Shown in pieces: positions 1 to 64,000 of a stretch of 64,000 bases of DNA (position 1 is its first letter; each line of letters opens with the position of its first letter). Source of the DNA: a virus (Duplodnaviria > Caudoviricetes); IMG/VR virus record IMGVR_UViG_3300048854_000081, positions 160,001-224,000 of that record; one strand, 5' to 3'. Both the position numbers and the translations under genes were made by a program. The notes beneath the pieces are model-generated. The model searched no databases. It saw only the letters and a program-made list of their open reading frames with translations, and had not been told where the DNA came from.

Positions 1-3000
1 AGCATCCATAAAGGCATGCATACCAGTGATGTACGTAGGATAGGCTGAAATTGTGTTCGAAATGACGGTCTGGTCAGCCAAGAAAATCTGGCTGGATTCA
101 TCATTTCTAAGAACCAATAGCTTGTCCTTGGTCAAAAGATTACCGTATTGATCGTAAATCTTCTGATTGGTTAGAACGTCCTTTCTATCATTGCTGATTG
201 TGTCGGCAAGAATACCTTGTGGATGGTTGATCGTCAAAGCCTTCTTGTAAGGATTCAACATGAATTGAGGATATAGAGTCTGCTCTCTGTAAATCTTAAA
301 GTAATAATTACCCTTACCCGGAGCACCAAATTCAATGAATCGACCAGCCTTGGCATCTGCGTTCGTGTAAGACAACTGGAAACCCTTACCGTCGTTCGTA
401 GGAACGATGAAGTAAGGCACAAACTGCTTCAATGGATTGTCAAACGGTTCCGGTAGAATGGTATTGTCTGGCGCAATCAGAACTACTCTCTGAGCAAGAT
501 TTGCTTGAGTGCTAGCAATGTTTACATTGGAATCAGTGTATAGGAATCGGTTATTCTTATAATCGGCAGTGATTTGATATTCAAGATCAGTTTCCTGTCT
601 CAAGGAAGACTGTGTGTACAACCAATTGATATAGTATTCAATTTCTAGCTGCCATTCGTTCATACGACCAGTCGAAGGGTCGGTGTTATCTGCATCAAGA
701 ACCTTGGTATCAAAACCAATGCTTGCTAGATAATCCGAATAACCATCGATAAAGTCAACCATCTGCTGGATACCAGTGATGTAGATTGGCTGAGCAACAG
801 TCTTGACCGCGCGAGTATCCGAGTAATGCTTTCTCCATGAAGTAGCAATTACATTACCACCCATGGCGTTAAAGGTGTACTGGATTCTACCGACGTATGG
901 CTGTGTAGTTCCGCTTGAAATAGGCGTTATCAAACCCTTCGACTGTAGAGCACCCGCAGAGGTGGTACTTAGCGAGAACTTGTAATCAGTCAATCTTACG
1001 ATGTAATACGGGGTATTGTCATCGAATGGGGCTGGTAGAACGCTATCGGTGGATAGATACACTTCTGTACCGGTTGCCCAAGTATCTGGAAGAGTTCTTC
1101 TATTGGAAGGATAAGCTATACCATCGACTGTAGCCGATGTCAAGGTTACCGATTCAGAAACGAAAATCTTGGTGATCGAATTAGCAATATCGTAATAAAT
1201 CGACTTAATGGTGTATGTACCGTTAAATTGAGTCGAACCACCGATGGTGAAGGTCGAACCTTCTTCAAAGGCACCCGTCAAGTTACCATTAAGGTCAAAG
1301 AACTTCTGGAACTCATAACCACCATTAATTGGAGTGGATACGGCTACATAATTGTCGTGCATGGTAGCAAATAGACCCATATCCGACACGCTGATCGTAG
1401 AATTGGATTGAATGGAGATATTACCATTATTCAAATAAGCAAGCGCGGCAGTACCCAACTGATCATTCAATGCATTGATAGCATCGTTAATGGTTGGAGC
1501 TAAAGCCTGCGTCAAGCTCAATGTAATGGTAGACGAACCAACTGTAACGTTAGCCTTATACTGTGTGGTACCAATATAATTTGTGGTGTCTGATAGATCG
1601 GCAGTTTCACTATAGCTTACATTCACGTAAGTTACTGGTGAAGTAATACCTGCGTCAACGATGTCGTACGCATAGATTTCAAACTGGTTCGAATTCTTGA
1701 CGACACGGAATTCAAAGTTTTCTTTAGGATAGAACGAAATATCACGACTTACTGGGGAAGTCGTGGTGAACTGTGCTGTCCAACCCGCACCCAAGCTTCT
1801 TGTCTTGGAATACTTTGAAGGAATGCTTAGTGTAGTAGAAATTAACGAATCGAACCAAATGTCATTAAAACCATAAGTTTTCTTTACACCGACGGCATAA
1901 TCCTTGCTGGTGATGTCAAATACTTGACTATCCACGCTCAGGGTTGGCGTATCGATATAGGAACCTACAAGATAGGATAGGTTGGTGTCCCAAGTCTTCC
2001 AAAGAGCCTTGAACTGGGAAGCCTCACCATCATAACCATGATAGCGGTTGTACTGAATGTACCACTGGTTTAGACCATGGGAAACGAATACGTTACCGTT
2101 TGGATCGTTATCACCGTGGAAAATCGTATCCATGTGGGAGAATACACGCATGGTGGTATCGTCCACATCGAGACAGTTAATTTTTTCAAACTTATTGGCA
2201 TTGAACGTTCTGTAGATGAAGTTAATTGGATCGATTTTGAAGGCGATCATCATCTTATCGTAAAGATACTGTGCCGATGTCTTCCAAGCCCATTCATTAG
2301 GGTTACCATCACCGAACGTATAGTCGATGTTTGGTGTATTAACTACCTGATCCAAGTTGGCATCATAAGGAGTTCTTACCTTTGGATTACTGCTGTTAGC
2401 ACTATTCCAGTAAGGAGGTAGCAATGCATCAGCCACATAACCGTCAGCGGTGGATACTGCATTCATGTTAACTGGAATGTAAGCATACTTAGGAACTGTC
2501 GAGTTGGCAAAGCCAGTCGAAATTGTACCATTTGGTAATAGCTGGCTCTGCGGTACGATACCGGTTAGGATATTGTTCCACATGAAGCTCTTCCAACGAC
2601 GAGCACCAGTTGTGTCAAGGTAAGTTGTGTCCCACCATGTAGGCTTGTTGGTGTAACCCTGAAGCTTCCATGGTTCCATGTGAGGATATGGTGTCTTATA
2701 AAGCTTTGTGTACAGAACTTCGAAGCTGGCTGCAACATCGTAAGATGGAAGACCGGTTACTGGGTGGCTCTGAACTGGGGTAAACTCATAATTCCAAGTA
2801 AATGGATCATTCTGGCGGAAACCCGTGTTTAGTAGTGGAGTCTTCACATTGTTGGAAGCTGCCCACGAACTGAACTGTGTATTGCTTAGAGCGGTGTAGC
2901 GTTCATTTGTTTCGCTGGTCGTGTAGTCATAGATCGGCGAAGTAACGACTGGACATGCGTCGTATAGCTCCTGTTCGATGGCTAGTGCCAATCCGGAGTA

Positions 3001-6000
3001 CAATGCTTGGAAATCTATGGCTTCCCATGTCGTGTTGACTGCTAAGCGATACAGGGTGCGTGTCTTGGCTACTGTATTCAGACGAACCAGTAGAGAACCG
3101 TTAGGTAGTGTTGGGAATGCTGTTGCTTCCGATGTTACAGTCTGTTGAACAACACCCGACTTGGCTAGATTATTGTAGAACGAAAGAATGACTGAGGTTG
3201 GAAGAGTTACGTCCTGAATATGACCGTCATGACACACGACGGAATGAATACCCATCGAAGCATCGTCTAATAGATATGGAGCAACCTTTTGGGTCAAGCC
3301 AAGGAATGCTGTTGTAGCGATCCAACCCTTGATACCGGTGTCAGTAGCAGCATCATAAGTCGTGCTGTCACCAAACCATTCGTCAACCTTATCATTGGTC
3401 TCATATTCTTCGATCATGTCAGAATTAAAGCCAGCCACAAGACCGGTCAAATTGGTAAAGCTGGTACCAGACAATAGCGAAGAGCATACATTCTTGATGT
3501 ATTCTTCTTGAATTAGATTGTAACCGTTCAAATACTGATCGTTGGCAAACTGGAACAATTGTAACGGAGTTACATTGTTTACGAATACAGACGATACCGA
3601 TAAGTCGAAACCGTTGTTATGTTCCTTGATTGTACCACCTAGACCATAGTTTACGTTATCACTCAAGTAAACCTGATTGATATTGCTAGAGTTTACGATA
3701 CCCGGTACTTTTTGGGATAGGATAATAGTACTGAAATGCTTCAAGCATTCCGATAGATTGATATCCGATCTTAGTTCATGGTCAATGTTGTAGAACCATG
3801 TATTAGGGATATCCCACGAACCATCACTTAGCTTGACCGGTACGAACTGCTCATTCTTCAAACCGCGCTTCCAAATGGTCTGAAGTGGGTAATTAGGCTG
3901 GGAGAAGTTCTTGTACGAATATAGTTCACCGGTATCTGGATTGGACAATTCCTGTACGAAGCCATAATCATTAGTCGATGTATCGTTAACGATTCTCTTC
4001 AATACGTAATTGTTGACCGGATAGGTGTTCTCTTCACGGTAGGTAAAGATGCGGGAAGCAATATCCTTAGCCTGACCATGAATGTCATAGATGTTGAAGA
4101 ATGGATAAACGTTCTTCTCTGGCTTGTCCTGTTCTAGCTTTCTGTATCTGGTTAGGTTAACCAAATCGTAAGGTAGGGTTGGATCAAGCACATTCTGTGT
4201 GGTAACCACACGCACTGCACGTCTACCGATGTCATTTAGGGTGTACTCACCCAATTCTACACGAATTAGATCGTCGATGCTGAATTTAACGTTACTGTTA
4301 AACTTGATAGAACCAACATAATCATTATTGATATCCGAACGAATATCTTGGAAATTACCGTACTGGCGTTCACCATTTAGATAAACACGGATGTCGCCTT
4401 CCTGATAGTCATCATAAAGAACCAAACTATGCAATGAATTATCAAAGCGAATGGTTGGACCATAGACATCACCACCGTAGAAAGATAGCGACTGCCATAC
4501 TAGACCTACGTTGGTTTCAAATTGGTTATTGGTGTCTACATAAGACTTGACAAACACGTCAAGCATAGGGTTTTTATCAGGATTCATGGAAGATGCAGAA
4601 ACATCCTTCATGCCATAGAAAATCCAATGCTTATCATAACCCGACCACTGGTCACCCTTCGCGGTGAATTCTGGACCGACAAAGGCACCGATTGGTAGGT
4701 CGAAAGGATCAACTACATTTGCGGTTAGAGTAATGAAAGTCTGGAATGCACTAACTACACCAGTCTGCTTGAAAGTTGCCGAAGCGACTGTGTATAGACC
4801 GTTATTGGAATGGGAACCACCAATGCGGATACGTGAACCCGGTAGGATATCCTGTGCAAGATTACCAAACGACTGATTCAAAAGAATAGTGTTGGAGCTT
4901 GAGAAGATAAAGGCTGGATTGTTGGTATCGTTAATGGAAATATTCGATATTTCGAATATGGTTGGTTCAACCGTCGTGTCGCTATACAGGTCAGTGGTTA
5001 GGGTTTTGTACTTCCACTCATAACCAACTAGGGAAACAGAAGACAACTCTAGGAATGGATCGAATTCGATGATTGGTAGCTGTGCTCTGGATTTACCAGA
5101 GAACGACACCAATTCATTCTTATGAATCCACTTGTTAGCAGCCGACCATGCGTCAGTCTGTGTCAGCGACAATTTGTAACGCTGATGTGTAGCCGCTACA
5201 AGAAGCGAGATATTGTACACGACCGAAGTCCACGCAGTACCATTCCACTGGTTTAGCGTGTCTGTGGTTGGATTCACCCACAACTGATAAATGGTTGGGA
5301 ATGTTGGCGGTGTTTCGCTGATAATGTAATCGTAAATGGTCTGACGCGAAATGGTGTAATCCAGTTCGACCTTAGAGAATGCACGGACACTGGAATCGAT
5401 ACCCAAGAAATTGCTTTCTACGGAAATGATCTGATATTCACCAGCATTTGGACCATTCAATACCTGAAGCACGTCACCCGGACGAACCTGTTCATTAACG
5501 AAATTGAAGCTGTTATCACGGATACCATGCTCACCTAGGTTAGAATAACCCGACGAAGACGAAATTAGTAGTTGGTTTCTGAACCAAACTAGACCACCTA
5601 GAAAAATATTGTCCCATTTAGCATTATAATTAATGATCGAATCACCAGAAACCGATTCAAATTCAGCATCCACCAACGATGCCATAGGCATCATCGATAT
5701 AAACTTCCATGAAGGGCTGGTAGGAATAGTTTCGTTAACGATAATTGTGGTGGTATTCGTAGGAATATCATAGGACGAAGACACTGTGGACCATAGAGTA
5801 TCAGTTCCAGCGTTGTTCTTCAAGGTAATGAATACATAACCTTCGGTAAATACCGTGCTAAAGTCACCGGTCAATACAAATGCATTATTGACATTATCGG
5901 TAGATTTGATAGCGATGTTGAAATTATAGATTGTCTGATAGTCAATATCGCTACCTAAACTGTTCAACAACTGAATTTGTGTCTTACCCGTAGTTGGGTT

Positions 6001-6654
6001 CAATGAAATGTTTACAATTTCATTAATTAAATAATTATTAGCCGATGCACCAAGCAATACGTAGTCACCGATAAGGAAATTGGTCAGTACGTTACCTGTG
6101 ATAGCCACATTGAATTCATCTACCTTGGTAATAGAGAATGCTGGTCTGATCTTGGTGATGGTCTTCTTGAACTCGACACTACGTGCCTGAGTCCATGTTT
6201 TCTGGTTCTTGATCGTAATATAATCAGGAACGTCATTGATGTCAACCGAATCCCAGTAATAGTCCTGATAATTAACCAATTTGTCTACGTCAATAGGTGG
6301 CACGTAGTTAAACTGTAGAGAATTACCCCATTCATTAAACTTATCAACGTCAACATCCAAGCGTGCGAGACGCTTTAGATAATCTTCGAAAGTAAGGTAT
6401 AGGGTTTCAGAACCAATGGTTGCGGATGCAATTGGTTGTAGCTGGTTATTTTGACGATAGGTGGTTTGTTCGATTACACGCTTAAGCGGGCTTGCCGGAT
6501 CGTTATCCCCGATAATACCCACGATGTGCTGATACTCATCCTTGGTTAGATATCTGTTGAATAAGTTTTCATTTAGATTCTTAAGAAATGCAGTCTTATT
6601 CTGTGCAGGTAAAAAATCATTAAGATTAGTACGTGGCTTTTTGTAATCACTCAT
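1..6654 (-). CDS. Giant virion structural protein (baseplate wedge/tail-associated), partial, >2200 aa, runs off the left edge
   Basis: ATG at 6654 reads MSDYKKPRTNLNDFLPAQNKTAFLKNLNENLFNRYLTKDE...PPIDVDKLVNYQDYYW. The frame appears open toward base 1, and it is absent from the ORF track because no stop lies in the window. It sits downstream of the gp6-like gene with a late promoter at 6684-6690. Confidence 0.75.
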   Translation of the reverse strand, partial: MSDYKKPRTNLNDFLPAQNKTAFLKNLNENLFNRYLTKDEYQHIVGIIGDNDPASPLKRVIEQTTYRQNNQLQPIASATIGSETLYLTFEDYLKRLARLDVDVDKFNEWGNSLQFNYVPPIDVDKLVNYQDYYWDSVDINDVPDYITIKNQKTWTQARSVEFKKTITKIRPAFSITKVDEFNVAITGNVLTNFLIGDYVLLGASANNYLINEIVNISLNPTTGKTQIQLLNSLGSDIDYQTIYNFNIAIKSTDNVNNAFVLTGDFSTVFTEGYVFITLKNNAGTDTLWSTVSSSYDIPTNTTTIIVNETIPTSPSWKFISMMPMASLVDAEFESVSGDSIINYNAKWDNIFLGGLVWFRNQLLISSSSGYSNLGEHGIRDNSFNFVNEQVRPGDVLQVLNGPNAGEYQIISVESNFLGIDSSVRAFSKVELDYTISRQTIYDYIISETPPTFPTIYQLWVNPTTDTLNQWNGTAWTSVVYNISLLVAATHQRYKLSLTQTDAWSAANKWIHKNELVSFSGKSRAQLPIIEFDPFLELSSVSLVGYEWKYKTLTTDLYSDTTVEPTIFEISNISINDTNNPAFIFSSSNTILLNQSFGNLAQDILPGSRIRIGGSHSNNGLYTVASATFKQTGVVSAFQTFITLTANVVDPFDLPIGAFVGPEFTAKGDQWSGYDKHWIFYGMKDVSASSMNPDKNPMLDVFVKSYVDTNNQFETNVGLVWQSLSFYGGDVYGPTIRFDNSLHSLVLYDDYQEGDIRVYLNGERQYGNFQDIRSDINNDYVGSIKFNSNVKFSIDDLIRVELGEYTLNDIGRRAVRVVTTQNVLDPTLPYDLVNLTRYRKLEQDKPEKNVYPFFNIYDIHGQAKDIASRIFTYREENTYPVNNYVLKRIVNDTSTNDYGFVQELSNPDTGELYSYKNFSQPNYPLQTIWKRGLKNEQFVPVKLSDGSWDIPNTWFYNIDHELRSDINLSECLKHFSTIILSQKVPGIVNSSNINQVYLSDNVNYGLGGTIKEHNNGFDLSVSSVFVNNVTPLQLFQFANDQYLNGYNLIQEEYIKNVCSSLLSGTSFTNLTGLVAGFNSDMIEEYETNDKVDEWFGDSTTYDAATDTGIKGWIATTAFLGLTQKVAPYLLDDASMGIHSVVCHDGHIQDVTLPTSVILSFYNNLAKSGVVQQTVTSEATAFPTLPNGSLLVRLNTVAKTRTLYRLAVNTTWEAIDFQALYSGLALAIEQELYDACPVVTSPIYDYTTSETNERYTALSNTQFSSWAASNNVKTPLLNTGFRQNDPFTWNYEFTPVQSHPVTGLPSYDVAASFEVLYTKLYKTPYPHMEPWKLQGYTNKPTWWDTTYLDTTGARRWKSFMWNNILTGIVPQSQLLPNGTISTGFANSTVPKYAYIPVNMNAVSTADGYVADALLPPYWNSANSSNPKVRTPYDANLDQVVNTPNIDYTFGDGNPNEWAWKTSAQYLYDKMMIAFKIDPINFIYRTFNANKFEKINCLDVDDTTMRVFSHMDTIFHGDNDPNGNVFVSHGLNQWYIQYNRYHGYDGEASQFKALWKTWDTNLSYLVGSYIDTPTLSVDSQVFDITSKDYAVGVKKTYGFNDIWFDSLISTTLSIPSKYSKTRSLGAGWTAQFTTTSPVSRDISFYPKENFEFRVVKNSNQFEIYAYDIVDAGITSPVTYVNVSYSETADLSDTTNYIGTTQYKANVTVGSSTITLSLTQALAPTINDAINALNDQLGTAALAYLNNGNISIQSNSTISVSDMGLFATMHDNYVAVSTPINGGYEFQKFFDLNGNLTGAFEEGSTFTIGGSTQFNGTYTIKSIYYDIANSITKIFVSESVTLTSATVDGIAYPSNRRTLPDTWATGTEVYLSTDSVLPAPFDDNTPYYIVRLTDYKFSLSTTSAGALQSKGLITPISSGTTQPYVGRIQYTFNAMGGNVIATSWRKHYSDTRAVKTVAQPIYITGIQQMVDFIDGYSDYLASIGFDTKVLDADNTDPSTGRMNEWQLEIEYYINWLYTQSSLRQETDLEYQITADYKNNRFLYTDSNVNIASTQANLAQRVVLIAPDNTILPEPFDNPLKQFVPYFIVPTNDGKGFQLSYTNADAKAGRFIEFGAPGKGNYYFKIYREQTLYPQFMLNPYKKALTINHPQGILADTISNDRKDVLTNQKIYDQYGNLLTKDKLLVLRNDESSQIFLADQTVISNTISAYPTYITGMHAFMDA

Positions 6655-6705
6655 TTAGACAGTCCATCATAAAATATATCTACTATTTATGGATGGACTG
6701 TCTAA
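6655..6705 (-). promoter_or_regulatory. Late promoter ATAAATA inside a 14-bp inverted repeat covering the translation initiation region of the giant ORF
   Basis: TTAGACAGTCCATC (6655-6668) / GATGGACTGTCTAA (6692-6705); TATTTAT at 6684-6690. Confidence 0.65.
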
Positions 6706-6721
6706 GTTTATTTTGACCTTT

Positions 6722-9619
6722 TTAATACAACTTTAAGGTCGCAGGAGTTAAGGAATCGACAATGATAATATCATCAACCGAAATGCTTGGCTGAATTATC
6801 TCATTTTCCTTAGCATACACTTGGAACATTTCACCAAAAACGTGAGTATTGTAGGTTGGAACCGGTACAATAGAGCTAATATCGTTTGGTAATGTTGAGT
6901 GAATGTAGGTCGCCATGTCAGTGAAATAGAACGTCTGACCAAATTCCCATTGATTAATATCGAAATATGTGTTAATAGCATCCACAATCGCAGTCTTAAT
7001 CTGGTTATTAGTTAAAGTTTTATTCTGCGATCTAATAACCTTGAAGGAAGCCTGTAGAGTATTATCAGCCTTATCACCAAATACTAACTTAATGACACCC
7101 GGATGTAAGATAACTGTATCGGTAATCATCTTACTTTCTAGTAGATAACTATAGCTCGACTTCAATTCAAATGGTGTTGGGGCCTTTGGCTTGTCGGTGA
7201 TCTTGTCAGTCAACCACTGTCTCAATAGAGTGTAGTAGCCGCGAGTGACAACATAGGTATCGATAATGTTCGATGGTGAAGGATCAACCAAGTGGTAACG
7301 TGGAGTTCTATGCAACCACAAGAAATTGATATTTTCTCTACCATTTTCTCTCTTCCACAATCCAGTACCAGCAGCTTGATCAGCAGCATATGCATTCAAG
7401 GTAGCGGTAGAAGCTGGTACGAATACCCATTCACAGCCATTGGTGCAGGCACGGTTGAAGTAGACGAAGGTAGAAGGCGAAATCAAATACGATAATGTTA
7501 CGAAGTCAGGAATGCCATCACCATCTGAGTCACCCGGTAGAGTGATTACATCGCTGGTGCTTTCCAATCCCTTATTCTCACCAGTATCAAAAATCATCTG
7601 GCTGGCAACATTCAGGGTGTAGTTCGTCGTTAGGATCGAACCGGTTGGAGTCGTATTCGCAGACAATACCACAATCTCATCATAATTACCATTTAAAGTA
7701 TCATAAGTGATCGTTTTAGCATTATTATTAGAAATCCAGAACTTCACGCTGTCACTGTGAACAATGATGCGTTGAGCCAAGAAATTGATGTTCCAATAGT
7801 TGTCAGTCTGTAACTCTACAGAAATCCAGTACGTTACTGGCTGATCCAATGCAACCTGCCATGTATTCGAAGATACATCAAAGTTTAGATAAACGGTCTT
7901 AGGTGGAGCATTGATCGCTACCGATAGAGCATTTCTGATAGCTAATTTTTCTGCGGAGGTGAATGTAGTTCTTACCAAAGCAGGAATGACACCAGCTAGT
8001 AACGACTTGATATAGAATTCATTGGTCGAAAGAATTGGCTCAATGTAGTTGGAAACAAGAGCAGTCGTCAGACTGATGTTGGCACCAAAGTCAGCAGCCG
8101 GTAGGAAACCCGGAGCAACGCGGTTATTAACCACATAATTATTGAAATATATTACACCATCATCCGAGAATATCTTGACGTTATCATAATATTCCTTTGC
8201 ATCATGCCATTCAATATACTTCGAATCACCAGCGAAAGTACGGTTGATTGAACGAAGCTTAAGAATACTGTTATCCTGAAGCATGAATTCGTTATAGTCA
8301 CGACCGTTAACCATTCTGTCCTGTGTATAGTATACGGCAGGCGCAATTCTCTTAATGTGTTCAATGTCTTCAGATGGAGCGGCATTCTGGATAGAATCCA
8401 CCAACGAGAAGGCAAACGTTAGAGTCTGCTTCTTACCATTGTTATCTGCATATGGAAGGGTGTTAGATGAACTCTGAATAGCATTAGCTGGAATGACAAT
8501 ATCATCATTTGCAGAAACACGAGACCAGATTTCAAATGTACCTGAAGGAATGTTAGCAAAGTTACCATCACCGAAGATCAAACGGAACTGATCGTTATCC
8601 AAAGTTTCGGTTTCGTACTTGTTACGATTTGGATTGGTGTTGAAGATGATGTTCTGAGAGTTAGCAACGTCAACCTGAACCCATTCACCCGCACGTAGTT
8701 CTGTACTACCGTCACCAACCACGATTTGGCCTGTAGTTGGATCAATATTGTTTACCCAAACGTCAGTATCATTCGAATTATTAATAAGAATATCAAAGGT
8801 TTGGTTAGGAGTTACACCGTCAAAGACAGTCTGTGTACGCTGCAACTGACCCTGTTTAGTAAAGAAGAAGAAGCCTGTGTTATCGGAAGCATCACCAAGA
8901 CCGTCAGACAAATATAGGATATTCATCTTTAAGTTCTTTTCTGGACGCTTTTCGTAAGGACCATTCTCATTCAACTGGGCGCTTACCAATTCCATAGGGT
9001 AAGTCTGACCGGAAACGCTGATGTTGTAGGTCAAAACGTTATTATTGATAGGATTGTTATCCAAACCATAAAGTTCAAATACAACGTCCTGTACCTGCAC
9101 ACGATCCGAAGGAACAACTGAACCGAAGTTCTGTTCCAACACACGGTTCATGATTATAATGAATTGATCTTTCCACTGGTCATTATTTGGATCATTCCAG
9201 TAGATCGTCTTATTAGTTAGGTCATTACCTCTTGAATCGAATACCTGTTCTGTAGTAGAAACAGAATTAATCTTTACCAAGCCACGGGCTGGTAGGTTTC
9301 TTGAGGAATTATAGGATAAAGTCTTGGCTACACGAAGGACGGACTCTTTTCTACTGGCCTGAGTACCAATAGATTCATGAGCGTTCATATCCTGACGATA
9401 GGCGATAAGCTCACCGACGTAGGCGAACAATTCAAGGATAGCAACTAGTTCGGATGATTCAATGTAGTCGTTGAAATCTTCTTCAGGATAATAAAGTTTC
9501 AAGTAGTCTAGCAAAGACTTTTTGATGGTATCGTAATCCCACGCAGTGAAATTCACCTGCTGAAAGGCTTCATATGCCATTTCCCAAGTTTCTGCTCTAC
9601 TGATAATTCTAGCTGCCAT
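6722..9619 (-). CDS. gp6: Baseplate wedge subunit (T4 gp6-like)
   Basis: N-terminal DYDTIKKSLLDYLK..FNDYIESSE..LELFAY, IFGDGNFANIP, and EDIEHIKRIAPAVYYTQDRMVNGRDY motifs typical of gp6/baseplate J. Confidence 0.85.
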   Translation of the reverse strand: MAARIISRAETWEMAYEAFQQVNFTAWDYDTIKKSLLDYLKLYYPEEDFNDYIESSELVAILELFAYVGELIAYRQDMNAHESIGTQASRKESVLRVAKTLSYNSSRNLPARGLVKINSVSTTEQVFDSRGNDLTNKTIYWNDPNNDQWKDQFIIIMNRVLEQNFGSVVPSDRVQVQDVVFELYGLDNNPINNNVLTYNISVSGQTYPMELVSAQLNENGPYEKRPEKNLKMNILYLSDGLGDASDNTGFFFFTKQGQLQRTQTVFDGVTPNQTFDILINNSNDTDVWVNNIDPTTGQIVVGDGSTELRAGEWVQVDVANSQNIIFNTNPNRNKYETETLDNDQFRLIFGDGNFANIPSGTFEIWSRVSANDDIVIPANAIQSSSNTLPYADNNGKKQTLTFAFSLVDSIQNAAPSEDIEHIKRIAPAVYYTQDRMVNGRDYNEFMLQDNSILKLRSINRTFAGDSKYIEWHDAKEYYDNVKIFSDDGVIYFNNYVVNNRVAPGFLPAADFGANISLTTALVSNYIEPILSTNEFYIKSLLAGVIPALVRTTFTSAEKLAIRNALSVAINAPPKTVYLNFDVSSNTWQVALDQPVTYWISVELQTDNYWNINFLAQRIIVHSDSVKFWISNNNAKTITYDTLNGNYDEIVVLSANTTPTGSILTTNYTLNVASQMIFDTGENKGLESTSDVITLPGDSDGDGIPDFVTLSYLISPSTFVYFNRACTNGCEWVFVPASTATLNAYAADQAAGTGLWKRENGRENINFLWLHRTPRYHLVDPSPSNIIDTYVVTRGYYTLLRQWLTDKITDKPKAPTPFELKSSYSYLLESKMITDTVILHPGVIKLVFGDKADNTLQASFKVIRSQNKTLTNNQIKTAIVDAINTYFDINQWEFGQTFYFTDMATYIHSTLPNDISSIVPVPTYNTHVFGEMFQVYAKENEIIQPSISVDDIIIVDSLTPATLKLY

Positions 9620-9648
9620 TAATAATCCTGAAGTTTGTACTATTTATT

Positions 9649-10020
9649 TTAACTACTGGCGAATTCAATTCGCAGATCAAATTTGTCACTAAAGTTTAAA
9701 TAAGCATAATAAACGTCAGCAAACACCATAATTGCGTTTTGGTCATACACCGGTACAATCTGTAACTCGTTTAATTGAACGCGAGGATCATTTTTGAAAA
9801 CTTTAGTGATATCTTCTTCAATAATGAAAATGGTTGTATCATCCAATGGTTCGAAGACCAAATCTGGAATACGCGTACCATATTCGAACATCATTACGCG
9901 CTCACCCGGACGGGTGTATATTTCATTTACCAAATCCTGTTTGATAAGAGAGACATTCGTTAAAATGAATTCTTTCTTGGTTTGGAATTGTAATGTTGAA
10001 AAACCTACGTAACGATCCAT
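9649..10020 (-). CDS. gp25: Baseplate wedge subunit (gp25-like)
   Basis: TRPGERVMMFEYGTRIPDLVFEP and DPRV motifs. Confidence 0.9.
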   Translation of the reverse strand: MDRYVGFSTLQFQTKKEFILTNVSLIKQDLVNEIYTRPGERVMMFEYGTRIPDLVFEPLDDTTIFIIEEDITKVFKNDPRVQLNELQIVPVYDQNAIMVFADVYYAYLNFSDKFDLRIEFASS

Positions 10021-10044
10021 AAATTACCTATAATCCAATATTTA

Positions 10045-10371
10045 TTATCTGCGCCAGAACTGACCGCGCTGGATCGTGTCCTCACCTTCAACTCGGTTGA
10101 TGGATTGGGAACCCGTACCACCATCGTCGGTGAACTGTGGCTCGTGACCAGTGTTATATTCTGATTGATCGCTTGGTGAGTTTGTCGAACTGTTACCCAT
10201 CAAACCTCTAGCCCACGGCTCATGCTGTGGAACACGATTGGTCATCGGTGCACTATCAGCGTTAGATAGGCAAGCAGGGCTTGCAATCTTAGGCATTGAT
10301 GAGTTATACACCGGATCAATCGGGAAGGCAGGCATACCATTGACTACACCATCATTAACTACAATACTCAT
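10045..10371 (-). CDS. Small baseplate hub/spike-associated protein (resembles a detached C-terminus of the hub protein)
   Basis: RVPQHEPW motif; ATGA overlap with the upstream gp5-like gene. Confidence 0.5.
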   Translation of the reverse strand: MSIVVNDGVVNGMPAFPIDPVYNSSMPKIASPACLSNADSAPMTNRVPQHEPWARGLMGNSSTNSPSDQSEYNTGHEPQFTDDGGTGSQSINRVEGEDTIQRGQFWRR

Positions 10372-12914
10372 GGGATAATGGTTCCTCCGTTCAAGTTAAA
10401 GTTTTCATTCTGGAAAATCGAGGTCGCCGAACCCGGTAGTGGTGGAATTACCTGTGATTTAATCTGATCCAAGTTTATACATAGACCACTGTTGATCATG
10501 TTCATGATGGCTGTAAAGCCAGACGGTAATGCAATACCTTGTGATTCTAGAATTTGAATAATGGCTTGTGCATTGACTGGGAAGTTAATACCATGTCCAG
10601 TAATCAAGCTAATTGCAGCCATGGCAAGACTTGCGTAATATGCTAATGTGTTCAATTCTAGCGATATTTCATTGACCTTCGTTACCACACCAGCAAAATA
10701 TGGTGTAGAGAACTGTTGGCTCAACGAACCAATAGCCACGTCCTGTAGAGATTGTAAGCTAATACCATCAGTACCAATCTTAATGGACGATAGACCCGGA
10801 CATGCGCCAAAGATCAATGGTTCAGCACCAGTGATGGTGAACTCATTTGCGTCAAGACTCATTGGAGTCGTACCGGCACACATGTTATTGATTGCAGTAA
10901 CCGCAGGATTCATATTGTTGGCAGCAAGGTAGGTTCCAGCCGTATAGGTAGACCATGCTCTGAAGTTCTTACCGCTACCGGAAAATACGAAAGCTGCGTT
11001 TGCATTATATTGTGGATCGAATAGCTGATCCTTGACTCTCAAGGTATCTGGATAATTCCATTGAGTTGGATTTACCAGCGAACGAACCTGCCAGAAACCG
11101 CACGATGGACCCCATTTAGAATCCTGTAAACCAACGTCACCAATAGCGGTTGGGTTGAATCGTGATTCGGCACCCGAGATAGCCACGGCAATAGTCAAGG
11201 ACTGACCTCTGAAACCAGCATTCCATGCTACGCGAGCCGCTAGATCGGCACCGCTAAATCCTGCAATAGGAACCTGAGCCGGTAGATTACATGTGATAGC
11301 TGGAACCTGTGATTCGTCAGGGAATGGTGGTGCCTGCGCGGTAGGTGCATTCGTCTGCATCGTAGTGTTACCACCCGAAGCAATGTTCATATTACCGTTA
11401 GTAGAAATGTCAGCACCAGCATCACTCAACGAAATCTGCGAATTTGGAGTCTTAAGAACGATACCGCCTGTTCCACCAGAGTTTCCACCCACGCTTTCCA
11501 TAGAGAATCCACCACTGACGGATTTCATATTAATATTTTGCTGTGAACCAATGCTCATTTCACCAAAGTAAGAATAGAATTCGAAGTTACCTCTGGATGC
11601 GTACTTGGAACCAAGTATGGAGAACTCGTTAATATGTCCTGTGACGGCGACGTTTAGATCACCGTTGACAGTCAGATTGTAGTCACCAGCATTAGTAATA
11701 AAATCTACCTGACCTTGTACCTGCGTCTTGGATGTACCACCGACAGTTGTACAAGCATTTTCACCGATTTCAAAAATTGTATCTTCGAATGATAGCTGTC
11801 TCAAATTCTTGGAGACAAGATGCATATCGTCCTGTGACTGAATTCTAACTTGTCCTGAGGCTGGGGCTTCACTCATCTGTGGATTGGTGTTATCACCACC
11901 GGCATAGATGTACACACCATCCTTACCCTGAATACGCACCGTCTTTCCAGAGTTGATATTGATATCCATATCAGCATTCAATGAAATACGACGGGATGCA
12001 TAGGCATCAATGTTACCGGCTGAATCTAATTCAGCCCAAGCATTACCGGTATTGGTACGAACGTAAATTCTTTCATTAACGTCGTCTAAAATAATGGTGT
12101 GACCAGATGCCGAACGGAATCGTGTTCTGGTACTGGTCAAACGATCATCCATGGTTATCGAGGCAAAACCCGGCGTAGACCATGAGAATACTTTCGACGC
12201 CTTGATTGGAATACTACCATAACCCGACCAATCATAACCATCACCGCCTACAATATCCTTATTGAAAGCGAACTGCTGAGCGCCAGCAATATCTTGCTGG
12301 GTCTGATCGGTGTTTATTCCATCACTATTGGTTGGTTTTGCGCTTATTGCTGCTGCGGAATATTCAGCCTCGCGTGACTGCCACTCCGGAGAGTTGTTCT
12401 TGCCACCGTAGGCCATCTGTGCATTGCTGTACGCTGGTTCGATAGGGTTTCCCGATGAGGATAGGGGTCCATTGGCGGTACCGCCTGACGACCACTCATA
12501 GCGTCCATTGCCTATAGTGTGAACCTTCTGCTGATCAAAAATAACGCCAGCCCAGTAACGACGACGTAAGTCTCCGTCAATACAACCAACAAGCACGTTG
12601 GCACCAAGGTCTGGAATCGACCAGAAACCATAAGCTACTGTACCTTCGGTCTCGTGACCCATTCTTTCGTAACTACGGGAATTGATCGTGCCACCAAATG
12701 GTGAAACGTAAACACACCACGGTAGCTGGAATATCTTGGATGGATCATCACCATGTGAAGGACAAAATACTCTTAGGCGACCCATTTGTAGGGGGTCATC
12801 CGTGTCTACTACGATACCGGCTGTCATACCAGTAGTTACATGGAAATAGTCACCCTTGTTGTCTGTAGAATATCTTTTATCTAAGATATCCAACAGTTCG
12901 TCTTGATTCATCAT
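10368..12914 (-). CDS. Baseplate hub/central spike (gp5/VgrG-like) with an embedded lytic transglycosylase domain
   Basis: DTDDPLQMGRLRVFCP OB-fold, beta-helix repeats (SASGHTIILDD..ERIYV), SLT-like AISGAESRFNPTA..GFWQV..LFDPQYNANAA..AWSTY. Confidence 0.8.
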   Translation of the reverse strand: MMNQDELLDILDKRYSTDNKGDYFHVTTGMTAGIVVDTDDPLQMGRLRVFCPSHGDDPSKIFQLPWCVYVSPFGGTINSRSYERMGHETEGTVAYGFWSIPDLGANVLVGCIDGDLRRRYWAGVIFDQQKVHTIGNGRYEWSSGGTANGPLSSSGNPIEPAYSNAQMAYGGKNNSPEWQSREAEYSAAAISAKPTNSDGINTDQTQQDIAGAQQFAFNKDIVGGDGYDWSGYGSIPIKASKVFSWSTPGFASITMDDRLTSTRTRFRSASGHTIILDDVNERIYVRTNTGNAWAELDSAGNIDAYASRRISLNADMDININSGKTVRIQGKDGVYIYAGGDNTNPQMSEAPASGQVRIQSQDDMHLVSKNLRQLSFEDTIFEIGENACTTVGGTSKTQVQGQVDFITNAGDYNLTVNGDLNVAVTGHINEFSILGSKYASRGNFEFYSYFGEMSIGSQQNINMKSVSGGFSMESVGGNSGGTGGIVLKTPNSQISLSDAGADISTNGNMNIASGGNTTMQTNAPTAQAPPFPDESQVPAITCNLPAQVPIAGFSGADLAARVAWNAGFRGQSLTIAVAISGAESRFNPTAIGDVGLQDSKWGPSCGFWQVRSLVNPTQWNYPDTLRVKDQLFDPQYNANAAFVFSGSGKNFRAWSTYTAGTYLAANNMNPAVTAINNMCAGTTPMSLDANEFTITGAEPLIFGACPGLSSIKIGTDGISLQSLQDVAIGSLSQQFSTPYFAGVVTKVNEISLELNTLAYYASLAMAAISLITGHGINFPVNAQAIIQILESQGIALPSGFTAIMNMINSGLCINLDQIKSQVIPPLPGSATSIFQNENFNLNGGTIIP

Positions 12915-15340
12915 GTCTTGTCGTCAGTCCTGTATAGCTCTAGTTGCTGGGTAAAGAATCCGCCAGCTAGGGAAGTCTTCACTCTACCCAAATGGTAATA
13001 TCCTTTGTAATAATATTGACGTGGCGTATCCTTGTCTAAGGTAATACCAACGTTATTGGACGGTTTGATATAGATATCAAGCTTTGCGTACATTGGATAG
13101 TACTCAGGGTACTTATAGAAAAATGGTTCGTCTGCATCTTCGTCCACCACCTTTTGTGGATTTCTGAACAAGTCAGACAATAGGTTAGGGTTACCCACAA
13201 TCGTAATCAAAAGCTTCGATGTCTGAGCCAGATTGGTCTTGACTAGGTTATCAATGGAAACTGGACCGTTAGGACGTTCCAAACCAAAGTTGCGAGGATT
13301 AGCCATACCACGAACACCACTGAATGATGTCTGGAAGAAATCGACCGTTGGGTTTCTTTCCAACATAATCTGCTCACGATTACCCACCACAACACGGTTA
13401 TCCGTACTGTTATTAGGCTGGCTCATAATTCCTAGGTCACTATCCGAGAATAGGGACATGGACAAGTTAATGATATCTCGGTCCTTGGCATCTTTCTGAT
13501 AGGTGAAAGATAGAGGACTCTGAGAACCTTCACCCGGACCAGTGTCAGTCGTCGAACTGTTTAGAGGAACTACATACTGTGCAATATGAATATCAAACTG
13601 GTATTTCTTATCACAAGTCTTCAAACATGAGATATTGCATTTGTAGCTCTTTTGCTTTGTAAGAGACGACAAGGCATCACTACCGACCTGATTGGATAGT
13701 TTCATCAAGTTATTGACAGTCTTAGTTAGCATTTTACCCGGCTTGACTTGGAAAACCTTGATGCCAGATGCAGTCTGCGAAATATCAGGCTGTTCAAACG
13801 ATAGGTTTCTATTGTCAATAACATAATCAAAATAGATTGGATCAAGCTTTACGTTATAGTCGATAGGTAGAACGCCACCACTCTTGACCTGTTCATTAGG
13901 TAATAGTGGATCAACATAGTCATCATTGATACTACCCAACCATGACGATAGTCTGGATTCAGGTGGTGTCTTCTGAGCTTTCAAGGCGGCTTCAAACCCT
14001 TCCATGACATCCTTGATGTTCATCATGGTCTTGTCTGCGGCAATTCTCTCATTACGGTAATCGTTTAGAGCTTTGTTGCGCTTAATGATGTCAATCTGTC
14101 TGGATGCAGCACTTGGTACAGAATTCTGTGTTGGACCCGGTTGGTCACCCGTTGGAGGCGGTAACCCGCCGAAAATGGCAGCTTCGTCAGCACGACGATT
14201 GACCAATCCTTGTAAAACCTTACCACCAGCATACACATACTTACCGAAAGCCTGCTGAGCACCATCATAGTCAGGCTTGTTCAATGTAGCCAACAATCCT
14301 TTGTAACCTGCGCTACCAAGGTTATATGTAAGACTGCATAGAGCATCAAACTTGCCTTGATCGAGAAGCACGCTCACATTTTTTCTTACGGCATTCTGAG
14401 CCCACTGACAGTCTTCCAAAAGGAATGCATCAGCCTGAGTCTGTGTGATTACGTCACCCTGCTTGACACCTTTAGTATGACCATAGCCAATCGTCCACAC
14501 GCCAACAGAATCTTGATAAGCCACAAGGCGCAAACCTTCAAACTGTTTGATGATGTTAGTACCTGCGGAACTAATACTGAAGGAAGATGCCGGAGCACCA
14601 CCGCCAATGGTTGGTGTAGGTGTCAACGATGTAACTGGGGTTGGGGTTATGGTAGGAGTAACCGTGATAGTAGCAGTTGTCGATGGGGTAGGGCTTGGCT
14701 TAAAAGCCTCAGGGGAAATCGTATTCGCGAGCGAACTACTATCCTTATGTGTAATCGTCATCTGGAAAACTTTAGAATAGTTAGGCAGAAGAGCAAACGT
14801 ATTATAGTCTGCTACATACATAATGGTATAGAAGTTATGAGCAATATCTTTGTTATTATATGAATGTGCCAGATTGTACATATGGAAGATCAATGGCTTG
14901 ATCGGCACGATTTCTTCCTTACCATCATAGGTGGTTCCGATGATGTAAGTCTTTAAAGCAAAGATAATATGAGTTTCAGAGACATTTAGCTTGGTAGCTA
15001 CTTCGTCTCTTAAGAAATTCTGAAAATATCCACCTACACCATCGGTGATGGTAAGGGAACCGGTCATTGAGGTGGTTGAATGGTCAAACTTAGAATGAAA
15101 GGTAAATTCGTTCTCATGACCAAAGATAATGAATTTAGAGTCAGAGAATTCGTTTACAACCACAATTCCTTTCTGAGAGCATCCATTTCCTTGAATTTCA
15201 GTACCACATTTACCCACGCTATAATCTAGCTTGGTGTTGATGGCATCAGAGGTAGTCGAGAACGCCACCAAAATACTCTTTGAAGAGTACGTTCTGAAAC
15301 GCATCAATGGGTTTTGTGTAGTATCTAAAGGATTTGCCAT
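12911..15340 (-). CDS. Baseplate hub/tail protein with an inserted GH24 lysozyme domain and Thr/Pro linker
   Basis: IKQFEGLRLVAYQDSVGVWTIGYGHT catalytic E-D-T motif, GLVNRRADEAAIF; C-terminal ITIVGNP..KGYYHLGRVKTSLAGGFFTQQLEL hub-like tail. Confidence 0.75.
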   Translation of the reverse strand: MANPLDTTQNPLMRFRTYSSKSILVAFSTTSDAINTKLDYSVGKCGTEIQGNGCSQKGIVVVNEFSDSKFIIFGHENEFTFHSKFDHSTTSMTGSLTITDGVGGYFQNFLRDEVATKLNVSETHIIFALKTYIIGTTYDGKEEIVPIKPLIFHMYNLAHSYNNKDIAHNFYTIMYVADYNTFALLPNYSKVFQMTITHKDSSSLANTISPEAFKPSPTPSTTATITVTPTITPTPVTSLTPTPTIGGGAPASSFSISSAGTNIIKQFEGLRLVAYQDSVGVWTIGYGHTKGVKQGDVITQTQADAFLLEDCQWAQNAVRKNVSVLLDQGKFDALCSLTYNLGSAGYKGLLATLNKPDYDGAQQAFGKYVYAGGKVLQGLVNRRADEAAIFGGLPPPTGDQPGPTQNSVPSAASRQIDIIKRNKALNDYRNERIAADKTMMNIKDVMEGFEAALKAQKTPPESRLSSWLGSINDDYVDPLLPNEQVKSGGVLPIDYNVKLDPIYFDYVIDNRNLSFEQPDISQTASGIKVFQVKPGKMLTKTVNNLMKLSNQVGSDALSSLTKQKSYKCNISCLKTCDKKYQFDIHIAQYVVPLNSSTTDTGPGEGSQSPLSFTYQKDAKDRDIINLSMSLFSDSDLGIMSQPNNSTDNRVVVGNREQIMLERNPTVDFFQTSFSGVRGMANPRNFGLERPNGPVSIDNLVKTNLAQTSKLLITIVGNPNLLSDLFRNPQKVVDEDADEPFFYKYPEYYPMYAKLDIYIKPSNNVGITLDKDTPRQYYYKGYYHLGRVKTSLAGGFFTQQLELYRTDDKT

Positions 15341-15342
15341 TA

Positions 15343-15678
15343 TTAGTTGCCGGTTAGGTTATATATCGCTCTGGCATAGGAGGGTACGATTAGCACCGAA
15401 CCAATTCCCAATTCCTCAGTGATATCGACAATATTATTATATTGTAACACCAACCACTGAAAATCTGAACGCCCATATAATTTATAAGCAATTTTGTCCG
15501 CACGATATGCGAAGTCAGCCGTGACCGTGAACTTTTCATCAGTGATATCATCGTGGGGAAGATCGATTGGAGTCCAATAGCCAACAAAGTTACCGACGAT
15601 TTCAGCCGTACCACCTTGAACGTAACGGGAGTTCTTTTGTTGAAGAACACTCTTATTTTGATATAGTTTAAATGCCAT
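15343..15678 (-). CDS. Baseplate wedge protein (gp53/LysM-like)
   Basis: YRADKIAYKLYGRSDFQWLVLQYNNI. Confidence 0.8.
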   Translation of the reverse strand: MAFKLYQNKSVLQQKNSRYVQGGTAEIVGNFVGYWTPIDLPHDDITDEKFTVTADFAYRADKIAYKLYGRSDFQWLVLQYNNIVDITEELGIGSVLIVPSYARAIYNLTGN

Positions 15679-15684
15679 GATTGA

Positions 15685-16554
15685 TTACCATTGATCCAAT
15701 TTGCCTGATTTAAAACTGTCGTAATCAAAAGATGCCAAATCTTCGATGCTTCTTACTTCAAGTAAGCCAATACCTACTTCCTGAATGATAGGAACCCATG
15801 CACCATCGCTGGTCTGGATGTAATCCACTTCAGATGAATAATTAACGTTAATAGACGTAATCATGACTGGAATGCCCTTGAGAACGTTACCGTAAGCAAA
15901 TAGTCTTAGGGTTTCTGGCTCTGCACCGTAGGATTCACCAGATTTCAAGGTAGGCATTCTCCATGCCTTTAGCCAATTAACGTATTGAAAATTCTTTGTA
16001 GCTTCTTCTACCGTTCTGGAAACGAACTTAGCGTTCAACGTAAAGGTTCTAGAAGGGCTACCCATGTAAATGACAACTGAGGCGGCAGCACGGATTTCAC
16101 CAATATTGACCAGAATGGTTGTTCCTGCTTCGCTTAACTCAGGTGTAGCTTCAAATACGACCACAGACATTGAGTCGCCGACCGATTGAACTGTATTACC
16201 TCGGCTGAATCCTGAGGTTAAGGCTCGTGCACCCGCACCCGTGCGACCCACTAGAGCAACCTTCTGCGAATTGCTATTTTCGGCAATGGCAGACTTTCTA
16301 GCATTGTAGTCATCGGTAGAAGACTTATTGTTAGCTTCTACAGCCATCTTACTTGAACCATTCGATATGCTATTGGCAGTTGAGGCGACCGATCCTTGGG
16401 CTAGTTCTGCCTGACTCGGGTTCGTGGTCTTCCCACCTGTAGATGCTGCTGGCTGTGCAGCCGGGTTTACCGCACCCGAAGATGAGCTATTTTGTACAGG
16501 TTTTGGAGGTGGTGCTGTGGAAGCAACCTGATTTGCGTTAACTGGACCGGTCAT
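15685..16554 (-). CDS. Tail tube initiator/baseplate protein (gp48/54-like)
   Basis: YMGSPSRTFTLNAKF..PETLRLFAYGNVLKGIPVMITSINVNY; position in baseplate operon. Confidence 0.6.
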   Translation of the reverse strand: MTGPVNANQVASTAPPPKPVQNSSSSGAVNPAAQPAASTGGKTTNPSQAELAQGSVASTANSISNGSSKMAVEANNKSSTDDYNARKSAIAENSNSQKVALVGRTGAGARALTSGFSRGNTVQSVGDSMSVVVFEATPELSEAGTTILVNIGEIRAAASVVIYMGSPSRTFTLNAKFVSRTVEEATKNFQYVNWLKAWRMPTLKSGESYGAEPETLRLFAYGNVLKGIPVMITSINVNYSSEVDYIQTSDGAWVPIIQEVGIGLLEVRSIEDLASFDYDSFKSGKLDQW

Positions 16555-16655
16555 AAAATATTGAACTTCATTTTTAAATATTTATCACCGTCACAAAAAC
16601 CCAATTTTCGCATTTCCATAGCGGTCATAAATAATTCGAAATCTGAGAATCAGTA

Positions 16656-17486
16656 ATGACCAACGAAACAAAAGCTTACAACCCTCTTATTAATAAATTA
16701 AATAAGAGTAATAACATTCCCGGCATGACTTTCCGTCTTCCTTCGAAGGGTCTTCCCTACAAGGCTGGCGAACTTGCCGATGACGTAATGGATGGTGAAA
16801 TCGTCATCTTCCCTATGTCCACTCTGGATGAAATATATTTAAAGACTCCCGACATGTTGTTCCAAGGAACGGCTATCGAGCGTACTATCTCCCGTTGCTG
16901 CCCACAGGTTCTAAAGCCTTTGGAACTCCTTTCGAAGGACGTTGACTACATTCTTACATGCATGCGTCTAGTTTCCTACGGAAATATCTTGACCGTGCCG
17001 TTCAAATGTGATTGTGGTAAGGCAGATGAAGTCGATCTTCAGGTTCCGATCAGTAGTTTCCTTAGCACCACCAAGACTATTGAGAAGGAAGATATCGACC
17101 GTGCGACCTTCGAACTTGAAGGTTTCGTTATTAAAACCAAGTTCGTATCCTTCCTGAACATGATCAAAGTCACTCAGGAACATGACACCAGCACCAATGA
17201 TCCAGAAAAGCTATTCAATCTATTCATTGATAACCTTTCATTGAACGTTGAGTCCATTGATACCATCGATGATAAGGAAATGATTGTTGACTTCCTTAAG
17301 GCTCAGCACAGAAAGTTCCAGATGGACCTTCTAGATAACATCCAGAAAATCAATAACTGGGGTATCAAGTTTGAATATGTTCACCGCTGTAAGTGGTGTG
17401 ACAAAGACAAGACACTTCCAATCTCGCTTAACCCTGTAAGTTTTTTTTCGGAACCCTCAAGTCAGGCACCAGAGAGCAACGCCTAA
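16656..17486 (+). CDS. Baseplate hub assembly protein (gp26-like)
   Basis: LPSKGLPY, PMSTLDEIYLKTPDMLFQG, DVDYILTCMRLVSYG, two Cys pairs, ends NPVSFF. Confidence 0.75.
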   Translation: MTNETKAYNPLINKLNKSNNIPGMTFRLPSKGLPYKAGELADDVMDGEIVIFPMSTLDEIYLKTPDMLFQGTAIERTISRCCPQVLKPLELLSKDVDYILTCMRLVSYGNILTVPFKCDCGKADEVDLQVPISSFLSTTKTIEKEDIDRATFELEGFVIKTKFVSFLNMIKVTQEHDTSTNDPEKLFNLFIDNLSLNVESIDTIDDKEMIVDFLKAQHRKFQMDLLDNIQKINNWGIKFEYVHRCKWCDKDKTLPISLNPVSFFSEPSSQAPESNA

Positions 17487-17677
17487 AACTTAACTCGGAG
17501 CTTGAGGGGCAACGAAAGCAATTGTACCGCAATGGCATAGAGTTAATTTACTTTATGCGTGGTGCTCTAAGCAGAGAAGACATGCTTGATATGGTTCCAT
17601 TTGAACGAGAAATCATAATGGAATTCATCAACGAAAGATTGGAAGTGGAAGGTAAGAGAACAAACCCGGTGTATTAA
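17447..17677 (+). CDS. gp51-like hub assembly chaperone segment, probably reached by -1 frameshift from the gp26-like gene
   Basis: The -1 frame is open from the T8 run to TAA at 17675-17677: FGTLKSGTREQRLKLNSELEGQRKQLYRNGIELIYFMRGALSREDMLDMVPFEREIIMEFINERLEVEGKRTNPVY. Confidence 0.65.
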   Translation, partial: FGTLKSGTREQRLKLNSELEGQRKQLYRNGIELIYFMRGALSREDMLDMVPFEREIIMEFINERLEVEGKRTNPVY

Positions 17678-18378
17678 TGGATAAGAACGTAATCGCAATA
17701 GACCCATCCCTTAACAGTACTGCCATGGTTGTAAATGATATCAAATTCATTTACGCCAAGGCCGATTATGGTATGTCAGAGAAGACAGGTAAGCTTAAGA
17801 AATGGTTTGAACTATGTGATCATTTAATTACGTATCGTTGGATCACCTACAAGAAGATCGCTGACCATTCTGAACAAGAGATTCTTAAGCTTGTTCAGTA
17901 TGATGAACTCACGGATCGTATTATTCAAGATATCTTAGATAACATCGATCCCAATCTTCCTACCATTGCTGGTATCGAAGGTTATAGCTATTCATCCAGT
18001 GCCGGTCCACTCATCGATCTTGTTACATTCAGTACCTTCATACGAAGCAAGCTTTATAATAAGGTAACTGAAAATATCGTAGTTTACCAGCCAGCCCATT
18101 TGAAGCTGGAAGCGGCCAAGCTAACTTATGCACCAACGGTCAAGGGTGTCAAGGTCAAGAAGTATGAGTTCCGTAACAATCAAGGTATCTCAGGTGGTAA
18201 GTTCAAGAAGCCTGAAATGTACCGTGCCTTGATCGATAATACCAACATTAACTGCCTTTGGGTAAAGTTTCTTCGCCAGAATGCCAAGGATATCATTGAC
18301 CTCAATACGGTACCAAAACCGATTGAAGACATGAACGATGCCAAATTGATGTATGAAATAATATTAAAGAATAAATAA
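17677..18378 (+). CDS. RuvC-like (RNase H fold) Holliday junction resolvase/nuclease
   Basis: VIAIDPSLNSTA, IEGYSYSS, C-terminal DMNDA acidic catalytic pattern. Confidence 0.7.
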   Translation: MDKNVIAIDPSLNSTAMVVNDIKFIYAKADYGMSEKTGKLKKWFELCDHLITYRWITYKKIADHSEQEILKLVQYDELTDRIIQDILDNIDPNLPTIAGIEGYSYSSSAGPLIDLVTFSTFIRSKLYNKVTENIVVYQPAHLKLEAAKLTYAPTVKGVKVKKYEFRNNQGISGGKFKKPEMYRALIDNTNINCLWVKFLRQNAKDIIDLNTVPKPIEDMNDAKLMYEIILKNK

Positions 18379-18403
18379 TTGATATTAAAAGATTACATTG
18401 ACC

Positions 18404-19378
18404 ATGGCATCCTCCCAAGAAATCTACTCACAGATCACCCAAGCAATCAATCCCGACAACTCATCTAAGCGTCCAACGTTAGGATGGGTTGCTGGTGCAT
18501 TCAAGCGTGCCTACGACTTCGGTCGCATTCAGGCTGTCTTGAATAATCGTTCTGATGAACTTGATCCTGATACTCGCCAGACCTACCAAAACCTATTGAA
18601 GCTTCGCGATATCGCGGTGAACAATGGTTTGATGGTTGCCGAAGGTAACAAATATAAGGTTACTAACGCTGGTAGCAAGTTCGTACAGGACTTGGCTAAG
18701 AACATCAAGCAGTGGGAGTCGATTAACGATCTTACTTTCAAGCAACTTCGTGGTGAGGTTCAATCTGCCAAGGGTCAAGCCGATCAGGAATGGTACAACA
18801 GTCTTTCTCCTATCGAACAGCATATCATTGATCTATATTCTAAGCTAACTATCAAGGAATTCCATTTCTTGACGGGTGTGAAGAATGACAAGGATGGTAA
18901 GAACAGATATGTTAACCGTATCGAAACCATGGAAGACAGTGATCCAGAATCTTACAATATGTTAAGAGATTTGGGATTCATCACCAAAAAGAATACCATC
19001 AATGATGCCTTGGTATCCACATTCTTCAGAACGTTAGGTAAGTACGATTATCGTCATCTTCGTTCGTTCAACCGTAGCATTTCCAGCCGTAGTGATAGAC
19101 TTGCTGCCGATGCCGCATTGAACCAGAACCATGCAGACCGTATGGCAACAGATCGCAATCCTACTGATGGTGGCATGATGTCGGATCGTGAGCGAATGGT
19201 AGCAAACTCTAGAATGCCTTCCGATGTGGAAGAGCCAAACAACCGTCAGCAACAGCGTTCCAGAATCTTGGGTGGCCGTAAGGACGCCTTTAATGATAGA
19301 ATGCGTCGTACAAGACCGGCTAATGAATCTAAGAGTTTGTCCTTCAAACAATTTTTAATTGAAAAGATTGACAAATAA
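18404..19378 (+). CDS. Late hypothetical protein, possibly a packaged head/DNA-binding protein
   Basis: ATAAATA upstream; wHTH-like GLMVAEGNKYKVTNAG; C-terminal LSFKQFLIE motif. Confidence 0.45.
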   Translation: MASSQEIYSQITQAINPDNSSKRPTLGWVAGAFKRAYDFGRIQAVLNNRSDELDPDTRQTYQNLLKLRDIAVNNGLMVAEGNKYKVTNAGSKFVQDLAKNIKQWESINDLTFKQLRGEVQSAKGQADQEWYNSLSPIEQHIIDLYSKLTIKEFHFLTGVKNDKDGKNRYVNRIETMEDSDPESYNMLRDLGFITKKNTINDALVSTFFRTLGKYDYRHLRSFNRSISSRSDRLAADAALNQNHADRMATDRNPTDGGMMSDRERMVANSRMPSDVEEPNNRQQQRSRILGGRKDAFNDRMRRTRPANESKSLSFKQFLIEKIDK

Positions 19379-19975
19379 AAATTTCGTGGTATAAGTCTTT
19401 CCATAGATGAATCGTTAATGAACGGTTCATGGATTGCAATTTCACAGGAAGTGATACAATTTACAAATCTTGATTAGGCTGATCTAGTAGGTGCAATACC
19501 GAAGGACGGAGGGTTAAGACATATTATGTTTAGAGACTGATATGTTCAGTAAGCCCGCACGGTCTATGTGAGAGTGTTATAGAAATATAGTTTTTCCGAG
19601 ATTAAACTTTTCTACAACTACTTGACTCACTAAAAATACCATTCATCCTCTAAGGTGATGGGATCGGAGGAATCAGTTAGGAACTGAAACCAATGTAGCC
19701 GTATATAGAGCACGCAGTCAACACATTTGCTCTAGATCGATGTTAGTGATACATGGCATAAACGTATCGGGTTTGGTAGCGAACTAGTTAACCCATAATA
19801 TTAAAATATATTATAAAAAACGGGGGTAGGGTAGATCATAAAGCTCTTCTCTATAAACTAATATAAAAAGTCCATAATTGGAATTAGAACGAAGTTCTAA
19901 TTCAATTTAGAAATAAACTTCGTTTATTTCTAAATTCATTTAATATTGATTTATAGATATTTAATATTATTAATT
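19368..19975 (+). other. Non-coding region: promoter, ~430-nt structured RNA, G-tract, paired DNA hairpins and AT-rich tract; candidate replication origin
   Basis: TTGACA-16-TATAAG at 19368-19395; several stems; GGGGGTAGGGTAG at 19822; palindromes at 19881-19903 and 19904-19936; no ORF in the track. Confidence 0.5.
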
Positions 19976-20005
19976 ATGCACCAATTACATTACATATAAA
20001 AGCAC

Positions 20006-20034
20006 TTGACAAGAAAGCAATAAGCGCATATAAT
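20006..20034 (+). promoter_or_regulatory. Consensus sigma70 early promoter
   Basis: TTGACA-N17-TATAAT. Confidence 0.85.
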
Positions 20035-20149
20035 GCACTTGCTCTACAAGGAAAGAAGATACTATTAAAAGCAATAGATTTATATTATGTGAATTAGACA
20101 TTGTAGATTTCTATGTGATAGTATCCCGGTCCCCACAAGAGGCAAAGCA

Positions 20150-21754
20150 ATGACTGACTCCAACATCCTAAATTACTGGCCTATGCCTAATTTCCCACCT
20201 CGCTTCTCCCAAGAGAAAGTGCTGAAGTGGATGGAATCTCTACCACCGAATATCAAGTACATTCTATGTGAAATCCCTGTTGGTGGTGGTAAGTCACCTA
20301 TCGGTCTGAATCTAAGTGCATACCTAGCCAATTCATACGGCAACTCCTTCATTCTTACCCCACAGAAGATTCTACAAAAGCAGTATCAAGACTCCTTTGA
20401 TAAGGAACACCTCTTTTCTCTCTATGGGAAAGGGAACTACAAGTGTGCTCCAAAGGACACCAATTGTGATGTAGGTGCTGATCTAAAGCCGCGTTGCGAA
20501 AGCTGTCCACATAGGAACGCCATGACACAGGCGAAGTCCTCACCTAATATCGTATTGAACTACACCTTGGCTCTTCTCCTGTTCATGCTAAACAATGAAT
20601 TGAAGATTTCCAAGAGAAAGCTAATTGTATTCGACGAATGCCATACCTTGGAACATCACCTAACCGAATTCAAAGCACTTCAAATTGGTGAGAAGCGCTG
20701 CCGTCAGTTCAAGGTCAAGTTTCAGACACCTAAGAACGAATATGAAGCAGTTGAATGGCTAGCTGATATCTACAAGCCAGCAGTTATCAAGGAATACAAT
20801 TCCCTTAAGGCAGTTGTAGATGAAATCATGTCTCGTTACGAAGATGGCGAAGCCATGGAACGTGCTGACGCAGAACTGATCAATAAGCTAAAGGATGTCG
20901 TCGGACACCTAGATTCGCTTAATGAATACACAGCTATGACCATTGATGAGATATTAGAGAAGTACGCACTCATTCGTGATAAGTCATTTTTCAAATTCAA
21001 GCCACTCTATGGCAAGGAGCTATTCCGCCAGTACATCAATCCAATGGCTGATCGATTCCTTTTCATGTCCTCTACCATTCTGGACAAGGACGCCTATTGC
21101 CGTGATCTTGGTATTCCGCCAAGTGAAGCCGCTTTCATTTCTATTGACTCGGAATTTGAGCTAGACAATCGTCCAGTGATCTACAGCCCTACCATGAAGA
21201 TGACCTATGGCTGGGATAAGGACGACAAGCGCAACGACAGAAAAGTCATGATAAGTAAGATTATGGAGATATGCGAAACTCATAGCGATGAGTCTGGTGT
21301 GATCCATACGGGTAGCTTCCAAGTAGCCTCATGGCTGATCAAAGAGCTACAGGGTAAGGTACCACATCACTTGATGCACCATAATCCCGAATCGGATTCA
21401 TCCCGTGATCAGGTGATTGAAGAGTTTACTAACAATAATGGTCTTCAGCCATGTTTACTGATCAGTCCTAGCGTCACCGAAGGTCTCGACCTGAAGGATG
21501 ACCGTGGCCGATTCTCCATCATCGTGAAGGTTCCGTATCCATACCTTGGGGATAACTGGGTCAAGCGTCGCCAAGAGCTATCCAAGGAGTGGTACACCCG
21601 TCAGGCTATGATCGGTATTATTCAGGCGACTGGTCGTATCGTTCGTTCAAAGACGGACTGGGGTTACAATTATATTTTAGATGAATCCTTTGGATCACTG
21701 GCGAAGATGTATTCTCGCAACATTCCAAAGTGGTTCAAAGATTCTATCCTTTAA
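20150..21754 (+). CDS. DinG/Rad3-like SF2 DNA helicase
   Basis: PVGGGKS Walker A, FDECH, Fe-S-type cysteines, SVTEGLD, KVPYP, QATGRIVRS. Confidence 0.9.
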   Translation: MTDSNILNYWPMPNFPPRFSQEKVLKWMESLPPNIKYILCEIPVGGGKSPIGLNLSAYLANSYGNSFILTPQKILQKQYQDSFDKEHLFSLYGKGNYKCAPKDTNCDVGADLKPRCESCPHRNAMTQAKSSPNIVLNYTLALLLFMLNNELKISKRKLIVFDECHTLEHHLTEFKALQIGEKRCRQFKVKFQTPKNEYEAVEWLADIYKPAVIKEYNSLKAVVDEIMSRYEDGEAMERADAELINKLKDVVGHLDSLNEYTAMTIDEILEKYALIRDKSFFKFKPLYGKELFRQYINPMADRFLFMSSTILDKDAYCRDLGIPPSEAAFISIDSEFELDNRPVIYSPTMKMTYGWDKDDKRNDRKVMISKIMEICETHSDESGVIHTGSFQVASWLIKELQGKVPHHLMHHNPESDSSRDQVIEEFTNNNGLQPCLLISPSVTEGLDLKDDRGRFSIIVKVPYPYLGDNWVKRRQELSKEWYTRQAMIGIIQATGRIVRSKTDWGYNYILDESFGSLAKMYSRNIPKWFKDSIL

Positions 21755-21762
21755 GGAAATAA

Positions 21763-22821
21763 ATGAGTAAGACTTTAAAGAAAGCAGCACTGTTCACGGA
21801 TATCCATTACGGTGCTCATAACAATTCCGAGCAACACAATAAAGATTGCTTAGCATATATGGATTGGTTCATCGGGGAAGTCAAAAACGACCCCGATATC
21901 GACCATATCATCTTCACTGGTGATTACTTTGAACATCGTGCATCGATTTCAGGATTAACATTACATTATTCCTATATTGGTGCTAAGAAGATCAATCAGC
22001 TTGGATTGCCTGTGTATTTCATCACAGGCAATCACGATTATTTCAATCGCAATAATCGTGATATCCATAACACCTTTGCCTTTGAAGCTTTATCCAACTT
22101 CATAGTCGTCAATTCCATCCAGTCCTTTGATGAACTGGGTGAAAAAGGTGCGGTACTATCACCATTTCTCTTTGAGCATGAATTTGTCCAACTATTAGGA
22201 TATATCGAATATCCAGTAGTCTTTGGACATTTTGAATTCAAGGATTTCGTAATCACGGGTGATACTATCGTTAAGGAACATGGACCTGATCACAAGCTCC
22301 TGAAGTCATTCAAGAGAATCATGTCAGGCCACTATCATAAGCGTCAGCAGAAGGATAACGTTGTATACATCGGCAATACCTTCCCGACCAACTTCGCAGA
22401 TGCTAATGATACTCATCGTGGTATGGCTAAGTACACTTACAAAGGTGACAAGATAGAATTCTTGGATTGGGCAGATGCACCAACCTACATCAGATGCAAG
22501 CTGTCAGATGTATTAGCTCATGCAAAGTCTATTCTTAAACCACAATCTACGGTACAATGTAAAGTTGACGTGGATTTATCTTATGAAGAATCTCTTGAAC
22601 TCAAGGCTAGTTTGATCAAGAAATACAAGCTTCGTGAGTTAACTCTTGATGAGGGTTTTGATCTTGACGATAACCTCAATGGCGAAGTGACAGAAGAAGA
22701 TGAGGATATGGACGATAGCGCGATGTCTGCGATCATCGTAGGCAAGCTAAAAACCGTATCTGCGAAGAACATTGATAATGAAAAGCTCATTACGATGTTC
22801 GAAGGACTAAATGAACGATGA
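21763..22821 (+). CDS. gp47: Recombination endonuclease subunit (gp47/Mre11/SbcD)
   Basis: TDIHYG, GDYF, GNHD, GHF, SGHYH phosphoesterase motifs. Confidence 0.92.
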   Translation: MSKTLKKAALFTDIHYGAHNNSEQHNKDCLAYMDWFIGEVKNDPDIDHIIFTGDYFEHRASISGLTLHYSYIGAKKINQLGLPVYFITGNHDYFNRNNRDIHNTFAFEALSNFIVVNSIQSFDELGEKGAVLSPFLFEHEFVQLLGYIEYPVVFGHFEFKDFVITGDTIVKEHGPDHKLLKSFKRIMSGHYHKRQQKDNVVYIGNTFPTNFADANDTHRGMAKYTYKGDKIEFLDWADAPTYIRCKLSDVLAHAKSILKPQSTVQCKVDVDLSYEESLELKASLIKKYKLRELTLDEGFDLDDNLNGEVTEEDEDMDDSAMSAIIVGKLKTVSAKNIDNEKLITMFEGLNER

Positions 22822-25073
22822 AGACACCTATCAGACTAATTTCTCTTTCGATGAGAAATTTTTTGTCGTACGGAAATAACCTTACGACAATCAACTTAGA
22901 ATTTGAGGAACCTACCCTTATTATCGGTAGGAATCTGGATACAATGGTCAGCGGTCAGATTGATTCCAATGGTTCCGGCAAGACCACTATCGTTAATGCT
23001 TTGGCGTGGTGTCTGTATGGCAAGCCGATTTCCAAGATTGCTCAAGACAAGTTGATCAATAATGTAAATAAAAAGAACATGGAAGTCACGGTAGTATTTG
23101 AGAAAGATGGCAAATACTACATGGTTAAACGTTATAGAAAGCATAAGGTATTGGGTGATACAGGTGTTCGTCTGTTTGAAGCAGCTTCGCTTGATGATCT
23201 TAAGGATGACAAACTTAACCTCAAGGATGGCGATAAGGCTGAGGCTAATATCAGCTTGACCAACCAGCAGTTGGTTCGCATCATTGACATGACGTATGAA
23301 GTCTTCACGATTCTTGTTATCTACAGTGCCAGACACGAACCCTTCTTTGATTTACCATCGACTTCAAAGACTGGACCCAACCAGTCAGATATCATGGAAG
23401 AATTGACTGGACTTACTGAGTTAAGTAAGTGGGCAGATGATCTAGACAAGAAAGTTAAGAAGAATAATACTGAACTTGAAATGGTGAAGGAAGTTCAGAA
23501 AGAAATTGATCGCCAAAAAGAACGTTTTGGCGAAAAGCTGAATTCGATCAAGGCTCGTGTCCAACAGTGGGAAGATATTAATGTTACTAATATCCAGCAA
23601 ACGAAAAATAAGATTGAAGAGCTTTCCAACATTGATTTTGATTTACAGAAAGAATGTCTTGAACATTATAATGTAAATAGGGAAAAGTTGAAGGAGACGT
23701 CTACTCTACTTGACCTAAAGTCAATGGAATTAACCAATCTTCAAGAAAAAGCTGAGAGTGCTCATCGTTGGGTAAAGGATCAGCAAGTCAAGCTGGAACA
23801 AGCCAGAACAAAGTTAGAATCTTTAGATGAAGTAGATTATGCTTCTGAAGAAGAAAAATTAGTAAAGATCGAAACCTTAAAGAGTGAAAGTGAGGTACTT
23901 GTACGAGCAATCAAAACCCGTACAGTGACAACCACACAGAATCATCGTCGCATGTCGGAAATTGCCGATGAGCTTGATCATCTAACTGGTAACAAGTGTC
24001 CTTACTGCTTACAGAAGTTCCAAGATGCCAAGACCAAGATAGATGATCTTGAGACTGAAAAGGGAACCTTGTATGGTGAGGTCATAAAACTTGATAAGGA
24101 AAATCTGAAAGATTCTGCCGTCGTAGAGAAGAACAAGGATGATCTGGAACAATTACAAGGTCAGGTCAATTTTAATTCATTAGTAGCACTGAACTCTCAC
24201 AAGAATCAGTACGAAAATAGTAAAAATGAAGTAGCAAGACTTGAATCGCAAGTCAATCCATATGCTGATGTAAATATGGATGAGCTTAATGAATCCATTG
24301 ATAATCTTCTAAAGGAATGGAAGAGTCTTGAGAAGAAGAAAGCCAAGTTCGCCACGGTCGTCGCAACGATCAAAGAAGAATTGATTTATGATACTGAAAC
24401 ACAATTAATCAATGATTTAAATAAGATTAATGTATTGAAGGATGAGTTGGTCAAGCTTGAGGCCGGAACTAACCCACATACTGAAACGTTAGATGATCTA
24501 TCTAACATGAAGTTTGATGAAGACAATTATAAGAAGATTGATGAGCTAGAAAAGGAAATCCTTCACCAGAAATTCCTTTACAAGCTTCTGACCAAGAAAG
24601 ATTCGTTCATTCGTAAGTCGCTTCTAAGTAAGAGTCTGAAGTTCCTAAACGAAAGGCTGAAAGACTACATGGGCATGCTTGGTATGAACCATAAAGTTAA
24701 GTTCACCGAAGAGCTAACTGCCAAGATCAGTCAGTTTGGAAATGAATTGGATTTCGGTAACCTTTCAGCCGGACAGCAAGCACGTGTAAATCTGGCACTA
24801 TCTTTCGCCTTCAAGGATGTTCTACAGAAGAGATATGGTAAGATTTCATTCTGTATCTTGGACGAATGTCTGGATGTAGGTCTTGGATCGGTAGGTGTGC
24901 AGATGGCAGCAAAGATGGTGAAGACCATTGCTATTAGAGATAAGCTATCCATGTTCATCATCAGTCACAAAGATGAAATTGCCAACATGTTCCCCAACGT
25001 GATGGAGATTGAGTTAAACAAGGGTTTCTCGTCTATCTTGAAATCTAAATTATCAAGTACTGAATATGCATAA
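22818..25073 (+). CDS. gp46: Recombination ATPase subunit (gp46/Rad50/SbcC)
   Basis: NGSGKTT, coiled coil with CPYC zinc hook, LSAGQ signature, LDE Walker B, ISH. Confidence 0.93.
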   Translation: MKTPIRLISLSMRNFLSYGNNLTTINLEFEEPTLIIGRNLDTMVSGQIDSNGSGKTTIVNALAWCLYGKPISKIAQDKLINNVNKKNMEVTVVFEKDGKYYMVKRYRKHKVLGDTGVRLFEAASLDDLKDDKLNLKDGDKAEANISLTNQQLVRIIDMTYEVFTILVIYSARHEPFFDLPSTSKTGPNQSDIMEELTGLTELSKWADDLDKKVKKNNTELEMVKEVQKEIDRQKERFGEKLNSIKARVQQWEDINVTNIQQTKNKIEELSNIDFDLQKECLEHYNVNREKLKETSTLLDLKSMELTNLQEKAESAHRWVKDQQVKLEQARTKLESLDEVDYASEEEKLVKIETLKSESEVLVRAIKTRTVTTTQNHRRMSEIADELDHLTGNKCPYCLQKFQDAKTKIDDLETEKGTLYGEVIKLDKENLKDSAVVEKNKDDLEQLQGQVNFNSLVALNSHKNQYENSKNEVARLESQVNPYADVNMDELNESIDNLLKEWKSLEKKKAKFATVVATIKEELIYDTETQLINDLNKINVLKDELVKLEAGTNPHTETLDDLSNMKFDEDNYKKIDELEKEILHQKFLYKLLTKKDSFIRKSLLSKSLKFLNERLKDYMGMLGMNHKVKFTEELTAKISQFGNELDFGNLSAGQQARVNLALSFAFKDVLQKRYGKISFCILDECLDVGLGSVGVQMAAKMVKTIAIRDKLSMFIISHKDEIANMFPNVMEIELNKGFSSILKSKLSSTEYA

Positions 25074-25101
25074 AGAAAAGCCCGCTTTCGCGGGCTTTTT
25101 C
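25074..25101. terminator. Bidirectional intrinsic terminator
   Basis: AAAAGCCCGC-TTTC-GCGGGCTTTTT between convergent genes. Confidence 0.85.
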
Positions 25102-25602
25102 TTATTCTGAGAAATCTGTGTCGGTTACATCTATTACTTCGGAAGCGGAATATTCGAATGTGGTATCACTTACACTATCGCTGGTAGACATGTGACTTTC
25201 AAAGTCATCGAAACCATTACGATCTAGGAAGGAGAAGGATGGGGATTCACCATGAGAAATTAGAATTTCGTCTCTGATGTCTCTCTGCTTTCTTTCTGTA
25301 TTATCAAACTGGAAGAAAGCGTGCTTGATGGTTTGAGTAAAATAAGCGAATGGGTTGTTACTTTTCTGTGCATTGAATCCCTTCCACACCTTGACGATGG
25401 TTAGAAGAGCAAATGCTTGCATATCTTCATTATACGTATAATTGGCAAATCGGCCTTTCATAGCAAATCGATGGGTTAGCATCATAAGCATTCTGGTCAA
25501 ATTGTCAGTCATCTTACTTTGACTATTACTAATTTCTAACTCTTTGAGAAGGTCAGCATTGTTAATATAGTTCTTTTTCTTTTTAGGCTTAATTTCGGTC
25601 AT
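25102..25602 (-). CDS. gp55: Late-transcription sigma factor (gp55-like)
   Basis: NYINNADLL, FANYTYNEDM, KSNNPFAYFTQ motifs. Confidence 0.88.
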   Translation of the reverse strand: MTEIKPKKKKNYINNADLLKELEISNSQSKMTDNLTRMLMMLTHRFAMKGRFANYTYNEDMQAFALLTIVKVWKGFNAQKSNNPFAYFTQTIKHAFFQFDNTERKQRDIRDEILISHGESPSFSFLDRNGFDDFESHMSTSDSVSDTTFEYSASEVIDVTDTDFSE

Positions 25603-25712
25603 TGTTTACTCATACATGTAATGTTATAAAATATATCATAATTATCTATTATTTGTCAACAATATATAAACTTCTATTTACATAAATATCAATATATTTG
25701 AGTGAATAGTAG

Positions 25713-28607
25713 ATGGCAACCAATGATATCGATGTACAAGCATTAAGAAATGCTGTCAATGCGATGGCTAAAGCCCTAGGTGGGAATACCGGATTCAGCG
25801 GTGCCGCCACTGGCGGTAGGAGTAGTGCATACTCTTCCTATAAGAATGACGATAATAATGAGGTCGATTACGACAAGCTAAAGCGCATCATGAAAAATAA
25901 TGGTGACGTAGCTCAGCAGATATTAGTTACCTTAAAAAATGTATCAAAATCCAATAGTAAGATTGCCGATCTATATTCAGACCTAGAAAAATCTACTCGT
26001 AACCAGACCGATATCCAGAGAAAAGCTGCATTGGCACTGGCTGATTTCCTTTCCAAAACCAAGGATGTGACCGGTTCTTTGGAAAAAGTTTCCATTACAA
26101 TGAAGAAAACCAACGATAGTCTTAAGGGTAGCGATGCTGCCATTGAGGCTTGGCAGAAAGCCGTTGCCCGTCAACAGTTTCTACTAAAGCAGATGAATGA
26201 CTCGGAAGAGGCTTTCATTAAGAAGCGTAAGGAACTGGAAGAAAAGATTGCTAAGCAGACTGCTCAAAAGAAAGGCACAACGAAAACCAAGGAAGAATTG
26301 GCAGACGTTATGGATGAATTTGCCGAAGATGTAAAGGCATACCATGAAGAGCTAGATAAGAATAAGAAAAGTCTAGATGCCCTTGATGAATCCGTATCGG
26401 AAATTATCAAAAATTTTGAAGACCTAGATAAAATCACGAATACTCTTACTGCTGCACAGAAAGACCAGTTAAAGCGCTATAGAGATATGACCGCTGATCA
26501 GCGTAAAGCATCAGGCATCAATGATTCCCTAAAGGAAAGTATTGAAGGTCTAGATGGTGGTACCAAGATTGCAGCCGATAACATTGTAAAGAATTCTAAA
26601 ACTGCCGGTGACAGCTTGGTCAAGGCTGGTCAGTATGCATTAAAGTTCGGTAAACTATTGGTAGCCATGGTTCCCGGCTTGGTCAATGACATGCTTGCCC
26701 GTGATCGTTACAACGTTAGTACCCATGATTACAAGGGTGACATCGGTCGAGGTATCAGTGAGCAAGAGCGTGCACAGTTAATCGGTACCAACCGTAATAT
26801 TTTTAGATCATCCGGTGGTGGTGACGAAACCAAGGGCTTTAACAACTCGGCTGAATTGCAGAGAACCGCACATCTATTTGGTGTGACGGGTGCCGATGCT
26901 ATTAAGAAAGTACTAGAAACTCAACAGACATCTGCTGGATTCGGTGTTTCGTACGGTAACATTGCAGCCCAAAAGCTTCAGATGACCACCATGCGAGAAA
27001 TGGCTAAGCAGATTGGTGTGACTGATGATGAGCTTAAGGATTTCTATAGTTCGCTTCAGGATATGGGTCAGACTGCTGCTCTGAGTCAGAAGTATGCTGA
27101 TAAGAACGATATTGAACGTTCTAAGGCTATTAACAAGGAAATCTACGAAAGAACCCGATTGAATACTGCGTTGGGTATCAGCCTAGAACAGCAAAAGCAA
27201 GCTCAACAAGCCGCAGTTAACCAAAAATACGGTGGTATCGAATCCTTAATCAAAGGTAAGATTGGCGGTGATATATTAACCAAAGATTTTGAAAATAATG
27301 GTGGACAATTAACCGCCCGCCAAAAGCAATTGGTTACTGATAATATTCAGACCAAGGGTGCATATTTGACTGGTAAAGATGCCGATGATTATCAGTCGGC
27401 TGTACAGTCTATAGCCTCCCAGCGTTCCGGAAGATTACAAAAAGCCGGTGAAGCTAACTCTCAGGGTAACTATAGACCTTTAGCTGGTGAAGAAGCCAAC
27501 AATGCGATTTACAGTTCGTTAGGATTGGACGTTCAAGACTTTGACGTTACAAACTCTAAGAATGCTCAACAGCGTAAAGCTCAGGGTGAGAATGCTGTTG
27601 GTAATGCTTCATTTAATGACGTTCTTAAATCGGCCCAGTCATCCCTTGATGGTCCTGATGGCTTCACTGCTGCTGTCTATAATGCTACTGAAGCTTTGAC
27701 TGGTTTGAAGAAATCCCCAGTTGGTGACATTGCAGCATTTGTTGGTGGTGCTATTGCACAATATTTGGGACAAAAGGTTGTAGGTAAAGCTGCCGGATGG
27801 ATAGCAGGTAAGGTCGCTGGTACTGCCGGAGGTGCAGCCGCCGAAGGTCTTGCTGGAACTGTCGCCGGTGGAACAGTAGGTAAAGCTGCCGGTTTACTTG
27901 CTAAAGCTAAGGGTTTTGGTGCGAGAGGTATTGCCGGTGGTCTTGCTGCTTACGGTATCAATGCGCTCTATGGTGATGCGGATACATTATCCGAAGGTAA
28001 TGATGACTTAGGATCACAAGCATTGCGCGGTGGCGATTACGTAGCCAATGCTGCCATGGGTTCAGGTTTCCTTCCAGCCATGGCATTAGGTGGTACGTAT
28101 AAGGTCGCAACGCGTGCTGGCAACTCCATTCAAAAACAATTAGCTAAATCCTCTACCTTCAATGATCTATCTGACGTTGCCTTTGGTTCTACCATTGGTG
28201 GTGTTCAGGCATTGTTTGGTGGTGATAAGGCTGGTTGGAATCAGGCGAAAAGTGGAGCTTATTCACTATCCAACAGTGTTAGATCACTTGTTGGTCTAGA
28301 CCCATTAAGCCAATCCACAGGTACAAACAACTTCGTACCACCTCAGGCTGGTCAAACTCCTAACCAGACATTGAATAATCAAATTATGCAGCAGGCTCAG
28401 CAGGCTCTATCTAATGGTGATGCCGATAAGGCAACGAAATTACTAGAGTCTATCGCTAAGTCGAATGCGGAAATGAATAGCCGTGACGATAAGGATGCCC
28501 AACAGAAGGCCGCAGAACAGCAGGCTAACATTGGTTCGGCTTACTCTGAATACGCTAAACACTTGGATGGCGTATTTGGGTCGGTCAGTCACGGTACTGC
28601 CGCTTAA
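25713..28607 (+). CDS. Probable tail tape-measure-like virion protein
   Basis: 964 aa, coiled-coil N-terminus, Gly/Ala-rich C-terminal half, late promoter at 25682. Confidence 0.55.
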   Translation: MATNDIDVQALRNAVNAMAKALGGNTGFSGAATGGRSSAYSSYKNDDNNEVDYDKLKRIMKNNGDVAQQILVTLKNVSKSNSKIADLYSDLEKSTRNQTDIQRKAALALADFLSKTKDVTGSLEKVSITMKKTNDSLKGSDAAIEAWQKAVARQQFLLKQMNDSEEAFIKKRKELEEKIAKQTAQKKGTTKTKEELADVMDEFAEDVKAYHEELDKNKKSLDALDESVSEIIKNFEDLDKITNTLTAAQKDQLKRYRDMTADQRKASGINDSLKESIEGLDGGTKIAADNIVKNSKTAGDSLVKAGQYALKFGKLLVAMVPGLVNDMLARDRYNVSTHDYKGDIGRGISEQERAQLIGTNRNIFRSSGGGDETKGFNNSAELQRTAHLFGVTGADAIKKVLETQQTSAGFGVSYGNIAAQKLQMTTMREMAKQIGVTDDELKDFYSSLQDMGQTAALSQKYADKNDIERSKAINKEIYERTRLNTALGISLEQQKQAQQAAVNQKYGGIESLIKGKIGGDILTKDFENNGGQLTARQKQLVTDNIQTKGAYLTGKDADDYQSAVQSIASQRSGRLQKAGEANSQGNYRPLAGEEANNAIYSSLGLDVQDFDVTNSKNAQQRKAQGENAVGNASFNDVLKSAQSSLDGPDGFTAAVYNATEALTGLKKSPVGDIAAFVGGAIAQYLGQKVVGKAAGWIAGKVAGTAGGAAAEGLAGTVAGGTVGKAAGLLAKAKGFGARGIAGGLAAYGINALYGDADTLSEGNDDLGSQALRGGDYVANAAMGSGFLPAMALGGTYKVATRAGNSIQKQLAKSSTFNDLSDVAFGSTIGGVQALFGGDKAGWNQAKSGAYSLSNSVRSLVGLDPLSQSTGTNNFVPPQAGQTPNQTLNNQIMQQAQQALSNGDADKATKLLESIAKSNAEMNSRDDKDAQQKAAEQQANIGSAYSEYAKHLDGVFGSVSHGTAA

Positions 28608-28644
28608 AAAACGCATAAATAATTGAATCAAAGAGATTTTCAAG

Positions 28645-30342
28645 ATGGCTAATCCAGAAAATGGAAAAATAGTAAAATTCTATAAGTTTATTACTCCTGA
28701 ATCGCCACGAACTAGCGTCACTGACAGTCAAGATACTGTAGGTAATTATGGTTTGTATGGTAACTATTCATGGATGAATAAGCTTATGCAGGGTAGTTCC
28801 ATGCGCCTGCAACGCTATCGTGAATACGACATGATGGATGAAGACACCGACGTATCCAGAGCATTGGACATCATTGCCGAAGAAATCGTAGGAAATAATC
28901 CAAAGTCTAAACTTCCATTAGAATTGAAGATTACGGCTGGTGACGAACAGAATGTTTCCAGTACCACAGTTGTAACCCTGAAGGCAGCACTTAAAACGTG
29001 GTGCACTATTCATCGTTGGAATCGTCGTTTATATACAATGGTAAGAAATACCATCAAGTACGGTGATACATTCTTCTTCAGAAACAAGAAGCAGAACCTT
29101 CCAATGAAGTTCGTTAACCCTAAGAATGTTATCGGTGCCATCGTTAGCGAAGATGATGTTAATGAAATTGAAGGTTGGCAGATTCGTACCGATTACAATA
29201 AGGCTGTCCAGAACGTAAATTTTGCTATGACTGGTGCTTCTTCGGAGACCTATAACGTACAAAATTTCAAGGCATCCGAAGTTGTAAGATTCGGTTTACA
29301 TGATGATATGAGCGACGAAGCTCCATTCAGCTTGTCAATTCTTAAGGCTGCATACAAAATCTTCAAACAGAAGCAAATGTTGGAAGATTCTCTATTAATC
29401 TATCGTATTCAAAGAGCACCAGAAAAGCGCGTCTTCAAGCTAGAGTTGGGTAATACACCACCTCACCTAAGAGCACAAATGCTTGAGAATGCTAAGAATG
29501 AAATCAAACAGCGCAAGATTCCTACCCCATACGGTGGTGGTAATCAGGTCGAGTCGATTTATTCACCAATGTCAATGAACGAAGATTTCTTCTTCGCAAT
29601 GAAGAACGGTCAGGGTTCCACTGTAGAAACTCTACCGGCTGGACAGAACCTTGGTCAGCTAGATGACCTTAACTACTTCTTTAACAAGATGTGGAGAGCT
29701 TTAAGAATTCCTCAGTCATATATGGACAACACCACCGAAGGTGGTACACCATTTAATGACGGTAAGGTCGGTATTGCTTATCAGCAGGAAATCAAGTTCA
29801 CATTGTACATTGAATCATTACAGATTCACTTTGAAGATGTTCTAGATAGAGAATTCAAGAAATTCTTGCTAGATCAAGGTATCAACATTGATCCTACTAT
29901 CTTCAAGATTGTTCTACCTGAACCATCTAACTTCAAGAAATCCAGAGATAATGAAATTGATCAGGTATTGGTCAATCTAACAACTTCTGCCCTAGGTATC
30001 GAAGGTCTATCGAAGCGTTTCGTATTTGGTAAGTATCTACAGATGACTAAGGAAGAAATGATCCTTAATGAAAGAATGAAGGCTGAAGAGCTTGGTCTTG
30101 ATCCAAATGACCCACGTAACATGGCTAAGATTTACTCACCAGATAATGCCGATTCCGGTGGTTATGACGGTGGTCTAACCGGTGGCGGTGGTGGAGGTTC
30201 TGGCTCTGACCTAGGTAGCGATGACTTTGGTGGTGACGATACAGACACCGACGTAGACACCAGTGATGGTTCTGAAAACAAACCCGGAGACACTAAGGGT
30301 GGACCAGCCGGTGGTCAGGCTAATCAAAATAGCCAAAAATGA
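28645..30342 (+). CDS. gp20: Portal vertex protein (gp20-like)
   Basis: MLEDSLLIYRIQRAPEKRVF, MNEDFFF, VETLPAGQNLGQLDDLNYF..ALRIP. Confidence 0.95.
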   Translation: MANPENGKIVKFYKFITPESPRTSVTDSQDTVGNYGLYGNYSWMNKLMQGSSMRLQRYREYDMMDEDTDVSRALDIIAEEIVGNNPKSKLPLELKITAGDEQNVSSTTVVTLKAALKTWCTIHRWNRRLYTMVRNTIKYGDTFFFRNKKQNLPMKFVNPKNVIGAIVSEDDVNEIEGWQIRTDYNKAVQNVNFAMTGASSETYNVQNFKASEVVRFGLHDDMSDEAPFSLSILKAAYKIFKQKQMLEDSLLIYRIQRAPEKRVFKLELGNTPPHLRAQMLENAKNEIKQRKIPTPYGGGNQVESIYSPMSMNEDFFFAMKNGQGSTVETLPAGQNLGQLDDLNYFFNKMWRALRIPQSYMDNTTEGGTPFNDGKVGIAYQQEIKFTLYIESLQIHFEDVLDREFKKFLLDQGINIDPTIFKIVLPEPSNFKKSRDNEIDQVLVNLTTSALGIEGLSKRFVFGKYLQMTKEEMILNERMKAEELGLDPNDPRNMAKIYSPDNADSGGYDGGLTGGGGGGSGSDLGSDDFGGDDTDTDVDTSDGSENKPGDTKGGPAGGQANQNSQK

Positions 30343-30381
30343 AATCTAAAGACATAAATAATAACTATCCTAGGAACAGTC

Positions 30382-30768
30382 ATGGAACCAAAAGAATATT
30401 TACAGCAAGTCGTTGATGCCATTATTCGTGGTGATCAGCAGCAAGCTAAAGATGCTCATCATGCATACATTGAGCTAAAAACAAAAGATATGCTTAAGGA
30501 AGATCATGATGTTCTTCTAACATCGGAAGGTCTTGAAACTTTTATCAAGACTCTCCATAAGCGTGCCAAGAAGGCCAAGAAAGAGGAAGCTTTCCTAATG
30601 TGTTTAGGTAAGCATTCCGGTCACGATAACTGCTCAGTTAAGGATTTTGCATCCTGTGCTGACCATCTAGCTAAGAATAAGAAGAAAGCTGACAAGTTCA
30701 TTCATGCCGTTGAGCATGAATTGAAGTTGGAAAAAGATGACCCTGCTAAGGATATTAAGGGCGAATGA
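30382..30768 (+). CDS. Prohead core/scaffold-like small protein
   Basis: Between portal and protease; its N-terminal helix resembles that of 31179..31652; late promoter at 30354. Confidence 0.5.
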   Translation: MEPKEYLQQVVDAIIRGDQQQAKDAHHAYIELKTKDMLKEDHDVLLTSEGLETFIKTLHKRAKKAKKEEAFLMCLGKHSGHDNCSVKDFASCADHLAKNKKKADKFIHAVEHELKLEKDDPAKDIKGE

Positions 30769-30965
30769 AGATTTTAGATGTACTGTCAATCACCATTCCT
30801 AATGCTTACAAGGACAAAAATCCTAAGAAAGTAGCCTATAAGAAGGGTAAGTCCCCTTATGGTGCGAATGGTGCTCCAAGTTCTACGGACGGATCGGGTG
30901 CCACGGGTGGCGCATCTTCTGGTGGTCCTGATGGTGGTGGCGCAGGCGGCGGGGGTGGAGAGTGA
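30765..30965 (+). CDS. Small Gly-rich head-associated protein
   Basis: MKILDVL N-terminus, Gly-rich tail, overlapping start/stop. Confidence 0.45.
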   Translation: MKILDVLSITIPNAYKDKNPKKVAYKKGKSPYGANGAPSSTDGSGATGGASSGGPDGGGAGGGGGE

Positions 30966-31165
30966 AAAAAGTAAAGGCTGGATCATTCAAAGAATACGTA
31001 AACAATCTAAAGATGTCTCCTTATAATTATCTTATCTCAAATACTGAGGAATTTAAGAAAGAGGAAGAAGAGGCTGGGATTGAACCGACACCAGAAGAGA
31101 AAGAGGAAGAGAATTCAAAGTCTCTCCTACAATACCTTCTAGTAGCAAATCAAGTAAACCGATAA
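30962..31165 (+). CDS. Small acidic prohead protein
   Basis: SFKEYV and SLLQYL motifs; head operon. Confidence 0.45.
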   Translation: MKKVKAGSFKEYVNNLKMSPYNYLISNTEEFKKEEEEAGIEPTPEEKEEENSKSLLQYLLVANQVNR

Positions 31166-31178
31166 TTAAGGATTAAAA

Positions 31179-31652
31179 ATGAGTAATATTGAAGATTTAA
31201 AAACCGTGTTTGACAGTGTTGTAAAGGGTGATGATGAAGCTGCACGTCAGGCTTTTCATACATATGCTACCGAAAAGGCAGCAGAAATCCTAAAGAGCAT
31301 GAAGGAAGAGAAGTCTCCTATCAAGTTGAAGGGTGATGATGTTTACGTTGAAGACAAGCATGTCGGTTCCGTAAAGCATGATGTCGAAGGTGACAAGGGT
31401 TACGAATATACCTCTAAGGATGGTAAGAAGAAAAAGTTCGAAAGCCTAAAGGATATGTACGCACATATCGGTGTGGAGCATAAGCTACACGAAGGCGTCA
31501 AGAATTATGAAAAAGAGGTTCAGGCTCTACCAAATCGTGACAAGTCCAAGGATGAAAAAGCATTTGAAGACGGTATCGATGGTAAGCCAGACGGTAAGGT
31601 AAAGCGTAAGGCTAAGGTCGAAAAGCTAGTCAGTGACATCGAAAAGAAGTAA
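31179..31652 (+). CDS. Prohead core protein-like
   Basis: Charged, in head operon, good SD (AAGGA). Confidence 0.5.
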   Translation: MSNIEDLKTVFDSVVKGDDEAARQAFHTYATEKAAEILKSMKEEKSPIKLKGDDVYVEDKHVGSVKHDVEGDKGYEYTSKDGKKKKFESLKDMYAHIGVEHKLHEGVKNYEKEVQALPNRDKSKDEKAFEDGIDGKPDGKVKRKAKVEKLVSDIEKK

Positions 31653-31666
31653 TCTAAGGAAAAGAA

Positions 31667-32299
31667 GTGGAACTATTAATCGAACGTTATACAAGCTCTG
31701 AAGCAAACATTATTACTGAGCAGATGAATGGTGGTAAGGATGTATTTCTTAATGGCCGTTTCCTTTCTGGTGCTATAAAGAATAGAAATGGTAGAGTCTA
31801 TCCAGTTAATGAAATCGCTAATGCGGTTAGAACTATTAACGAAATGATTCAGGGTCATGGTAGCGTCGTTGGCGAGCTTGACCACCCATCTAATCGTCTA
31901 ACCACCGAACTTAAGTATGCTTCGCATGTCATCACCGAGCTTCGTATGGATGGTGACCATGCAAATGGTAAGTTAAAGCTTCTTGCTACACCATACGGTG
32001 AAGTTGTTAAGGAATTGATTCGTGCCGGTTTCCGTCCAGACGTTTCGTCTCGTGGTGCTGGTAACGTAAACAATGAGGGTATCGTTGAAGGATTTATGAT
32101 TCAGACCATCGATATCGTAAGTCAGGCTTCAGGTATTGGTTGTGAGCCAGTTCCGGTTTATGAACATCTTGAAGATACCCGTCAGGGTATTCGTACTCTA
32201 ACATTGGCAGAAGCTACATTGGCCGACGTTAATGCACAAAAGTACTTTGTCAAGGAAGTCAAGAAGTTCTTGGATGAAATCTCAAAGTTTAATAAGTAA
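31667..32299 (+). CDS. gp21: Prohead protease (gp21-like)
   Basis: KNRNGRVYP, GELDHP, TPYG, VSSRGAG motifs. Confidence 0.93.
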   Translation: MELLIERYTSSEANIITEQMNGGKDVFLNGRFLSGAIKNRNGRVYPVNEIANAVRTINEMIQGHGSVVGELDHPSNRLTTELKYASHVITELRMDGDHANGKLKLLATPYGEVVKELIRAGFRPDVSSRGAGNVNNEGIVEGFMIQTIDIVSQASGIGCEPVPVYEHLEDTRQGIRTLTLAEATLADVNAQKYFVKEVKKFLDEISKFNK

Positions 32300-32320
32300 G
32301 TATTAATGTACTGATTTGCC

Positions 32321-32350
32321 GAAAAAGACCACATTAATGTGGTCTTTTTC
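32321..32350 (+). terminator. Intrinsic terminator after the prohead protease
   Basis: GAAAAAGACCAC-ATTAAT-GTGGTCTTTTTC. Confidence 0.75.
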
Positions 32351-32391
32351 ATTTGTGAAATAAATATTCCATTGGGATATAAAGGACATAT

Positions 32392-35300
32392 ATGAATTTT
32401 AACATTCACGGCTATCCGTACAGGGTAGGAGATATAGCATGGATGTTGAACGATAATTTGGAATACCGAAGCGGAGTCTGCTCGGCCAACACAGGATTTG
32501 TGTCTGGTGAATACACTTACAGATTTCTCATGGACGATACTGGCTTAGAAGAAGCGTTCACACAATCACATTTATATTCATTACTTAGCTATGCTGAAGC
32601 GGCTAAAAATCGTCTAGTCACACCCACTCCAACCATTTCTCCTACCCCAACAGTCCCAGTCACCCGAACCCCTGTTGCATCACCAACACCTACAGTTACA
32701 GTTTCTTTAAGTTATTATAAGCGTGCTAATCTATTGGCTACGGACGCTGTTCAGTGGCAAGCGACTAAAGGTAATGTTACTTTACTCAACGATAACTCAA
32801 TTAAGTTGGTATCTTCCAGTCAATATAAAACCGATACAGTAACCTTTCAGGCTAGCATTGCCGTCATTCCTAATATTGTCTACAATCTTGGTTTTAATTA
32901 TAATCAAGGAACTGGTCGTTACATATGCATTAACATATCAGGATCATCAGGTGACCTATTATTTTCTTTATCTGAAGACGATGATTCCATTGTAAATGGA
33001 AATTACAATGATAGCGGTAGAATATCGTCATCATTCAATACCGGCCAGTCAAACTACATAACTCTATCCTTTACCTTATGCTCGGGTCCAGATTTCCAGT
33101 ATCCAGCACCAAAGGATTATTTTTATACAATAGAGTCGATGGAGTTATCACATAATAATATTGCATTAACTCCAACTGGAACTATTGGTCTTACACCAAC
33201 GCCAACAAATACGAGAACCGTAACTCCTACAAATACGAAAACACCATCGTTGACGGCGAGTCCAACCGTGACAAAAACGCCGGGTACCACATTAAGTCCA
33301 ACCATTACCATCAGTCCGAGCCATGTGATCCCGTCGCCGACACCAACGTCTACACTTACAGTAACCCCTACCCATACATCAACACCGTCTGTAACGGCTT
33401 CCCACAGCGTTTCACTGACACCATCTGTAACAGGAACACCTTCCTTAACTGTGTCGCCAACAGTGACTACTTCAGTATCGGCAACGTCTGGAACTACAGC
33501 TACACCTACGCCAACAGTTTCGGCAACCATTTCATTAACACCATCATTAACTGGAACGCCGGGTGCCACAGGTTCTCCTACGGTAACACCAACTATTACA
33601 AGTTCTCCTACAGTAACTATCACTCCATCTAACACCGCTACACCAGAGGTGACACCAACAGCTACATCCGGAGCCACGATAACTCCTACAATAACACCGT
33701 CAGCTACAGTTACAATAACACCAACAAGTACTGGAACGCCGGGAGTAACAGCTACACCAAATTCGACCATATCTCCATCACCAACTATTACGACCACATC
33801 AGGGGTCACATCGACACCGACACCAACAGTATCATCTACAATATCGATAACGGCATCCCTAACGGGAACACCATCGGCTACAGTATCACCTACTGTAACG
33901 TCTACTATTACAGGTACACCATCAGTTACGGTCACTCCTACAGTAACTTCATCCACATCTGTGACACCTTCGGTAACTCAAACACCACCAGTTACAGAAA
34001 CATCAAGTGTAACTACCACGCCAACCCCTACACCATCGTTAACCTTATCCGAAACTATTACTCCAAGTCCTACACCAACTGTTACAACTACGGTTACTAA
34101 TACTGTTACCCCAACGTTGACTGGAACTCCGGCCAATACGGCAACCCCAAGTCCTACAGCAGCGGTAAGCGGTACCTCGGCTGTTACGATAACTCCAACA
34201 ATATCGAGCACTCCATCCTTAACCGGTACACCAGCAGTAACCCAATCGCTTACAATTACTCCATCATTAACGGGTACGCCTGCAAATACTGGTACACCAT
34301 TAGCGACAGTAACCCCAACTGTTACGGCATCGATATCTTTAACGCCTACATTAACTCCAACCTTACCAGCCAGTGGAACACCGGCTGTCACTGTTACTCC
34401 GTCATTAACGGGTACACCTTCGGTTACAGCTACAATATCGACATCGATAACCCCATCCATAACTCAATCACTTACGATATCTCCAAGTCTGACCGGTACT
34501 CCGGTAGTAAGCATTACACCATCCGTTACTGCCGCAACATCGGCAGCACTAGGTGTCACACCAACACCGTCTCCAACGATTACCGTAACTCCATCCATTA
34601 CGATTACTCCAACTCATACACCAACAAAAACCATTACGGTAACACCATCCGTAACTAAATCGATTTCCATTACGCCATCTGTAACCAAAACGGTAACAAT
34701 TACCCCAACCATTTCTCCAACCATATCTACTTCTCCAACGCCAACCCCATCGGTAGGTTCCAAGCTATTCCAGATAGGTTCGGCATCATCCGGTACATAC
34801 ACGGATTATATTACGGGATCGACTGCGCCAGTAAACACGCAAACTGTAGGTAGTGGATTTGTGGTGGTTGTCACAACGGCATCAAGTTTCACACCAGTTA
34901 TCACGGATACGTTTGGAAATACCTATACGAATATTTTCCAAGGAGTTCAGCTATCGACCACAGTTACAGCGCAAACTCGTTTCTATCACATGTTCTATTG
35001 TGCTAAGGGTACGGGTGGTACGAACCATGTGATCACGGCTACCTATGATAGTGACTATCCATCTGTATACTTTACAGAAATCGTTACAGGCGGTAACGGA
35101 AATGGTATTGCATTGGATACTTACACGACAAATCCTACCGGTACGTCGCCATACACTGGTACAAGCATCACAACATCGGCTGTAAATGAGATCATCTTGT
35201 CTTTTGTGGCGCTTAACTCATTCTCCACAACAGTCACCATGACGCCGGGTGTTGGATATACTAAGATTAATGAACAAAAGACCTTGGGATACGTGGTAGG

Positions 35301-35409
35301 TGCTACAGCCTATCAATATGCTAATACAATAGGCTCTTACGGAGCATCTTGGACGGCATCGGCTTCTGTCGATACTTCCATAGCCATAGTAGCTTTCAAA
35401 GCTGCCTAA
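32392..35409 (+). CDS. Mucin-like Thr/Pro/Ser-rich late protein (likely virion fibre/decoration)
   Basis: ~530-aa TPT/TPS/TVT low-complexity stalk between beta-rich domains; late promoter at 32360. Confidence 0.7.
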   Translation: MNFNIHGYPYRVGDIAWMLNDNLEYRSGVCSANTGFVSGEYTYRFLMDDTGLEEAFTQSHLYSLLSYAEAAKNRLVTPTPTISPTPTVPVTRTPVASPTPTVTVSLSYYKRANLLATDAVQWQATKGNVTLLNDNSIKLVSSSQYKTDTVTFQASIAVIPNIVYNLGFNYNQGTGRYICINISGSSGDLLFSLSEDDDSIVNGNYNDSGRISSSFNTGQSNYITLSFTLCSGPDFQYPAPKDYFYTIESMELSHNNIALTPTGTIGLTPTPTNTRTVTPTNTKTPSLTASPTVTKTPGTTLSPTITISPSHVIPSPTPTSTLTVTPTHTSTPSVTASHSVSLTPSVTGTPSLTVSPTVTTSVSATSGTTATPTPTVSATISLTPSLTGTPGATGSPTVTPTITSSPTVTITPSNTATPEVTPTATSGATITPTITPSATVTITPTSTGTPGVTATPNSTISPSPTITTTSGVTSTPTPTVSSTISITASLTGTPSATVSPTVTSTITGTPSVTVTPTVTSSTSVTPSVTQTPPVTETSSVTTTPTPTPSLTLSETITPSPTPTVTTTVTNTVTPTLTGTPANTATPSPTAAVSGTSAVTITPTISSTPSLTGTPAVTQSLTITPSLTGTPANTGTPLATVTPTVTASISLTPTLTPTLPASGTPAVTVTPSLTGTPSVTATISTSITPSITQSLTISPSLTGTPVVSITPSVTAATSAALGVTPTPSPTITVTPSITITPTHTPTKTITVTPSVTKSISITPSVTKTVTITPTISPTISTSPTPTPSVGSKLFQIGSASSGTYTDYITGSTAPVNTQTVGSGFVVVVTTASSFTPVITDTFGNTYTNIFQGVQLSTTVTAQTRFYHMFYCAKGTGGTNHVITATYDSDYPSVYFTEIVTGGNGNGIALDTYTTNPTGTSPYTGTSITTSAVNEIILSFVALNSFSTTVTMTPGVGYTKINEQKTLGYVVGATAYQYANTIGSYGASWTASASVDTSIAIVAFKAA

Positions 35410-35410
35410 C

Positions 35411-35440
35411 GAAAAACCCCGCTTTCGCGGGGTTCTTTTT
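35411..35440. terminator. Bidirectional intrinsic terminator
   Basis: AAAAACCCCGC-TTTC-GCGGGGTTCTTTT. Confidence 0.8.
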
Positions 35441-35771
35441 AATCAATATCAAAATCTTCAGTAGGTTCTCTGTCAATTGGTTGGTCTGCTGACCTTTGTC
35501 TGGCTTGGCCGAGATTTCTACGTTCCTCGGAACCACCATTAGCAGCCATGGAAAGAGCTTGGCTACCTTTATCAGTGATGTCCATGGACAATTCATCTAC
35601 CAAACCCAAGCCAATCAATGATTCAATGGCATCTTGTGCTGCTGTGGAAGCTGATTCATAATCAAATCTACCTTCTGAAACCTTCCTTAGAAGGCCAATC
35701 TGTAATGCAGATAGCTGTTTGAAAGCCAAGTCCGCACCTATATCTTCATTTATAATATTCTGAATTTTCAT
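35439..35771 (-). CDS. Small late protein with MKIQNIINE leader; possible winged-helix internal head protein
   Basis: Late motif upstream; LIGLGLVD..ITDKGSQAL. Confidence 0.5.
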   Translation of the reverse strand: MKIQNIINEDIGADLAFKQLSALQIGLLRKVSEGRFDYESASTAAQDAIESLIGLGLVDELSMDITDKGSQALSMAANGGSEERRNLGQARQRSADQPIDREPTEDFDID

Positions 35772-35900
35772 CCATAACTCCGTTTGTTCAAATATTTATT
35801 TTGGAATCATAGATTTTAATAGTTTTGAAGTCAAGGGTTTTGAAAGTTGTACCCAAGACTTTTCTATGATAAACTCGCGATGTTAAGATAAAGAATTGAA

Positions 35901-36458
35901 ATGCAAAATTACTGGTTTTCCTCCGATCAACATTACTTCCATAAGAATATCCTTAAGTTCACCGATAGACCCTACGAAAACGTAGAAGATATGAACGAGG
36001 CTTTCATTGAGTGGAACAACGCCAATGTGGGCGAAAAGGATGTTGTCTGGAATCTAGGTGATTTCAGCTTCGGTGACATTGAACAAACAAAGTCTGTCCT
36101 AAGACGCCTCAAAGGTCAACAGAACCTAATCCTAGGTAACCATTGTCACAATCTATTCAATCATAGGAATGAGTTACTAAACGAAAAACTCTTTATGTCA
36201 ATTCAACATTATAGAGAATTACGTTTTGATAAGACGCGTCTTGTTCTATCACATTACCCAATGCGTTCGTGGAGTGGTTCCAATAGAGGATCGATCCAAC
36301 TGTTCGGCCATGTTCACGGTCACCTAGCTCCTTATGGTAAGTCCGTAGATGTGGGCGTGGATAGCGAATGGATCACGGGATCATATGCTGGTAGAGCATT
36401 TCATCTAGATGAAATTCTAGACTACATGAAAGATAGGCAGATTGAAAATGATTACTGA
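35901..36458 (+). CDS. Calcineurin-like metallophosphoesterase
   Basis: SDQHYFH, LGDFS, GNH, HYP, GHVH. Confidence 0.9.
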   Translation: MQNYWFSSDQHYFHKNILKFTDRPYENVEDMNEAFIEWNNANVGEKDVVWNLGDFSFGDIEQTKSVLRRLKGQQNLILGNHCHNLFNHRNELLNEKLFMSIQHYRELRFDKTRLVLSHYPMRSWSGSNRGSIQLFGHVHGHLAPYGKSVDVGVDSEWITGSYAGRAFHLDEILDYMKDRQIENDY

Positions 36459-36882
36459 TGTAGTTTATCTAGAGAAGCCTAAACGGGCTTGTGGTAGTAC
36501 CAGTTACTTAATGCAAATGGTAGCTGAAAACCCAAATGTAGATTTTTATGTTATATCTATAACGAAGTCTGTGACTGAAAATATAACCAGATCATATCGA
36601 CATTTAAAAAATATTAATGTAGTTCATCATAATAGAGTACAAGGTTTTGCCAATAAACTGATTGGCCTTAGGGAATATATTCTCATATTTCTCGATTGGA
36701 ACATGAAGAATGAGGAACATCGTCAGACTGTCGAGTTATATGCGGCACATGCACGAGCGCTAAATTTTGGGATTATTGTAGAGGATACGAGTAAAATGAA
36801 GGCAGACGTAGGCTTAGTTTATAGTCCGTATATTCCTCTTATGAAAGTTAAAAGTTATACAAAACATTGGGATATAATATGA
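36442..36882 (+). CDS. Hypothetical protein with degenerate P-loop N-terminus and capsid-like YSPYIPL motif
   Basis: KPKRACGSTS; ADVGLVYSPYIPLM. Confidence 0.5.
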   Translation: MKMITDVVYLEKPKRACGSTSYLMQMVAENPNVDFYVISITKSVTENITRSYRHLKNINVVHHNRVQGFANKLIGLREYILIFLDWNMKNEEHRQTVELYAAHARALNFGIIVEDTSKMKADVGLVYSPYIPLMKVKSYTKHWDII

Positions 36883-37430
36883 CATGTGTAGTAGGTTTGA
36901 AGCATAACGGTAAGGTTTCCATTGGAGCAGATTCCCTTGGTTCCAATACACTTATGCAGAAAACGGTTAGATTAGATGAGAAAGTGTTCAAGAATGGTGA
37001 AATGCTATTCGGATTTACTAACTCATTTAGAATGGGACAAATTTTACGATACTCATTCATCCTACCAGATAGAATAGAAGGATTGAGCGATATGGAATAC
37101 TTGGTAGCCCATTTCGTTCCATCATTGATAGAATGTTATGAAGTTAATGGCTTCCTGAAGAAAGGCGAAGGTCTTGAATATTCAGGTGGACAATTCTTAT
37201 TAGGATATCGTGGTAATCTTTATAATATCGATGAAGATTTCCAAGTGGGCATTCCAGCAATCGATTATGATGCTTTGGGTTGCGGTGGTGACATTGCTCT
37301 AGGGTCGCTCCACACGACCGGTAAGCTAGACAAAACAATAACTCCGGCCAAGAGAATTACCCTAGCATTGGAAGCTTCCACAGAACATTCGGCTGGTGTT
37401 GCACCACCATTTAACATATTGACAATTTAA
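36879..37430 (+). CDS. HslV/proteasome-beta-like Ntn hydrolase
   Basis: MTCVVGL..IGADS N-terminal Thr nucleophile; ALGCGGDIALGSL; SAGVAPPF. Confidence 0.8.
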   Translation: MTCVVGLKHNGKVSIGADSLGSNTLMQKTVRLDEKVFKNGEMLFGFTNSFRMGQILRYSFILPDRIEGLSDMEYLVAHFVPSLIECYEVNGFLKKGEGLEYSGGQFLLGYRGNLYNIDEDFQVGIPAIDYDALGCGGDIALGSLHTTGKLDKTITPAKRITLALEASTEHSAGVAPPFNILTI

Positions 37431-37438
37431 GGATTGAA

Positions 37439-37981
37439 ATGAGCAATTTGAATGACATATTCCTTGTAGAAGGAAAGCAGATTAAGAGAGCTTATGAAGC
37501 TCCTGAAAAGGTAAGAGTACCATCAGGTGGATTAAGCATCTTCCTCGCTGGCTCTATTGAAATGGGTAAAGCCATTGACTGGCAAACCAAGATCACGGAA
37601 GACCTGATCGAAAAATTTTCTAACATCTATATCGTGAACCCACGTCGTAAAGATTGGGATTCATCATGGAAGCAGGAAATTGAAAATAAGCAGTTCAATG
37701 AACAGGTTACGTGGGAATTAAGCAACATTGAAAATAGTTCAATAGTCATGTACTATTTCGACAAAGAGACCCAATCACCAATCACCTTGGCCGAGTTGGG
37801 TATTGCTGCTGGTAAGTTTCCAGAAAAGGCCGTAGTGATTTGCCCTAAGGGTTACTTCCGTAAAGGTAACGTTGACATCATTTGTGACCGTTATGGAATT
37901 GCTCAGGTAGACACCCTTGAAGAACTTCCAGATTTCCTAGCTAAGAAATATCCACTTAAAAATAATAAAGGAACAAAATAA
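37439..37981 (+). CDS. Nucleoside 2-deoxyribosyltransferase-like protein
   Basis: IFLAGSIEMG..WQ, NPRR..WD, QVTWEL, SPITLAELG, RKGNVDI. Confidence 0.85.
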   Translation: MSNLNDIFLVEGKQIKRAYEAPEKVRVPSGGLSIFLAGSIEMGKAIDWQTKITEDLIEKFSNIYIVNPRRKDWDSSWKQEIENKQFNEQVTWELSNIENSSIVMYYFDKETQSPITLAELGIAAGKFPEKAVVICPKGYFRKGNVDIICDRYGIAQVDTLEELPDFLAKKYPLKNNKGTK

Positions 37982-38139
37982 TGCCGCTACATACGTACCA
38001 CTGTGAAAAGTGTGAAAAAGACGAAGATCGTCTAGTAAAATTTTCAGATGCCGATGCGCAGACTTGTGCATGTGGTGAACCATTGAAGATCGTGCCGCAG
38101 TATTCTGGAAATTTCCAGTTGAAAGGTAGATTTCATTGA
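37981..38139 (+). CDS. FmdB-family zinc-ribbon protein (52 aa)
   Basis: MPLHTYHCEKC...CACG...FQLKG; below the ORF-track cutoff. Confidence 0.75.
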   Translation: MPLHTYHCEKCEKDEDRLVKFSDADAQTCACGEPLKIVPQYSGNFQLKGRFH

Positions 38140-38519
38140 GTAAGAAAGTATTTGCATTTGATGTGGATGAAACTCTAACCATATCAAATGGACCTGTCGA
38201 TGTCAGCAACGTGAAGGCACTTTATGATGCCGGTCACGTTGTTGGTATTTGTGGTAACTGGTCACACTTCGTAAGAAGCGTTCCTGATTGGAACCGTATG
38301 GTTTCTTTCGTAGGGCAGTTCTATCATCACATGTCCAAGGCAGACTTCCTACGATATTTAAAAGATGCTATAGTTGCTGATGAATATGTCTTGATTGGCA
38401 ATGATCCAGCCCATTTTGGGAACTCAAATGATATTCAGGCGGCTCAAGAAGCTGGTTGGACCTTCGTAAGAGAAGATAACTTTAGACTAGAAGATTGGCT
38501 ATGCTCTCTGAAGAATTAA
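38136..38519 (+). CDS. HAD-like hydrolase
   Basis: FAFDVDETL; IGND..NDIQAAQEAGW. Confidence 0.75.
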   Translation: MSKKVFAFDVDETLTISNGPVDVSNVKALYDAGHVVGICGNWSHFVRSVPDWNRMVSFVGQFYHHMSKADFLRYLKDAIVADEYVLIGNDPAHFGNSNDIQAAQEAGWTFVREDNFRLEDWLCSLKN

Positions 38520-38698
38520 TTGTAAATGCTATTATCGATTTAGAATCGGATGTCAATCCTGATGATGAATTCTCGGGATTGGATGAATATAACCAAGGCC
38601 AGCTATCGGCTTACTATTATGTCATTGGAAGAACTCTGACAAAAGCCGAGAAGCTTAAGGTTAAACAAGAATTTAAACGCAAAGGTTTAGGAACATGA
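38495..38698 (+). CDS. Hypothetical protein
   Basis: ORF in tightly packed operon. Confidence 0.5.
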   Translation: MAMLSEELIVNAIIDLESDVNPDDEFSGLDEYNQGQLSAYYYVIGRTLTKAEKLKVKQEFKRKGLGT

Positions 38699-39147
38699 AA
38701 TTTAGAACAAGAAAGTTGGTCAAGCACTGCGACCTAAATCCAGCAGGAACCTTGTTCGGTGGTCGAGCATTGGAATGGATTGACGAAGAGGCAGCTATCT
38801 ATTCTCTTTGCCAATTAAAATTTCCAACTCACCTCGTAACTAAGGCAATGTCCAAAATCGATTTCAAGGCACCAGCGCGTCTAGGTGACATTGTAGAAAT
38901 TGGAATGGATACGGTCGCGGTTGGTACCACGTCGATCACTGTGGCTTGTACGTTGCGAAACAAACGGACTACAGAGATTATTCTCCGCGTCGATAAGATC
39001 GTGTTTGTAAATCTTGGACCAGATGGCAAGCCATCCCCACACGATGTTGAATGGGTTCAGCCATACGATAATGCAGTCTATTACACAGATGGCTTTGGAA
39101 ATTCAATAGTATCTCGTAACGGTCTTCAGGATTTTTTGGTAGAATAA
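38695..39147 (+). CDS. Acyl-CoA thioesterase (hotdog fold)
   Basis: DLNPAGTLFGGRALEWIDE, IDFKAPARLGD, GTTSI. Confidence 0.9.
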   Translation: MKFRTRKLVKHCDLNPAGTLFGGRALEWIDEEAAIYSLCQLKFPTHLVTKAMSKIDFKAPARLGDIVEIGMDTVAVGTTSITVACTLRNKRTTEIILRVDKIVFVNLGPDGKPSPHDVEWVQPYDNAVYYTDGFGNSIVSRNGLQDFLVE

Positions 39148-39148
39148 T

Positions 39149-39736
39149 ATGTTATATGATAAGTTAATTTGGATTGATCTTGAAACCACCGGTTTAGATC
39201 AAGATGATGGAATGCGTGGTTGTATCGATCATGATATTTTAGAGATTGGGCTTCACATTACCGACCTTGATTTCAATATTTTGGATGAAGGACTACAAAT
39301 TCCAATCTACCACATCATGGATGATATTAAATCGAAGATGAATGCATTCGTATTAGACATGCACACCAAAAACGGGCTGCTTGAAGATGTAAGTAGAGCC
39401 GTCTGCAACTTAAGTGCTGCTGATCTAGTGGTCACGAACTATCTTGCATCGTTTGATATCGTACCGGGTACAGTTCCCATTTGTGGAAACAATGTAGGTT
39501 TTGATAAAAATTTCATTGCTGCACAAATGCCCCTTCTTACCAAGATGCTTCATTACAGAAAGATCGATGTCAGTTCTTTTAAAGAAGTCGCACGTAACAT
39601 CGTTCCTGAAGCATTCTTTCTAGCTGAACGTTTGAAAGAAAAGGATGCTAGTCATCGTGCTCTGGACGACATTAAAATGTCAATTAAGGAAATGGTCATC
39701 TATCGTGACCACATGTTAAATTATAGGAAACTTTAA
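39149..39736 (+). CDS. orn: Oligoribonuclease (DEDDh)
   Basis: LIWIDLETTGL, MHTKNGL, GNNVGFDK, HYRKIDVSSFKE, HRALDDI. Confidence 0.92.
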   Translation: MLYDKLIWIDLETTGLDQDDGMRGCIDHDILEIGLHITDLDFNILDEGLQIPIYHIMDDIKSKMNAFVLDMHTKNGLLEDVSRAVCNLSAADLVVTNYLASFDIVPGTVPICGNNVGFDKNFIAAQMPLLTKMLHYRKIDVSSFKEVARNIVPEAFFLAERLKEKDASHRALDDIKMSIKEMVIYRDHMLNYRKL

Positions 39737-40269
39737 TGGATGCATACAGTGGGATCGGATCGCGTGAAACTCCATCCGATGTCATGGGAATGATGACCAA
39801 GATTGCCAGACAACTACAAGATTTGTTAATCTTGCGATCAGGTCATGCTCCGGGTGCGGATACTGCATTTGAACAGGGCATAACGAATGGAAATATGGAA
39901 ATTTATATTCCGTGGAAAGGATTTGGTGGAAGCACTTCTAATCTTTATGAATCTCTTCCGCTTGCATATGAAATTGCATCCCAGTATCATCCTACATGGA
40001 AGACTCTACGCGATCCTGTAAAACGACTTATGTCCAGAAACGTACATCAAGTACTTGGACCAAACCTCGACAGTCCTGCTAAGTTTGTGTTATGCTGGAC
40101 ACCGGATGGTGCAGAGAGTCATAAAACCCGTTCCCAAAAGACTGGTGGTACTGGTCAGGCTATTTCAATAGCTTCGGAGAATAATGTACCAGTAATTAAC
40201 ATGAAGAATTTCTTCTGGAAGGATCGTCTTCTGGAAATCGTTTCGGAACTAAGAGAAGAATATGAATAA
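39736..40269 (+). CDS. SLOG/DprA-like nucleotide-binding protein
   Basis: YSGIGSRETP, LRSGHAPGADTAFE, GGTGQAI. Confidence 0.8.
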   Translation: MDAYSGIGSRETPSDVMGMMTKIARQLQDLLILRSGHAPGADTAFEQGITNGNMEIYIPWKGFGGSTSNLYESLPLAYEIASQYHPTWKTLRDPVKRLMSRNVHQVLGPNLDSPAKFVLCWTPDGAESHKTRSQKTGGTGQAISIASENNVPVINMKNFFWKDRLLEIVSELREEYE

Positions 40270-40645
40270 ATGGTTTGAAGCTGTAACTGATGCTTTTAAT
40301 AAAACTGCAATGTCACGTATTGGTGGTACATTGATCGATATCGTAAACATTGGACGCTTGGCTGATCCTGTACAGTGGACACCATCGGATGTCCTCGCCA
40401 AGCTTGGTGAAGAGGCTGGTGAGCTATCCAGAGCCGTTCAGATCAAGCGCGGTAAGCTTCCATCCAAGACTCAACCGGATGGAGAAGAGTTCCGTGAGTG
40501 TGCTGATGTCATCAACTGTGCTATCGATGCTGTATCACAGGTTAACCGTGATTTGACACCAGAGGAAATTATTGCTAGATTGCAATTAGCAATGATCGAA
40601 AAGAATGCTAAATGGAAGGGTATCCTTCTTAAGGAACGAGTATGA
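40262..40645 (+). CDS. MazG-like NTP pyrophosphohydrolase
   Basis: KLGEEAGEL..ECADV. Confidence 0.8.
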   Translation: MNKWFEAVTDAFNKTAMSRIGGTLIDIVNIGRLADPVQWTPSDVLAKLGEEAGELSRAVQIKRGKLPSKTQPDGEEFRECADVINCAIDAVSQVNRDLTPEEIIARLQLAMIEKNAKWKGILLKERV

Positions 40646-40947
40646 ACACTACATTAGATTTCAGTAAGTTAAACATTGGTCAGCTTCCTGCCGGTCCATT
40701 TGCCGAATTTTATAGAAAATTCCAAGCATTGGCGGACGAGTATTTCGCTGATGTTGATGTGCAAGGATTGACCAAGTATGTCCTTGAACGCAGAGGCACA
40801 TCATACCTACATAGTTCTGCTTTCACTGACGCCACAGGCACAAGATATACCCTAGAGGTTAAAATGTCTAAGGATACGTTTGCTGAATTTTTGTCTGAAC
40901 TGGCGAAGTCAGAGAAAGACGGTATCCCATTCACACCTCTATCATAA
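40642..40947 (+). CDS. Hypothetical protein
   Basis: ORF with overlapping start/stop. Confidence 0.5.
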   Translation: MNTTLDFSKLNIGQLPAGPFAEFYRKFQALADEYFADVDVQGLTKYVLERRGTSYLHSSAFTDATGTRYTLEVKMSKDTFAEFLSELAKSEKDGIPFTPLS

Positions 40948-40961
40948 TCGAGGAATTTATC

Positions 40962-41396
40962 ATGTCGGAAGAAATAGTCCGAAGATCAAAGCAGATCATC
41001 GTTATACGTAAAGATTTAAAGATGCGTAGAGGTAAGGAAGTTGCTCAAGGATCGCATGCCAGTATGGGTGCTCTTCTTAATAAGATGAGCAGATGCATCC
41101 ATGTAGTACCGAAGTCAGAAGAATATGGTGTCGCAAGGTGCTTGAATTTCATGAGCACTTCTGCTATGTTCGACTGGATCGAGAATTCATTTACCAAAAT
41201 CTGTGTGTACGTGAACTCTGAACAAGAGTTGGTCGATTTACATTTTGCAGCGGTGCAAGCATCGCTTCCTAACTGTTTGATCACGGATAGTGGTGCTACC
41301 GAATTCCATGGTGTTCCAACTAAGACGGCTCTAGCCATAGGACCAGCTTGGGATGATGAGCTTAAACCGTTAACCGGTCATCTACCTCTACTGTAA
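40962..41396 (+). CDS. pth2: Peptidyl-tRNA hydrolase, PTH2 family
   Basis: KQIIVIRKDLKMRRGKEVAQGSHA, ITDSGATEF, TALAIGP, TGHLPLL. Confidence 0.92.
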   Translation: MSEEIVRRSKQIIVIRKDLKMRRGKEVAQGSHASMGALLNKMSRCIHVVPKSEEYGVARCLNFMSTSAMFDWIENSFTKICVYVNSEQELVDLHFAAVQASLPNCLITDSGATEFHGVPTKTALAIGPAWDDELKPLTGHLPLL

Positions 41397-41422
41397 AAAT
41401 AACAATTTTTCTGCGACTACAC

Positions 41423-41470
41423 TAAATAGATTTACAAGGTACTTGACAGGAAGTCTTTTCATGTTAAAGT
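41423..41470 (+). promoter_or_regulatory. Late (TAAATA) and sigma70-like (TTGACA-16-TAAAGT) promoters for the tRNA leader
   Basis: TAAATA 41423-41428; TTGACA 41443-41448; TG-T-TAAAGT 41462-41470. Confidence 0.6.
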
Positions 41471-41508
41471 ACACCCACTAATCAACCCGAAGAACGAACC
41501 GAAATATC

Positions 41509-41607
41509 ATGAACATTTTTAATATTCACAACTATGATCATAATATCGACTATAAATTTAGTCGCGGTGCTTCTTTGACTGTGGAAATGGACAAGACTTG
41601 TATATAA
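41509..41607 (+). CDS. Putative attenuator leader peptide MNIFNIHNYDHNIDYKFSRGASLTVEMDKTCI
   Basis: 32-codon uORF between promoter and terminator; codons 2-17 use only N/I/F/H/Y/D/K. Confidence 0.75.
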   Translation: MNIFNIHNYDHNIDYKFSRGASLTVEMDKTCI

Positions 41608-41660
41608 GTTAACTCCAAGGAAACAAAGAAAAGAAGCCCGCCAAGAAAGCGGGCTTTTTT
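41564..41660 (+). terminator. Antiterminator/terminator pair (attenuator) upstream of tRNA cluster 1
   Basis: Terminator AAGCCCGC-CAAGAAA-GCGGGCTTTTTT (41634-41660); GCGG-T-GCTTCTTT (41564-41576) can pair with AAAGAAGCCCGC (41630-41641). Confidence 0.75.
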
Positions 41661-41674
41661 ATTGCAACAAATTT

Positions 41675-41759
41675 GGGTCGGTAGTCCCGTATGGTTCGGG
41701 GGGAGTCTGTAAAACTTCTGTCATTGACCAGCTAGGTTCGATTCCTAGTCGGCCCACCA
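41675..41759 (+). tRNA. tRNA-Tyr(GTA)
   Basis: Cloverleaf, loop CT-GTA-AA, long variable arm, ACCA. Confidence 0.85.
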
Positions 41760-41770
41760 AATTACAAGTG

Positions 41771-41799
41771 TTGACAAGCTAGTTTAAAACGTGTAGAAT
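41771..41799 (+). promoter_or_regulatory. Internal sigma70 promoter
   Basis: TTGACA-N17-TAGAAT. Confidence 0.65.
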
Positions 41800-41826
41800 G
41801 TCGAAAACAAGTTTGTCAAAAAATAC

Positions 41827-41902
41827 GGAAAGGTGACAGTGATGGTTCATGTGGCGGTCTGAAAAGCCGTAGATGTCGGTTCGATCCCGACCCTTTCCAC
41901 CA
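41827..41902 (+). tRNA. tRNA-Phe(GAA)
   Basis: GGAAAGG/CCTTTCC acceptor, CT-GAA-AA, ACCA. Confidence 0.88.
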
Positions 41903-41922
41903 AATAAAAAGAGAGCAAGATA

Positions 41923-42252
41923 ATGGACACGAATTTCAATAAAAACTTCCTTACGAATACAGATGATACAGGCCGCTTTGTGGTCACTTCTCAGCGTACA
42001 GGTCGTGTCTATTATGTTGAACCGATTGACGACCGTCAGGCAACTGATTGGACGAAGTGGGGTTCTATCGATCCTGCGACTGGTAAGCTAATGAATAAAC
42101 ATGCATTCCGTAAATATCATGGTGCAGTTTCAGAAGAAGAAAGTCTAGTCAAGTTGGAAAATGGTTTTAATAAAGTACACATGTTGGAACGCGGTACCAG
42201 TCCACATCACGCAATTGATGTCATTGATGCCCAATATCCAGATAAGGTGTAA
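41923..42252 (+). CDS. Hypothetical protein
   Basis: 109-aa ORF between tRNAs. Confidence 0.6.
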   Translation: MDTNFNKNFLTNTDDTGRFVVTSQRTGRVYYVEPIDDRQATDWTKWGSIDPATGKLMNKHAFRKYHGAVSEEESLVKLENGFNKVHMLERGTSPHHAIDVIDAQYPDKV

Positions 42253-42264
42253 TTTAAGAGTTAT

Positions 42265-42347
42265 GTAAGCGTGGGCGAGTGGTTATGCCAGCAGACTGTA
42301 AATCTGCCTCCTAGCGGAAACTGTAGGTTCGAATCCTACCGCTTACA
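42265..42347 (+). tRNA. tRNA-Tyr(GTA), CCA not encoded
   Basis: GTAAGCG/CGCTTAC acceptor, GCAGA-CTGTAAA-TCTGC. Confidence 0.85.
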
Positions 42348-42408
42348 CATTCGGTTCGAATAAGAATTCGAACCATAAATACATGAAGAATACAGAGTAA
42401 GACACTTC

Positions 42409-43035
42409 ATGTACTATACGATTTATAAGACTACCAACTTGAAAAATGGTAAGTATTATTTGGGTATGCATCAGACTAAAAATTTGGATGATGGATATAT
42501 CGGATCAGGAAAATTGCTCCGACGTGCGATTGAAAAATATGGATTTGATTCTTTCAAGAAAGAAATTCTTTTTGTATTTGACAATTCAGCCGACATGTAT
42601 ACTAAAGAACGAGAGTTAATAACGGAGGATGAAATTAAGAACCCTCTTTGTTACAATCTTGCTCCGGGTGGTTGGGGTGGGAATAGAATTATAGATAAAA
42701 CTCACAAGGTATGGTCAGTTGAACACTTTGTGATGATGCATGAAATTCTTAGTGAAAAGATCAAGAACGATCCACGTACTAAGGAAATTTTTAAGAATAA
42801 TGGGTTGAGGATGGCCGCAGTTATTAATAATGGCGACTACCACAATCCACGTATGACCGGTAAGACTCACAAGGATTCTACCAAAGAAAAAATGAGATTA
42901 TCAAAAGTCGGAAAAGTAAATGGTGTTGATAATCCAAGCTATGGTACGATGTGGATTACTGACGGTATCAATAATAGAAAGGTCAAGAAAGATTCTATTA
43001 TTCCCGAAGGCTGGCGTAAAGGAAGAAAGTTTTAA
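42409..43035 (+). mobile_element. Free-standing GIY-YIG (Seg-like) homing endonuclease
   Basis: TIYKTTNLKNGKYYLGMH..GYIGSG..AIEKYG; NUMOD3-like GKTHKDSTKEKMR; WITDG..PEGWRKGR. Confidence 0.88.
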
Positions 43036-43039
43036 TATG

Positions 43040-43068
43040 TTGACATGATCCTTTAAGAAAGATATTAT
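43040..43068 (+). promoter_or_regulatory. Internal sigma70 promoter
   Basis: TTGACA-N17-TATTAT. Confidence 0.6.
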
Positions 43069-43091
43069 GTCATCATAACGGAAACAGTATA

Positions 43092-43331
43092 ATGAATGAT
43101 GCACCACAGATTGTAACAGAAGAAGTAACACCAGAAGTTGTTGTTGAAACAAACGTAAAGCAGACTCTAAAGCGTAATTCATTGGGTCAGTTTTATCGTA
43201 AGCTTGGACGTGTAGTTGTTCCGCATGGTCAGACTTACAATGTTGGTAGCAATCGTACTAAGGCCGCGCTTTCGGTTATTAAGAAAGCTGCGAAGAGAGC
43301 ACGACGCGCTGCTAAGCGTTTGGGTCAGTAA
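43092..43331 (+). CDS. Hypothetical protein with basic C-terminus
   Basis: ORF track. Confidence 0.5.
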   Translation: MNDAPQIVTEEVTPEVVVETNVKQTLKRNSLGQFYRKLGRVVVPHGQTYNVGSNRTKAALSVIKKAAKRARRAAKRLGQ

Positions 43332-43334
43332 ATC

Positions 43335-43595
43335 ATGGCTCGCGTAAGAGTTGATGTGGAAGAGGTTCTAAAGCTAAGAGCTAGGATGGATGAAATAAAC
43401 AGCCACGCTCTCAAGAATGTAGACTTCTACCACAAAGGTAAGAAGGTAAAAATTTCAGCCGAAGATATTAACGACTGGAAATATACAGGCTTATCGACAA
43501 TGTTTTTCGTCGAGACCGTGATTAAGGATGAGTACTTGCTAGGATTGACCGTAATCAGAGACGAATGCGGTAATCCGATAGCAGTACAAGGGTAA
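43335..43595 (+). CDS. Hypothetical protein
   Basis: ORF track. Confidence 0.5.
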   Translation: MARVRVDVEEVLKLRARMDEINSHALKNVDFYHKGKKVKISAEDINDWKYTGLSTMFFVETVIKDEYLLGLTVIRDECGNPIAVQG

Positions 43596-43597
43596 AT

Positions 43598-43673
43598 GGT
43601 TCTGTAGCTCAGTTGGTAGAGCAATCGACCGATAATCGATATGTCGCAGGTTCGAATCCTGCCGGAACCACCA
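43598..43673 (+). tRNA. tRNA-Ile(GAT)
   Basis: ATCGA-CCGATAA-TCGAT anticodon arm, ACCA. Confidence 0.88.
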
Positions 43674-43694
43674 GTTTTTGTTTGGTAAAAGCGA

Positions 43695-43760
43695 GTGATG
43701 ATAGTATAATGATAGTACTCCACATGGCTGGGCAGCGTGGGTTTGATTCCCACCATCATG
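43695..43760 (+). pseudogene. Degenerate tRNA
   Basis: D-arm-like AGTATAATGATAGTAC and T-arm GTGGG-TTTGATT-CCCAC; broken anticodon arm; no CCA. Confidence 0.5.
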
Positions 43761-43802
43761 AGCGCTAGGTAGTGTACATACATAGCACCAAACAAGTTTT
43801 AT

Positions 43803-43877
43803 GGAGCGTGAAGCATCTGGTGAGGCTGGCACACTGTCTATGTGCTGAGACGGGTTCGATCCCCGTACGTTCCGCCA
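43803..43877 (+). tRNA. tRNA-Asp(GTC)
   Basis: GCACA-CTGTCTA-TGTGC, GCCA. Confidence 0.85.
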
Positions 43878-43884
43878 GTTTTAC

Positions 43885-43958
43885 AGTGGTGTCGTATAAA
43901 GGTATTATGTCGGTCTGTCTAACCGAAGAAGCGGGATCGTTACCCGTCATCACTGCCA
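43885..43958 (+). tRNA. tRNA-Asp(GTC)
   Basis: TCGGT-CTGTCTA-ACCGA, GCCA. Confidence 0.82.
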
Positions 43959-43968
43959 GTTTTAAAAT

Positions 43969-44063
43969 GGGCAAGGTACCCCGTATGGAATCGGGGATTT
44001 AGCTGAAAAGCTAAAATACTGCAAACTCAACAATTGTAGGTTCGAATCCTATCTTGCCCACCA
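43969..44063 (+). tRNA. Atypical class-II-like tRNA with 8-nt anticodon loop CTGAAAAG (Phe-like GAA)
   Basis: GGGCAAG/CTTGCCC acceptor, canonical T arm, ACCA; TTTAG-CTGAAAAG-CTAAA. Confidence 0.6.
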
Positions 44064-44200
44064 TTTGTACTCGCTACTATTTCATGCAAATGATCTTCTG
44101 TAGTGCCAAATCCTAGAGGTCTGGACCCAATGTCATTTTCTTAGTTACTAAGATATTAGGTGAAAACTAAACTGAGCGCACCACAGCGAGAAGTGGACCA
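44061..44200 (+). ncRNA. Candidate ~140-nt stable RNA ending in ACCA
   Basis: 5' CCATTT..CTCGCT pairs with 3' AGCGAG-AAGTGG, followed by ACCA. Confidence 0.45.
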
Positions 44201-44205
44201 GTTTT

Positions 44206-44281
44206 GGACAGTTAGCGCTCTGGTGATTGCACGGGTCTGTTAAACCCGGTTAGGTGGGTCCGATTCCCACACTGTCCGCCA
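44206..44281 (+). tRNA. tRNA-Asn(GTT)
   Basis: CGGGT-CTGTTAA-ACCCG, GCCA. Confidence 0.85.
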
Positions 44282-44335
44282 TTCATAGTTAGCTGATAGG
44301 TATAAATACATGGGTAACCGTGAATTTATCAGCTA

Positions 44336-44974
44336 ATGAAAATAGAAGATGTAGATTTAGAAACACTGAAAAGAGTTGTATCAGAAAATAAATCCAAAAG
44401 GCAAGTCTTACTTTATTTTGGGATTTCTAGTAAGAATGGAAATCAGAACGCTAAACTAGATCGAATTATTAAAGATAATAATATAGAGTCATCCCATTTC
44501 TCTAGAGATAAAGATTTTTCTATAATAGATAGTATTATTAGTACATGTGTATCTTATAAAGATATTGGTGTAAGAATGGGCATAGCACATGATGATAAAT
44601 CCATGCATGCCAGTTATTATACTAAGATCAGAAATTATATAGAATCTAACAATTTAGATATTTCACATTTTAATGATGGTGGTAGATATCATAATGCCGG
44701 AATACGATATTCATTAGAAAATATATTTGTTGAAAAATCTGAAGTGTCTAAACAAACACTAAAGAAAAGATATATAAAATATAGAATTGAAAATGATATA
44801 CAGGTAAGTTGTTGTGACCGATGTAGGATAAGCGAATGGATGGGTGATCCTCTAAGTTTGCAGTTAGATCATATCAATGGTACAAATGATGATAATAGGA
44901 TTGACAATCTCAGATTGATATGTCCTAATTGTCATTCACAGACAGAAACGTTTGCTGGTAAAAATAGAAATTAA
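44336..44974 (+). mobile_element. Free-standing HNH homing endonuclease
   Basis: CDRC..LQLDHINGTNDDNRIDNLRLICPNCHSQT; AT-rich relative to flanks. Confidence 0.88.
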
Positions 44975-44984
44975 AGTTTAATGT

Positions 44985-45113
44985 TCTTCAGTAGCATAGT
45001 GGCCTAATGCATCGGACTGTGGATCAAGACGTAAAAGCGTCCAAGGCTAGTGCAAGTCTAGTAGATCAAAGATAATCCGGGGATCGTGAGTTCGACTCTC
45101 ACCTGAAGAGCCA
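44985..45113 (+). tRNA. tRNA with a 52-nt insertion in the anticodon loop, most likely tRNA-Asn(GTT)
   Basis: TCTTCAG/CTGAAGA acceptor + G73 CCA; anticodon stem TCGGA/TCCGG separated by 59 nt. Confidence 0.7.
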
Positions 45114-45148
45114 GATTTAGTAAGACCAAAGTATGTAGAGTACTTTGG

Positions 45149-45226
45149 GGTGTCGGTGATGGAATTGGTAGACATGACGCACTGTGAATGCGTATTTTGC
45201 GGGATCGTACCCCGTCTGGCACCCCA
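45149..45226 (+). tRNA. tRNA-His(GTG)
   Basis: G-1:C73, ACGCA-CTGTGAA-TGCGT, CCA. Confidence 0.85.
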
Positions 45227-45244
45227 AAGTACTTTAGGAATAAT

Positions 45245-45364
45245 ATGAATATTAAAATGATTTGGAATAAGACACTTGGTGTTATGAGTGATTTATTCGA
45301 TACGGTATTCACAGCAATCGATGCCATAGCTTCACTTTTTGATGGTATTGACATCGACGATTAA
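45245..45364 (+). CDS. Small 39-aa amphipathic peptide
   Basis: AGGA SD; MNIKMIWNKTLGVMSDLFDTVFTAIDAIASLFDGIDIDD fills the gap between tRNAs. Confidence 0.45.
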   Translation: MNIKMIWNKTLGVMSDLFDTVFTAIDAIASLFDGIDIDD

Positions 45365-45368
45365 ATAC

Positions 45369-45443
45369 GGGATTATAGCTCAAAGGCAGAGCAAGTGGCT
45401 TTTAACCACGAGGTTGAGATTTCGAAATTCTCTAGTCCCACCA
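45369..45443 (+). tRNA. tRNA-Lys(TTT)
   Basis: GTGG-CTTTTAA-CCAC, ACCA. Confidence 0.85.
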
Positions 45444-45449
45444 TTTTAC

Positions 45450-45525
45450 GGAACGGTAGCTTAACTGGTAAAGTCGCTGACTCTTAATCAGCTTGATGTG
45501 AGTTCGACTCTCACTCGTTCCACCA
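45450..45525 (+). tRNA. tRNA-Lys(CTT)
   Basis: GCTGA-CTCTTAA-TCAGC, ACCA. Confidence 0.88.
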
Positions 45526-45530
45526 GACAT

Positions 45531-45555
45531 AAAAGCACCCTCAGGGTGCTTTTTT
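45531..45555 (+). terminator. Terminator closing tRNA cluster 1
   Basis: AAAAGCACCC-TCA-GGGTGCTTTTTT. Confidence 0.85.
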
Positions 45556-45583
45556 CGTATCCTCACTCACTAAAAAGAATACC

Positions 45584-46408
45584 ATGCATTGGATTCTCCA
45601 AAATAATCTCTTCAATGAAGCTGCCTACGCCACTCTTCTTGAGACGCTAGAGCGGTTCTCCATTCCATACTCTATCCACAAGGTTGTCCCCTTCGTAGGT
45701 GAGCTTGTCCCTGAGCCTACCATCGATCATAAGAATGTGATCTGTATGGGTTCCTACTCCCTCCGTCATGCTGCCAAGAAAGCTGGCTGGAATCCCGGTG
45801 TCTTTGACCTTGAGCCTTTCAACTTTCAGGTCCAACTTGAGCACTGGGGTGACCACATGCTCAATGCTGATGCCATTGTTTGTAAGTTTAAGGACGTTGA
45901 CTTTGAGGGTGAACGCTTCATCCGTCCTATCGAAGACAGTAAGGTATTTGCTGGAAACGTCTTTGACCGTCTATACTTCAAGGACTGGCAACACAAAGTT
46001 TGTGATCTAGAGGAAGACTATGGTAATTCGCTTACCAAGGACACTCTGGTTCAGGTCTGTCCACTAAAGCAAATTTATGCCGAGTACCGATTCTGGATTG
46101 TCAATCAGAAGATCGTTTCTGCATCACTCTACAAACGTGGTGATAATGTAATATATTCTTCGGACGTTGATCAGCGGTTCCATAATTATGTGAATCAGAT
46201 TTTACGTACCAAGAATCGAGTAACAGATATCACGTTGAGTGTAGAGAACAAAGGGTGGGCACCACATGATGCGTTTGTCATCGATGTGGCTGATACCGAC
46301 CAAGGATTGAAGGTAGTTGAAATTAACACTTTGAATTCCAGTGGATTCTATGCTTGTAACCTAACCGATTTGGTTTTAACTCTTGAAAGAGAATTTAATA
46401 ATGATTAA
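45584..46408 (+). CDS. ATP-grasp domain protein (R2K-like)
   Basis: FIRPIEDSKVFAG, EYRFWIV, FVIDVA..KVVEINTLNSSGFY. Confidence 0.8.
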   Translation: MHWILQNNLFNEAAYATLLETLERFSIPYSIHKVVPFVGELVPEPTIDHKNVICMGSYSLRHAAKKAGWNPGVFDLEPFNFQVQLEHWGDHMLNADAIVCKFKDVDFEGERFIRPIEDSKVFAGNVFDRLYFKDWQHKVCDLEEDYGNSLTKDTLVQVCPLKQIYAEYRFWIVNQKIVSASLYKRGDNVIYSSDVDQRFHNYVNQILRTKNRVTDITLSVENKGWAPHDAFVIDVADTDQGLKVVEINTLNSSGFYACNLTDLVLTLEREFNND

Positions 46409-46661
46409 TGAGAAAGTTCGCTTGGCCTTTATGGAAACGATGGATGAGTCTGATTTCTATCGACCACATGATTGTTTAGCTGAAGCATTTGCTGGTCCAT
46501 TTACTGATGAGCAGATCAGGAAGCTTCTTCTGATGATTCCTGACCACACCTTCGGTAAGGGAATACAATGGACCTTTGGTGATACGGAAGTTGGTGATGA
46601 TATCTACACCTTTATTCTTCTTAATAATGAAAGAATAAAAACAGAATTAAAAATAGATTAA
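46401..46661 (+). CDS. Hypothetical protein
   Basis: ORF followed by terminator AAGCACC-TTCG-GGTGCTTTT. Confidence 0.5.
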   Translation: MINEKVRLAFMETMDESDFYRPHDCLAEAFAGPFTDEQIRKLLLMIPDHTFGKGIQWTFGDTEVGDDIYTFILLNNERIKTELKID

Positions 46662-46706
46662 AGCACCTTCGGGTGCTTTTTCATATCTTCAAAATAAATA
46701 GAATAT

Positions 46707-47450
46707 ATGAAAATACAAGACATTATTACGGAAAGCCCAATTCTACTTGAACGTATCCATCAGGGTAAGGAATTCGCACAGGTTGTGGCAGCATCCAAGC
46801 GCGCTTTCAACAGTCTAGACCACGATTGTCAGAGTTTTATTTCCGAATGGGAAACTGCCAATTGGGATAGAGGCAAGCTAGAGGCAGCATTCAAAGGTAA
46901 GTCTGGTTTCTGCTATGATGAAATTGTTAAAGCTTTCGCTCCTGTAAAGGCTCTTCTACACCAAATTTTCGGTGATACCATTACTCTTCATCGCGGACAA
47001 AGAAATTACTCCGAAGATAAGTTGAACATGGATCGTACCTTGTTCTCATGGACCTTCGATGAGCGTGTGGCTAAGGACTTTGCTGGTCAAGGCTCCCGCA
47101 ACTTGTACAACATTCCTAAGGTTGAAGATATTGAGAAAGCGGTAGCTCGGTATGAACGAACTGGCTTCACAACGTTTGGTCGCTATAAGTACAAGAAATC
47201 GCAAGAGTATCCTGACTATTATTACATCTATGACAAAGATAATAATATGATCACGGATGGTGATGATCTTCGAAAGCAATTGATGCGGGATCGTGAAGGA
47301 CGTATTCACGACAATGAAGTCCAAAAGAAACGTGGTGAAGTGAAGACGTTCGAAATCCCAATCGATGATATTGCATGGATTACCAACAATCTCAATAGTA
47401 AAGAATTTATTACTCACATCAACCCATTAAAACATCCGGAAACGACATGA
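46707..47450 (+). CDS. Late protein with MKIQDIITE leader and ADP-ribosyltransferase-like motifs
   Basis: TLHRGQ, FSWTFDERVAKDFA, KEFI; ATAAATA at 46694. Confidence 0.5.
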   Translation: MKIQDIITESPILLERIHQGKEFAQVVAASKRAFNSLDHDCQSFISEWETANWDRGKLEAAFKGKSGFCYDEIVKAFAPVKALLHQIFGDTITLHRGQRNYSEDKLNMDRTLFSWTFDERVAKDFAGQGSRNLYNIPKVEDIEKAVARYERTGFTTFGRYKYKKSQEYPDYYYIYDKDNNMITDGDDLRKQLMRDREGRIHDNEVQKKRGEVKTFEIPIDDIAWITNNLNSKEFITHINPLKHPETT

Positions 47451-47737
47451 AAATTCAAGAAATCATTACAGAAAACTTTGGTCACGAAATGAAAGAAAAA
47501 GTATTCGATTACCTTATGGATATGGCTCGCCAAGGTGGAAAGTATCGTGACGACAAGGATCGTCAATGGGTTCAATCCAAACTGGATGATCGTGGCAACT
47601 TTACCTATCAGCAGCATGACGTAGGCAATCGACAGAGTAAGGATACACTCTGGACTTGCTCCTTTGATGATCTTGGAATGGTCAGCATGTCTAAGTCGGT
47701 GAATGGTAAGTCCGTTCTGATGTTCAAGAGAACTTGA
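47447..47737 (+). CDS. Small late protein with MKIQEIITE leader
   Basis: Same N-terminus as the upstream gene. Confidence 0.5.
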   Translation: MKIQEIITENFGHEMKEKVFDYLMDMARQGGKYRDDKDRQWVQSKLDDRGNFTYQQHDVGNRQSKDTLWTCSFDDLGMVSMSKSVNGKSVLMFKRT

Positions 47738-47768
47738 CTTTCATCTTATAACCCTATACAGTATTTGT

Positions 47769-47963
47769 ATGAATACTGAAAACACACAAACCAGAAAAGA
47801 AGAACTGGCCGAAAAGATCACTAGATTGACCAAACAAATTTCCCATCATCATGGGGTTCTTGAAAAGGTCCAACCTAATCGATGGTTCGATCAAAGCCGC
47901 AGAAACCTTGCTGATTCGGAACTTGAATTACAGCAACTCCAAGAAGAGTTCAATAACCTTTAA
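47769..47963 (+). CDS. Hypothetical coiled-coil protein
   Basis: ORF followed by terminator AAAGCCACGG-AAT-CCGTGGCTTTT. Confidence 0.5.
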   Translation: MNTENTQTRKEELAEKITRLTKQISHHHGVLEKVQPNRWFDQSRRNLADSELELQQLQEEFNNL

Positions 47964-48105
47964 AGCCACGGAATCCGTGGCTTTTTCATTTCTAAACTAC
48001 CTGAACCAATCCTGAACATTCCAAATTATATACTTGCTTGAAATGGGTTGCATCTATACACTTCCCCTCATGGCAACGAGCCATACACAACAAAGGATAT
48101 TCAAC

Positions 48106-49221
48106 GTGGAAACATTTCGTCATTATTACCTCAAGTCGAGTATTGCTACTCTTCTTGGCATCATAGCCGGTGGCATTCTCGGTTACGTTCATTCTGGTGG
48201 TAACACTTTTACCATCGCCTTCACCGCCGCACTCTCCGGTATGTTCACAGTTGCCCTACTTTCCATTCTGGAAGTATCGGTTTCATTCGATAACGCAGTA
48301 CTAAACGCTACGGTTCTGAAGAAGCTTTCTGACCAGCATCGTAAGTGGTTCCTCTTTTGGGGTATTCTGATCGCCGTTGTCGGTATGCGATTGGCCTTCC
48401 CAGTCCTGATCGTCTCCGCAGTGGGTTCCATTTCACCAATTGCTGCCTTCACCTTGGCGGTTACCAACCCTTCTCAGTACTCGGTCATTCTCACTGAATC
48501 CAACGATTATGTGTCTGCTTTCGGTGGTGCATTCCTTCTGATGGTGGTGCTGAACTTCTTCCTCAATCGTGAGAAGGAAAATCATTGGTTGGGTTGGCTT
48601 GAAGCTCCGTTGACCAAGCTTGCCGAACTGAAGGTCATCGTTGCCCTTGCAGTAGTCTCGCTTACCAGCTTCGAAGTTGCTCCGGATCGTCAGCATACCT
48701 TCATGCTTGCCGGTATTCTCGGTGTCGGTCTCCACATGCTGGTCGATTGGGTTAAGAACTATCTTGAAGAGCATCATCCAGAAGCCGCTCCCGGCGCTGC
48801 ACTGACCTTCAAGGCTGCTATCGCAACTCTGCTATACCTTGAAATCCTTGACGCTAGCATGTCGTTTGACGGTGTTGTAGGTGCCTTCGCAATCACCACG
48901 GATATCTTCCAAGTGATGATTGGTCTCGGTGTCGGTGCATATTGGGTACGTTCGATCACCATTCATCTGGTTGAGAAGGACACCATGGCTGAATTCCGAT
49001 TCCTTGAGCACGGCGCACTGTATGCGATTGCCTGCCTTGCCATCATCATGTTCGTCAAGGTTAACCACCACGTTCCTGAAGTCTTCACTGGTATGGTTAG
49101 CTTGGTCATCATCGTGATTGCGGTCATCCACTCGCACATTCTCAACAAGAATGAAGCTGCCGCTGGTACGGATGAATCAACTCTGGTACAATACGCAGAG
49201 CAGCATCCTGAGACGACCTAA
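48106..49221 (+). CDS. TerC-like (DUF475-type) integral membrane protein
   Basis: LEVSVSFDNAVLNA, GMRLAFP, LEILDASMSFDGVVGAFA, LEHGA; GTG start with AAGGA SD. Confidence 0.88.
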   Translation: METFRHYYLKSSIATLLGIIAGGILGYVHSGGNTFTIAFTAALSGMFTVALLSILEVSVSFDNAVLNATVLKKLSDQHRKWFLFWGILIAVVGMRLAFPVLIVSAVGSISPIAAFTLAVTNPSQYSVILTESNDYVSAFGGAFLLMVVLNFFLNREKENHWLGWLEAPLTKLAELKVIVALAVVSLTSFEVAPDRQHTFMLAGILGVGLHMLVDWVKNYLEEHHPEAAPGAALTFKAAIATLLYLEILDASMSFDGVVGAFAITTDIFQVMIGLGVGAYWVRSITIHLVEKDTMAEFRFLEHGALYAIACLAIIMFVKVNHHVPEVFTGMVSLVIIVIAVIHSHILNKNEAAAGTDESTLVQYAEQHPETT

Positions 49222-49276
49222 TAAACCATGAAGGAGAGGATAACCCTCTCCTTCTTTTTAAGAGAATAAAAACACT

Positions 49277-50260
49277 ATGACAACCGTAACTCTACCCGCT
49301 AAAATCGTTACTGATGAAATGCTCTCCAACATTGGTAAGGATACTGGTAATGCTCTGTCTACCATCACCAATCATATGCTTGAGCTTCAGAAGGCTACTG
49401 ATACGGGTGCTCTTGGTGACAAGATCAATGAACTACTTAATGCTTCCCGCGAAATGTCTGCGGAAAACTTTAAGAAAGGTCCGCTACAGCAAGCTATCAG
49501 CAAGGTTCTTCGTATCAAGGACAATGCTCTAGCTCGTTTTCAGACGGCACAGGATAAGGTCAATCAGCTTGTTCGCAAGTATGATGTTGCCCGTCAGGAA
49601 GAGGTTAAGAACATTGCTCAGATCGGCGAGCTTTCCAAGGCCAATTATGAACTCTGCAAGCGTTTGATTTCTAATCTTGAGCAGTATGAAGAAGCTATCG
49701 TAACCATTGAAGCAGAAATTGCAGCCTATGGTACTGATACAACCAATCTGACTTTCGAAGAAAGCAAATCGCTCGCTGATGCTAGAAGTCGTCTGGATAA
49801 GGCTACGATGAATCGTAATCAAACACAGTCGCTTAAGGTACTGTCGATGCAGGCTGATCCGAGCATTGAAGGTATGAAGGCCACCAGTTCTTTTGTTATT
49901 CAGCAATTGGATAACATTACACAGAACATCATTCCTACCTATACGATCTTTTTCATCAAGTATCTTCAGGCGAAGCAGACTGAGGGTAAGCTCAACCTTA
50001 TCAAGAAGTCTAAGGAAATCACCAACCAAGCAGTAATTGCTGCTGGTGAACTGAGCGCACAGAATGCGATCAATGCTGCCAAGATGTCGCAGGATGAATT
50101 TATCGATATCGAAACCGTACGTAAGGATCATGAAACCATGATCAATTCAATCGCTGAGGTTAAGCGAATTCAGGAAGAAGGTCGTCAGCGTCGCCAAGCT
50201 GCATTCGGTGAACTGAAGGCTCTTGAACAGAAAACAATCGAAGCATTTTCCAAAAACTAA
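49277..50260 (+). CDS. telA: TelA-like toxic anion resistance protein
   Basis: All-helical protein in Ter cluster; IDIETV..TMINSIAEVKRIQEEGRQRRQ C-terminus. Confidence 0.7.
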   Translation: MTTVTLPAKIVTDEMLSNIGKDTGNALSTITNHMLELQKATDTGALGDKINELLNASREMSAENFKKGPLQQAISKVLRIKDNALARFQTAQDKVNQLVRKYDVARQEEVKNIAQIGELSKANYELCKRLISNLEQYEEAIVTIEAEIAAYGTDTTNLTFEESKSLADARSRLDKATMNRNQTQSLKVLSMQADPSIEGMKATSSFVIQQLDNITQNIIPTYTIFFIKYLQAKQTEGKLNLIKKSKEITNQAVIAAGELSAQNAINAAKMSQDEFIDIETVRKDHETMINSIAEVKRIQEEGRQRRQAAFGELKALEQKTIEAFSKN

Positions 50261-50274
50261 TTAAGGATAACATC

Positions 50275-50997
50275 ATGGGTAATTTGAGTCTTGAAAAGAA
50301 TGTAGAGAAGGTTAAGCTTTCTCTTGAGAAGCATGACGTGCTTGTAGCACCTATCGTGCGAGTCGGTGAAGCACTGGACATCAGTGGGTCGATGACCGAT
50401 TTATATCGTAACGGTTCTGTCGCCAATGTTGTCTTCCGTACGCTGGCACTAGCCATGGCGTTTGATGATAACGGTGAAATGGACATGCGTGCCTTCGGTA
50501 CTAGTGTCAAGGAACTTCCAGTTGCTACGCCAGACAATTTTGAATCGTATGTTGACAAGTACATTGTCCGTCCGGGTCTTGTCGGTGGTGGCACCAAGTA
50601 CAGCCCGTGCCTTCGCTCGTTCTTCGAATTCTATTTTCCGGAATCGAGTGCGAATGAAAGCAAGAAGACAGGTTTCATTGGTAAACTATTCGGCAAGAAG
50701 ACAGCCGAAGTACAGCCTGCCGCTGAAGTACCAGCACTGGTTCTGTTCATTACTGATGGTGAGAATGATGATTCTGATAACAGCCGTGCCGAACAGGTTC
50801 TTATCGATTCACAGGGCAAGCCGATTTACTGGCTAATGATTGGTATCGGTACGGAACGCTTCAGCTTCATTAAGAAGATGGCGGATGCATATCCGAACGT
50901 TGGCTTCCTACAGTTTAACGACTTGAATATGTCTGATGAAGCATTGTATGATGGCGTCATCAACGAAGAGTTCGTTGCTTGGGTCACCAAGAATTAA
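50275..50997 (+). CDS. Ter-associated vWA domain protein
   Basis: LDISGSM MIDAS, FDDNG, GGTKYSP, FITDGE. Confidence 0.88.
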   Translation: MGNLSLEKNVEKVKLSLEKHDVLVAPIVRVGEALDISGSMTDLYRNGSVANVVFRTLALAMAFDDNGEMDMRAFGTSVKELPVATPDNFESYVDKYIVRPGLVGGGTKYSPCLRSFFEFYFPESSANESKKTGFIGKLFGKKTAEVQPAAEVPALVLFITDGENDDSDNSRAEQVLIDSQGKPIYWLMIGIGTERFSFIKKMADAYPNVGFLQFNDLNMSDEALYDGVINEEFVAWVTKN

Positions 50998-51023
50998 TTG
51001 ATAATATCACGAAGGAAATAAAC

Positions 51024-51623
51024 ATGGCACTTACACTAGAAAAGAAAGAACCCCTTAGCCTTGAAAAGGTTGCTCCGGCATTGAAGCGTCTTGAAGTCGA
51101 AGCAATTTGGGTTACCCCAAAGACCAACGTCAAGTTTGACGTAGACCTTTCGGCATTCGTTTGCGAATATCGCGCAGACAAGACCGGTCAGGTTGTACCA
51201 CAGGTAATCACACAGGAGCATACATGCTTCCATGCTAATCCGATTACTGCTGATGGTGCTCTTGAGAACACCACGGGCGATGCTCTTGGTGAAGATGGTA
51301 CGGGTCGTGAAGTCATCGTGGTTACCATTGACAAGCTTGACCCACGTGCGAAGTATGTTCCATTCATCCTGACCATCGACAAGGCCGCACAGCGCCACCA
51401 GTCGTTCGGCATGGTTAAGAGCGGCGGTGTCAACATCCGCGATCTTGATTCGGGTGAGCTACTTGGCGAGTTCGTTTGGGGTACTGGTGCTTACACTGAT
51501 GAAACCGCTATCCATCTTGCCACCCTTGAGCGTGATGAGAATGGTGCCTTCACCTTTACTCGTGAAGACTCTGCCGGTGTCAAGTCGCTGTCGGAAATCG
51601 GTTCTCAGGATTACGGCTTCTAA
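51024..51623 (+). CDS. terD: TerD/TerZ-family stress protein
   Basis: LTLEK N-terminus, FDVDLSAF, TGDALG..E, QSFGMV. Confidence 0.75.
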   Translation: MALTLEKKEPLSLEKVAPALKRLEVEAIWVTPKTNVKFDVDLSAFVCEYRADKTGQVVPQVITQEHTCFHANPITADGALENTTGDALGEDGTGREVIVVTIDKLDPRAKYVPFILTIDKAAQRHQSFGMVKSGGVNIRDLDSGELLGEFVWGTGAYTDETAIHLATLERDENGAFTFTREDSAGVKSLSEIGSQDYGF

Positions 51624-51701
51624 GCTTGATTATAGTGTAAATAGTTGTATACTGTTGTGGCAGCTAAAGTTAGCTGCCACAATTTTTTCTAGAGGCGAAA
51701 C

Positions 51702-52493
51702 ATGGTGGACTTTACAAAAAAGCAAACTGAACAGCCCATCAAAAGGCTATCCCTATTCGGCAGTAAGCCAATTACCGCTGAAGTAAAGGCTCAACCTGTT
51801 GTTGCCCCTGTTGTAGAACAAAAGCCGACCATCAAACAGGTATTCGGTAGTAACCCTGCCAATGCTTTGGTGGACAAAGCTATCGAATATATTAAATCTA
51901 ATTATAAAGATGTATTCACCACAGAAGAAATAAATCTTCGTTCATTGGTTCGTCGTCTTGCTCTTCTAGATTTGGTCACGGTAACTACATGGGGTGATGA
52001 TCAGCTTGCTGAGCAACGCAAGACGATTCAACTAGCTTCTAGTCGTATCAACGAATTTTATAAGCTGAATTGTACTACCATTCTATCCGAAGCCATCGAT
52101 GTAGCTCAGAATCGCCATAAGAGTTTTCTGGACAAGTTTAAGAAGACAGATACCAAAGAAGTTTACTTATCACGAATCGAAGAAATGAAGGTTAGGCTTA
52201 AGGGTCTTCTTCCAGATATCGAAGAGTGTAAGAAAAAGACCAAGACCAATGTTCTGGTTCTTCATCTGATTGCCTTAGCTTCAGTCAATGAAACATCTAA
52301 GGGTAGCGATGTCCTGATCGAGGAAGCCTTGTATGAGCGCAGACGTTTGATTCAGGGTGCTATTCAGAACGTGGAAGTAGTCAATGCCAAGCTCGATCAG
52401 GTAAGAAGTGAAATCGTTTCAATGCAAAATCAGATAGAGCACACCCTATCAGTCACCTTTGCTTCACTAGATTTAACTACCGTTTATAAATAA
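51702..52493 (+). CDS. Hypothetical helical protein (Ter/TelA-associated)
   Basis: Adjacent to Ter cluster; coiled-coil. Confidence 0.5.
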   Translation: MVDFTKKQTEQPIKRLSLFGSKPITAEVKAQPVVAPVVEQKPTIKQVFGSNPANALVDKAIEYIKSNYKDVFTTEEINLRSLVRRLALLDLVTVTTWGDDQLAEQRKTIQLASSRINEFYKLNCTTILSEAIDVAQNRHKSFLDKFKKTDTKEVYLSRIEEMKVRLKGLLPDIEECKKKTKTNVLVLHLIALASVNETSKGSDVLIEEALYERRRLIQGAIQNVEVVNAKLDQVRSEIVSMQNQIEHTLSVTFASLDLTTVYK

Positions 52494-52538
52494 GCTTGAC
52501 AATTAAACTTGTAGTGTTATTATAGTTTCACAATTTAT

Positions 52539-52670
52539 GCCCTTGTAGCTCAGTTGGTAAGAGCGCGTAGAACGCCGAAAGGCTATATTCTGTTAAGAAT
52601 ATGTACCGCATCCACTTCATATCATGCTAAGATCGAGGTCGTTGGGTTCGAATCCCAGCCAAGGGCTCCA
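52539..52670 (+). ncRNA. tRNA-like RNA (132 nt) with the anticodon arm replaced by an extended multi-hairpin insert
   Basis: GCCCTTG/CAAGGGC-T-CCA acceptor, canonical D arm and T loop; insert has GCC-GAAA-GGC and ATATTCT-GTTA-AGAATAT hairpins; TTGACA promoter at 52496. Confidence 0.65.
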
Positions 52671-52683
52671 ATTTAGGACTTTT

Positions 52684-52947
52684 ATGTTGTTGACAGAAGA
52701 ACAGATAGTTGAGCAGCTTGCACCGCTTATCAGTGAAGAAGATAGAGAATGGATCAAAGCTTTCGATAAGAAAGACTTGCCTATGTTACACCATGACGTT
52801 GGAAGGTTTATTCGTAATCACTTCAAGTTATGGGAAAGACAGCATGAACCAGTGATCATAGACGGCGTAGACCATGCTGAAGATCATCCTGATGCAATAT
52901 CAATGCGTATTATTGAAAAATACCACGCGTCGTTACAAAATAACTAA
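52684..52947 (+). CDS. Hypothetical protein
   Basis: HHDVGRFIRNHFKLW..HPDAISMRII; AGGA SD. Confidence 0.6.
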   Translation: MLLTEEQIVEQLAPLISEEDREWIKAFDKKDLPMLHHDVGRFIRNHFKLWERQHEPVIIDGVDHAEDHPDAISMRIIEKYHASLQNN

Positions 52948-52959
52948 ATAGATTTATAT

Positions 52960-53034
52960 GCATCGTTAGCTCAGTGGTAGAGCAGTGCTTTTACACGGCG
53001 AAGGTCGGGGGTTCGAATCCCTCACGATGTACCA
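52960..53034 (+). tRNA. tRNA-Val(TAC)
   Basis: Loop TT-TAC-AC, ACCA. Confidence 0.85.
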
Positions 53035-53047
53035 GTTTAAAATTTAC

Positions 53048-53122
53048 GGCGAATTCGTATAACGGCTAGTATGGGACTCTCTGAAAGTCTAGGCGGTGGT
53101 TCGATTCCATCATTCGCTGCCA
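53048..53122 (+). tRNA. tRNA-Gln(CTG)
   Basis: GGACT-CTCTGAA-AGTCT, GCCA. Confidence 0.85.
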
Positions 53123-53133
53123 AATTAAGTAAT

Positions 53134-53209
53134 GCCCTTGTAGTTCAGTGGTAGTAATAATTCATTGGTAATGAATAGGTCGTTGGTTCGATTCCAACCT
53201 AGGGCACCA
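53134..53209 (+). tRNA. tRNA-Thr(GGT)
   Basis: ATTCA-TTGGTAA-TGAAT, ACCA. Confidence 0.85.
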
Positions 53210-53214
53210 GATAT

Positions 53215-53288
53215 AGGGAATTAGTTTAGTGGTAGAACAGGAGCCTTTGAAGCTTCATGCGGTGGTTCGATCCCACCATTCCCTGCCA
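53215..53288 (+). tRNA. tRNA-Gln(TTG)
   Basis: GGAGC-CTTTGAA-GCTTC, GCCA. Confidence 0.87.
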
Positions 53289-53291
53289 TAC

Positions 53292-53316
53292 AAAAGCTCA
53301 CTTCGGTGAGCTTTTT
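53292..53316 (+). terminator. Terminator closing tRNA cluster 2
   Basis: AAAAGCTCAC-TTCG-GTGAGCTTTTT. Confidence 0.85.
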
Positions 53317-53387
53317 CTTTTGTATCTCATCATTGATTTCGGTGTTATTATCCTGTATCATGATTGTGTATTTTACAGGTAATAGCT

Positions 53388-53720
53388 ATGTTAGAATTTT
53401 TAGGTTGGACTGGATTTATTATAATTGAAGCGATCTTAGTGATTACTTTAATTGGATCGTTTAGAGCAATATACGATGCAGTTTTAGGTTTTTGGGGTGA
53501 AGTAGTTATATTTTTGTTAATGTTATTAGTGTTTATCGTTATTAATTGTGTAATGTGGTATGGTTCGTATAACTATCGTCACCCATGTATACAAACACAA
53601 GAACAGCTAGTTCAGTATCCACCGCATGCTGTGTATCGCACATCAGGTAAGTTTCGTGAGTATATCGGACAGAGTGAAGCGTATTCAGTATACGAACCGG
53701 TCTGTATTAAACGTAAGTAA
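53388..53720 (+). CDS. Membrane protein (two TM helices)
   Basis: Two hydrophobic segments. Confidence 0.55.
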   Translation: MLEFLGWTGFIIIEAILVITLIGSFRAIYDAVLGFWGEVVIFLLMLLVFIVINCVMWYGSYNYRHPCIQTQEQLVQYPPHAVYRTSGKFREYIGQSEAYSVYEPVCIKRK

Positions 53721-53730
53721 GGAGAAATCT

Positions 53731-54036
53731 ATGAACCTTGATCCTTTCACCTTTGGTGATTCGATTGCCGCACAAGTGCTCGCTGACCGTCTTAATGAAA
53801 TCAACAATCCCAATACCTTGAGCACTGTAAGCAAGTTCATACAGAGTAATCAAATAGCTATCAATGGGATTGGCACTATCTGGAATTCTCAGGCTCGTGC
53901 TTCTGTAGCCATCGTTTATCGTGAAGAGATTCATCGTCGTCTAGCAAAGTCCACGACCATTCCTGAGAAGCTAAAGTCATACATTGCTAATATTTTGATT
54001 GGTAAGATCAAGGCCATACTGGACGGTTGCGTATAA
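53731..54036 (+). CDS. Hypothetical protein
   Basis: AAGGAG SD before ATG 53731. Confidence 0.55.
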   Translation: MNLDPFTFGDSIAAQVLADRLNEINNPNTLSTVSKFIQSNQIAINGIGTIWNSQARASVAIVYREEIHRRLAKSTTIPEKLKSYIANILIGKIKAILDGCV

Positions 54037-54124
54037 ATTCACAAATGTGATTTTGATGACTAAATAAATTTTCACCAGAATTTCACTGTTGTATAAATAA
54101 TTTTTACAACAGGGGTATAAATTT

Positions 54125-54781
54125 ATGAAATGCGGTCGTTTCGTTCTAGCCGTTTTATTAGCCTTTAGTATCGGATGCAGTCACACAGCCCATCCAGATA
54201 CGTCAAATAAGACCACTATCACCGACCAAGATAGTGTAACTTTATATGGTCCTGTAACAGAATTATCAATTAATAAAGCTATTAGAAAGCTTCACTCGTT
54301 ACAAAATGTCGATATCGACAAACCCATTTACTTACTAATAGATTCCGGTGGTGGCGATGTCTTTGCCGGAATCAAGTTGATTGACGCAATGCAATCATCT
54401 AAGCGACCTGTGTACACGGTTGTAGTAGGAAAAGCATGTAGTATGGCTGCTTTCATACAATCCTACGGTGTCAAACGATACATGTATCCACATGCTTTCA
54501 TAATGTTTCATAATGCTACCATATCGGTTCCGGAAGGTACTGACATGAACAAGATTGAATCATACGTATTGATGGTAAAACATGTCATATACAATCTAAA
54601 TTCAAAGATTTCTGAAAATACTGGAATTCCTTTACGTGAGCTAGCTTCTCGTGAACAAGTAGAATGGTATCTATTGGATGAAGAGGCCATGGAAACTCAC
54701 GTGGTTACTGACATCGCGAATTTCGTAACCTTTCCTCTAAGAAACGATTCAGAATTTCAACCAAGTAAGGATGACGATTAA
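54125..54781 (+). CDS. ClpP-like serine protease with lipoprotein-type signal peptide
   Basis: IDSGGGDV, ACSMAA (catalytic Ser), IMFHNA (His); N-terminal MKCGRFVLAVLLAFSIGC; TATAAATA at 54092. Confidence 0.8.
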   Translation: MKCGRFVLAVLLAFSIGCSHTAHPDTSNKTTITDQDSVTLYGPVTELSINKAIRKLHSLQNVDIDKPIYLLIDSGGGDVFAGIKLIDAMQSSKRPVYTVVVGKACSMAAFIQSYGVKRYMYPHAFIMFHNATISVPEGTDMNKIESYVLMVKHVIYNLNSKISENTGIPLRELASREQVEWYLLDEEAMETHVVTDIANFVTFPLRNDSEFQPSKDDD

Positions 54782-54902
54782 AATATCAATTTATCTGAGA
54801 CAGCATTTTTAAATTGAATTGGATATTTCTCTAGGATAATATCCATATTCGGCAGAACATCTACATAAATAAATCTGCCATCAACTCTCAGGTAATTCTC
54901 AA

Positions 54903-55955
54903 ATGAAAAAGGTTCTCTTTATTTTAAAGAAGAGAGGTTTGCCTTATCAGCAGGCTGCATCTTCGACCCCTTATGGGTCATTCTCATCCGGTTTATACAA
55001 TTCCGTAAAATTTATCAACGATATGCTTCTGGATCACCACGTTGAATCCAGTATGGTCGAAGTTAATGATAATAACGATATCGACCGCGAAGTAACGAAA
55101 GCCCGTCCAGACATTGTTGTTGTTGAAGCATTGTGGGTGGTTCCTTCAAAGTTTGAGGTCTTGACAAAACTTCACCCTAATGTAACATGGGTTGTTCGCA
55201 TCCATTCGGAAATGCCATTCATTTCCAATGAAGGTATTGCCATGGATTGGTTGTTTGGTTACGCCAAATATGAAAAAGTAGTTATCGCACCAAATACAGA
55301 ACGTATGTGCACAGATATTGCAAACATGCTATCATCGAAGTATGGTCACCATTACCTAGAAGATAAGATAGTCTATCTTCCTAATTACTATGTTATGGAA
55401 TCACCAAACCAGAAATTAAATTCTGATGATTCTGTAATCAATGTAGGCTGTTTCGGAGCTATCCGTCCACTTAAGAATCAGTTGCTTCAGGCTCTAGCTG
55501 CTATCGAATTTGCCAAGAAGGCTAAAAAGCGTTTGAGATTTCATATCAATGCTTCCCGAGTAGAGCAGGGTAACAATGTATTGAAGAACATTCGTAATTT
55601 ATTTGCCAATCTCGATCCGTTCCATTTTGAGCTTGTTGAACATGGTTGGTTGAACCATGATGACTTCCTAAGAGTCATCGCACAGATGGATATCAGTCTT
55701 CAGCTATCGTTCTCGGAGACATTTAACATTTGTACGGCTGATGCTATTTCGCAGAACGTTCCAGTGGTTGTAAGTCCGGAAATCTTTTGGGTTACCAAAC
55801 TGTTCCAAACATCGCCAACATCTATCAAGCAGATTGTTGAAAAAATGAGTAAGGCATTGACTTGTAAGCACTTTGGTACTTATTACAACAAGAAAACTCT
55901 TAAGAAATACAATTCACGTAGTAAGGTAATCTGGCTAGACTACCTGAACGGTTAA
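54903..55955 (+). CDS. GT-B glycosyltransferase (late)
   Basis: FGAIRPLKN, HGWL, SFSETFNICTADAISQNVPVV; ATAAATA at 54865. Confidence 0.8.
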   Translation: MKKVLFILKKRGLPYQQAASSTPYGSFSSGLYNSVKFINDMLLDHHVESSMVEVNDNNDIDREVTKARPDIVVVEALWVVPSKFEVLTKLHPNVTWVVRIHSEMPFISNEGIAMDWLFGYAKYEKVVIAPNTERMCTDIANMLSSKYGHHYLEDKIVYLPNYYVMESPNQKLNSDDSVINVGCFGAIRPLKNQLLQALAAIEFAKKAKKRLRFHINASRVEQGNNVLKNIRNLFANLDPFHFELVEHGWLNHDDFLRVIAQMDISLQLSFSETFNICTADAISQNVPVVVSPEIFWVTKLFQTSPTSIKQIVEKMSKALTCKHFGTYYNKKTLKKYNSRSKVIWLDYLNG

Positions 55956-56044
55956 TTAATATTAGAAACGTAAACATTAAAAGCCCTTGCAGATAGCAGG
56001 GGCTTTTTGTATTATAGCGCTTCCAACGGTTTGAAGGATATCAA

Positions 56045-57328
56045 ATGGCTAAGAAATATGCTATGCTTGTCAAAGTTGATGGCAGCAATAACAATAACAA
56101 GTTCTATGAGATTACATGGAATGATGACGACTCTGTAACCGCTCGTTATGGCCGCAATGGCGATAATGGTGTTACCGAACACAAGGGTCATGGTGAAACT
56201 GCCTTTCTTAAGGTCTTCAAAGCCAAGACCAGTGCAAGCAAGGGTTATAAGCAAGTTGATGTTCTTACCGGTACTGACTCTGGCATTCCCACGGGTGGTG
56301 TTTCCAAGGTTACTGAAAGCCTTGCTGAAATCGCCAAGCGTGATATTAGCAACAACAATCCTGTTATGGCCGCGCTGCTGGACAAGCTGGCTAAGATCAA
56401 CAAGTACGAACTGATGAAGAGCACTGGCGATAAGATCGACATCGTTGATGGTGTGGTCCGTACAGTTCTCGGTCCTATCACGCTGAGTGCCGTGGGCGAA
56501 GCCCGTAGCGAACTCATCAAGCTTTCCAAGTTCGTTGAAACCGAAGATTATGGTGATGAATACGGTTCACTCCTTAATCAGTACCTAAGCATCATTCCGC
56601 AGGCTGTTCCGCGTAAGCGCGGCTGGGATAAGGAATTCTTTGGTAAGGTAAGCTCACTAGCTTCCCAGTCTGCTCTTCTTGACCAGATTGAAACCTCGAT
56701 CACCAATTACAAGCCTGCTCCGGTTGTGGATAACGGTGTACAGAAGGAAGTTGCTCGTGTCTTTGGTCATAGTCTTGAAATCGTTGAAGACGGTGCCACG
56801 ATTGATCGTATTACCAAGTTCTATAAAGATAATATGAATCGTAGCCATCAGTGTGCACACCTGAAGCTTAAGCGTATCTACAAGGTATCCAATCCTGATA
56901 CCGAAGCACGCTATAAGACCGCACTACAGCGTGTCGGTAACGAGAAGCAGCTATGGCATGGTACCCGTGCATTCAACGTACTCTCGATCCTCAAAGGTGG
57001 TTTGATCATCCCTACCTCTGCTGGTGGTTATCACATCACGGGTCGTATGTTCGGTGATGGACTGTACTTCAGCGATCAGAGCACCAAATCACTAAACTAT
57101 GCCTACGGTTACTGGGGTGGCGGTGGTCGTGAAGAGAATTGCTTTATGTTCTTGGCTGATGTAGCCATGGGTAAGCATTTCACACCAAGCAACCCGATTC
57201 AGCGTATCCCAGCCGGTTACGATTCATGCTTCGCTATTGGCGGTCGCAGTGGTGTACAGAACAATGAAATGATCGTATATTCACTCGATCAGGCTAATCT
57301 CGGTTACCTGTGTGAATTCGACGCTTGA
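56045..57328 (+). CDS. Poly(ADP-ribose) polymerase-like protein (WGR + regulatory + catalytic)
   Basis: NNNKFYEI..YGR WGR domain; LWHGT, GRMFGDGLYFSDQSTKSLNY, NNEMIVY (H-Y-E triad). Confidence 0.9.
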   Translation: MAKKYAMLVKVDGSNNNNKFYEITWNDDDSVTARYGRNGDNGVTEHKGHGETAFLKVFKAKTSASKGYKQVDVLTGTDSGIPTGGVSKVTESLAEIAKRDISNNNPVMAALLDKLAKINKYELMKSTGDKIDIVDGVVRTVLGPITLSAVGEARSELIKLSKFVETEDYGDEYGSLLNQYLSIIPQAVPRKRGWDKEFFGKVSSLASQSALLDQIETSITNYKPAPVVDNGVQKEVARVFGHSLEIVEDGATIDRITKFYKDNMNRSHQCAHLKLKRIYKVSNPDTEARYKTALQRVGNEKQLWHGTRAFNVLSILKGGLIIPTSAGGYHITGRMFGDGLYFSDQSTKSLNYAYGYWGGGGREENCFMFLADVAMGKHFTPSNPIQRIPAGYDSCFAIGGRSGVQNNEMIVYSLDQANLGYLCEFDA

Positions 57329-57380
57329 TTTGCGTTGAATTCCAAGGTACAATATAAACCTCCCACAAACTGGAAATTTT

Positions 57381-58163
57381 ATGACTACTATTGATCAGGG
57401 TGAACTACTTGCCCATTACGAAAACGTTCTAGCTCGTTTTGACAACGTTCTTGCTGAACATTTTTTCGACTATAAAGAATACAAGAAGGCTGGATTCGCC
57501 CTGACATTTCAGACCACTATCAAGCAGTTGAGCGATGTTTTGATGTTCGATGAACTCGATGTTGTTGAACTGATTGAAGTCCTTGAAAACGATTTTGATA
57601 TTAATATTCCTGATGGTGTGTTCGAATCATGGAATATTGCTTTGGACCTTGCCCGTTACATTGGTGATGCCACTTTTGAAGGTGAGCCTGAACTACTGGA
57701 TACGGTCGATGCCACGGATGACGGTATTGATCCAGATACCATCCTTGGTAATCTTCTACTTCCTTCGGTTGAAGAGCATGGTCGCTTCATTGAAATTGCT
57801 GGCGTCACTGTTACTGAAGCCAGAGAATTGGTTAATGATTTTGCCGATAAGGTTGCTTCCCGTCGCAAGACCAAGCTTTACAAGGGTCTTACCGATGCTG
57901 ATTCGATGGATTTCTTCTACAACTTCATCGATGCCAGCAAGACCAATGCGGATTTCGATCACAAGCTGACGGTTGAACTATTCGCACTGTCCGAGTCGCA
58001 CGTCCCAACCTATCGTGGCCTACGTGCTTTCTACATCAATCCGAAGGTCATCGGTGTCGGTACTACCGTTATCTTTAACAAGAATTGGGCAACGCTCAAC
58101 TTCAGTGAAAACGGTATCGGAGAACGCTTGGCTGAGCTACAAGCAGAATACGAAAACGCGTAA
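57381..58163 (+). CDS. Acidic protein with an acyl-carrier-protein-like domain lacking the Ser attachment site
   Basis: LMFDELDVVELIEVLENDFDINIPD versus ACP consensus LGxDSLDxVELxxxLExxFxIxIPD. Confidence 0.55.
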   Translation: MTTIDQGELLAHYENVLARFDNVLAEHFFDYKEYKKAGFALTFQTTIKQLSDVLMFDELDVVELIEVLENDFDINIPDGVFESWNIALDLARYIGDATFEGEPELLDTVDATDDGIDPDTILGNLLLPSVEEHGRFIEIAGVTVTEARELVNDFADKVASRRKTKLYKGLTDADSMDFFYNFIDASKTNADFDHKLTVELFALSESHVPTYRGLRAFYINPKVIGVGTTVIFNKNWATLNFSENGIGERLAELQAEYENA

Positions 58164-58212
58164 ACACAAAGGGCTGGGTTATCCAGCCCTTTCTTATTAG
58201 GAGATAGTCAAA

Positions 58213-59613
58213 ATGACTAAGAAAATTGCACTCATCGGTGGTGGAACGTTTTCACACGTTCGCAATCACCTATCTATTTCTGCACCAGCATTCGGTGCAA
58301 CAGTCAATACACTTGAAGTCATGTTCAAGGAAAGATTGAATCAGAATAAGGTTTTTAACGATAGATTGTCGGTATTAGATAATGTGTCAGATTCAGCATT
58401 TGCCAGAGCGGCTCAACAACTAAAAGCGGAGCATGGTCGTCCATATTATGATGTGGTGAAATATCTCACCAAAATGGCTGATCCTTTGTCCACGATAGTT
58501 ACGAATAAAGATGTTTCAGATTTGGTAGATCGCCTCATTGCCGATCCTGAAGTACGTGTGATCGTCTTCAATCCAGCCCTTGTGGATTTTGATGGAAGTA
58601 TCGGTGGGGTGCCATCCGGAAAGCATGCTGACCGTTTGCGTACGGACAAGGGTAACCAGATAATGGAGTTGACTCCTGCCGATAAGATCATCGGTCGTAT
58701 TCGTAAAGAACGTAAGGATGTCTTCGTTATTGGTTTCAAGACCACTTCGGATTCTATTCCGGATGAACAGTATCAGCGTGGTCTTGAATTGCTTAAGAAG
58801 AATTCTCTAAATCTTGTGGTTGCCAATGATACGGTCACGCGCAATAACATGATCATTGCTCCGGAAGAGACCCGCTACATGGAAACCGGCAATCGCATTG
58901 AGTTGTTGACCTTCCTGACCGATATGGTACTGTCACGCGTTGAGAATAAGTTTACGCGTTCCACGGTCGTGGATGGTGATCCGGTAGACTGGAATGGTCC
59001 GGATGTCTCTGACGCACTGCGCACCATCGTTAATCATTGTATTAAGCAAGGAGCGTACAAGCCTTTCTTGGGTAAGACTGCTGGGCACTTCGCCTCTAAG
59101 GTCAATGAAACTCAGATTCTTACCAGCATCCGCAAGTCCAATTACAATGAACTGGACAAGGTTGGTCTGGTGCGTGTCGATTCTAAGAATGCTGATGAAG
59201 TGATCGCCCATGGGTTCAAGCCATCCGTAGGTGGACAATCACAGCGAATCATTTTCCGTGAGCATCCAGAAATGGATAGCATCGTTCATTTCCATTGTGC
59301 TCCTAAACCAGAGATTGAACAGCGTGCTTGGTTTAACGACACAGGTCGTGTAGACGATGATGTTGTGGTTGACCATACGATTGTCTCTGTTCGTTCACAG
59401 TGGCAGAACGAGTGTGGGAGTCACCAGTGTGGACAGAATACGTCTAGCGGCCTTGTCAAGGTCGATCTTGGCGACGGAGACATTATCAAGGTTGTCTATC
59501 TGGATCAGCATGGTCCGAACATCGTGTTCAACCATAACATTAATCCGCAGAAAGTCATTGACTACATTGATCGTACCTTTGATCTTCACGGTAAGACGGG
59601 CGGATTGGTGTGA
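58213..59613 (+). CDS. CoaB/Dfp-like domain fused to a class II aldolase/adducin-like domain
   Basis: IGGGT, PALVDF, FVIGFKTT, LVVAND; KPSV..IFREHPEMDSIVHFH..HG. Confidence 0.65.
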   Translation: MTKKIALIGGGTFSHVRNHLSISAPAFGATVNTLEVMFKERLNQNKVFNDRLSVLDNVSDSAFARAAQQLKAEHGRPYYDVVKYLTKMADPLSTIVTNKDVSDLVDRLIADPEVRVIVFNPALVDFDGSIGGVPSGKHADRLRTDKGNQIMELTPADKIIGRIRKERKDVFVIGFKTTSDSIPDEQYQRGLELLKKNSLNLVVANDTVTRNNMIIAPEETRYMETGNRIELLTFLTDMVLSRVENKFTRSTVVDGDPVDWNGPDVSDALRTIVNHCIKQGAYKPFLGKTAGHFASKVNETQILTSIRKSNYNELDKVGLVRVDSKNADEVIAHGFKPSVGGQSQRIIFREHPEMDSIVHFHCAPKPEIEQRAWFNDTGRVDDDVVVDHTIVSVRSQWQNECGSHQCGQNTSSGLVKVDLGDGDIIKVVYLDQHGPNIVFNHNINPQKVIDYIDRTFDLHGKTGGLV

Positions 59614-59939
59614 ACAAATTTATCAAAATTAATGACACATTATATAATGTAGATGATATCTTGTTTGTAGATGCCTCGCTGGTCGAAGATTTGATTCTGA
59701 CAGTTTATCCTAAGGATCGAATGCCGGTTGAAGCATCTGGTTTAGAAGCCATTGACATTATTATGACACTTAAACCATCATTGTTTGAAGGCAAGAGACT
59801 ACGTTTTCCAAAACGAATGTGGATTGTCCATAATCTCATTGCCCATCCATTGATGCAGCTATTGGCTTTGGTTGGGTTTCGCAAACAAGCGTTATGGTTA
59901 CATGAAGTAACCGTACCACGTCCACTAGGAAAACGTTAA
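59610..59939 (+). CDS. Hypothetical protein
   Basis: WIVHNLIAHPLMQ..LHEVTVP; operon overlap. Confidence 0.55.
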   Translation: MNKFIKINDTLYNVDDILFVDASLVEDLILTVYPKDRMPVEASGLEAIDIIMTLKPSLFEGKRLRFPKRMWIVHNLIAHPLMQLLALVGFRKQALWLHEVTVPRPLGKR

Positions 59940-60547
59940 TGTTTCCATACGAAATTCATCTTACATTAGAAGATGTCACCAATATAGATGCACTGAGTGA
60001 CTATTGTAAGAAGATAGGTAATGTAAAGCCAGTCATCCTTGATCTATACACAAACAAGAACACATATCATCAAGTAACAACCTCGACCACCTTGCATGAT
60101 TTAGATAATGCTAATCTGGCAATGGATCATGCCATTCATCTTGTTCAGAATTTTTCCATTGCTGGCTACAAGGTTTCCCGCGTCAAGCTTGAGACCGTGC
60201 CGTGGAATCCGATGACTCGCGGTGACACTACTACACAGAAGAATACATACTTCGAAACCCACTACACCTTTGAAGTCGATGAGAAGCGTGAGGTTGAACT
60301 CCGTAAGACATGTGGACAAGGCAAGCTGAAGCTTAGTAGGAATTGCCTTAAGGTAGATAAGGAAGGCACCAAGAAGTACATGGGCACGCTACGCACCTAC
60401 AACAATCCGCTCACCATCCATGAAGAAGAGCTTCATGATGCAGAACGTTGGATGGCAGACAACGATTTCAATTTTCTTAAGAAGATTACTGAGTACGCTT
60501 GGTATGACTCAAACGTAAGACTCGATAAAGAATGGCTTGAAGCATAA
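59939..60547 (+). CDS. Hypothetical protein (duplicated EIHLT/ETHY ferredoxin-like halves)
   Basis: YEIHLT, RVKLETVPW, YFETHY, EYAWYDSN. Confidence 0.55.
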   Translation: MFPYEIHLTLEDVTNIDALSDYCKKIGNVKPVILDLYTNKNTYHQVTTSTTLHDLDNANLAMDHAIHLVQNFSIAGYKVSRVKLETVPWNPMTRGDTTTQKNTYFETHYTFEVDEKREVELRKTCGQGKLKLSRNCLKVDKEGTKKYMGTLRTYNNPLTIHEEELHDAERWMADNDFNFLKKITEYAWYDSNVRLDKEWLEA

Positions 60548-60572
60548 ATATTCTTATTAAGATGAGAATATA

Positions 60573-60935
60573 ATGTTTACACTGATCGAAAGCCTTAATA
60601 CATCTGTTGCGGAAGCCTTGGAACGTAGAGCGCCTATTATGAAGGCATCTGTCAGCGATCCAAGTCAGCCGTCTGCATATGCTAAGGCTATCGACGTTCA
60701 GCATCTTCCACAGAAAGACACGGCTTTCATCGCCAAGCGTTTGATAACCCAGCTTCTTTCTCAGTTTAAATCAAAGTTTGATTTTCAATTTGAAAGCAAA
60801 GAAGATGGTATTTTCAATAATTTGTTAATCAAAGCAACTACGCAGTCTGCAAAGCCTAAGCTTATCCAAATTGAAATCTCTCAGCTAACAACTGACGACA
60901 TAGAATCCATCAAGAAAGCATTCTATTCCTACTAA
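60573..60935 (+). CDS. Late hypothetical protein
   Basis: ATAAATA at 60544. Confidence 0.5.
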   Translation: MFTLIESLNTSVAEALERRAPIMKASVSDPSQPSAYAKAIDVQHLPQKDTAFIAKRLITQLLSQFKSKFDFQFESKEDGIFNNLLIKATTQSAKPKLIQIEISQLTTDDIESIKKAFYSY

Positions 60936-60987
60936 TTGACAACTAGTTCAAATCAATTTATACTATTCCCTTCACAAGGATTAGCCA

Positions 60988-61235
60988 TGACACCTGAAGA
61001 ATTTCCACAGATTTCAATCAACAACCGTAAAGCCTTAGAAAAGCTTGGCCCAATGGGTACTTGCTCATGCTATTACTGTCTCCGCCATTCCTTTATTGGG
61101 GAAATCACCCAGTGGGTAGGTGATATGGCTCTATGTCCAGCCTGCAACATTGATGCTGTTCTTCCCGGTGAAGTAGATCGTGAGATTCTTACGAAAGGTC
61201 GCCAGCGTTGGTTCGGTGACGGTAGCCATGGCTAA
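60988..61235 (+). CDS. Small zinc-finger protein
   Basis: CSCYYC..CPACNIDAVLP. Confidence 0.6.
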
Positions 61236-61653
61236 GGAAGCAGATAAGCCAACCAAGAAATGGCTTAAGATGGGTGAAGTTTATAAATTCTTTGCTAAAG
61301 ATTTTGATCAGGCTGATTTCTCTGACAGAGCAAAGTTGGATATGTTCAAAGCCGAATCATATGGTGGAGAGTTCAATTTCGAATACAGAGAGTTTCGTAA
61401 TGGTAAACTCAACGGATATGCTGTAGGTAAACACCTTATGGATATTCAGTTAGCCATGTGGAACGAGGACTTGACGCAATTCGGTCAACTGACCAGACGT
61501 GAGTTAATGCTTGATAAAGCACTTGAACCTATCCGAGAATTTCTGTTAGAATGGTTTGGATGGACTCAAGATGACATTGATCACTTGACAAATTTTAAAT
61601 CAGTAGGTATGGTCAACATACCGGAAAGTGTATTTCAAAAAATTAAAATCTGA
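61228..61653 (+). CDS. Hypothetical protein
   Basis: ORF track; likely start MAKEADK. Confidence 0.5.
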   Translation: MAKEADKPTKKWLKMGEVYKFFAKDFDQADFSDRAKLDMFKAESYGGEFNFEYREFRNGKLNGYAVGKHLMDIQLAMWNEDLTQFGQLTRRELMLDKALEPIREFLLEWFGWTQDDIDHLTNFKSVGMVNIPESVFQKIKI

Positions 61654-61669
61654 TATAAATAGTCCAAAT

Positions 61670-61744
61670 GCTGGTATCATATAACGGTAGTATGATTCTT
61701 TTGTAAGGAATTCGTGACAGTTCGATTCTAGTCTATCAGCACCA
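61670..61744 (+). tRNA. tRNA-Thr(TGT), bulged T stem
   Basis: ATTCT-TTTGTAA-GGAAT, ACCA; TATAAATA at 61654. Confidence 0.7.
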
Positions 61745-61749
61745 TATTC

Positions 61750-61826
61750 GCCGCCTTAGCTCAGCCCGGTAGAGCAACCGCCTTGTAAGCGGTAGGTCAT
61801 CTGTTCGAATCAGATAGGCGGCACCA
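61750..61826 (+). tRNA. tRNA-Thr(TGT)
   Basis: ACCGC-CTTGTAA-GCGGT, ACCA. Confidence 0.9.
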
Positions 61827-61836
61827 TTTGTAAATT

Positions 61837-62322
61837 ATGAATACTTGTTTAAATTGTAAAATAGAAATACCAAAATCACAAAAATATTGTGGTAGATCAT
61901 GTGCTGTTACATGTAATAATGCTAAACGAAAGCTTGTTAAAAATGAAGTTTGTAAAGCATGTGGTACAACGGTACATAATCAAACATACTGTAGTAAAGA
62001 TTGCTATAATAAGTTTAAGAAAAATAAAAAATATAATGACTGGCTATACCACGGTGGAATGGTAGGTGTTAGAGTATTAAGATTATATCTTATTATTTTG
62101 TTATCTCATAGGTGTACGAAATGTACGCACTCTGAATGGAATGGTCAGCCTATTCCACTTGAAGTAGAACATATTGATGGTAATAGCGAAAATAATTTGA
62201 TTTCTAATTTAACTCTATTATGTCCTAATTGTCATGCTCAGACATCTACATACAAAAATAAAAATAAAGGTAATGGACGCCACGCACGTAGGCAACGCTA
62301 CCAAGAAGGTAAAAGTTATTAG
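61837..62322 (+). mobile_element. Free-standing HNH homing endonuclease with N-terminal Zn-finger repeats
   Basis: CLNC..YCGRSC; PLEVEHIDGNSENNLISNLTLLCPNCHAQT. Confidence 0.88.
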
Positions 62323-62396
62323 CCCGTGTATTTCAATTGGAAGAATAGCTGTTTCGTAATCAGCAGGCGGGGGTTCGAATCCCTCCATGGGCACCA
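62322..62396 (+). tRNA. tRNA-Thr(CGT)
   Basis: GCCCGTG/CATGGGC acceptor, loop TT-CGT-AA, ACCA. Confidence 0.82.
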
Positions 62397-62454
62397 AGCT
62401 TGATTTAAATCTCGATCCACTTCATAATGCCTCGTCTATAACGAGGCATTTTTT

Positions 62455-62703
62455 ATGGGTTATCATATAGCTAAAATTAAAAAGGGAACCATCGGTGAAG
62501 TTTCTAAGATTCAAGAAGAACTTGATGAGCTAAAGGATGCTCTCCAACAAGATGCCGATATTATGGCTTTGGTTGAGCTATCGGATTTGTATGGCGCTAT
62601 TCAAGCATTTTTGGAACACAACTATCCTGATATGACTATGATTGATCTTAGAATTATGTCTGACATCACTCGTTCTGCCTTTAAAAGTGGTGATAGAAAA
62701 TGA
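62455..62703 (+). CDS. Small MazG/PRA-PH-like protein
   Basis: KIQEELDEL..VELSDLYGAI. Confidence 0.6.
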   Translation: MGYHIAKIKKGTIGEVSKIQEELDELKDALQQDADIMALVELSDLYGAIQAFLEHNYPDMTMIDLRIMSDITRSAFKSGDRK

Positions 62704-63386
62704 ACCTAAGTGAAGTCACGATTAATTATTTTCTCCTTAGCCAAGCCATTTCTTATTATACTGAATTAGGTTATGAATATGTTGAAGTGCCTTGGAACGT
62801 TTCCAAAGTGGCATCCAATTTGACCTGTCAGAATGATAGCTATATTTTCTGTCTCGACGATGGATCGACCATGGTAGGTTCGGCAGAACAATCATTCATT
62901 GAATTGCTCCGTCATACGGATCGAATCACGCACCTTAAGAAATACATGACTGTCACTCCTTGCTTCCGTAGAGAACAAGACGACGAAACTCATTGTGAGC
63001 AATTCATTAAATTAGAATTGTTTATCAGTGCAGGTACGACATTTGCAGCCAATGTTGATCAAGCCAATGATTACTTCTCTAAAATAGACTATGATGCTAA
63101 TCTTATGGGTGATGCTTATGAATGTTATAAATTCTTGGGATTAGAATCTGAAAACATTTTTACATCAACTATAGAAATGAATGATCCAAATCAACCAGTC
63201 GATCCACAGAAGGTTCTCACCCTTGAAAGTAGTGATATCCTTTACAAGCGTTCAGGGGATGATTATTTAGAATTAGGATCGTATGGCTACCGTAGATTTA
63301 TCATTCCTAAAATGGATGGTAATATCTATCACGAATATCAGTATGGTACAGGCATCGCCTTACCACGCTTTCAGTTGGTTTACTGA
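62700..63386 (+). CDS. Stand-alone class II aminoacyl-tRNA synthetase-like catalytic domain
   Basis: GYEYVEVPW (motif 1), SAEQ, TPCFRRE (motif 2), ELGSYG, GTGIALPR (motif 3). Confidence 0.7.
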   Translation: MNLSEVTINYFLLSQAISYYTELGYEYVEVPWNVSKVASNLTCQNDSYIFCLDDGSTMVGSAEQSFIELLRHTDRITHLKKYMTVTPCFRREQDDETHCEQFIKLELFISAGTTFAANVDQANDYFSKIDYDANLMGDAYECYKFLGLESENIFTSTIEMNDPNQPVDPQKVLTLESSDILYKRSGDDYLELGSYGYRRFIIPKMDGNIYHEYQYGTGIALPRFQLVY

Positions 63387-63415
63387 CCAATTGTTATAAA
63401 AAAGTAAAACCAGAC

Positions 63416-63444
63416 TTGACATAGTAAACTGTCCAGTCTATAAT
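63416..63444 (+). promoter_or_regulatory. Consensus sigma70 promoter
   Basis: TTGACA-N17-TATAAT. Confidence 0.85.
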
Positions 63445-63471
63445 ATCCGAATAACTTAACTAGGAGATACA

Positions 63472-64000
63472 ATGAATAAGTTTGCAATCGTAATGGGCAT
63501 CGCCCTCGCTCTATCCACCTCAGCCGCTATGGCAGAAGATTTCACCCAGCCAACCATCAGTGGTCAGGCCGGTGTTGATTCACGCTATGACTATCGTGGT
63601 CAGAAGTATTCCGATGATGCTTCCCTAGGTCTTGGCCTAAAGGTTAGCGACATTGGTATCAAGGGTATCTATGCTGCTGGTACTTTCAACAAGGTTGGTA
63701 ACACCTTCCCAACCAATGCTCAGACCCAGCTTCGCTCAGACGTTTCGGTAGGTTATGCCTTCGCCGCTACCGATAAGCTTGGCTTTGATGTCAGTGCTGC
63801 TCACGTTTATAATGCACCAGAATATCTAACCGTTCGCAACGGTAAGCTACGTGGTGGTGAGTACTCGGAAATCCGCGTCAAGGCTTCCTATGACGTTCTC
63901 TTCGCCGAAGTCGGTCAGGGCTGGGGTCCACTTCAGAATACCTACGCCAAGGTCGGTGTTGCCCTTCCTGTAACCTCTGCCCTAACTGTTGGTGCTGCCG
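63472..64000 (+). CDS. Outer-membrane beta-barrel protein (TorF/gcw_chp-like), partial
   Basis: AGGAG SD; signal peptide MNKFAIVMGIALALSTSAAMA; SRYDYRG motif; alternating beta-strands; runs off the right edge. Confidence 0.7.
   Translation, partial: MNKFAIVMGIALALSTSAAMAEDFTQPTISGQAGVDSRYDYRGQKYSDDASLGLGLKVSDIGIKGIYAAGTFNKVGNTFPTNAQTQLRSDVSVGYAFAATDKLGFDVSAAHVYNAPEYLTVRNGKLRGGEYSEIRVKASYDVLFAEVGQGWGPLQNTYAKVGVALPVTSALTVGAA

Follow-up and report, generated by a model that had tools for sequence, protein, structure and literature searches.

The tRNA operon of an uncultured giant phage (genome 350,036 bp) is preceded by a module that we interpret, with a probability of roughly 70%, as a ribosome-mediated (leader-peptide) transcription attenuator gating the tRNA genes. 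The locus lies on the plus strand of the window, i.e., the whole 64,000-nt stretch of DNA analysed here (positions 160,001-224,000 of IMG/VR record IMGVR_UViG_3300048854_000081), and is organized as a closed operon with a promoter, a short leader ORF, a terminator, the tRNA operon proper, and a second terminator in that order. Because three diverged relatives have kept the module, we consider that the phage probably makes these tRNAs when the codons of a defined set of seven amino acids are decoded slowly.

The leader ORF comprises 32 codons and a stop codon (41509-41607; ATG at 41509, TAA at 41605-41607), just where an earlier, sequence-only reading of this DNA had placed it. The 16 codons from 2 to 17 (41512-41559), hereinafter the sensing stretch, specify only Asn, Ile, Phe, His, Tyr, Asp, and Lys, with all seven specificities being present, and are read by the downstream anticodons for NAY, AAR, AUY, and UUY. 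No cognate run as long occurs elsewhere in any of the six frames of the genome (350,036 bp), the runners-up being of 13, 12, 11, and 11 codons. The property is specific to the leader frame: 16/16 codons belong to the set when these 48 nt are read in that frame, the two alternative frames yield 4/16 and 5/16, and none of 200,000 mononucleotide shuffles of the 48 nt reached 16/16.

The tRNA operon (41675-45525, delineated with ARAGORN and the ORF list) contains, in order, Tyr, Phe, Tyr, Ile, Asp, Asp, a tRNA-like element, Asn, an insertion-bearing tRNA, His, Lys, and Lys, of which ARAGORN recovers Tyr (two), Phe, Ile, Asp (two), Asn, His, and Lys (two). The tRNA-like element (43969-44063) has a long arm and GAA within an irregular anticodon loop, while the insertion-bearing tRNA (44985-45113) reads as Asn with a GUU anticodon once 52 nt are removed from its anticodon loop, or, according to ARAGORN, as His with a 33-nt intron. 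Whichever call holds for these two, the operon has no specificity outside the seven, which bears out the proposed match between the array and the leader codons. Five ORFs, including GIY-YIG-like and HNH endonucleases, are interleaved with the tRNAs, and the intrinsic terminator that had been suggested to close the operon was recovered by direct reading at 45531-45555 (9-bp stem, 3-nt loop, T-run). Among the starts of this phage's other tRNA clusters that were inspected, none has such a leader, nor was one found in the tRNA arrays of a 524-kb phage that shares an array-embedded ORF with it (70% identity).

The leader RNA can adopt exclusive structures of the kind that the sequence-only reading had anticipated, in which one segment pairs with either of two partners. 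Segment 1 (41488-41501) is a purine-rich stretch of the 5' UTR that pairs with segment 2 in the MFE fold as a predicted anti-antiterminator. Segment 2 (41564-41577; leader codons 19-23), whose core GUGCUUCUUUG shows no change among the four leader versions, pairs in the folds with segment 1 or, as the 5' strand of the antiterminator, with segment 3. The latter (41630-41641) doubles as the 5' arm of the terminator, and segment 4 (41649-41660) supplies its 3' arm and U-tract. The terminator has a GC stem (41634-41641/41649-41656) extended by A- and U-tracts to 41630-41660 and precedes the first tRNA-Tyr (41675) by 15 nt, as had been described; our own hairpin scan places it on the plus strand, whereas the scan tool lists it on the minus strand only, because its stem extension swallows the T-run. 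Just 5' of segment 2, the folds also contain a conserved hairpin, P (41547-41564; 6-7 bp stem, 6-nt loop), which, to judge from its spacing, is possibly an RNA polymerase pause hairpin.

The earlier proposal of a 12-bp pairing between 41564-41576 and 41630-41641 is strongly upheld: this 2:3 duplex, with one bulged T, has an energy of -17.7 kcal/mol (shuffles: mean -6.6 kcal/mol, sd 1.8), was equalled by 0/2000 dinucleotide shuffles, and ranks first for such antiterminator pairing among the genome's terminator-like hairpins (196 register-redundant entries). The 1:2 duplex has -11.5 kcal/mol (p=0.003 versus shuffles) and the 3:4 terminator duplex -18.8 kcal/mol. RNA truncated at segment 3 adopts the 2:3 fold in 4/4 versions, and the full-length RNA adopts 1:2 plus the terminator in three of the four. 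Equilibrium modelling with a masked ribosome favours the antiterminator (0.65-0.76) only when codons 1-4 are in the A site, and with codons 5-16 there, helix 1:2 forms again in the wake of the ribosome; therefore, a kinetic or queueing argument is needed for stalls further along the sensing stretch.

In agreement with the sequence-only reading, there is upstream of the leader a predicted sigma-70-type promoter (41443-41470; TTGACA-16-TAAAGT with a TG extension, 10/12 matches), whose transcription start is predicted near 41477 and whose -35 and extended -10 elements are kept in all four leader versions. It is accompanied by a copy of the CTAAATAG motif (41415-41422), likewise unchanged in 4/4 versions, which we regard as a candidate phage-specific (T4-late-like) promoter element from its recurrence: [ACT]TAAATAG[AT]T has 17 copies on the genome plus strand, and seven of these are found 14-24 nt upstream of the tRNA that opens a cluster. 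The Shine-Dalgarno (SD) interaction of the window leader is weak, as had been cautioned, at -1.0 kcal/mol, i.e., weaker than that of 84% of the genome's long ORFs and than the median random ATG, and the start codon is located in a weak hairpin of the folded RNA. The leader of one relative (L062) has a usable SD of -4.3 kcal/mol, the phage gene median being -3.9.

A phmmer search with the 32-aa peptide retrieved one homologue and a back-translated pattern more, for a total of three further distinct versions (L062:5755-5847; L067:5845-5940; L065:1146-1235). Each combines a promoter, an ORF with an NYDHNIDYKF core, and a terminator with a downstream array of the same seven tRNA specificities; in the L067/L064 type, the array consists of exactly seven tRNAs, viz., Tyr, His, Asp, Phe, Lys, Asn, and Ile, followed by a terminator (7188-7230 in L067). 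The flanking proteins of the relatives are 58-63% identical, and the leaders retain 81-96% identity from the ATG to segment 2 and 74-93% from segment 3 to the terminator, whereas the 5' UTR keeps 28-57% and the tail 38-68%. All four versions have a common ancestor and are therefore not independent inventions. The earlier suggestion that the Pth2 gene immediately upstream reflects a theme of stalled-ribosome rescue is not supported by conservation, as there is no Pth2 homologue in the relatives' loci, including about 5.7 kb upstream of the leader.

The pairing potential has been maintained along with the sequence. Each of the three relatives has an equivalent of segment 1 as a partner for segment 2 (p 0.006-0.02), although their 5' UTRs have otherwise diverged. 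Segment 3 is 97% paired across the four versions, and 99% of cells are paired as against 35-49% with the partners slid. The closing pair of hairpin P is C-G in the window and U-A in the three relatives, a compensatory change, and one pair of the terminator stem covaries as C-G, U.G, and U-A; this covariation rests on two pairs and, with 61/500 shuffles as good, is not significant by itself.

Such structural conservation, together with the strong fold of the whole window leader (z = -4.8), the preservation of core nucleotides even at synonymous sites, with much of the core lying within conserved helices, and the weak SD of the window, would also suit a conserved structured leader or small RNA of about 184 nt, from promoter to terminator, that acts solely as RNA, e.g., as a processing or stability element or as a trans-acting sRNA, the ORF being incidental and its AU-rich, in-set codons a product of structure and composition. 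There is precedent for trans action in what has been described of rnTrpL of Sinorhizobium, an attenuator-derived RNA (PMC6614838). We nevertheless hold this explanation to be unlikely, for the constraints follow the reading frame. Beyond the frame-specificity noted above, the sensing stretches of the relatives have 15/16, 16/17, and 15/16 codons in the set, and the in-set property holds in the unpaired loop, where the variable codons 3-8 belong to the set in 18/21 cases against 9/29 in the tail (Fisher p=1.6e-4, with shared ancestry ignored). The sole indel within the sensing part is of 3 nt and hence preserves the frame, the ATGAAC start is invariant, and the distance from the stop codon to segment 3 is conserved in the four versions. 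A role confined to RNA does not predict that the codon set should equal the downstream tRNA set in four phages.

The identity of the ten-residue peptide core in 4/4 versions, and the annotation of a leader ORF homologue by a gene caller in a metagenome, could alternatively point to a functional micropeptide of 29-32 residues with its own promoter and terminator, in which case the tRNAs would be expressed by leaky read-through or internal promoters and the match in composition would be a coincidence. The internal sigma-70-type promoters that had been noticed are indeed present, one between tRNA-Tyr and tRNA-Phe (41771-41799; 11/12 matches) and the second, from the promoter scan, at 43040-43068, and, going by these strong promoter-like sites, most of the array could be expressed without read-through past the attenuator. 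However, no site among the first six tRNAs of the L067 type is better than 9/12 matches, the ends of the peptide are not conserved, and its tail is free in both sequence and length. Moreover, the peptide has no homologue besides the tRNA-linked copies (the remaining phmmer matches being repeats in long proteins), the complementarity between the ORF interior and the terminator's 5' arm greatly exceeds chance, and a 16-residue run drawn from seven residues beside the matching tRNAs is very unlikely to arise by chance, making the micropeptide a decidedly improbable explanation. Least probable of all is that the hairpin serves as an unregulated terminator or insulator for transcription arriving from upstream, with a constant low level of leakage and no regulatory use for its alternative helices: it is strong and bidirectional-looking, its probability in free RNA at equilibrium is about 1.0, and Pth2 and the plus-strand genes preceding it have no other terminator, but the conserved promoter sits between the upstream gene and this terminator, which therefore mainly meets transcripts begun 180 nt earlier, the complementarity in 1:2 and 2:3 is significant in all four versions, and the sensing stretch is left unexplained.

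The preferred reading, a leader-peptide attenuator, finds its closest parallels in the multivalent attenuators of enterobacteria, such as the 32-codon leader of ilvGMEDA, which senses Ile, Leu, and Val, and the thr leader, which senses Thr and Ile. Common to these and the phage module are a promoter-proximal short ORF with regulatory codons for several amino acids, a terminator before the first gene, an antiterminator that uses the 5' arm of the terminator, and a third helix competing with the antiterminator. The phage module differs in regulating tRNA genes rather than biosynthetic enzymes, in having seven inputs instead of two or three, and in its weak SD. Thus, of the trp/his/ilv geometry ascribed to it earlier, the module of leader ORF, antiterminator, and terminator stands, but segment 1 precedes the start codon, being situated in the 5' UTR and not over the sensing codons, and the ORF ends past segment 2, with its stop codon 22-27 nt short of segment 3. 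Besides this geometry, the points that speak against the attenuator reading are the weak SD of the window leader, the internal promoters, the lack of such leaders at the other clusters inspected, and an out-of-set Thr codon (ACA) at position 3 in three of the four versions, whose first tRNA blocks lack tRNA-Thr. There is no sequence homology to the enterobacterial leaders: Rfam Trp_leader scores 32 bits, below its cut-off of 41, and its alignment is confined to the terminator.

In the pheST attenuator of E. coli, the pheM leader peptide provides a single input (Phe) controlling a synthetase; there, as in the phage, what is regulated is part of the apparatus that decodes the sensed codon, and both thus represent a supply-and-demand feedback on decoding, though the phage module controls tRNA genes rather than a synthetase, has seven inputs rather than one, and belongs to a phage rather than a bacterial host. 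T-box riboswitches similarly couple a terminator/antiterminator decision to the state of specific tRNAs, but bind uncharged tRNA directly, without translation, by means of a specifier loop and a T-box bulge; permissive Rfam scans gave no T-box match, and a translated ORF is, unlike in the T-box, the plausible sensor of the phage module. The interleaving of the array with GIY-YIG and HNH ORFs and the promoters directly upstream recall phage tRNA clusters such as that of T4, which has the seg homing endonuclease in its tRNA region. We know of no leader ORF with an attenuator described for such clusters, and none was found in the literature searched.

We propose that transcripts beginning at the 41415-41470 promoters carry the 32-codon ORF, and that three mutually exclusive helices (1:2, 2:3, and 3:4) would set the outcome at the terminator (41630-41660). 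If the ORF is not translated, 1:2 and 3:4 would form and transcription would stop; if it is translated rapidly, the ribosome would cross segment 2 to reach the stop codon 22-27 nt before segment 3, precluding 2:3 and again resulting in termination. When codons of any of the seven amino acids are decoded slowly, ribosomes might linger or queue on the early leader, occupying segment 1 and leaving segment 2 free, such that 2:3 would form first and permit read-through into the tRNA genes. As to the physiological trigger, the identity of the tRNAs suggests at most that the module might sense anticodon nucleases deployed in defence, as the earlier reading had it. The fresh tRNAs would relieve the stall, and the circuit would therefore constitute a negative feedback by which the phage may match its tRNA supply to decoding demand.

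The record from which the window derives is a 350,036-bp genome of an uncultured virus (42.5% G+C) with 41 tRNA genes that cover all 20 amino acids and fall into about a dozen clusters. One of these is an operon on the plus strand (41675-45525), in which ARAGORN identifies tRNAs for Tyr, Phe, Tyr, Ile, Asp, Asp, Asn, His, Lys, and Lys. The sequence-only reading had described a promoter, a 32-codon leader, a terminator, the matching tRNA block, and a second terminator, and all of these were re-found on the plus strand: a sigma-70-type promoter with a TG extension (41443-41470), a leader ORF (41509-41607; kept in three relatives) that begins ~32 nt past the predicted transcription start, an intrinsic terminator with a hairpin and U-tract (41630-41660; -18.8 kcal/mol) 15 nt before tRNA-Tyr, and a further intrinsic terminator closing the block (45531-45555). 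We propose, with a probability of roughly 0.7, that this module is a genuine ribosome-mediated attenuator of the tRNA operon that senses the decoding speed of seven codon kinds.

The operon contains two further plus-strand elements. The first (43969-44063; detected by Rfam and relaxed ARAGORN) is a tRNA-like element with a long variable arm, GAA in an irregular 6- or 8-nt loop, and an encoded CCA, whose best Rfam match is weak and tRNA-Sec-like (28.6 bits). The second (44985-45113) is a tRNA that has every arm and an encoded CCA but whose anticodon loop is extended by an insert of ~52 nt; removal of the insert yields a CUGUUAA loop (Asn GUU), whereas ARAGORN calls it His with a 33-nt intron. 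The insertion is conserved, since a homologous insertion-bearing tRNA occupies the matching place in the array of a relative (L065:2030-2155). Of the five ORFs within the operon, one codes for a GIY-YIG-like protein (42409-43035; SegE family, score just under the cut-off) and another for an HNH endonuclease (44336-44974), both between tRNA genes, as GIY-YIG/HNH-type endonuclease ORFs likewise occur among the tRNA genes of T4. Outside the window, two adjacent minus-strand tRNAs (G000:C1:26819-26975 of the whole genome) bear the amber-suppressor-type anticodon CUA, suggesting that the phage uses suppressor tRNAs or reads through TAG codons locally.

The anticodons of the array define a set of 14 codons (NAY, AAR, AUY, UUY), i.e., those for Asn, Ile, Phe, His, Tyr, Asp, and Lys. 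Codons 2-17 of the leader (41512-41559; the sensing stretch) belong to this set without exception (16/16) and include codons for all seven specificities. When in-set runs were listed across all six frames of the whole genome, this was the longest, followed by runs of 13, 12, 11, and 11, the counts dropping about threefold with each extra codon. The other two frames of the same 48 nt hold 4 and 5 in-set codons, and none of 200,000 composition-preserving shuffles reached 16, with only five reaching 15. Hence, the match between leader and array noted earlier depends on the frame, and A+T richness does not account for it.

A phmmer search with the 32-residue peptide against 1.8 billion representatives recovered a metagenome protein of 43 residues, of which the last 30 form a homologue. 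Its contigs, together with a pattern back-translated from the core NYDHNIDYKF, yielded three further distinct leader versions, viz., L062 (= L063), L064 (= L066, L067), and L065 (from a 340-kb virus record). The proteins beside the module in these relatives share only 58-63% identity with their counterparts in the window, indicating well-diverged phages. In all of them a TAAATAG motif, a TTGACA promoter, the ORF, and a terminator are followed by tRNAs, and the first tRNA block has the same seven specificities. In L067/L064 the array consists of seven tRNAs, one per specificity (Tyr, His, Asp, Phe, Lys, Asn, and Ile), without any strong promoter-like site inside it; downstream come a terminator and the same ATP-grasp gene as in the window. 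In L062, 14 tRNAs drawn from the seven kinds precede the contig end (one is irregular, with an unreadable anticodon), and the L065 array opens with Tyr, His, Asp, Phe, Lys, Lys, and then the insertion-bearing tRNA. The relatives carry insertions different from those of the window, which accounts for the rearrangement of the arrays. Their sensing stretches score 15/16, 16/17, and 15/16 in-set codons; a point against the reading is that codon 3 is the out-of-set Thr ACA in three leader versions.

Scans for segments 2 and 3 of the leader RNA (described below) and for a shorter back-translated peptide pattern returned only the known relatives and chance in-gene matches. Megablast of 41000-46000 found no close relatives among GenBank phages, the sole match being a tRNA, and regions of a Brevundimonas phage and XacN1 show no synteny with the locus. 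A 524-kb phage (G001) with 61 tRNAs shares an array-embedded 109-aa ORF with the window at 70% identity; the codon-matched leader is absent from all of its inspected tRNA blocks, as it is from every other inspected tRNA cluster start of the window's own genome, which counts against the reading.

In the alignment (A2) of the four related leader versions, pairwise identity is 28-57% in the 5' UTR, 81-96% from the start codon to segment 2, 38-68% in the tail and spacer, and 74-93% from segment 3 to the U-tract; the distance from the stop codon to segment 3 is held at 22-27 nt despite the variable tail. Where the sensing stretch varies, the sole indel is of 3 nt, and the replacements at codons 3-8 are mostly swaps inside the set: 18/21 residues at these variable codons are in-set as against 9/29 in the peptide tail (Fisher p=1.6 × 10–4, uncorrected for the shared ancestry of the versions). 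The frame-keeping indel, the invariant ATG, and the in-set variable codons are indirect signs of coding. They weigh against an RNA-only leader or sRNA, a rather unlikely alternative that would accommodate the lack of a Shine-Dalgarno sequence in the window's leader: its pairing of -1.0 kcal/mol, a weakness already flagged from the sequence, compares with a gene median of -3.9 kcal/mol and with -4.3 (L062, a usable site), -2.9, and -2.9 kcal/mol in the relatives. That the ORF is instead a micropeptide gene appears quite improbable.

The attenuator reading further predicts alternative RNA structures, which involve four segments of the leader RNA: 1 in the purine-rich 5' UTR (41488-41501), 2 within the ORF (41564-41577), 3 (41630-41641), and 4 (41649-41660), with 3:4 forming the terminator. 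The antiterminator 2:3 (41564-41576 with 41630-41641), earlier proposed as a pairing with the terminator's 5' arm, has a predicted energy of -17.7 kcal/mol and cannot coexist with the terminator; after dinucleotide shuffling of the upstream RNA the mean is -6.6 kcal/mol (sd 1.8), and 0/2000 shuffles match it. No other terminator-like hairpin of the genome has as strong an upstream complement. Segment 2 can also pair with segment 1 as an anti-antiterminator (-11.5 kcal/mol, p=0.003). The proposed exclusive structures emerged on folding: the free full-length leader RNA adopts 1:2 plus the terminator, and RNA ending at segment 3 adopts 2:3.

Both alternative helices recur across the versions. The antiterminator is present and significant in 4/4; it is 97% paired and nearly invariant and, hence, is conserved rather than covarying. 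The 1:2 helix is present in every version, with significant pairing to segment 2 retained in each of the diverged 5' UTRs (p 0.003-0.02). A fixed leaky terminator is very unlikely given that both complements are significant in every version. The closing pair of hairpin P (41547-41564), a stem-loop just before segment 2, changes from U-A to C-G, and one pair of the terminator stem covaries (C-G, U.G, U-A); paired cells in these stems amount to 99%, as against 35-49% with slid partners. As the observed covariation among four related sequences is equalled in 61/500 shuffles, these counts are suggestive support for the helices rather than proof.

The second-strongest upstream complement genome-wide (-15.8 kcal/mol) belongs to a terminator outside the window (G000:C1:57585), which ends a G+C-rich, ORF-poor region (G000:C1:57290-57615) that may encode a structured non-coding RNA or act as another switch.

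Several other readings of the leader DNA were rejected. For a plus-strand promoter-like site inside the ORF (TGAACA-17-TATGAT), the L064-type 3-nt insertion alters the spacer yet leaves the frame intact, in favour of the ORF. A minus-strand site in the relatives (TTGACT-17-TATGAT) has lost its -35 element in the window exactly at the compensatory pair of hairpin P, which favours RNA structure. A minus-strand pseudo-tRNA (41478-41552) is a weak, AU-driven call of relaxed ARAGORN, and a 10-bp palindrome of the sensing stretch, with GATC at its centre, has, by our estimate, about an even chance of arising in such composition.

The motif [AC]TAAATAG[AT]T, which resembles the T4 late-promoter box, has 17 plus-strand copies genome-wide. 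One (41415-41422) precedes the leader and is the single copy in its tRNA block; in seven other clusters it lies 14-24 nt ahead of the first tRNA, and further copies precede genes (others lie at, e.g., window 52944, 65731, and 70107). It also precedes tRNAs in G001 (L052, L053). Strong promoter-like sites inside the window's array at 41771 and 43040, a caveat raised beforehand and still present, would let transcription bypass the attenuator.

Leader-peptide attenuation is known from amino-acid biosynthesis operons, a few synthetase genes, and resistance genes; to our knowledge, none has been described for tRNA genes. Four hallmarks of an attenuator are present, viz., a promoter-proximal ORF, cognate codons, a terminator before the first tRNA, and an exclusive antiterminator. 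The trp/his/ilv geometry first suggested stands as to the three-helix logic; it differs in that segment 1 precedes the start codon and segment 2 precedes the stop codon. The region matches Rfam Trp_leader (RF00513) at 32 bits against a cut-off of 41, with only the terminator hairpin aligned and the other model pairs broken; this and a Thr_leader match were discarded as terminator only. None of the 48 Rfam matches (E up to 10) on 41470-41675 is a T-box riboswitch. The mechanism class is already known; to the extent of our literature search, a seven-input attenuator of tRNA genes is new.

The peptidyl-tRNA hydrolase Pth2, directly upstream in the window, had been read as part of a stalled-ribosome rescue theme. 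This was not supported: Pth2 is not beside the leader in the relatives. Of 45 loci holding Pth2 homologues, 0 have a leader ORF and terminator before a tRNA. The window's Pth2 has no relatives above 58% identity among 5.8 billion proteins; it also occurs on a second contig, with 12.4 kb of identical sequence. Homologues in the 45 loci examined lie in or beside tRNA arrays (e.g., L003, L010, L017, L020, L023), and this linkage recurs in many large uncultured phages independently of the leader.

Under a broader reading of the module, depletion of a host tRNA for Tyr, His, Asn, Asp, Lys, Phe, or Ile would stall the leader ribosome and switch on the replacement tRNAs. In an equilibrium model with a 30-nt ribosome footprint held unpaired, the antiterminator is favoured (0.65-0.76) only with the A-site at codons 1-4; past codon 4, helix 1:2 can re-close behind the ribosome. 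Stalls at codons 5-16 might be relayed by ribosome queueing onto segment 1, steric hindrance, or kinetics. The depletion could stem from defence anticodon nucleases, host shut-off, or the phage's own A/U-rich codon demand. Colicin E5 targets Tyr/His/Asn/Asp tRNAs, and PrrC and PARIS target tRNA-Lys; the identity of the tRNAs is the basis for a possible defence-sensing version. This broader reading, in which the module is a seven-input sensor of the infected cell's decoding capacity, with attenuation recruited for phage counter-defence and tRNA homeostasis, is a tentative and rather doubtful proposal. If the attenuator works as proposed, phages would tune their own tRNA supply by gauging the decoding speed of the matching codons in a self-correcting loop. 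The module is compact (~180 nt) with clear, mutable parts, making the idea testable with reporters, and four natural variants already reveal its constrained parts. Such a loop would be relevant to the question of why large phages have tRNA arrays, to the timing of tRNA expression, and to the possible response to tRNA-targeting defences.

Follow-up and report, generated by a model that had tools for sequence, protein, structure and literature searches.

The interrupted tRNA gene and its surroundings

The DNA studied here comprises bases 160001-224000 of a 350,036-bp phage record from IMG/VR (G000), which was estimated to be complete using CheckV. This stretch of 64,000 nucleotides is called the window below, and positions are counted from its first base unless another record is named. 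An interrupted tRNA gene was found at 44985-45113 (+), within a long array of tRNA genes on the same strand. ARAGORN called 16 tRNAs in the window and 43 in the G000 genome. An intact second tRNA-Asn(GTT) was located in the same array at 44206..44281 (+), recognized by both ARAGORN and Rfam (43.4 bits); it has G1-C72, G73 and an atypical T loop (TCCGATT). Because of this uninterrupted gene, the phage does not strictly need the interrupted copy. A free-standing HNH homing-endonuclease gene (212 aa, 44336..44974, +; Pfam HNH PF01844, E 6.8e-5; phrog_10822, E 2.4e-39) ends 10 nt upstream of the interrupted tRNA.

Megablast of the region 44200-45550 against GenBank phages gave no match, and blastn of the locus against the same phages returned HNH and tRNA-Lys fragments only. 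Exact scans of viral contigs with the insert core, with the 5' exon and with the predicted spliced junction of an intron-less allele were all empty, and these scans thus revealed no presence/absence polymorphism for this exact tRNA.

Other genes were noted in the same region. The tRNA array is flanked by genes for a PTH2-type peptidyl-tRNA hydrolase (40962-41396) and an R2K-clade ATP-grasp protein (45584-46408), and a SegE-like GIY-YIG endonuclease gene (42409-43035) lies inside it.

Splice register and identity of the tRNA

The Rfam tRNA model (RF00005) matched 44985-45110 end to end (model positions 1-71) with 48.7 bits and an E-value of 2.3e-7 in the 64-kb window, well in excess of the gathering score of 29 bits. 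The Rfam alignment placed a single 55-nt insertion within the anticodon loop, which direct reading of the sequence refined to 52 nt. The 5' exon (44985..45020, +; Rfam tRNA alignment, R1 covariance model 98.1 bits) holds the 5' strand of the acceptor stem, the D arm, the 5' strand of the anticodon stem and the start of the loop. The 3' exon (45073..45113, +; direct reading and Rfam) continues with U36, A37 and A38, the 3' strand of the anticodon stem, the variable loop, the T arm, the 3' strand of the acceptor stem, G73 and the CCA end (45111-45113). The acceptor stem reads TCTTCAG/CTGAAGA on direct inspection; the exons thus carry U1-A72, and G73 and the encoded CCA are as in the other tRNAs of the array. 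In the anticodon arm, TCGGA (45012-45016) pairs with TCCGG (45076-45080), and the loop is divided into CTGT (45017-45020; C32 U33 G34 U35) and TAA (45073-45075; U36 A37 A38). Joining the exons at 35/36 gives the loop CUGUUAA and a 77-nt tRNA that ARAGORN calls tRNA-Asn(GTT). With default settings ARAGORN missed the interrupted gene, and with introns allowed it made an implausible His call with a 33-nt intron.

The original prediction had held that the excision register was open and would set the identity of the tRNA. Its arithmetic was correct when the 52-nt deletions were recomputed: GTT results from removal at 35/36, GTG from removal at 36/37 or 37/38, and GAT from removal at 33/34 or 34/35. 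It was also right that Asn at 35/36 is consistent with U1-A72 and G73. The tRNA-Asn identity set of the E. coli type consists of the GUU anticodon and G73, with U1-A72 typical in bacteria, while tRNA-His identity requires G-1 and C73. The phage's own tRNA-His (45150-45226) has G-1/C73 and its own tRNA-Ile has A73. The body of the interrupted gene lacks G-1/C73 and so does not fit His, and its G73 does not fit Ile; the idea of an open register is therefore not upheld. In a related contig of 349,660 bp, tRNA-Asn genes without the intron read ACTGTTAAT, against which only one alignment is possible because the insert begins with G and ends with A. The same type of intron was further found in Lys-like bodies with A73, where CUUU|..|UAA gives UUU at the same 35/36 site. 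From U1-A72 and G73, the GUU of the intron-less relatives and the Lys members at the same site, the interrupted gene is a predicted tRNA-Asn(GUU) gene, 35/36 being the only register that fits the body, and charging accordingly is predicted. Removal in another register, yielding a tRNA for His (GUG) or Ile (GAU) codons, is permitted by the deletion arithmetic but is exceedingly improbable: besides the missing His (G-1/C73) and Ile (A73) determinants, the intron-less homologues carry GUU, and the same shift would turn the A73 tRNA-Lys-like members into Gln (UUG).

Fold and class of the insert

The insert, a putative intron of 52 nt (45021..45072, +), starts with an unpaired G (45021). A closing helix, P1, is formed by GATC (45022-45025) and GATC (45064-45067) and encloses a variable middle hairpin, GACGT-AAAA-GCGTC (45028-45041), and a T-arm-like hairpin, GCTAG-TGCAAGT-CTAGT (45046-45062); a 5-nt tail, AAAGA (45068-45072), follows. 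This three-way junction, as drawn in the original prediction, was exactly the minimum free energy fold, with covariation across 18 homologues in P1 and the T-arm-like hairpin, while the middle hairpin was not conserved. The folding energy of the insert was not better than that of shuffled sequences (z -0.74 and -0.99), so the case for structure rests on comparison and not on thermodynamics.

No Rfam intron or ribozyme family was matched at E<=10 over 44900-45250, where the only non-tRNA matches were two at chance level on the neighbouring tRNA-His. A group I intron, which has a conserved P3-P8 catalytic core and usually measures at least 200 nt, was rejected on the length of 52 nt and the lack of a match to the Rfam group I model (RF00028), in line with the earlier judgement that the insert is too short for this class. 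Small self-cleaving ribozymes (hammerhead, twister, pistol, hatchet and others) were likewise rejected after no covariance model gave a match at E<=10. In a bulge-helix-bulge (BHB) motif, two 3-nt bulges separated by a 4-bp helix mark the splice sites. By inspection, the splice sites of the phage insert are instead found on opposite sides of an asymmetric internal loop (5' CUGU^G, 3' AAAGA^UAA) that sits between the anticodon stem and P1, and a BHB intron was accordingly dismissed.

A family of small putative introns in phage tRNA-Asn and tRNA-Lys genes

Related inserts were sought by gapped-pattern scans of viral and metagenome contigs, followed by the covariance model R1. The first gapped scan, based on the interrupted Asn anticodon arm, gave two further cases in viral contigs. 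In total, 18 distinct interrupted tRNAs of the same architecture and with the same insertion site were collected from huge-phage and metagenome contigs (alignment A3), including a tRNA-Lys(UUU) member of contig L082, and BLAST combined with R1 added four members in cultured phages beyond these 18. The scan patterns fixed ACTGTGG and AAR-TAAT, and conservation of the junction bases is therefore partly circular for the pattern-derived members, but not for those found by BLAST or the covariance model. The strict pattern gave 10 matches in contigs of cellular genomes, none of which was a tRNA according to R1.

All members follow a common plan. An unpaired purine precedes P1 (4-6 bp), which encloses a middle segment, either a hairpin or a AAGGUAAA-like strand, and a hairpin with a 7-nt loop; the latter borders directly on the 3' strand of P1, after which the insert ends in a tail of 5 nt (AAAAG, AAAGA, AAAAA or AACAG). 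The site lies between nucleotides 35 and 36 of phage tRNA-Asn and tRNA-Lys. The window copy conforms to this plan (CUGU|52 nt|UAA; R1 E 2.7e-21), although with 98 bits it is the lowest-scoring Asn member with intact exons, the others reaching 108-132. It is divergent in its 4-bp P1, a G at the position equivalent to T-loop 55 and a middle segment without GG, which counts against reading it as a working intron. With its T loop UGCAAGU, it resembles the Lys-type introns of Agrobacterium phage Atu_ph07 and contig L082.

Across the 18 sequences, two-sided changes were seen in five of the six P1 pairs (89% of cells paired) and in four of the five pairs of the T-arm-like hairpin (88% paired), and all exon helices covaried. 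None of 500 shuffles reached the observed covariation, and paired cells fell from 94% to 33-47% when the 3' partners were slid by 1-3 columns. Fitting of the alignment to the model biases it towards the structure, but the slid controls carry an equal bias. A covariance search in other phage tRNAs, which the original prediction had suggested as a check, helped to uncover a family with a conserved structure. Lack of such conservation had been named as one sign of a pseudogene, and the strong covariation of the closing helix and the T-arm-like hairpin makes a decaying pseudogene unlikely. Together with the Rfam score, the covarying insert helices bear out a real tRNA with a structured 52-nt insert in the anticodon loop. 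Judged by architecture and covariation, the insert belongs to a conserved family of small phage introns in tRNA-Asn and tRNA-Lys.

The 3' hairpin retains the signature of a T arm, with equivalents of G53-C61, U54, C56 and A58, and GG occurs in 16 of the 18 middle segments, as in a D loop. The original prediction had noted neither this T-loop character nor the upstream HNH gene. Counted by hand, the 3' strand measures 12 nt in most members and 11 nt in the window when taken from the T loop to the base that faces intron nucleotide 1; tRNA positions 61-72 amount to 12 nt, and the 4 nt after this strand equal the length of N73-CCA. By these sequence likenesses the intron is a miniature of the acceptor/T-arm half of a tRNA.

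Further interrupted tRNAs were detected when the plain Rfam model was run on contigs that are related to G000 or carry Asn introns. A 32-nt hairpin interrupts an Asn gene at 33/34 or 34/35; two Ala(UGC) genes, both with G3-U70, are split as UUUGC|..|AA; a Thr(UGU) gene is likewise interrupted; and there are larger inserts that contain an 8-bp stem and a canonical T arm. In each of these, the flanks rebuild the anticodon expected from the tRNA body, which argues that the inserts are removed.

Interrupted tRNAs in cultured phages

Cultured-phage members were retrieved by BLAST with one family member and then evaluated with R1. In Sinorhizobium phage phiM12, the intron-bearing tRNA-Asn (KF381361.1 94960-95080) is annotated as a pseudo 'tRNA-OTHER' truncated at 95036, and the same interrupted gene is present in phiM7 and phiM19. 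Atu_ph07 (MF403008.1) carries three unannotated interrupted tRNAs: an intron-bearing tRNA-Asn at 323902-324023, an intron-bearing tRNA-Lys(UUU) at 68156-68280 and a third gene at 335105-335213. Salicola phage SCTP-2 has an intron-bearing tRNA-Asn at MF360958.1 298729-298850.

The genome of Atu_ph07 was published with tRNAs for all amino acids but Asn and Thr (PMC6102473). The unannotated interrupted tRNA-Asn fills the Asn gap, which is circumstantial support for use of the gene. Standard tRNA finders evidently miss such genes, as illustrated by the 'lack' of tRNA-Asn in Atu_ph07 and the pseudo 'tRNA-OTHER' of phiM12, and phage tRNA repertoires, along with the codon-usage arguments that depend on them, are consequently incomplete.

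Neighbouring homing endonucleases

Full-length homologues of the window HNH protein were found in L051 (41% identity, E 3e-49), where the gene lies 56 nt from an interrupted tRNA, and in L115 (34% identity, E 4e-33), where the distance is 735 nt. An HNH-domain homologue in Atu_ph07 (51% identity, E 1e-22) is encoded 67 nt from the interrupted tRNA-Lys, and an annotated homing endonuclease lies 83 nt from the third interrupted tRNA of this phage. In phiM12, an HNH gene overlaps the 3' end of the interrupted tRNA; the interrupted tRNA of L088 is preceded, at a distance of 5 nt, by the end of a GIY-YIG gene; and in L052, an HNH or GIY-YIG gene is found near such a tRNA. Several loci, e.g. L082, had no endonuclease gene near the intron. 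The HNH half of the window protein is widespread (207 phage records, none full-length), and a relative of the HNH domain occurs in an array of uninterrupted tRNAs in L153; both observations weaken the idea that this HNH family is specific to intron-bearing tRNAs. The evidence is suggestive of the HNH gene as a candidate partner for mobility or immunity at the DNA level, with the insert interrupting the endonuclease target.

RNA ligases and splicing enzymes

The original prediction had pointed to genes for RNA ligases and endonucleases elsewhere in the genome. The search of G000 was successful for ligases, with two members of the Rnl2 family (PF09414), and unsuccessful for a splicing endonuclease. 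EndA (PF01974) gave no match in G000 at E<=0.1, with a positive control in four archaea, and RtcB gave none. Rnl1 (PF09511) was also unmatched in G000, in a search whose control likewise gave none. Without EndA and RtcB, G000 offers no candidate splicing endonuclease, which is a point against protein-dependent splicing of the insert.

One of the two ligases, P0001 (344 aa; G000 about 297450-298484, L118:1000-2034, outside the window), is a fusion of an N-terminal HNH motif (CxxC...AHH...N...CxxHH) to an RNA ligase with the motif KMDGEN. Neither ligase of G000 had a sequence match in the PDB. Such an HNH-RNA ligase architecture has been noted in jumbo phages by Iyer et al., and RNA ligases are common in these phages (PMC7824862). 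PF09414 matches were present in all seven other complete or near-complete intron-bearing genomes searched, in six of them above the Pfam cut-off. Full-length homologues of P0001 were confined to two related contigs of jumbo phages, G003 and G007. The ligase-only form was found in G006 and Atu_ph07, as well as in XacN1 and Phosso; in Atu_ph07, the 214-aa protein is 45% identical to the ligase part of P0001 and is encoded about 1 kb downstream of the interrupted tRNA-Lys on the same strand. Annotated CDS lengths of 340-360 aa suggest the same fusion in Caulobacter phage CcrBL9, Ralstonia phage RsoM2USA, Salicola phage SCTP-2 and Acinetobacter phage ME3. The P0001 ligase subfamily is rare (24 of 50,697 phage records), was not found in the intron-bearing genomes G001 and G008, and coincides with the intron in only one of ten further jumbo phages that carry it (SCTP-2). 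The subfamily does not track the intron, and the fusion, considered as a dedicated splicing enzyme, was rejected as a specific correlate. A ligase is thus available in G000, and a dedicated splicing ligase is a candidate only.

Proposed splicing of a tRNA-shaped intron

We consider it probable, on comparative sequence grounds, that the insert is a protein-spliced and possibly mobile intron with the shape of a miniature tRNA, residing in a functional tRNA-Asn(GUU) gene. Among the three functions initially proposed (a protein-spliced intron, a nuclease-protected precursor ligated after cleavage, or an anticodon-nuclease decoy), the first is the one favoured by the comparative data. The intact second tRNA-Asn speaks against splicing in so far as nothing forces the interrupted gene to work. 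In the proposed pathway, the precursor would be cut by protein or ribonucleoprotein endonucleases at U35|G and A|U36, and an RNA ligase would rejoin the halves to give the 77-nt tRNA-Asn. The closing helix would take the part of an acceptor stem, followed by a variable middle segment, a T arm with its T loop and a few single-stranded nucleotides at the end. As a DNA element, the insert probably travels with the adjacent free-standing HNH gene, or protects against its product, by interrupting the conserved sequence of the anticodon loop.

As for the enzymes, we tentatively propose that cleavage is performed by those that read the tRNA elbow, with RNase P making the 5' cut and an RNase Z-like activity the 3' cut, an assignment that is possible but rather doubtful. 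Bacterial RNase P is suited by a U at -1 and a purine at +1. A tRNA-like minihelix that serves as substrate for RNase P and RNase Z has a T loop and about 12 layers of stacked acceptor and T stem, and is cut 5' of layer 12 and behind the discriminator. By hand count, most members have a stack of 12 layers and the window copy one of 11, and the 5' site fits RNase P. The 3' site is located 4 nt past the end of the helix and not after the discriminator, and RNase P/Z cleavage fits it less well than the 5' site. Such cuts would leave a 3'-OH and a 5'-phosphate, which an ATP-dependent phage ligase of the Rnl2 family could seal without end healing. Taken as a whole, a third route of tRNA splicing in phages, in which a mini-tRNA intron recruits RNase P and an RNase Z-like enzyme, is resealed by a phage ligase and spreads with HNH or GIY-YIG endonucleases, is offered as a speculative possibility.

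Alternative explanations for the conserved insert

The RNA could be made and never spliced. Acting as a decoy or sponge, it might then draw off anticodon nucleases of the host or defence proteins that bind tRNA, directed at tRNA-Asn and tRNA-Lys, or it might be a nuclease-proof store of tRNA. tRNA-Lys is a known target of PrrC-type anticodon nucleases, and confinement of the family to Asn and Lys tRNAs would suit this role, as would the intact tRNA-Asn in the window and the failure to find EndA or RtcB in G000; the conserved structure of body and insert fits any function at the RNA level. We nevertheless regard it as rather unlikely that the RNA stays unspliced. In every case the two parts of the loop together make a proper loop of 7 nt that holds the cognate anticodon, even in members whose junction was not constrained by the search, and an encoded CCA, G73 and a perfect acceptor stem are needless in a decoy. 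In addition, Atu_ph07 has no other tRNA-Asn according to its authors (PMC6102473). Alternatively, the insert could be a small DNA element, a homing-endonuclease footprint or immunity cassette, that breaks up the target of the enzyme and thereby inactivates this tRNA copy, its hairpins serving the DNA level or the spread of the element. This would be in keeping with the close upstream HNH gene, with HNH or GIY-YIG genes, which are 0-70 nt from interrupted tRNAs in Atu_ph07, phiM12 and L088 and also lie in their vicinity in L051, L052 and L115, and with the spare tRNA-Asn in the window. Yet dead genes would not be expected to retain covarying exon helices and good tRNA scores across very divergent phages, and RNA-specific T-loop positions and G-U pairs are preserved in the hairpin. 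Endonuclease genes are missing from the surroundings of several loci such as L082, and L153 combines an HNH-domain relative with an array that has no interrupted tRNA. A purely DNA-level role is thus improbable; a footprint or immunity cassette is, however, compatible with the favoured reading, a protein-spliced intron, provided that the insert is also spliced.

The conserved three-way junction with its conserved unpaired purines also brings to mind a new, very small self-splicing or self-cleaving ribozyme, given that small ribozymes built on three-way junctions exist, such as the hammerhead. This is very unlikely, as no Rfam ribozyme was matched at E<=10, the hammerhead core is absent from the junction strands, and two precise cleavages plus ligation by about 50 nt are without known precedent. 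Moreover, what is conserved corresponds to a T loop, a motif for docking of protein or RNA, and not to a catalytic core.

Relation to known systems

The textbook view, to our knowledge, is that bacteria and their viruses have only self-splicing (group I) tRNA introns, protein-dependent tRNA splicing being archaeal and eukaryotic. The protein-spliced introns of archaea and eukaryotes, processed by EndA/Sen and RtcB or Trl1, are similarly short, non-catalytic and located in or near the anticodon loop, but they have a BHB and lie at 37/38, whereas the phage intron has no BHB, lies at 35/36, brings its own T arm and comes without an EndA or RtcB match. Bacterial group I introns are known from cyanobacterial tRNA-Leu and tRNA-fMet and from alpha-proteobacterial tRNA-Ile and tRNA-Arg, and are ribozymes of at least 200 nt. 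They also interrupt tRNA genes of the bacterial world in the anticodon loop, and some are mobile with a homing endonuclease; the phage insert differs by its 52 nt and the absence of an Rfam group I match.

Several parts of the proposed pathway have counterparts elsewhere. In T4, anticodon loops cut by PrrC are healed by Pnk and sealed by Rnl1. The final reaction envisaged for the intron is of the same kind, two tRNA halves being united within the anticodon loop by an RNA ligase of the phage; in T4 it serves damage repair and not removal of an encoded insert. Excision of tRNA-like elements by RNase P and RNase Z is known from mitochondrial tRNA punctuation and from mascRNA, which is released from MALAT1. 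There too a tRNA-shaped module within a longer RNA sets its own excision sites, but the flanks are not known to be rejoined, while those of the phage intron would need ligation. Collaborative homing between a free-standing endonuclease and an ORF-less intron has been described for the nrd genes of T4-like phages and for cyanophage psbA. As in those cases, the endonuclease gene adjoins the intron that interrupts its likely target and is not inside it; the nrd and psbA introns are, however, group I ribozymes in protein genes, and the target of the phage HNH is putative.

The closest precedent is that of the 'enigmatic' tRNA introns of Lak megaphages, whose mechanism is unknown (Devoto et al. 2019, Nat Microbiol, PMC6784885), and in the literature searched for a described mechanism or family this was the only one. 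Like the inserts described here, they are short, not group I, located in the anticodon region of phage tRNA genes and conserved between phages, and one of them (tRNA-Thr UGU) possibly itself encodes a tRNA (PMC6784885). The Lak phages differ in their gut Prevotella hosts and in using another genetic code, and their description, which is the basis of this comparison, does not include a structure family, covariation, a splice register, Asn/Lys specificity at 35/36 or the endonuclease neighbourhood (PMC6784885). As far as the literature searched shows, the family definition, the covariation, the site rule and the mechanism are unpublished. A ribozyme-less intron of 45-55 nt in cultured Sinorhizobium, Agrobacterium and Salicola phages would make the splicing agent testable at the bench. 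Should the anticodon loop be shielded by the intron until late in maturation, this would represent a new move in the conflict between phage and host over tRNA cleavage.

Other unusual tRNA genes

Additional tRNA genes with unusual features were observed in the contigs surveyed. In one 99-kb viral contig (L012, L016, L017, L019, L020), no fewer than five tRNA genes, among them Asn, Thr and Ala, have anticodon-loop inserts of 60-94 nt, each containing an 8-9-bp stem and a canonical T arm, i.e. larger introns of the 'tRNA inside tRNA' kind. L003 encodes two GUU-anticodon tRNAs (10240-10333, 94 nt; 10870-10952, 83 nt) with an extra hairpin in the variable region, and L051 1952-2090 combines a class-II-like body and long variable arm with the same mini-intron at 35/36.

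Within the window, a tRNA-like gene of 132 nt at 52539-52670 (+) has a perfect acceptor stem (GCCCTTG/CAAGGGC), a D arm, a T arm, U73 and CCA, with the anticodon arm replaced by about 71 nt that include a GNRA hairpin and a long hairpin with the loop region CUGUUAAG. It scored 34.4 bits with R1 and was called neither by ARAGORN nor by Rfam at the gathering score. A 95-nt tRNA-like gene with CCA at 43969-44063 (+) scored 26.7 bits with R1 and was interpreted by ARAGORN, with introns allowed, as tRNA-Cys(GCA) with a 16-nt insert adjoining the anticodon; the boundaries of this insert are ambiguous because CTG is repeated on both sides. A normal tRNA-Cys is found elsewhere in the G000 genome. At 61670-61741 (+), directly upstream of tRNA-Thr(TGT), Rfam recognized a tRNA (42.7 bits) that ARAGORN missed. 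Finally, two adjacent tRNAs with CUA anticodons (amber suppressors) are encoded at G000 26819-26975 (-), outside the window, which suggests possible read-through or recoding of TAG in part of the phage genes.
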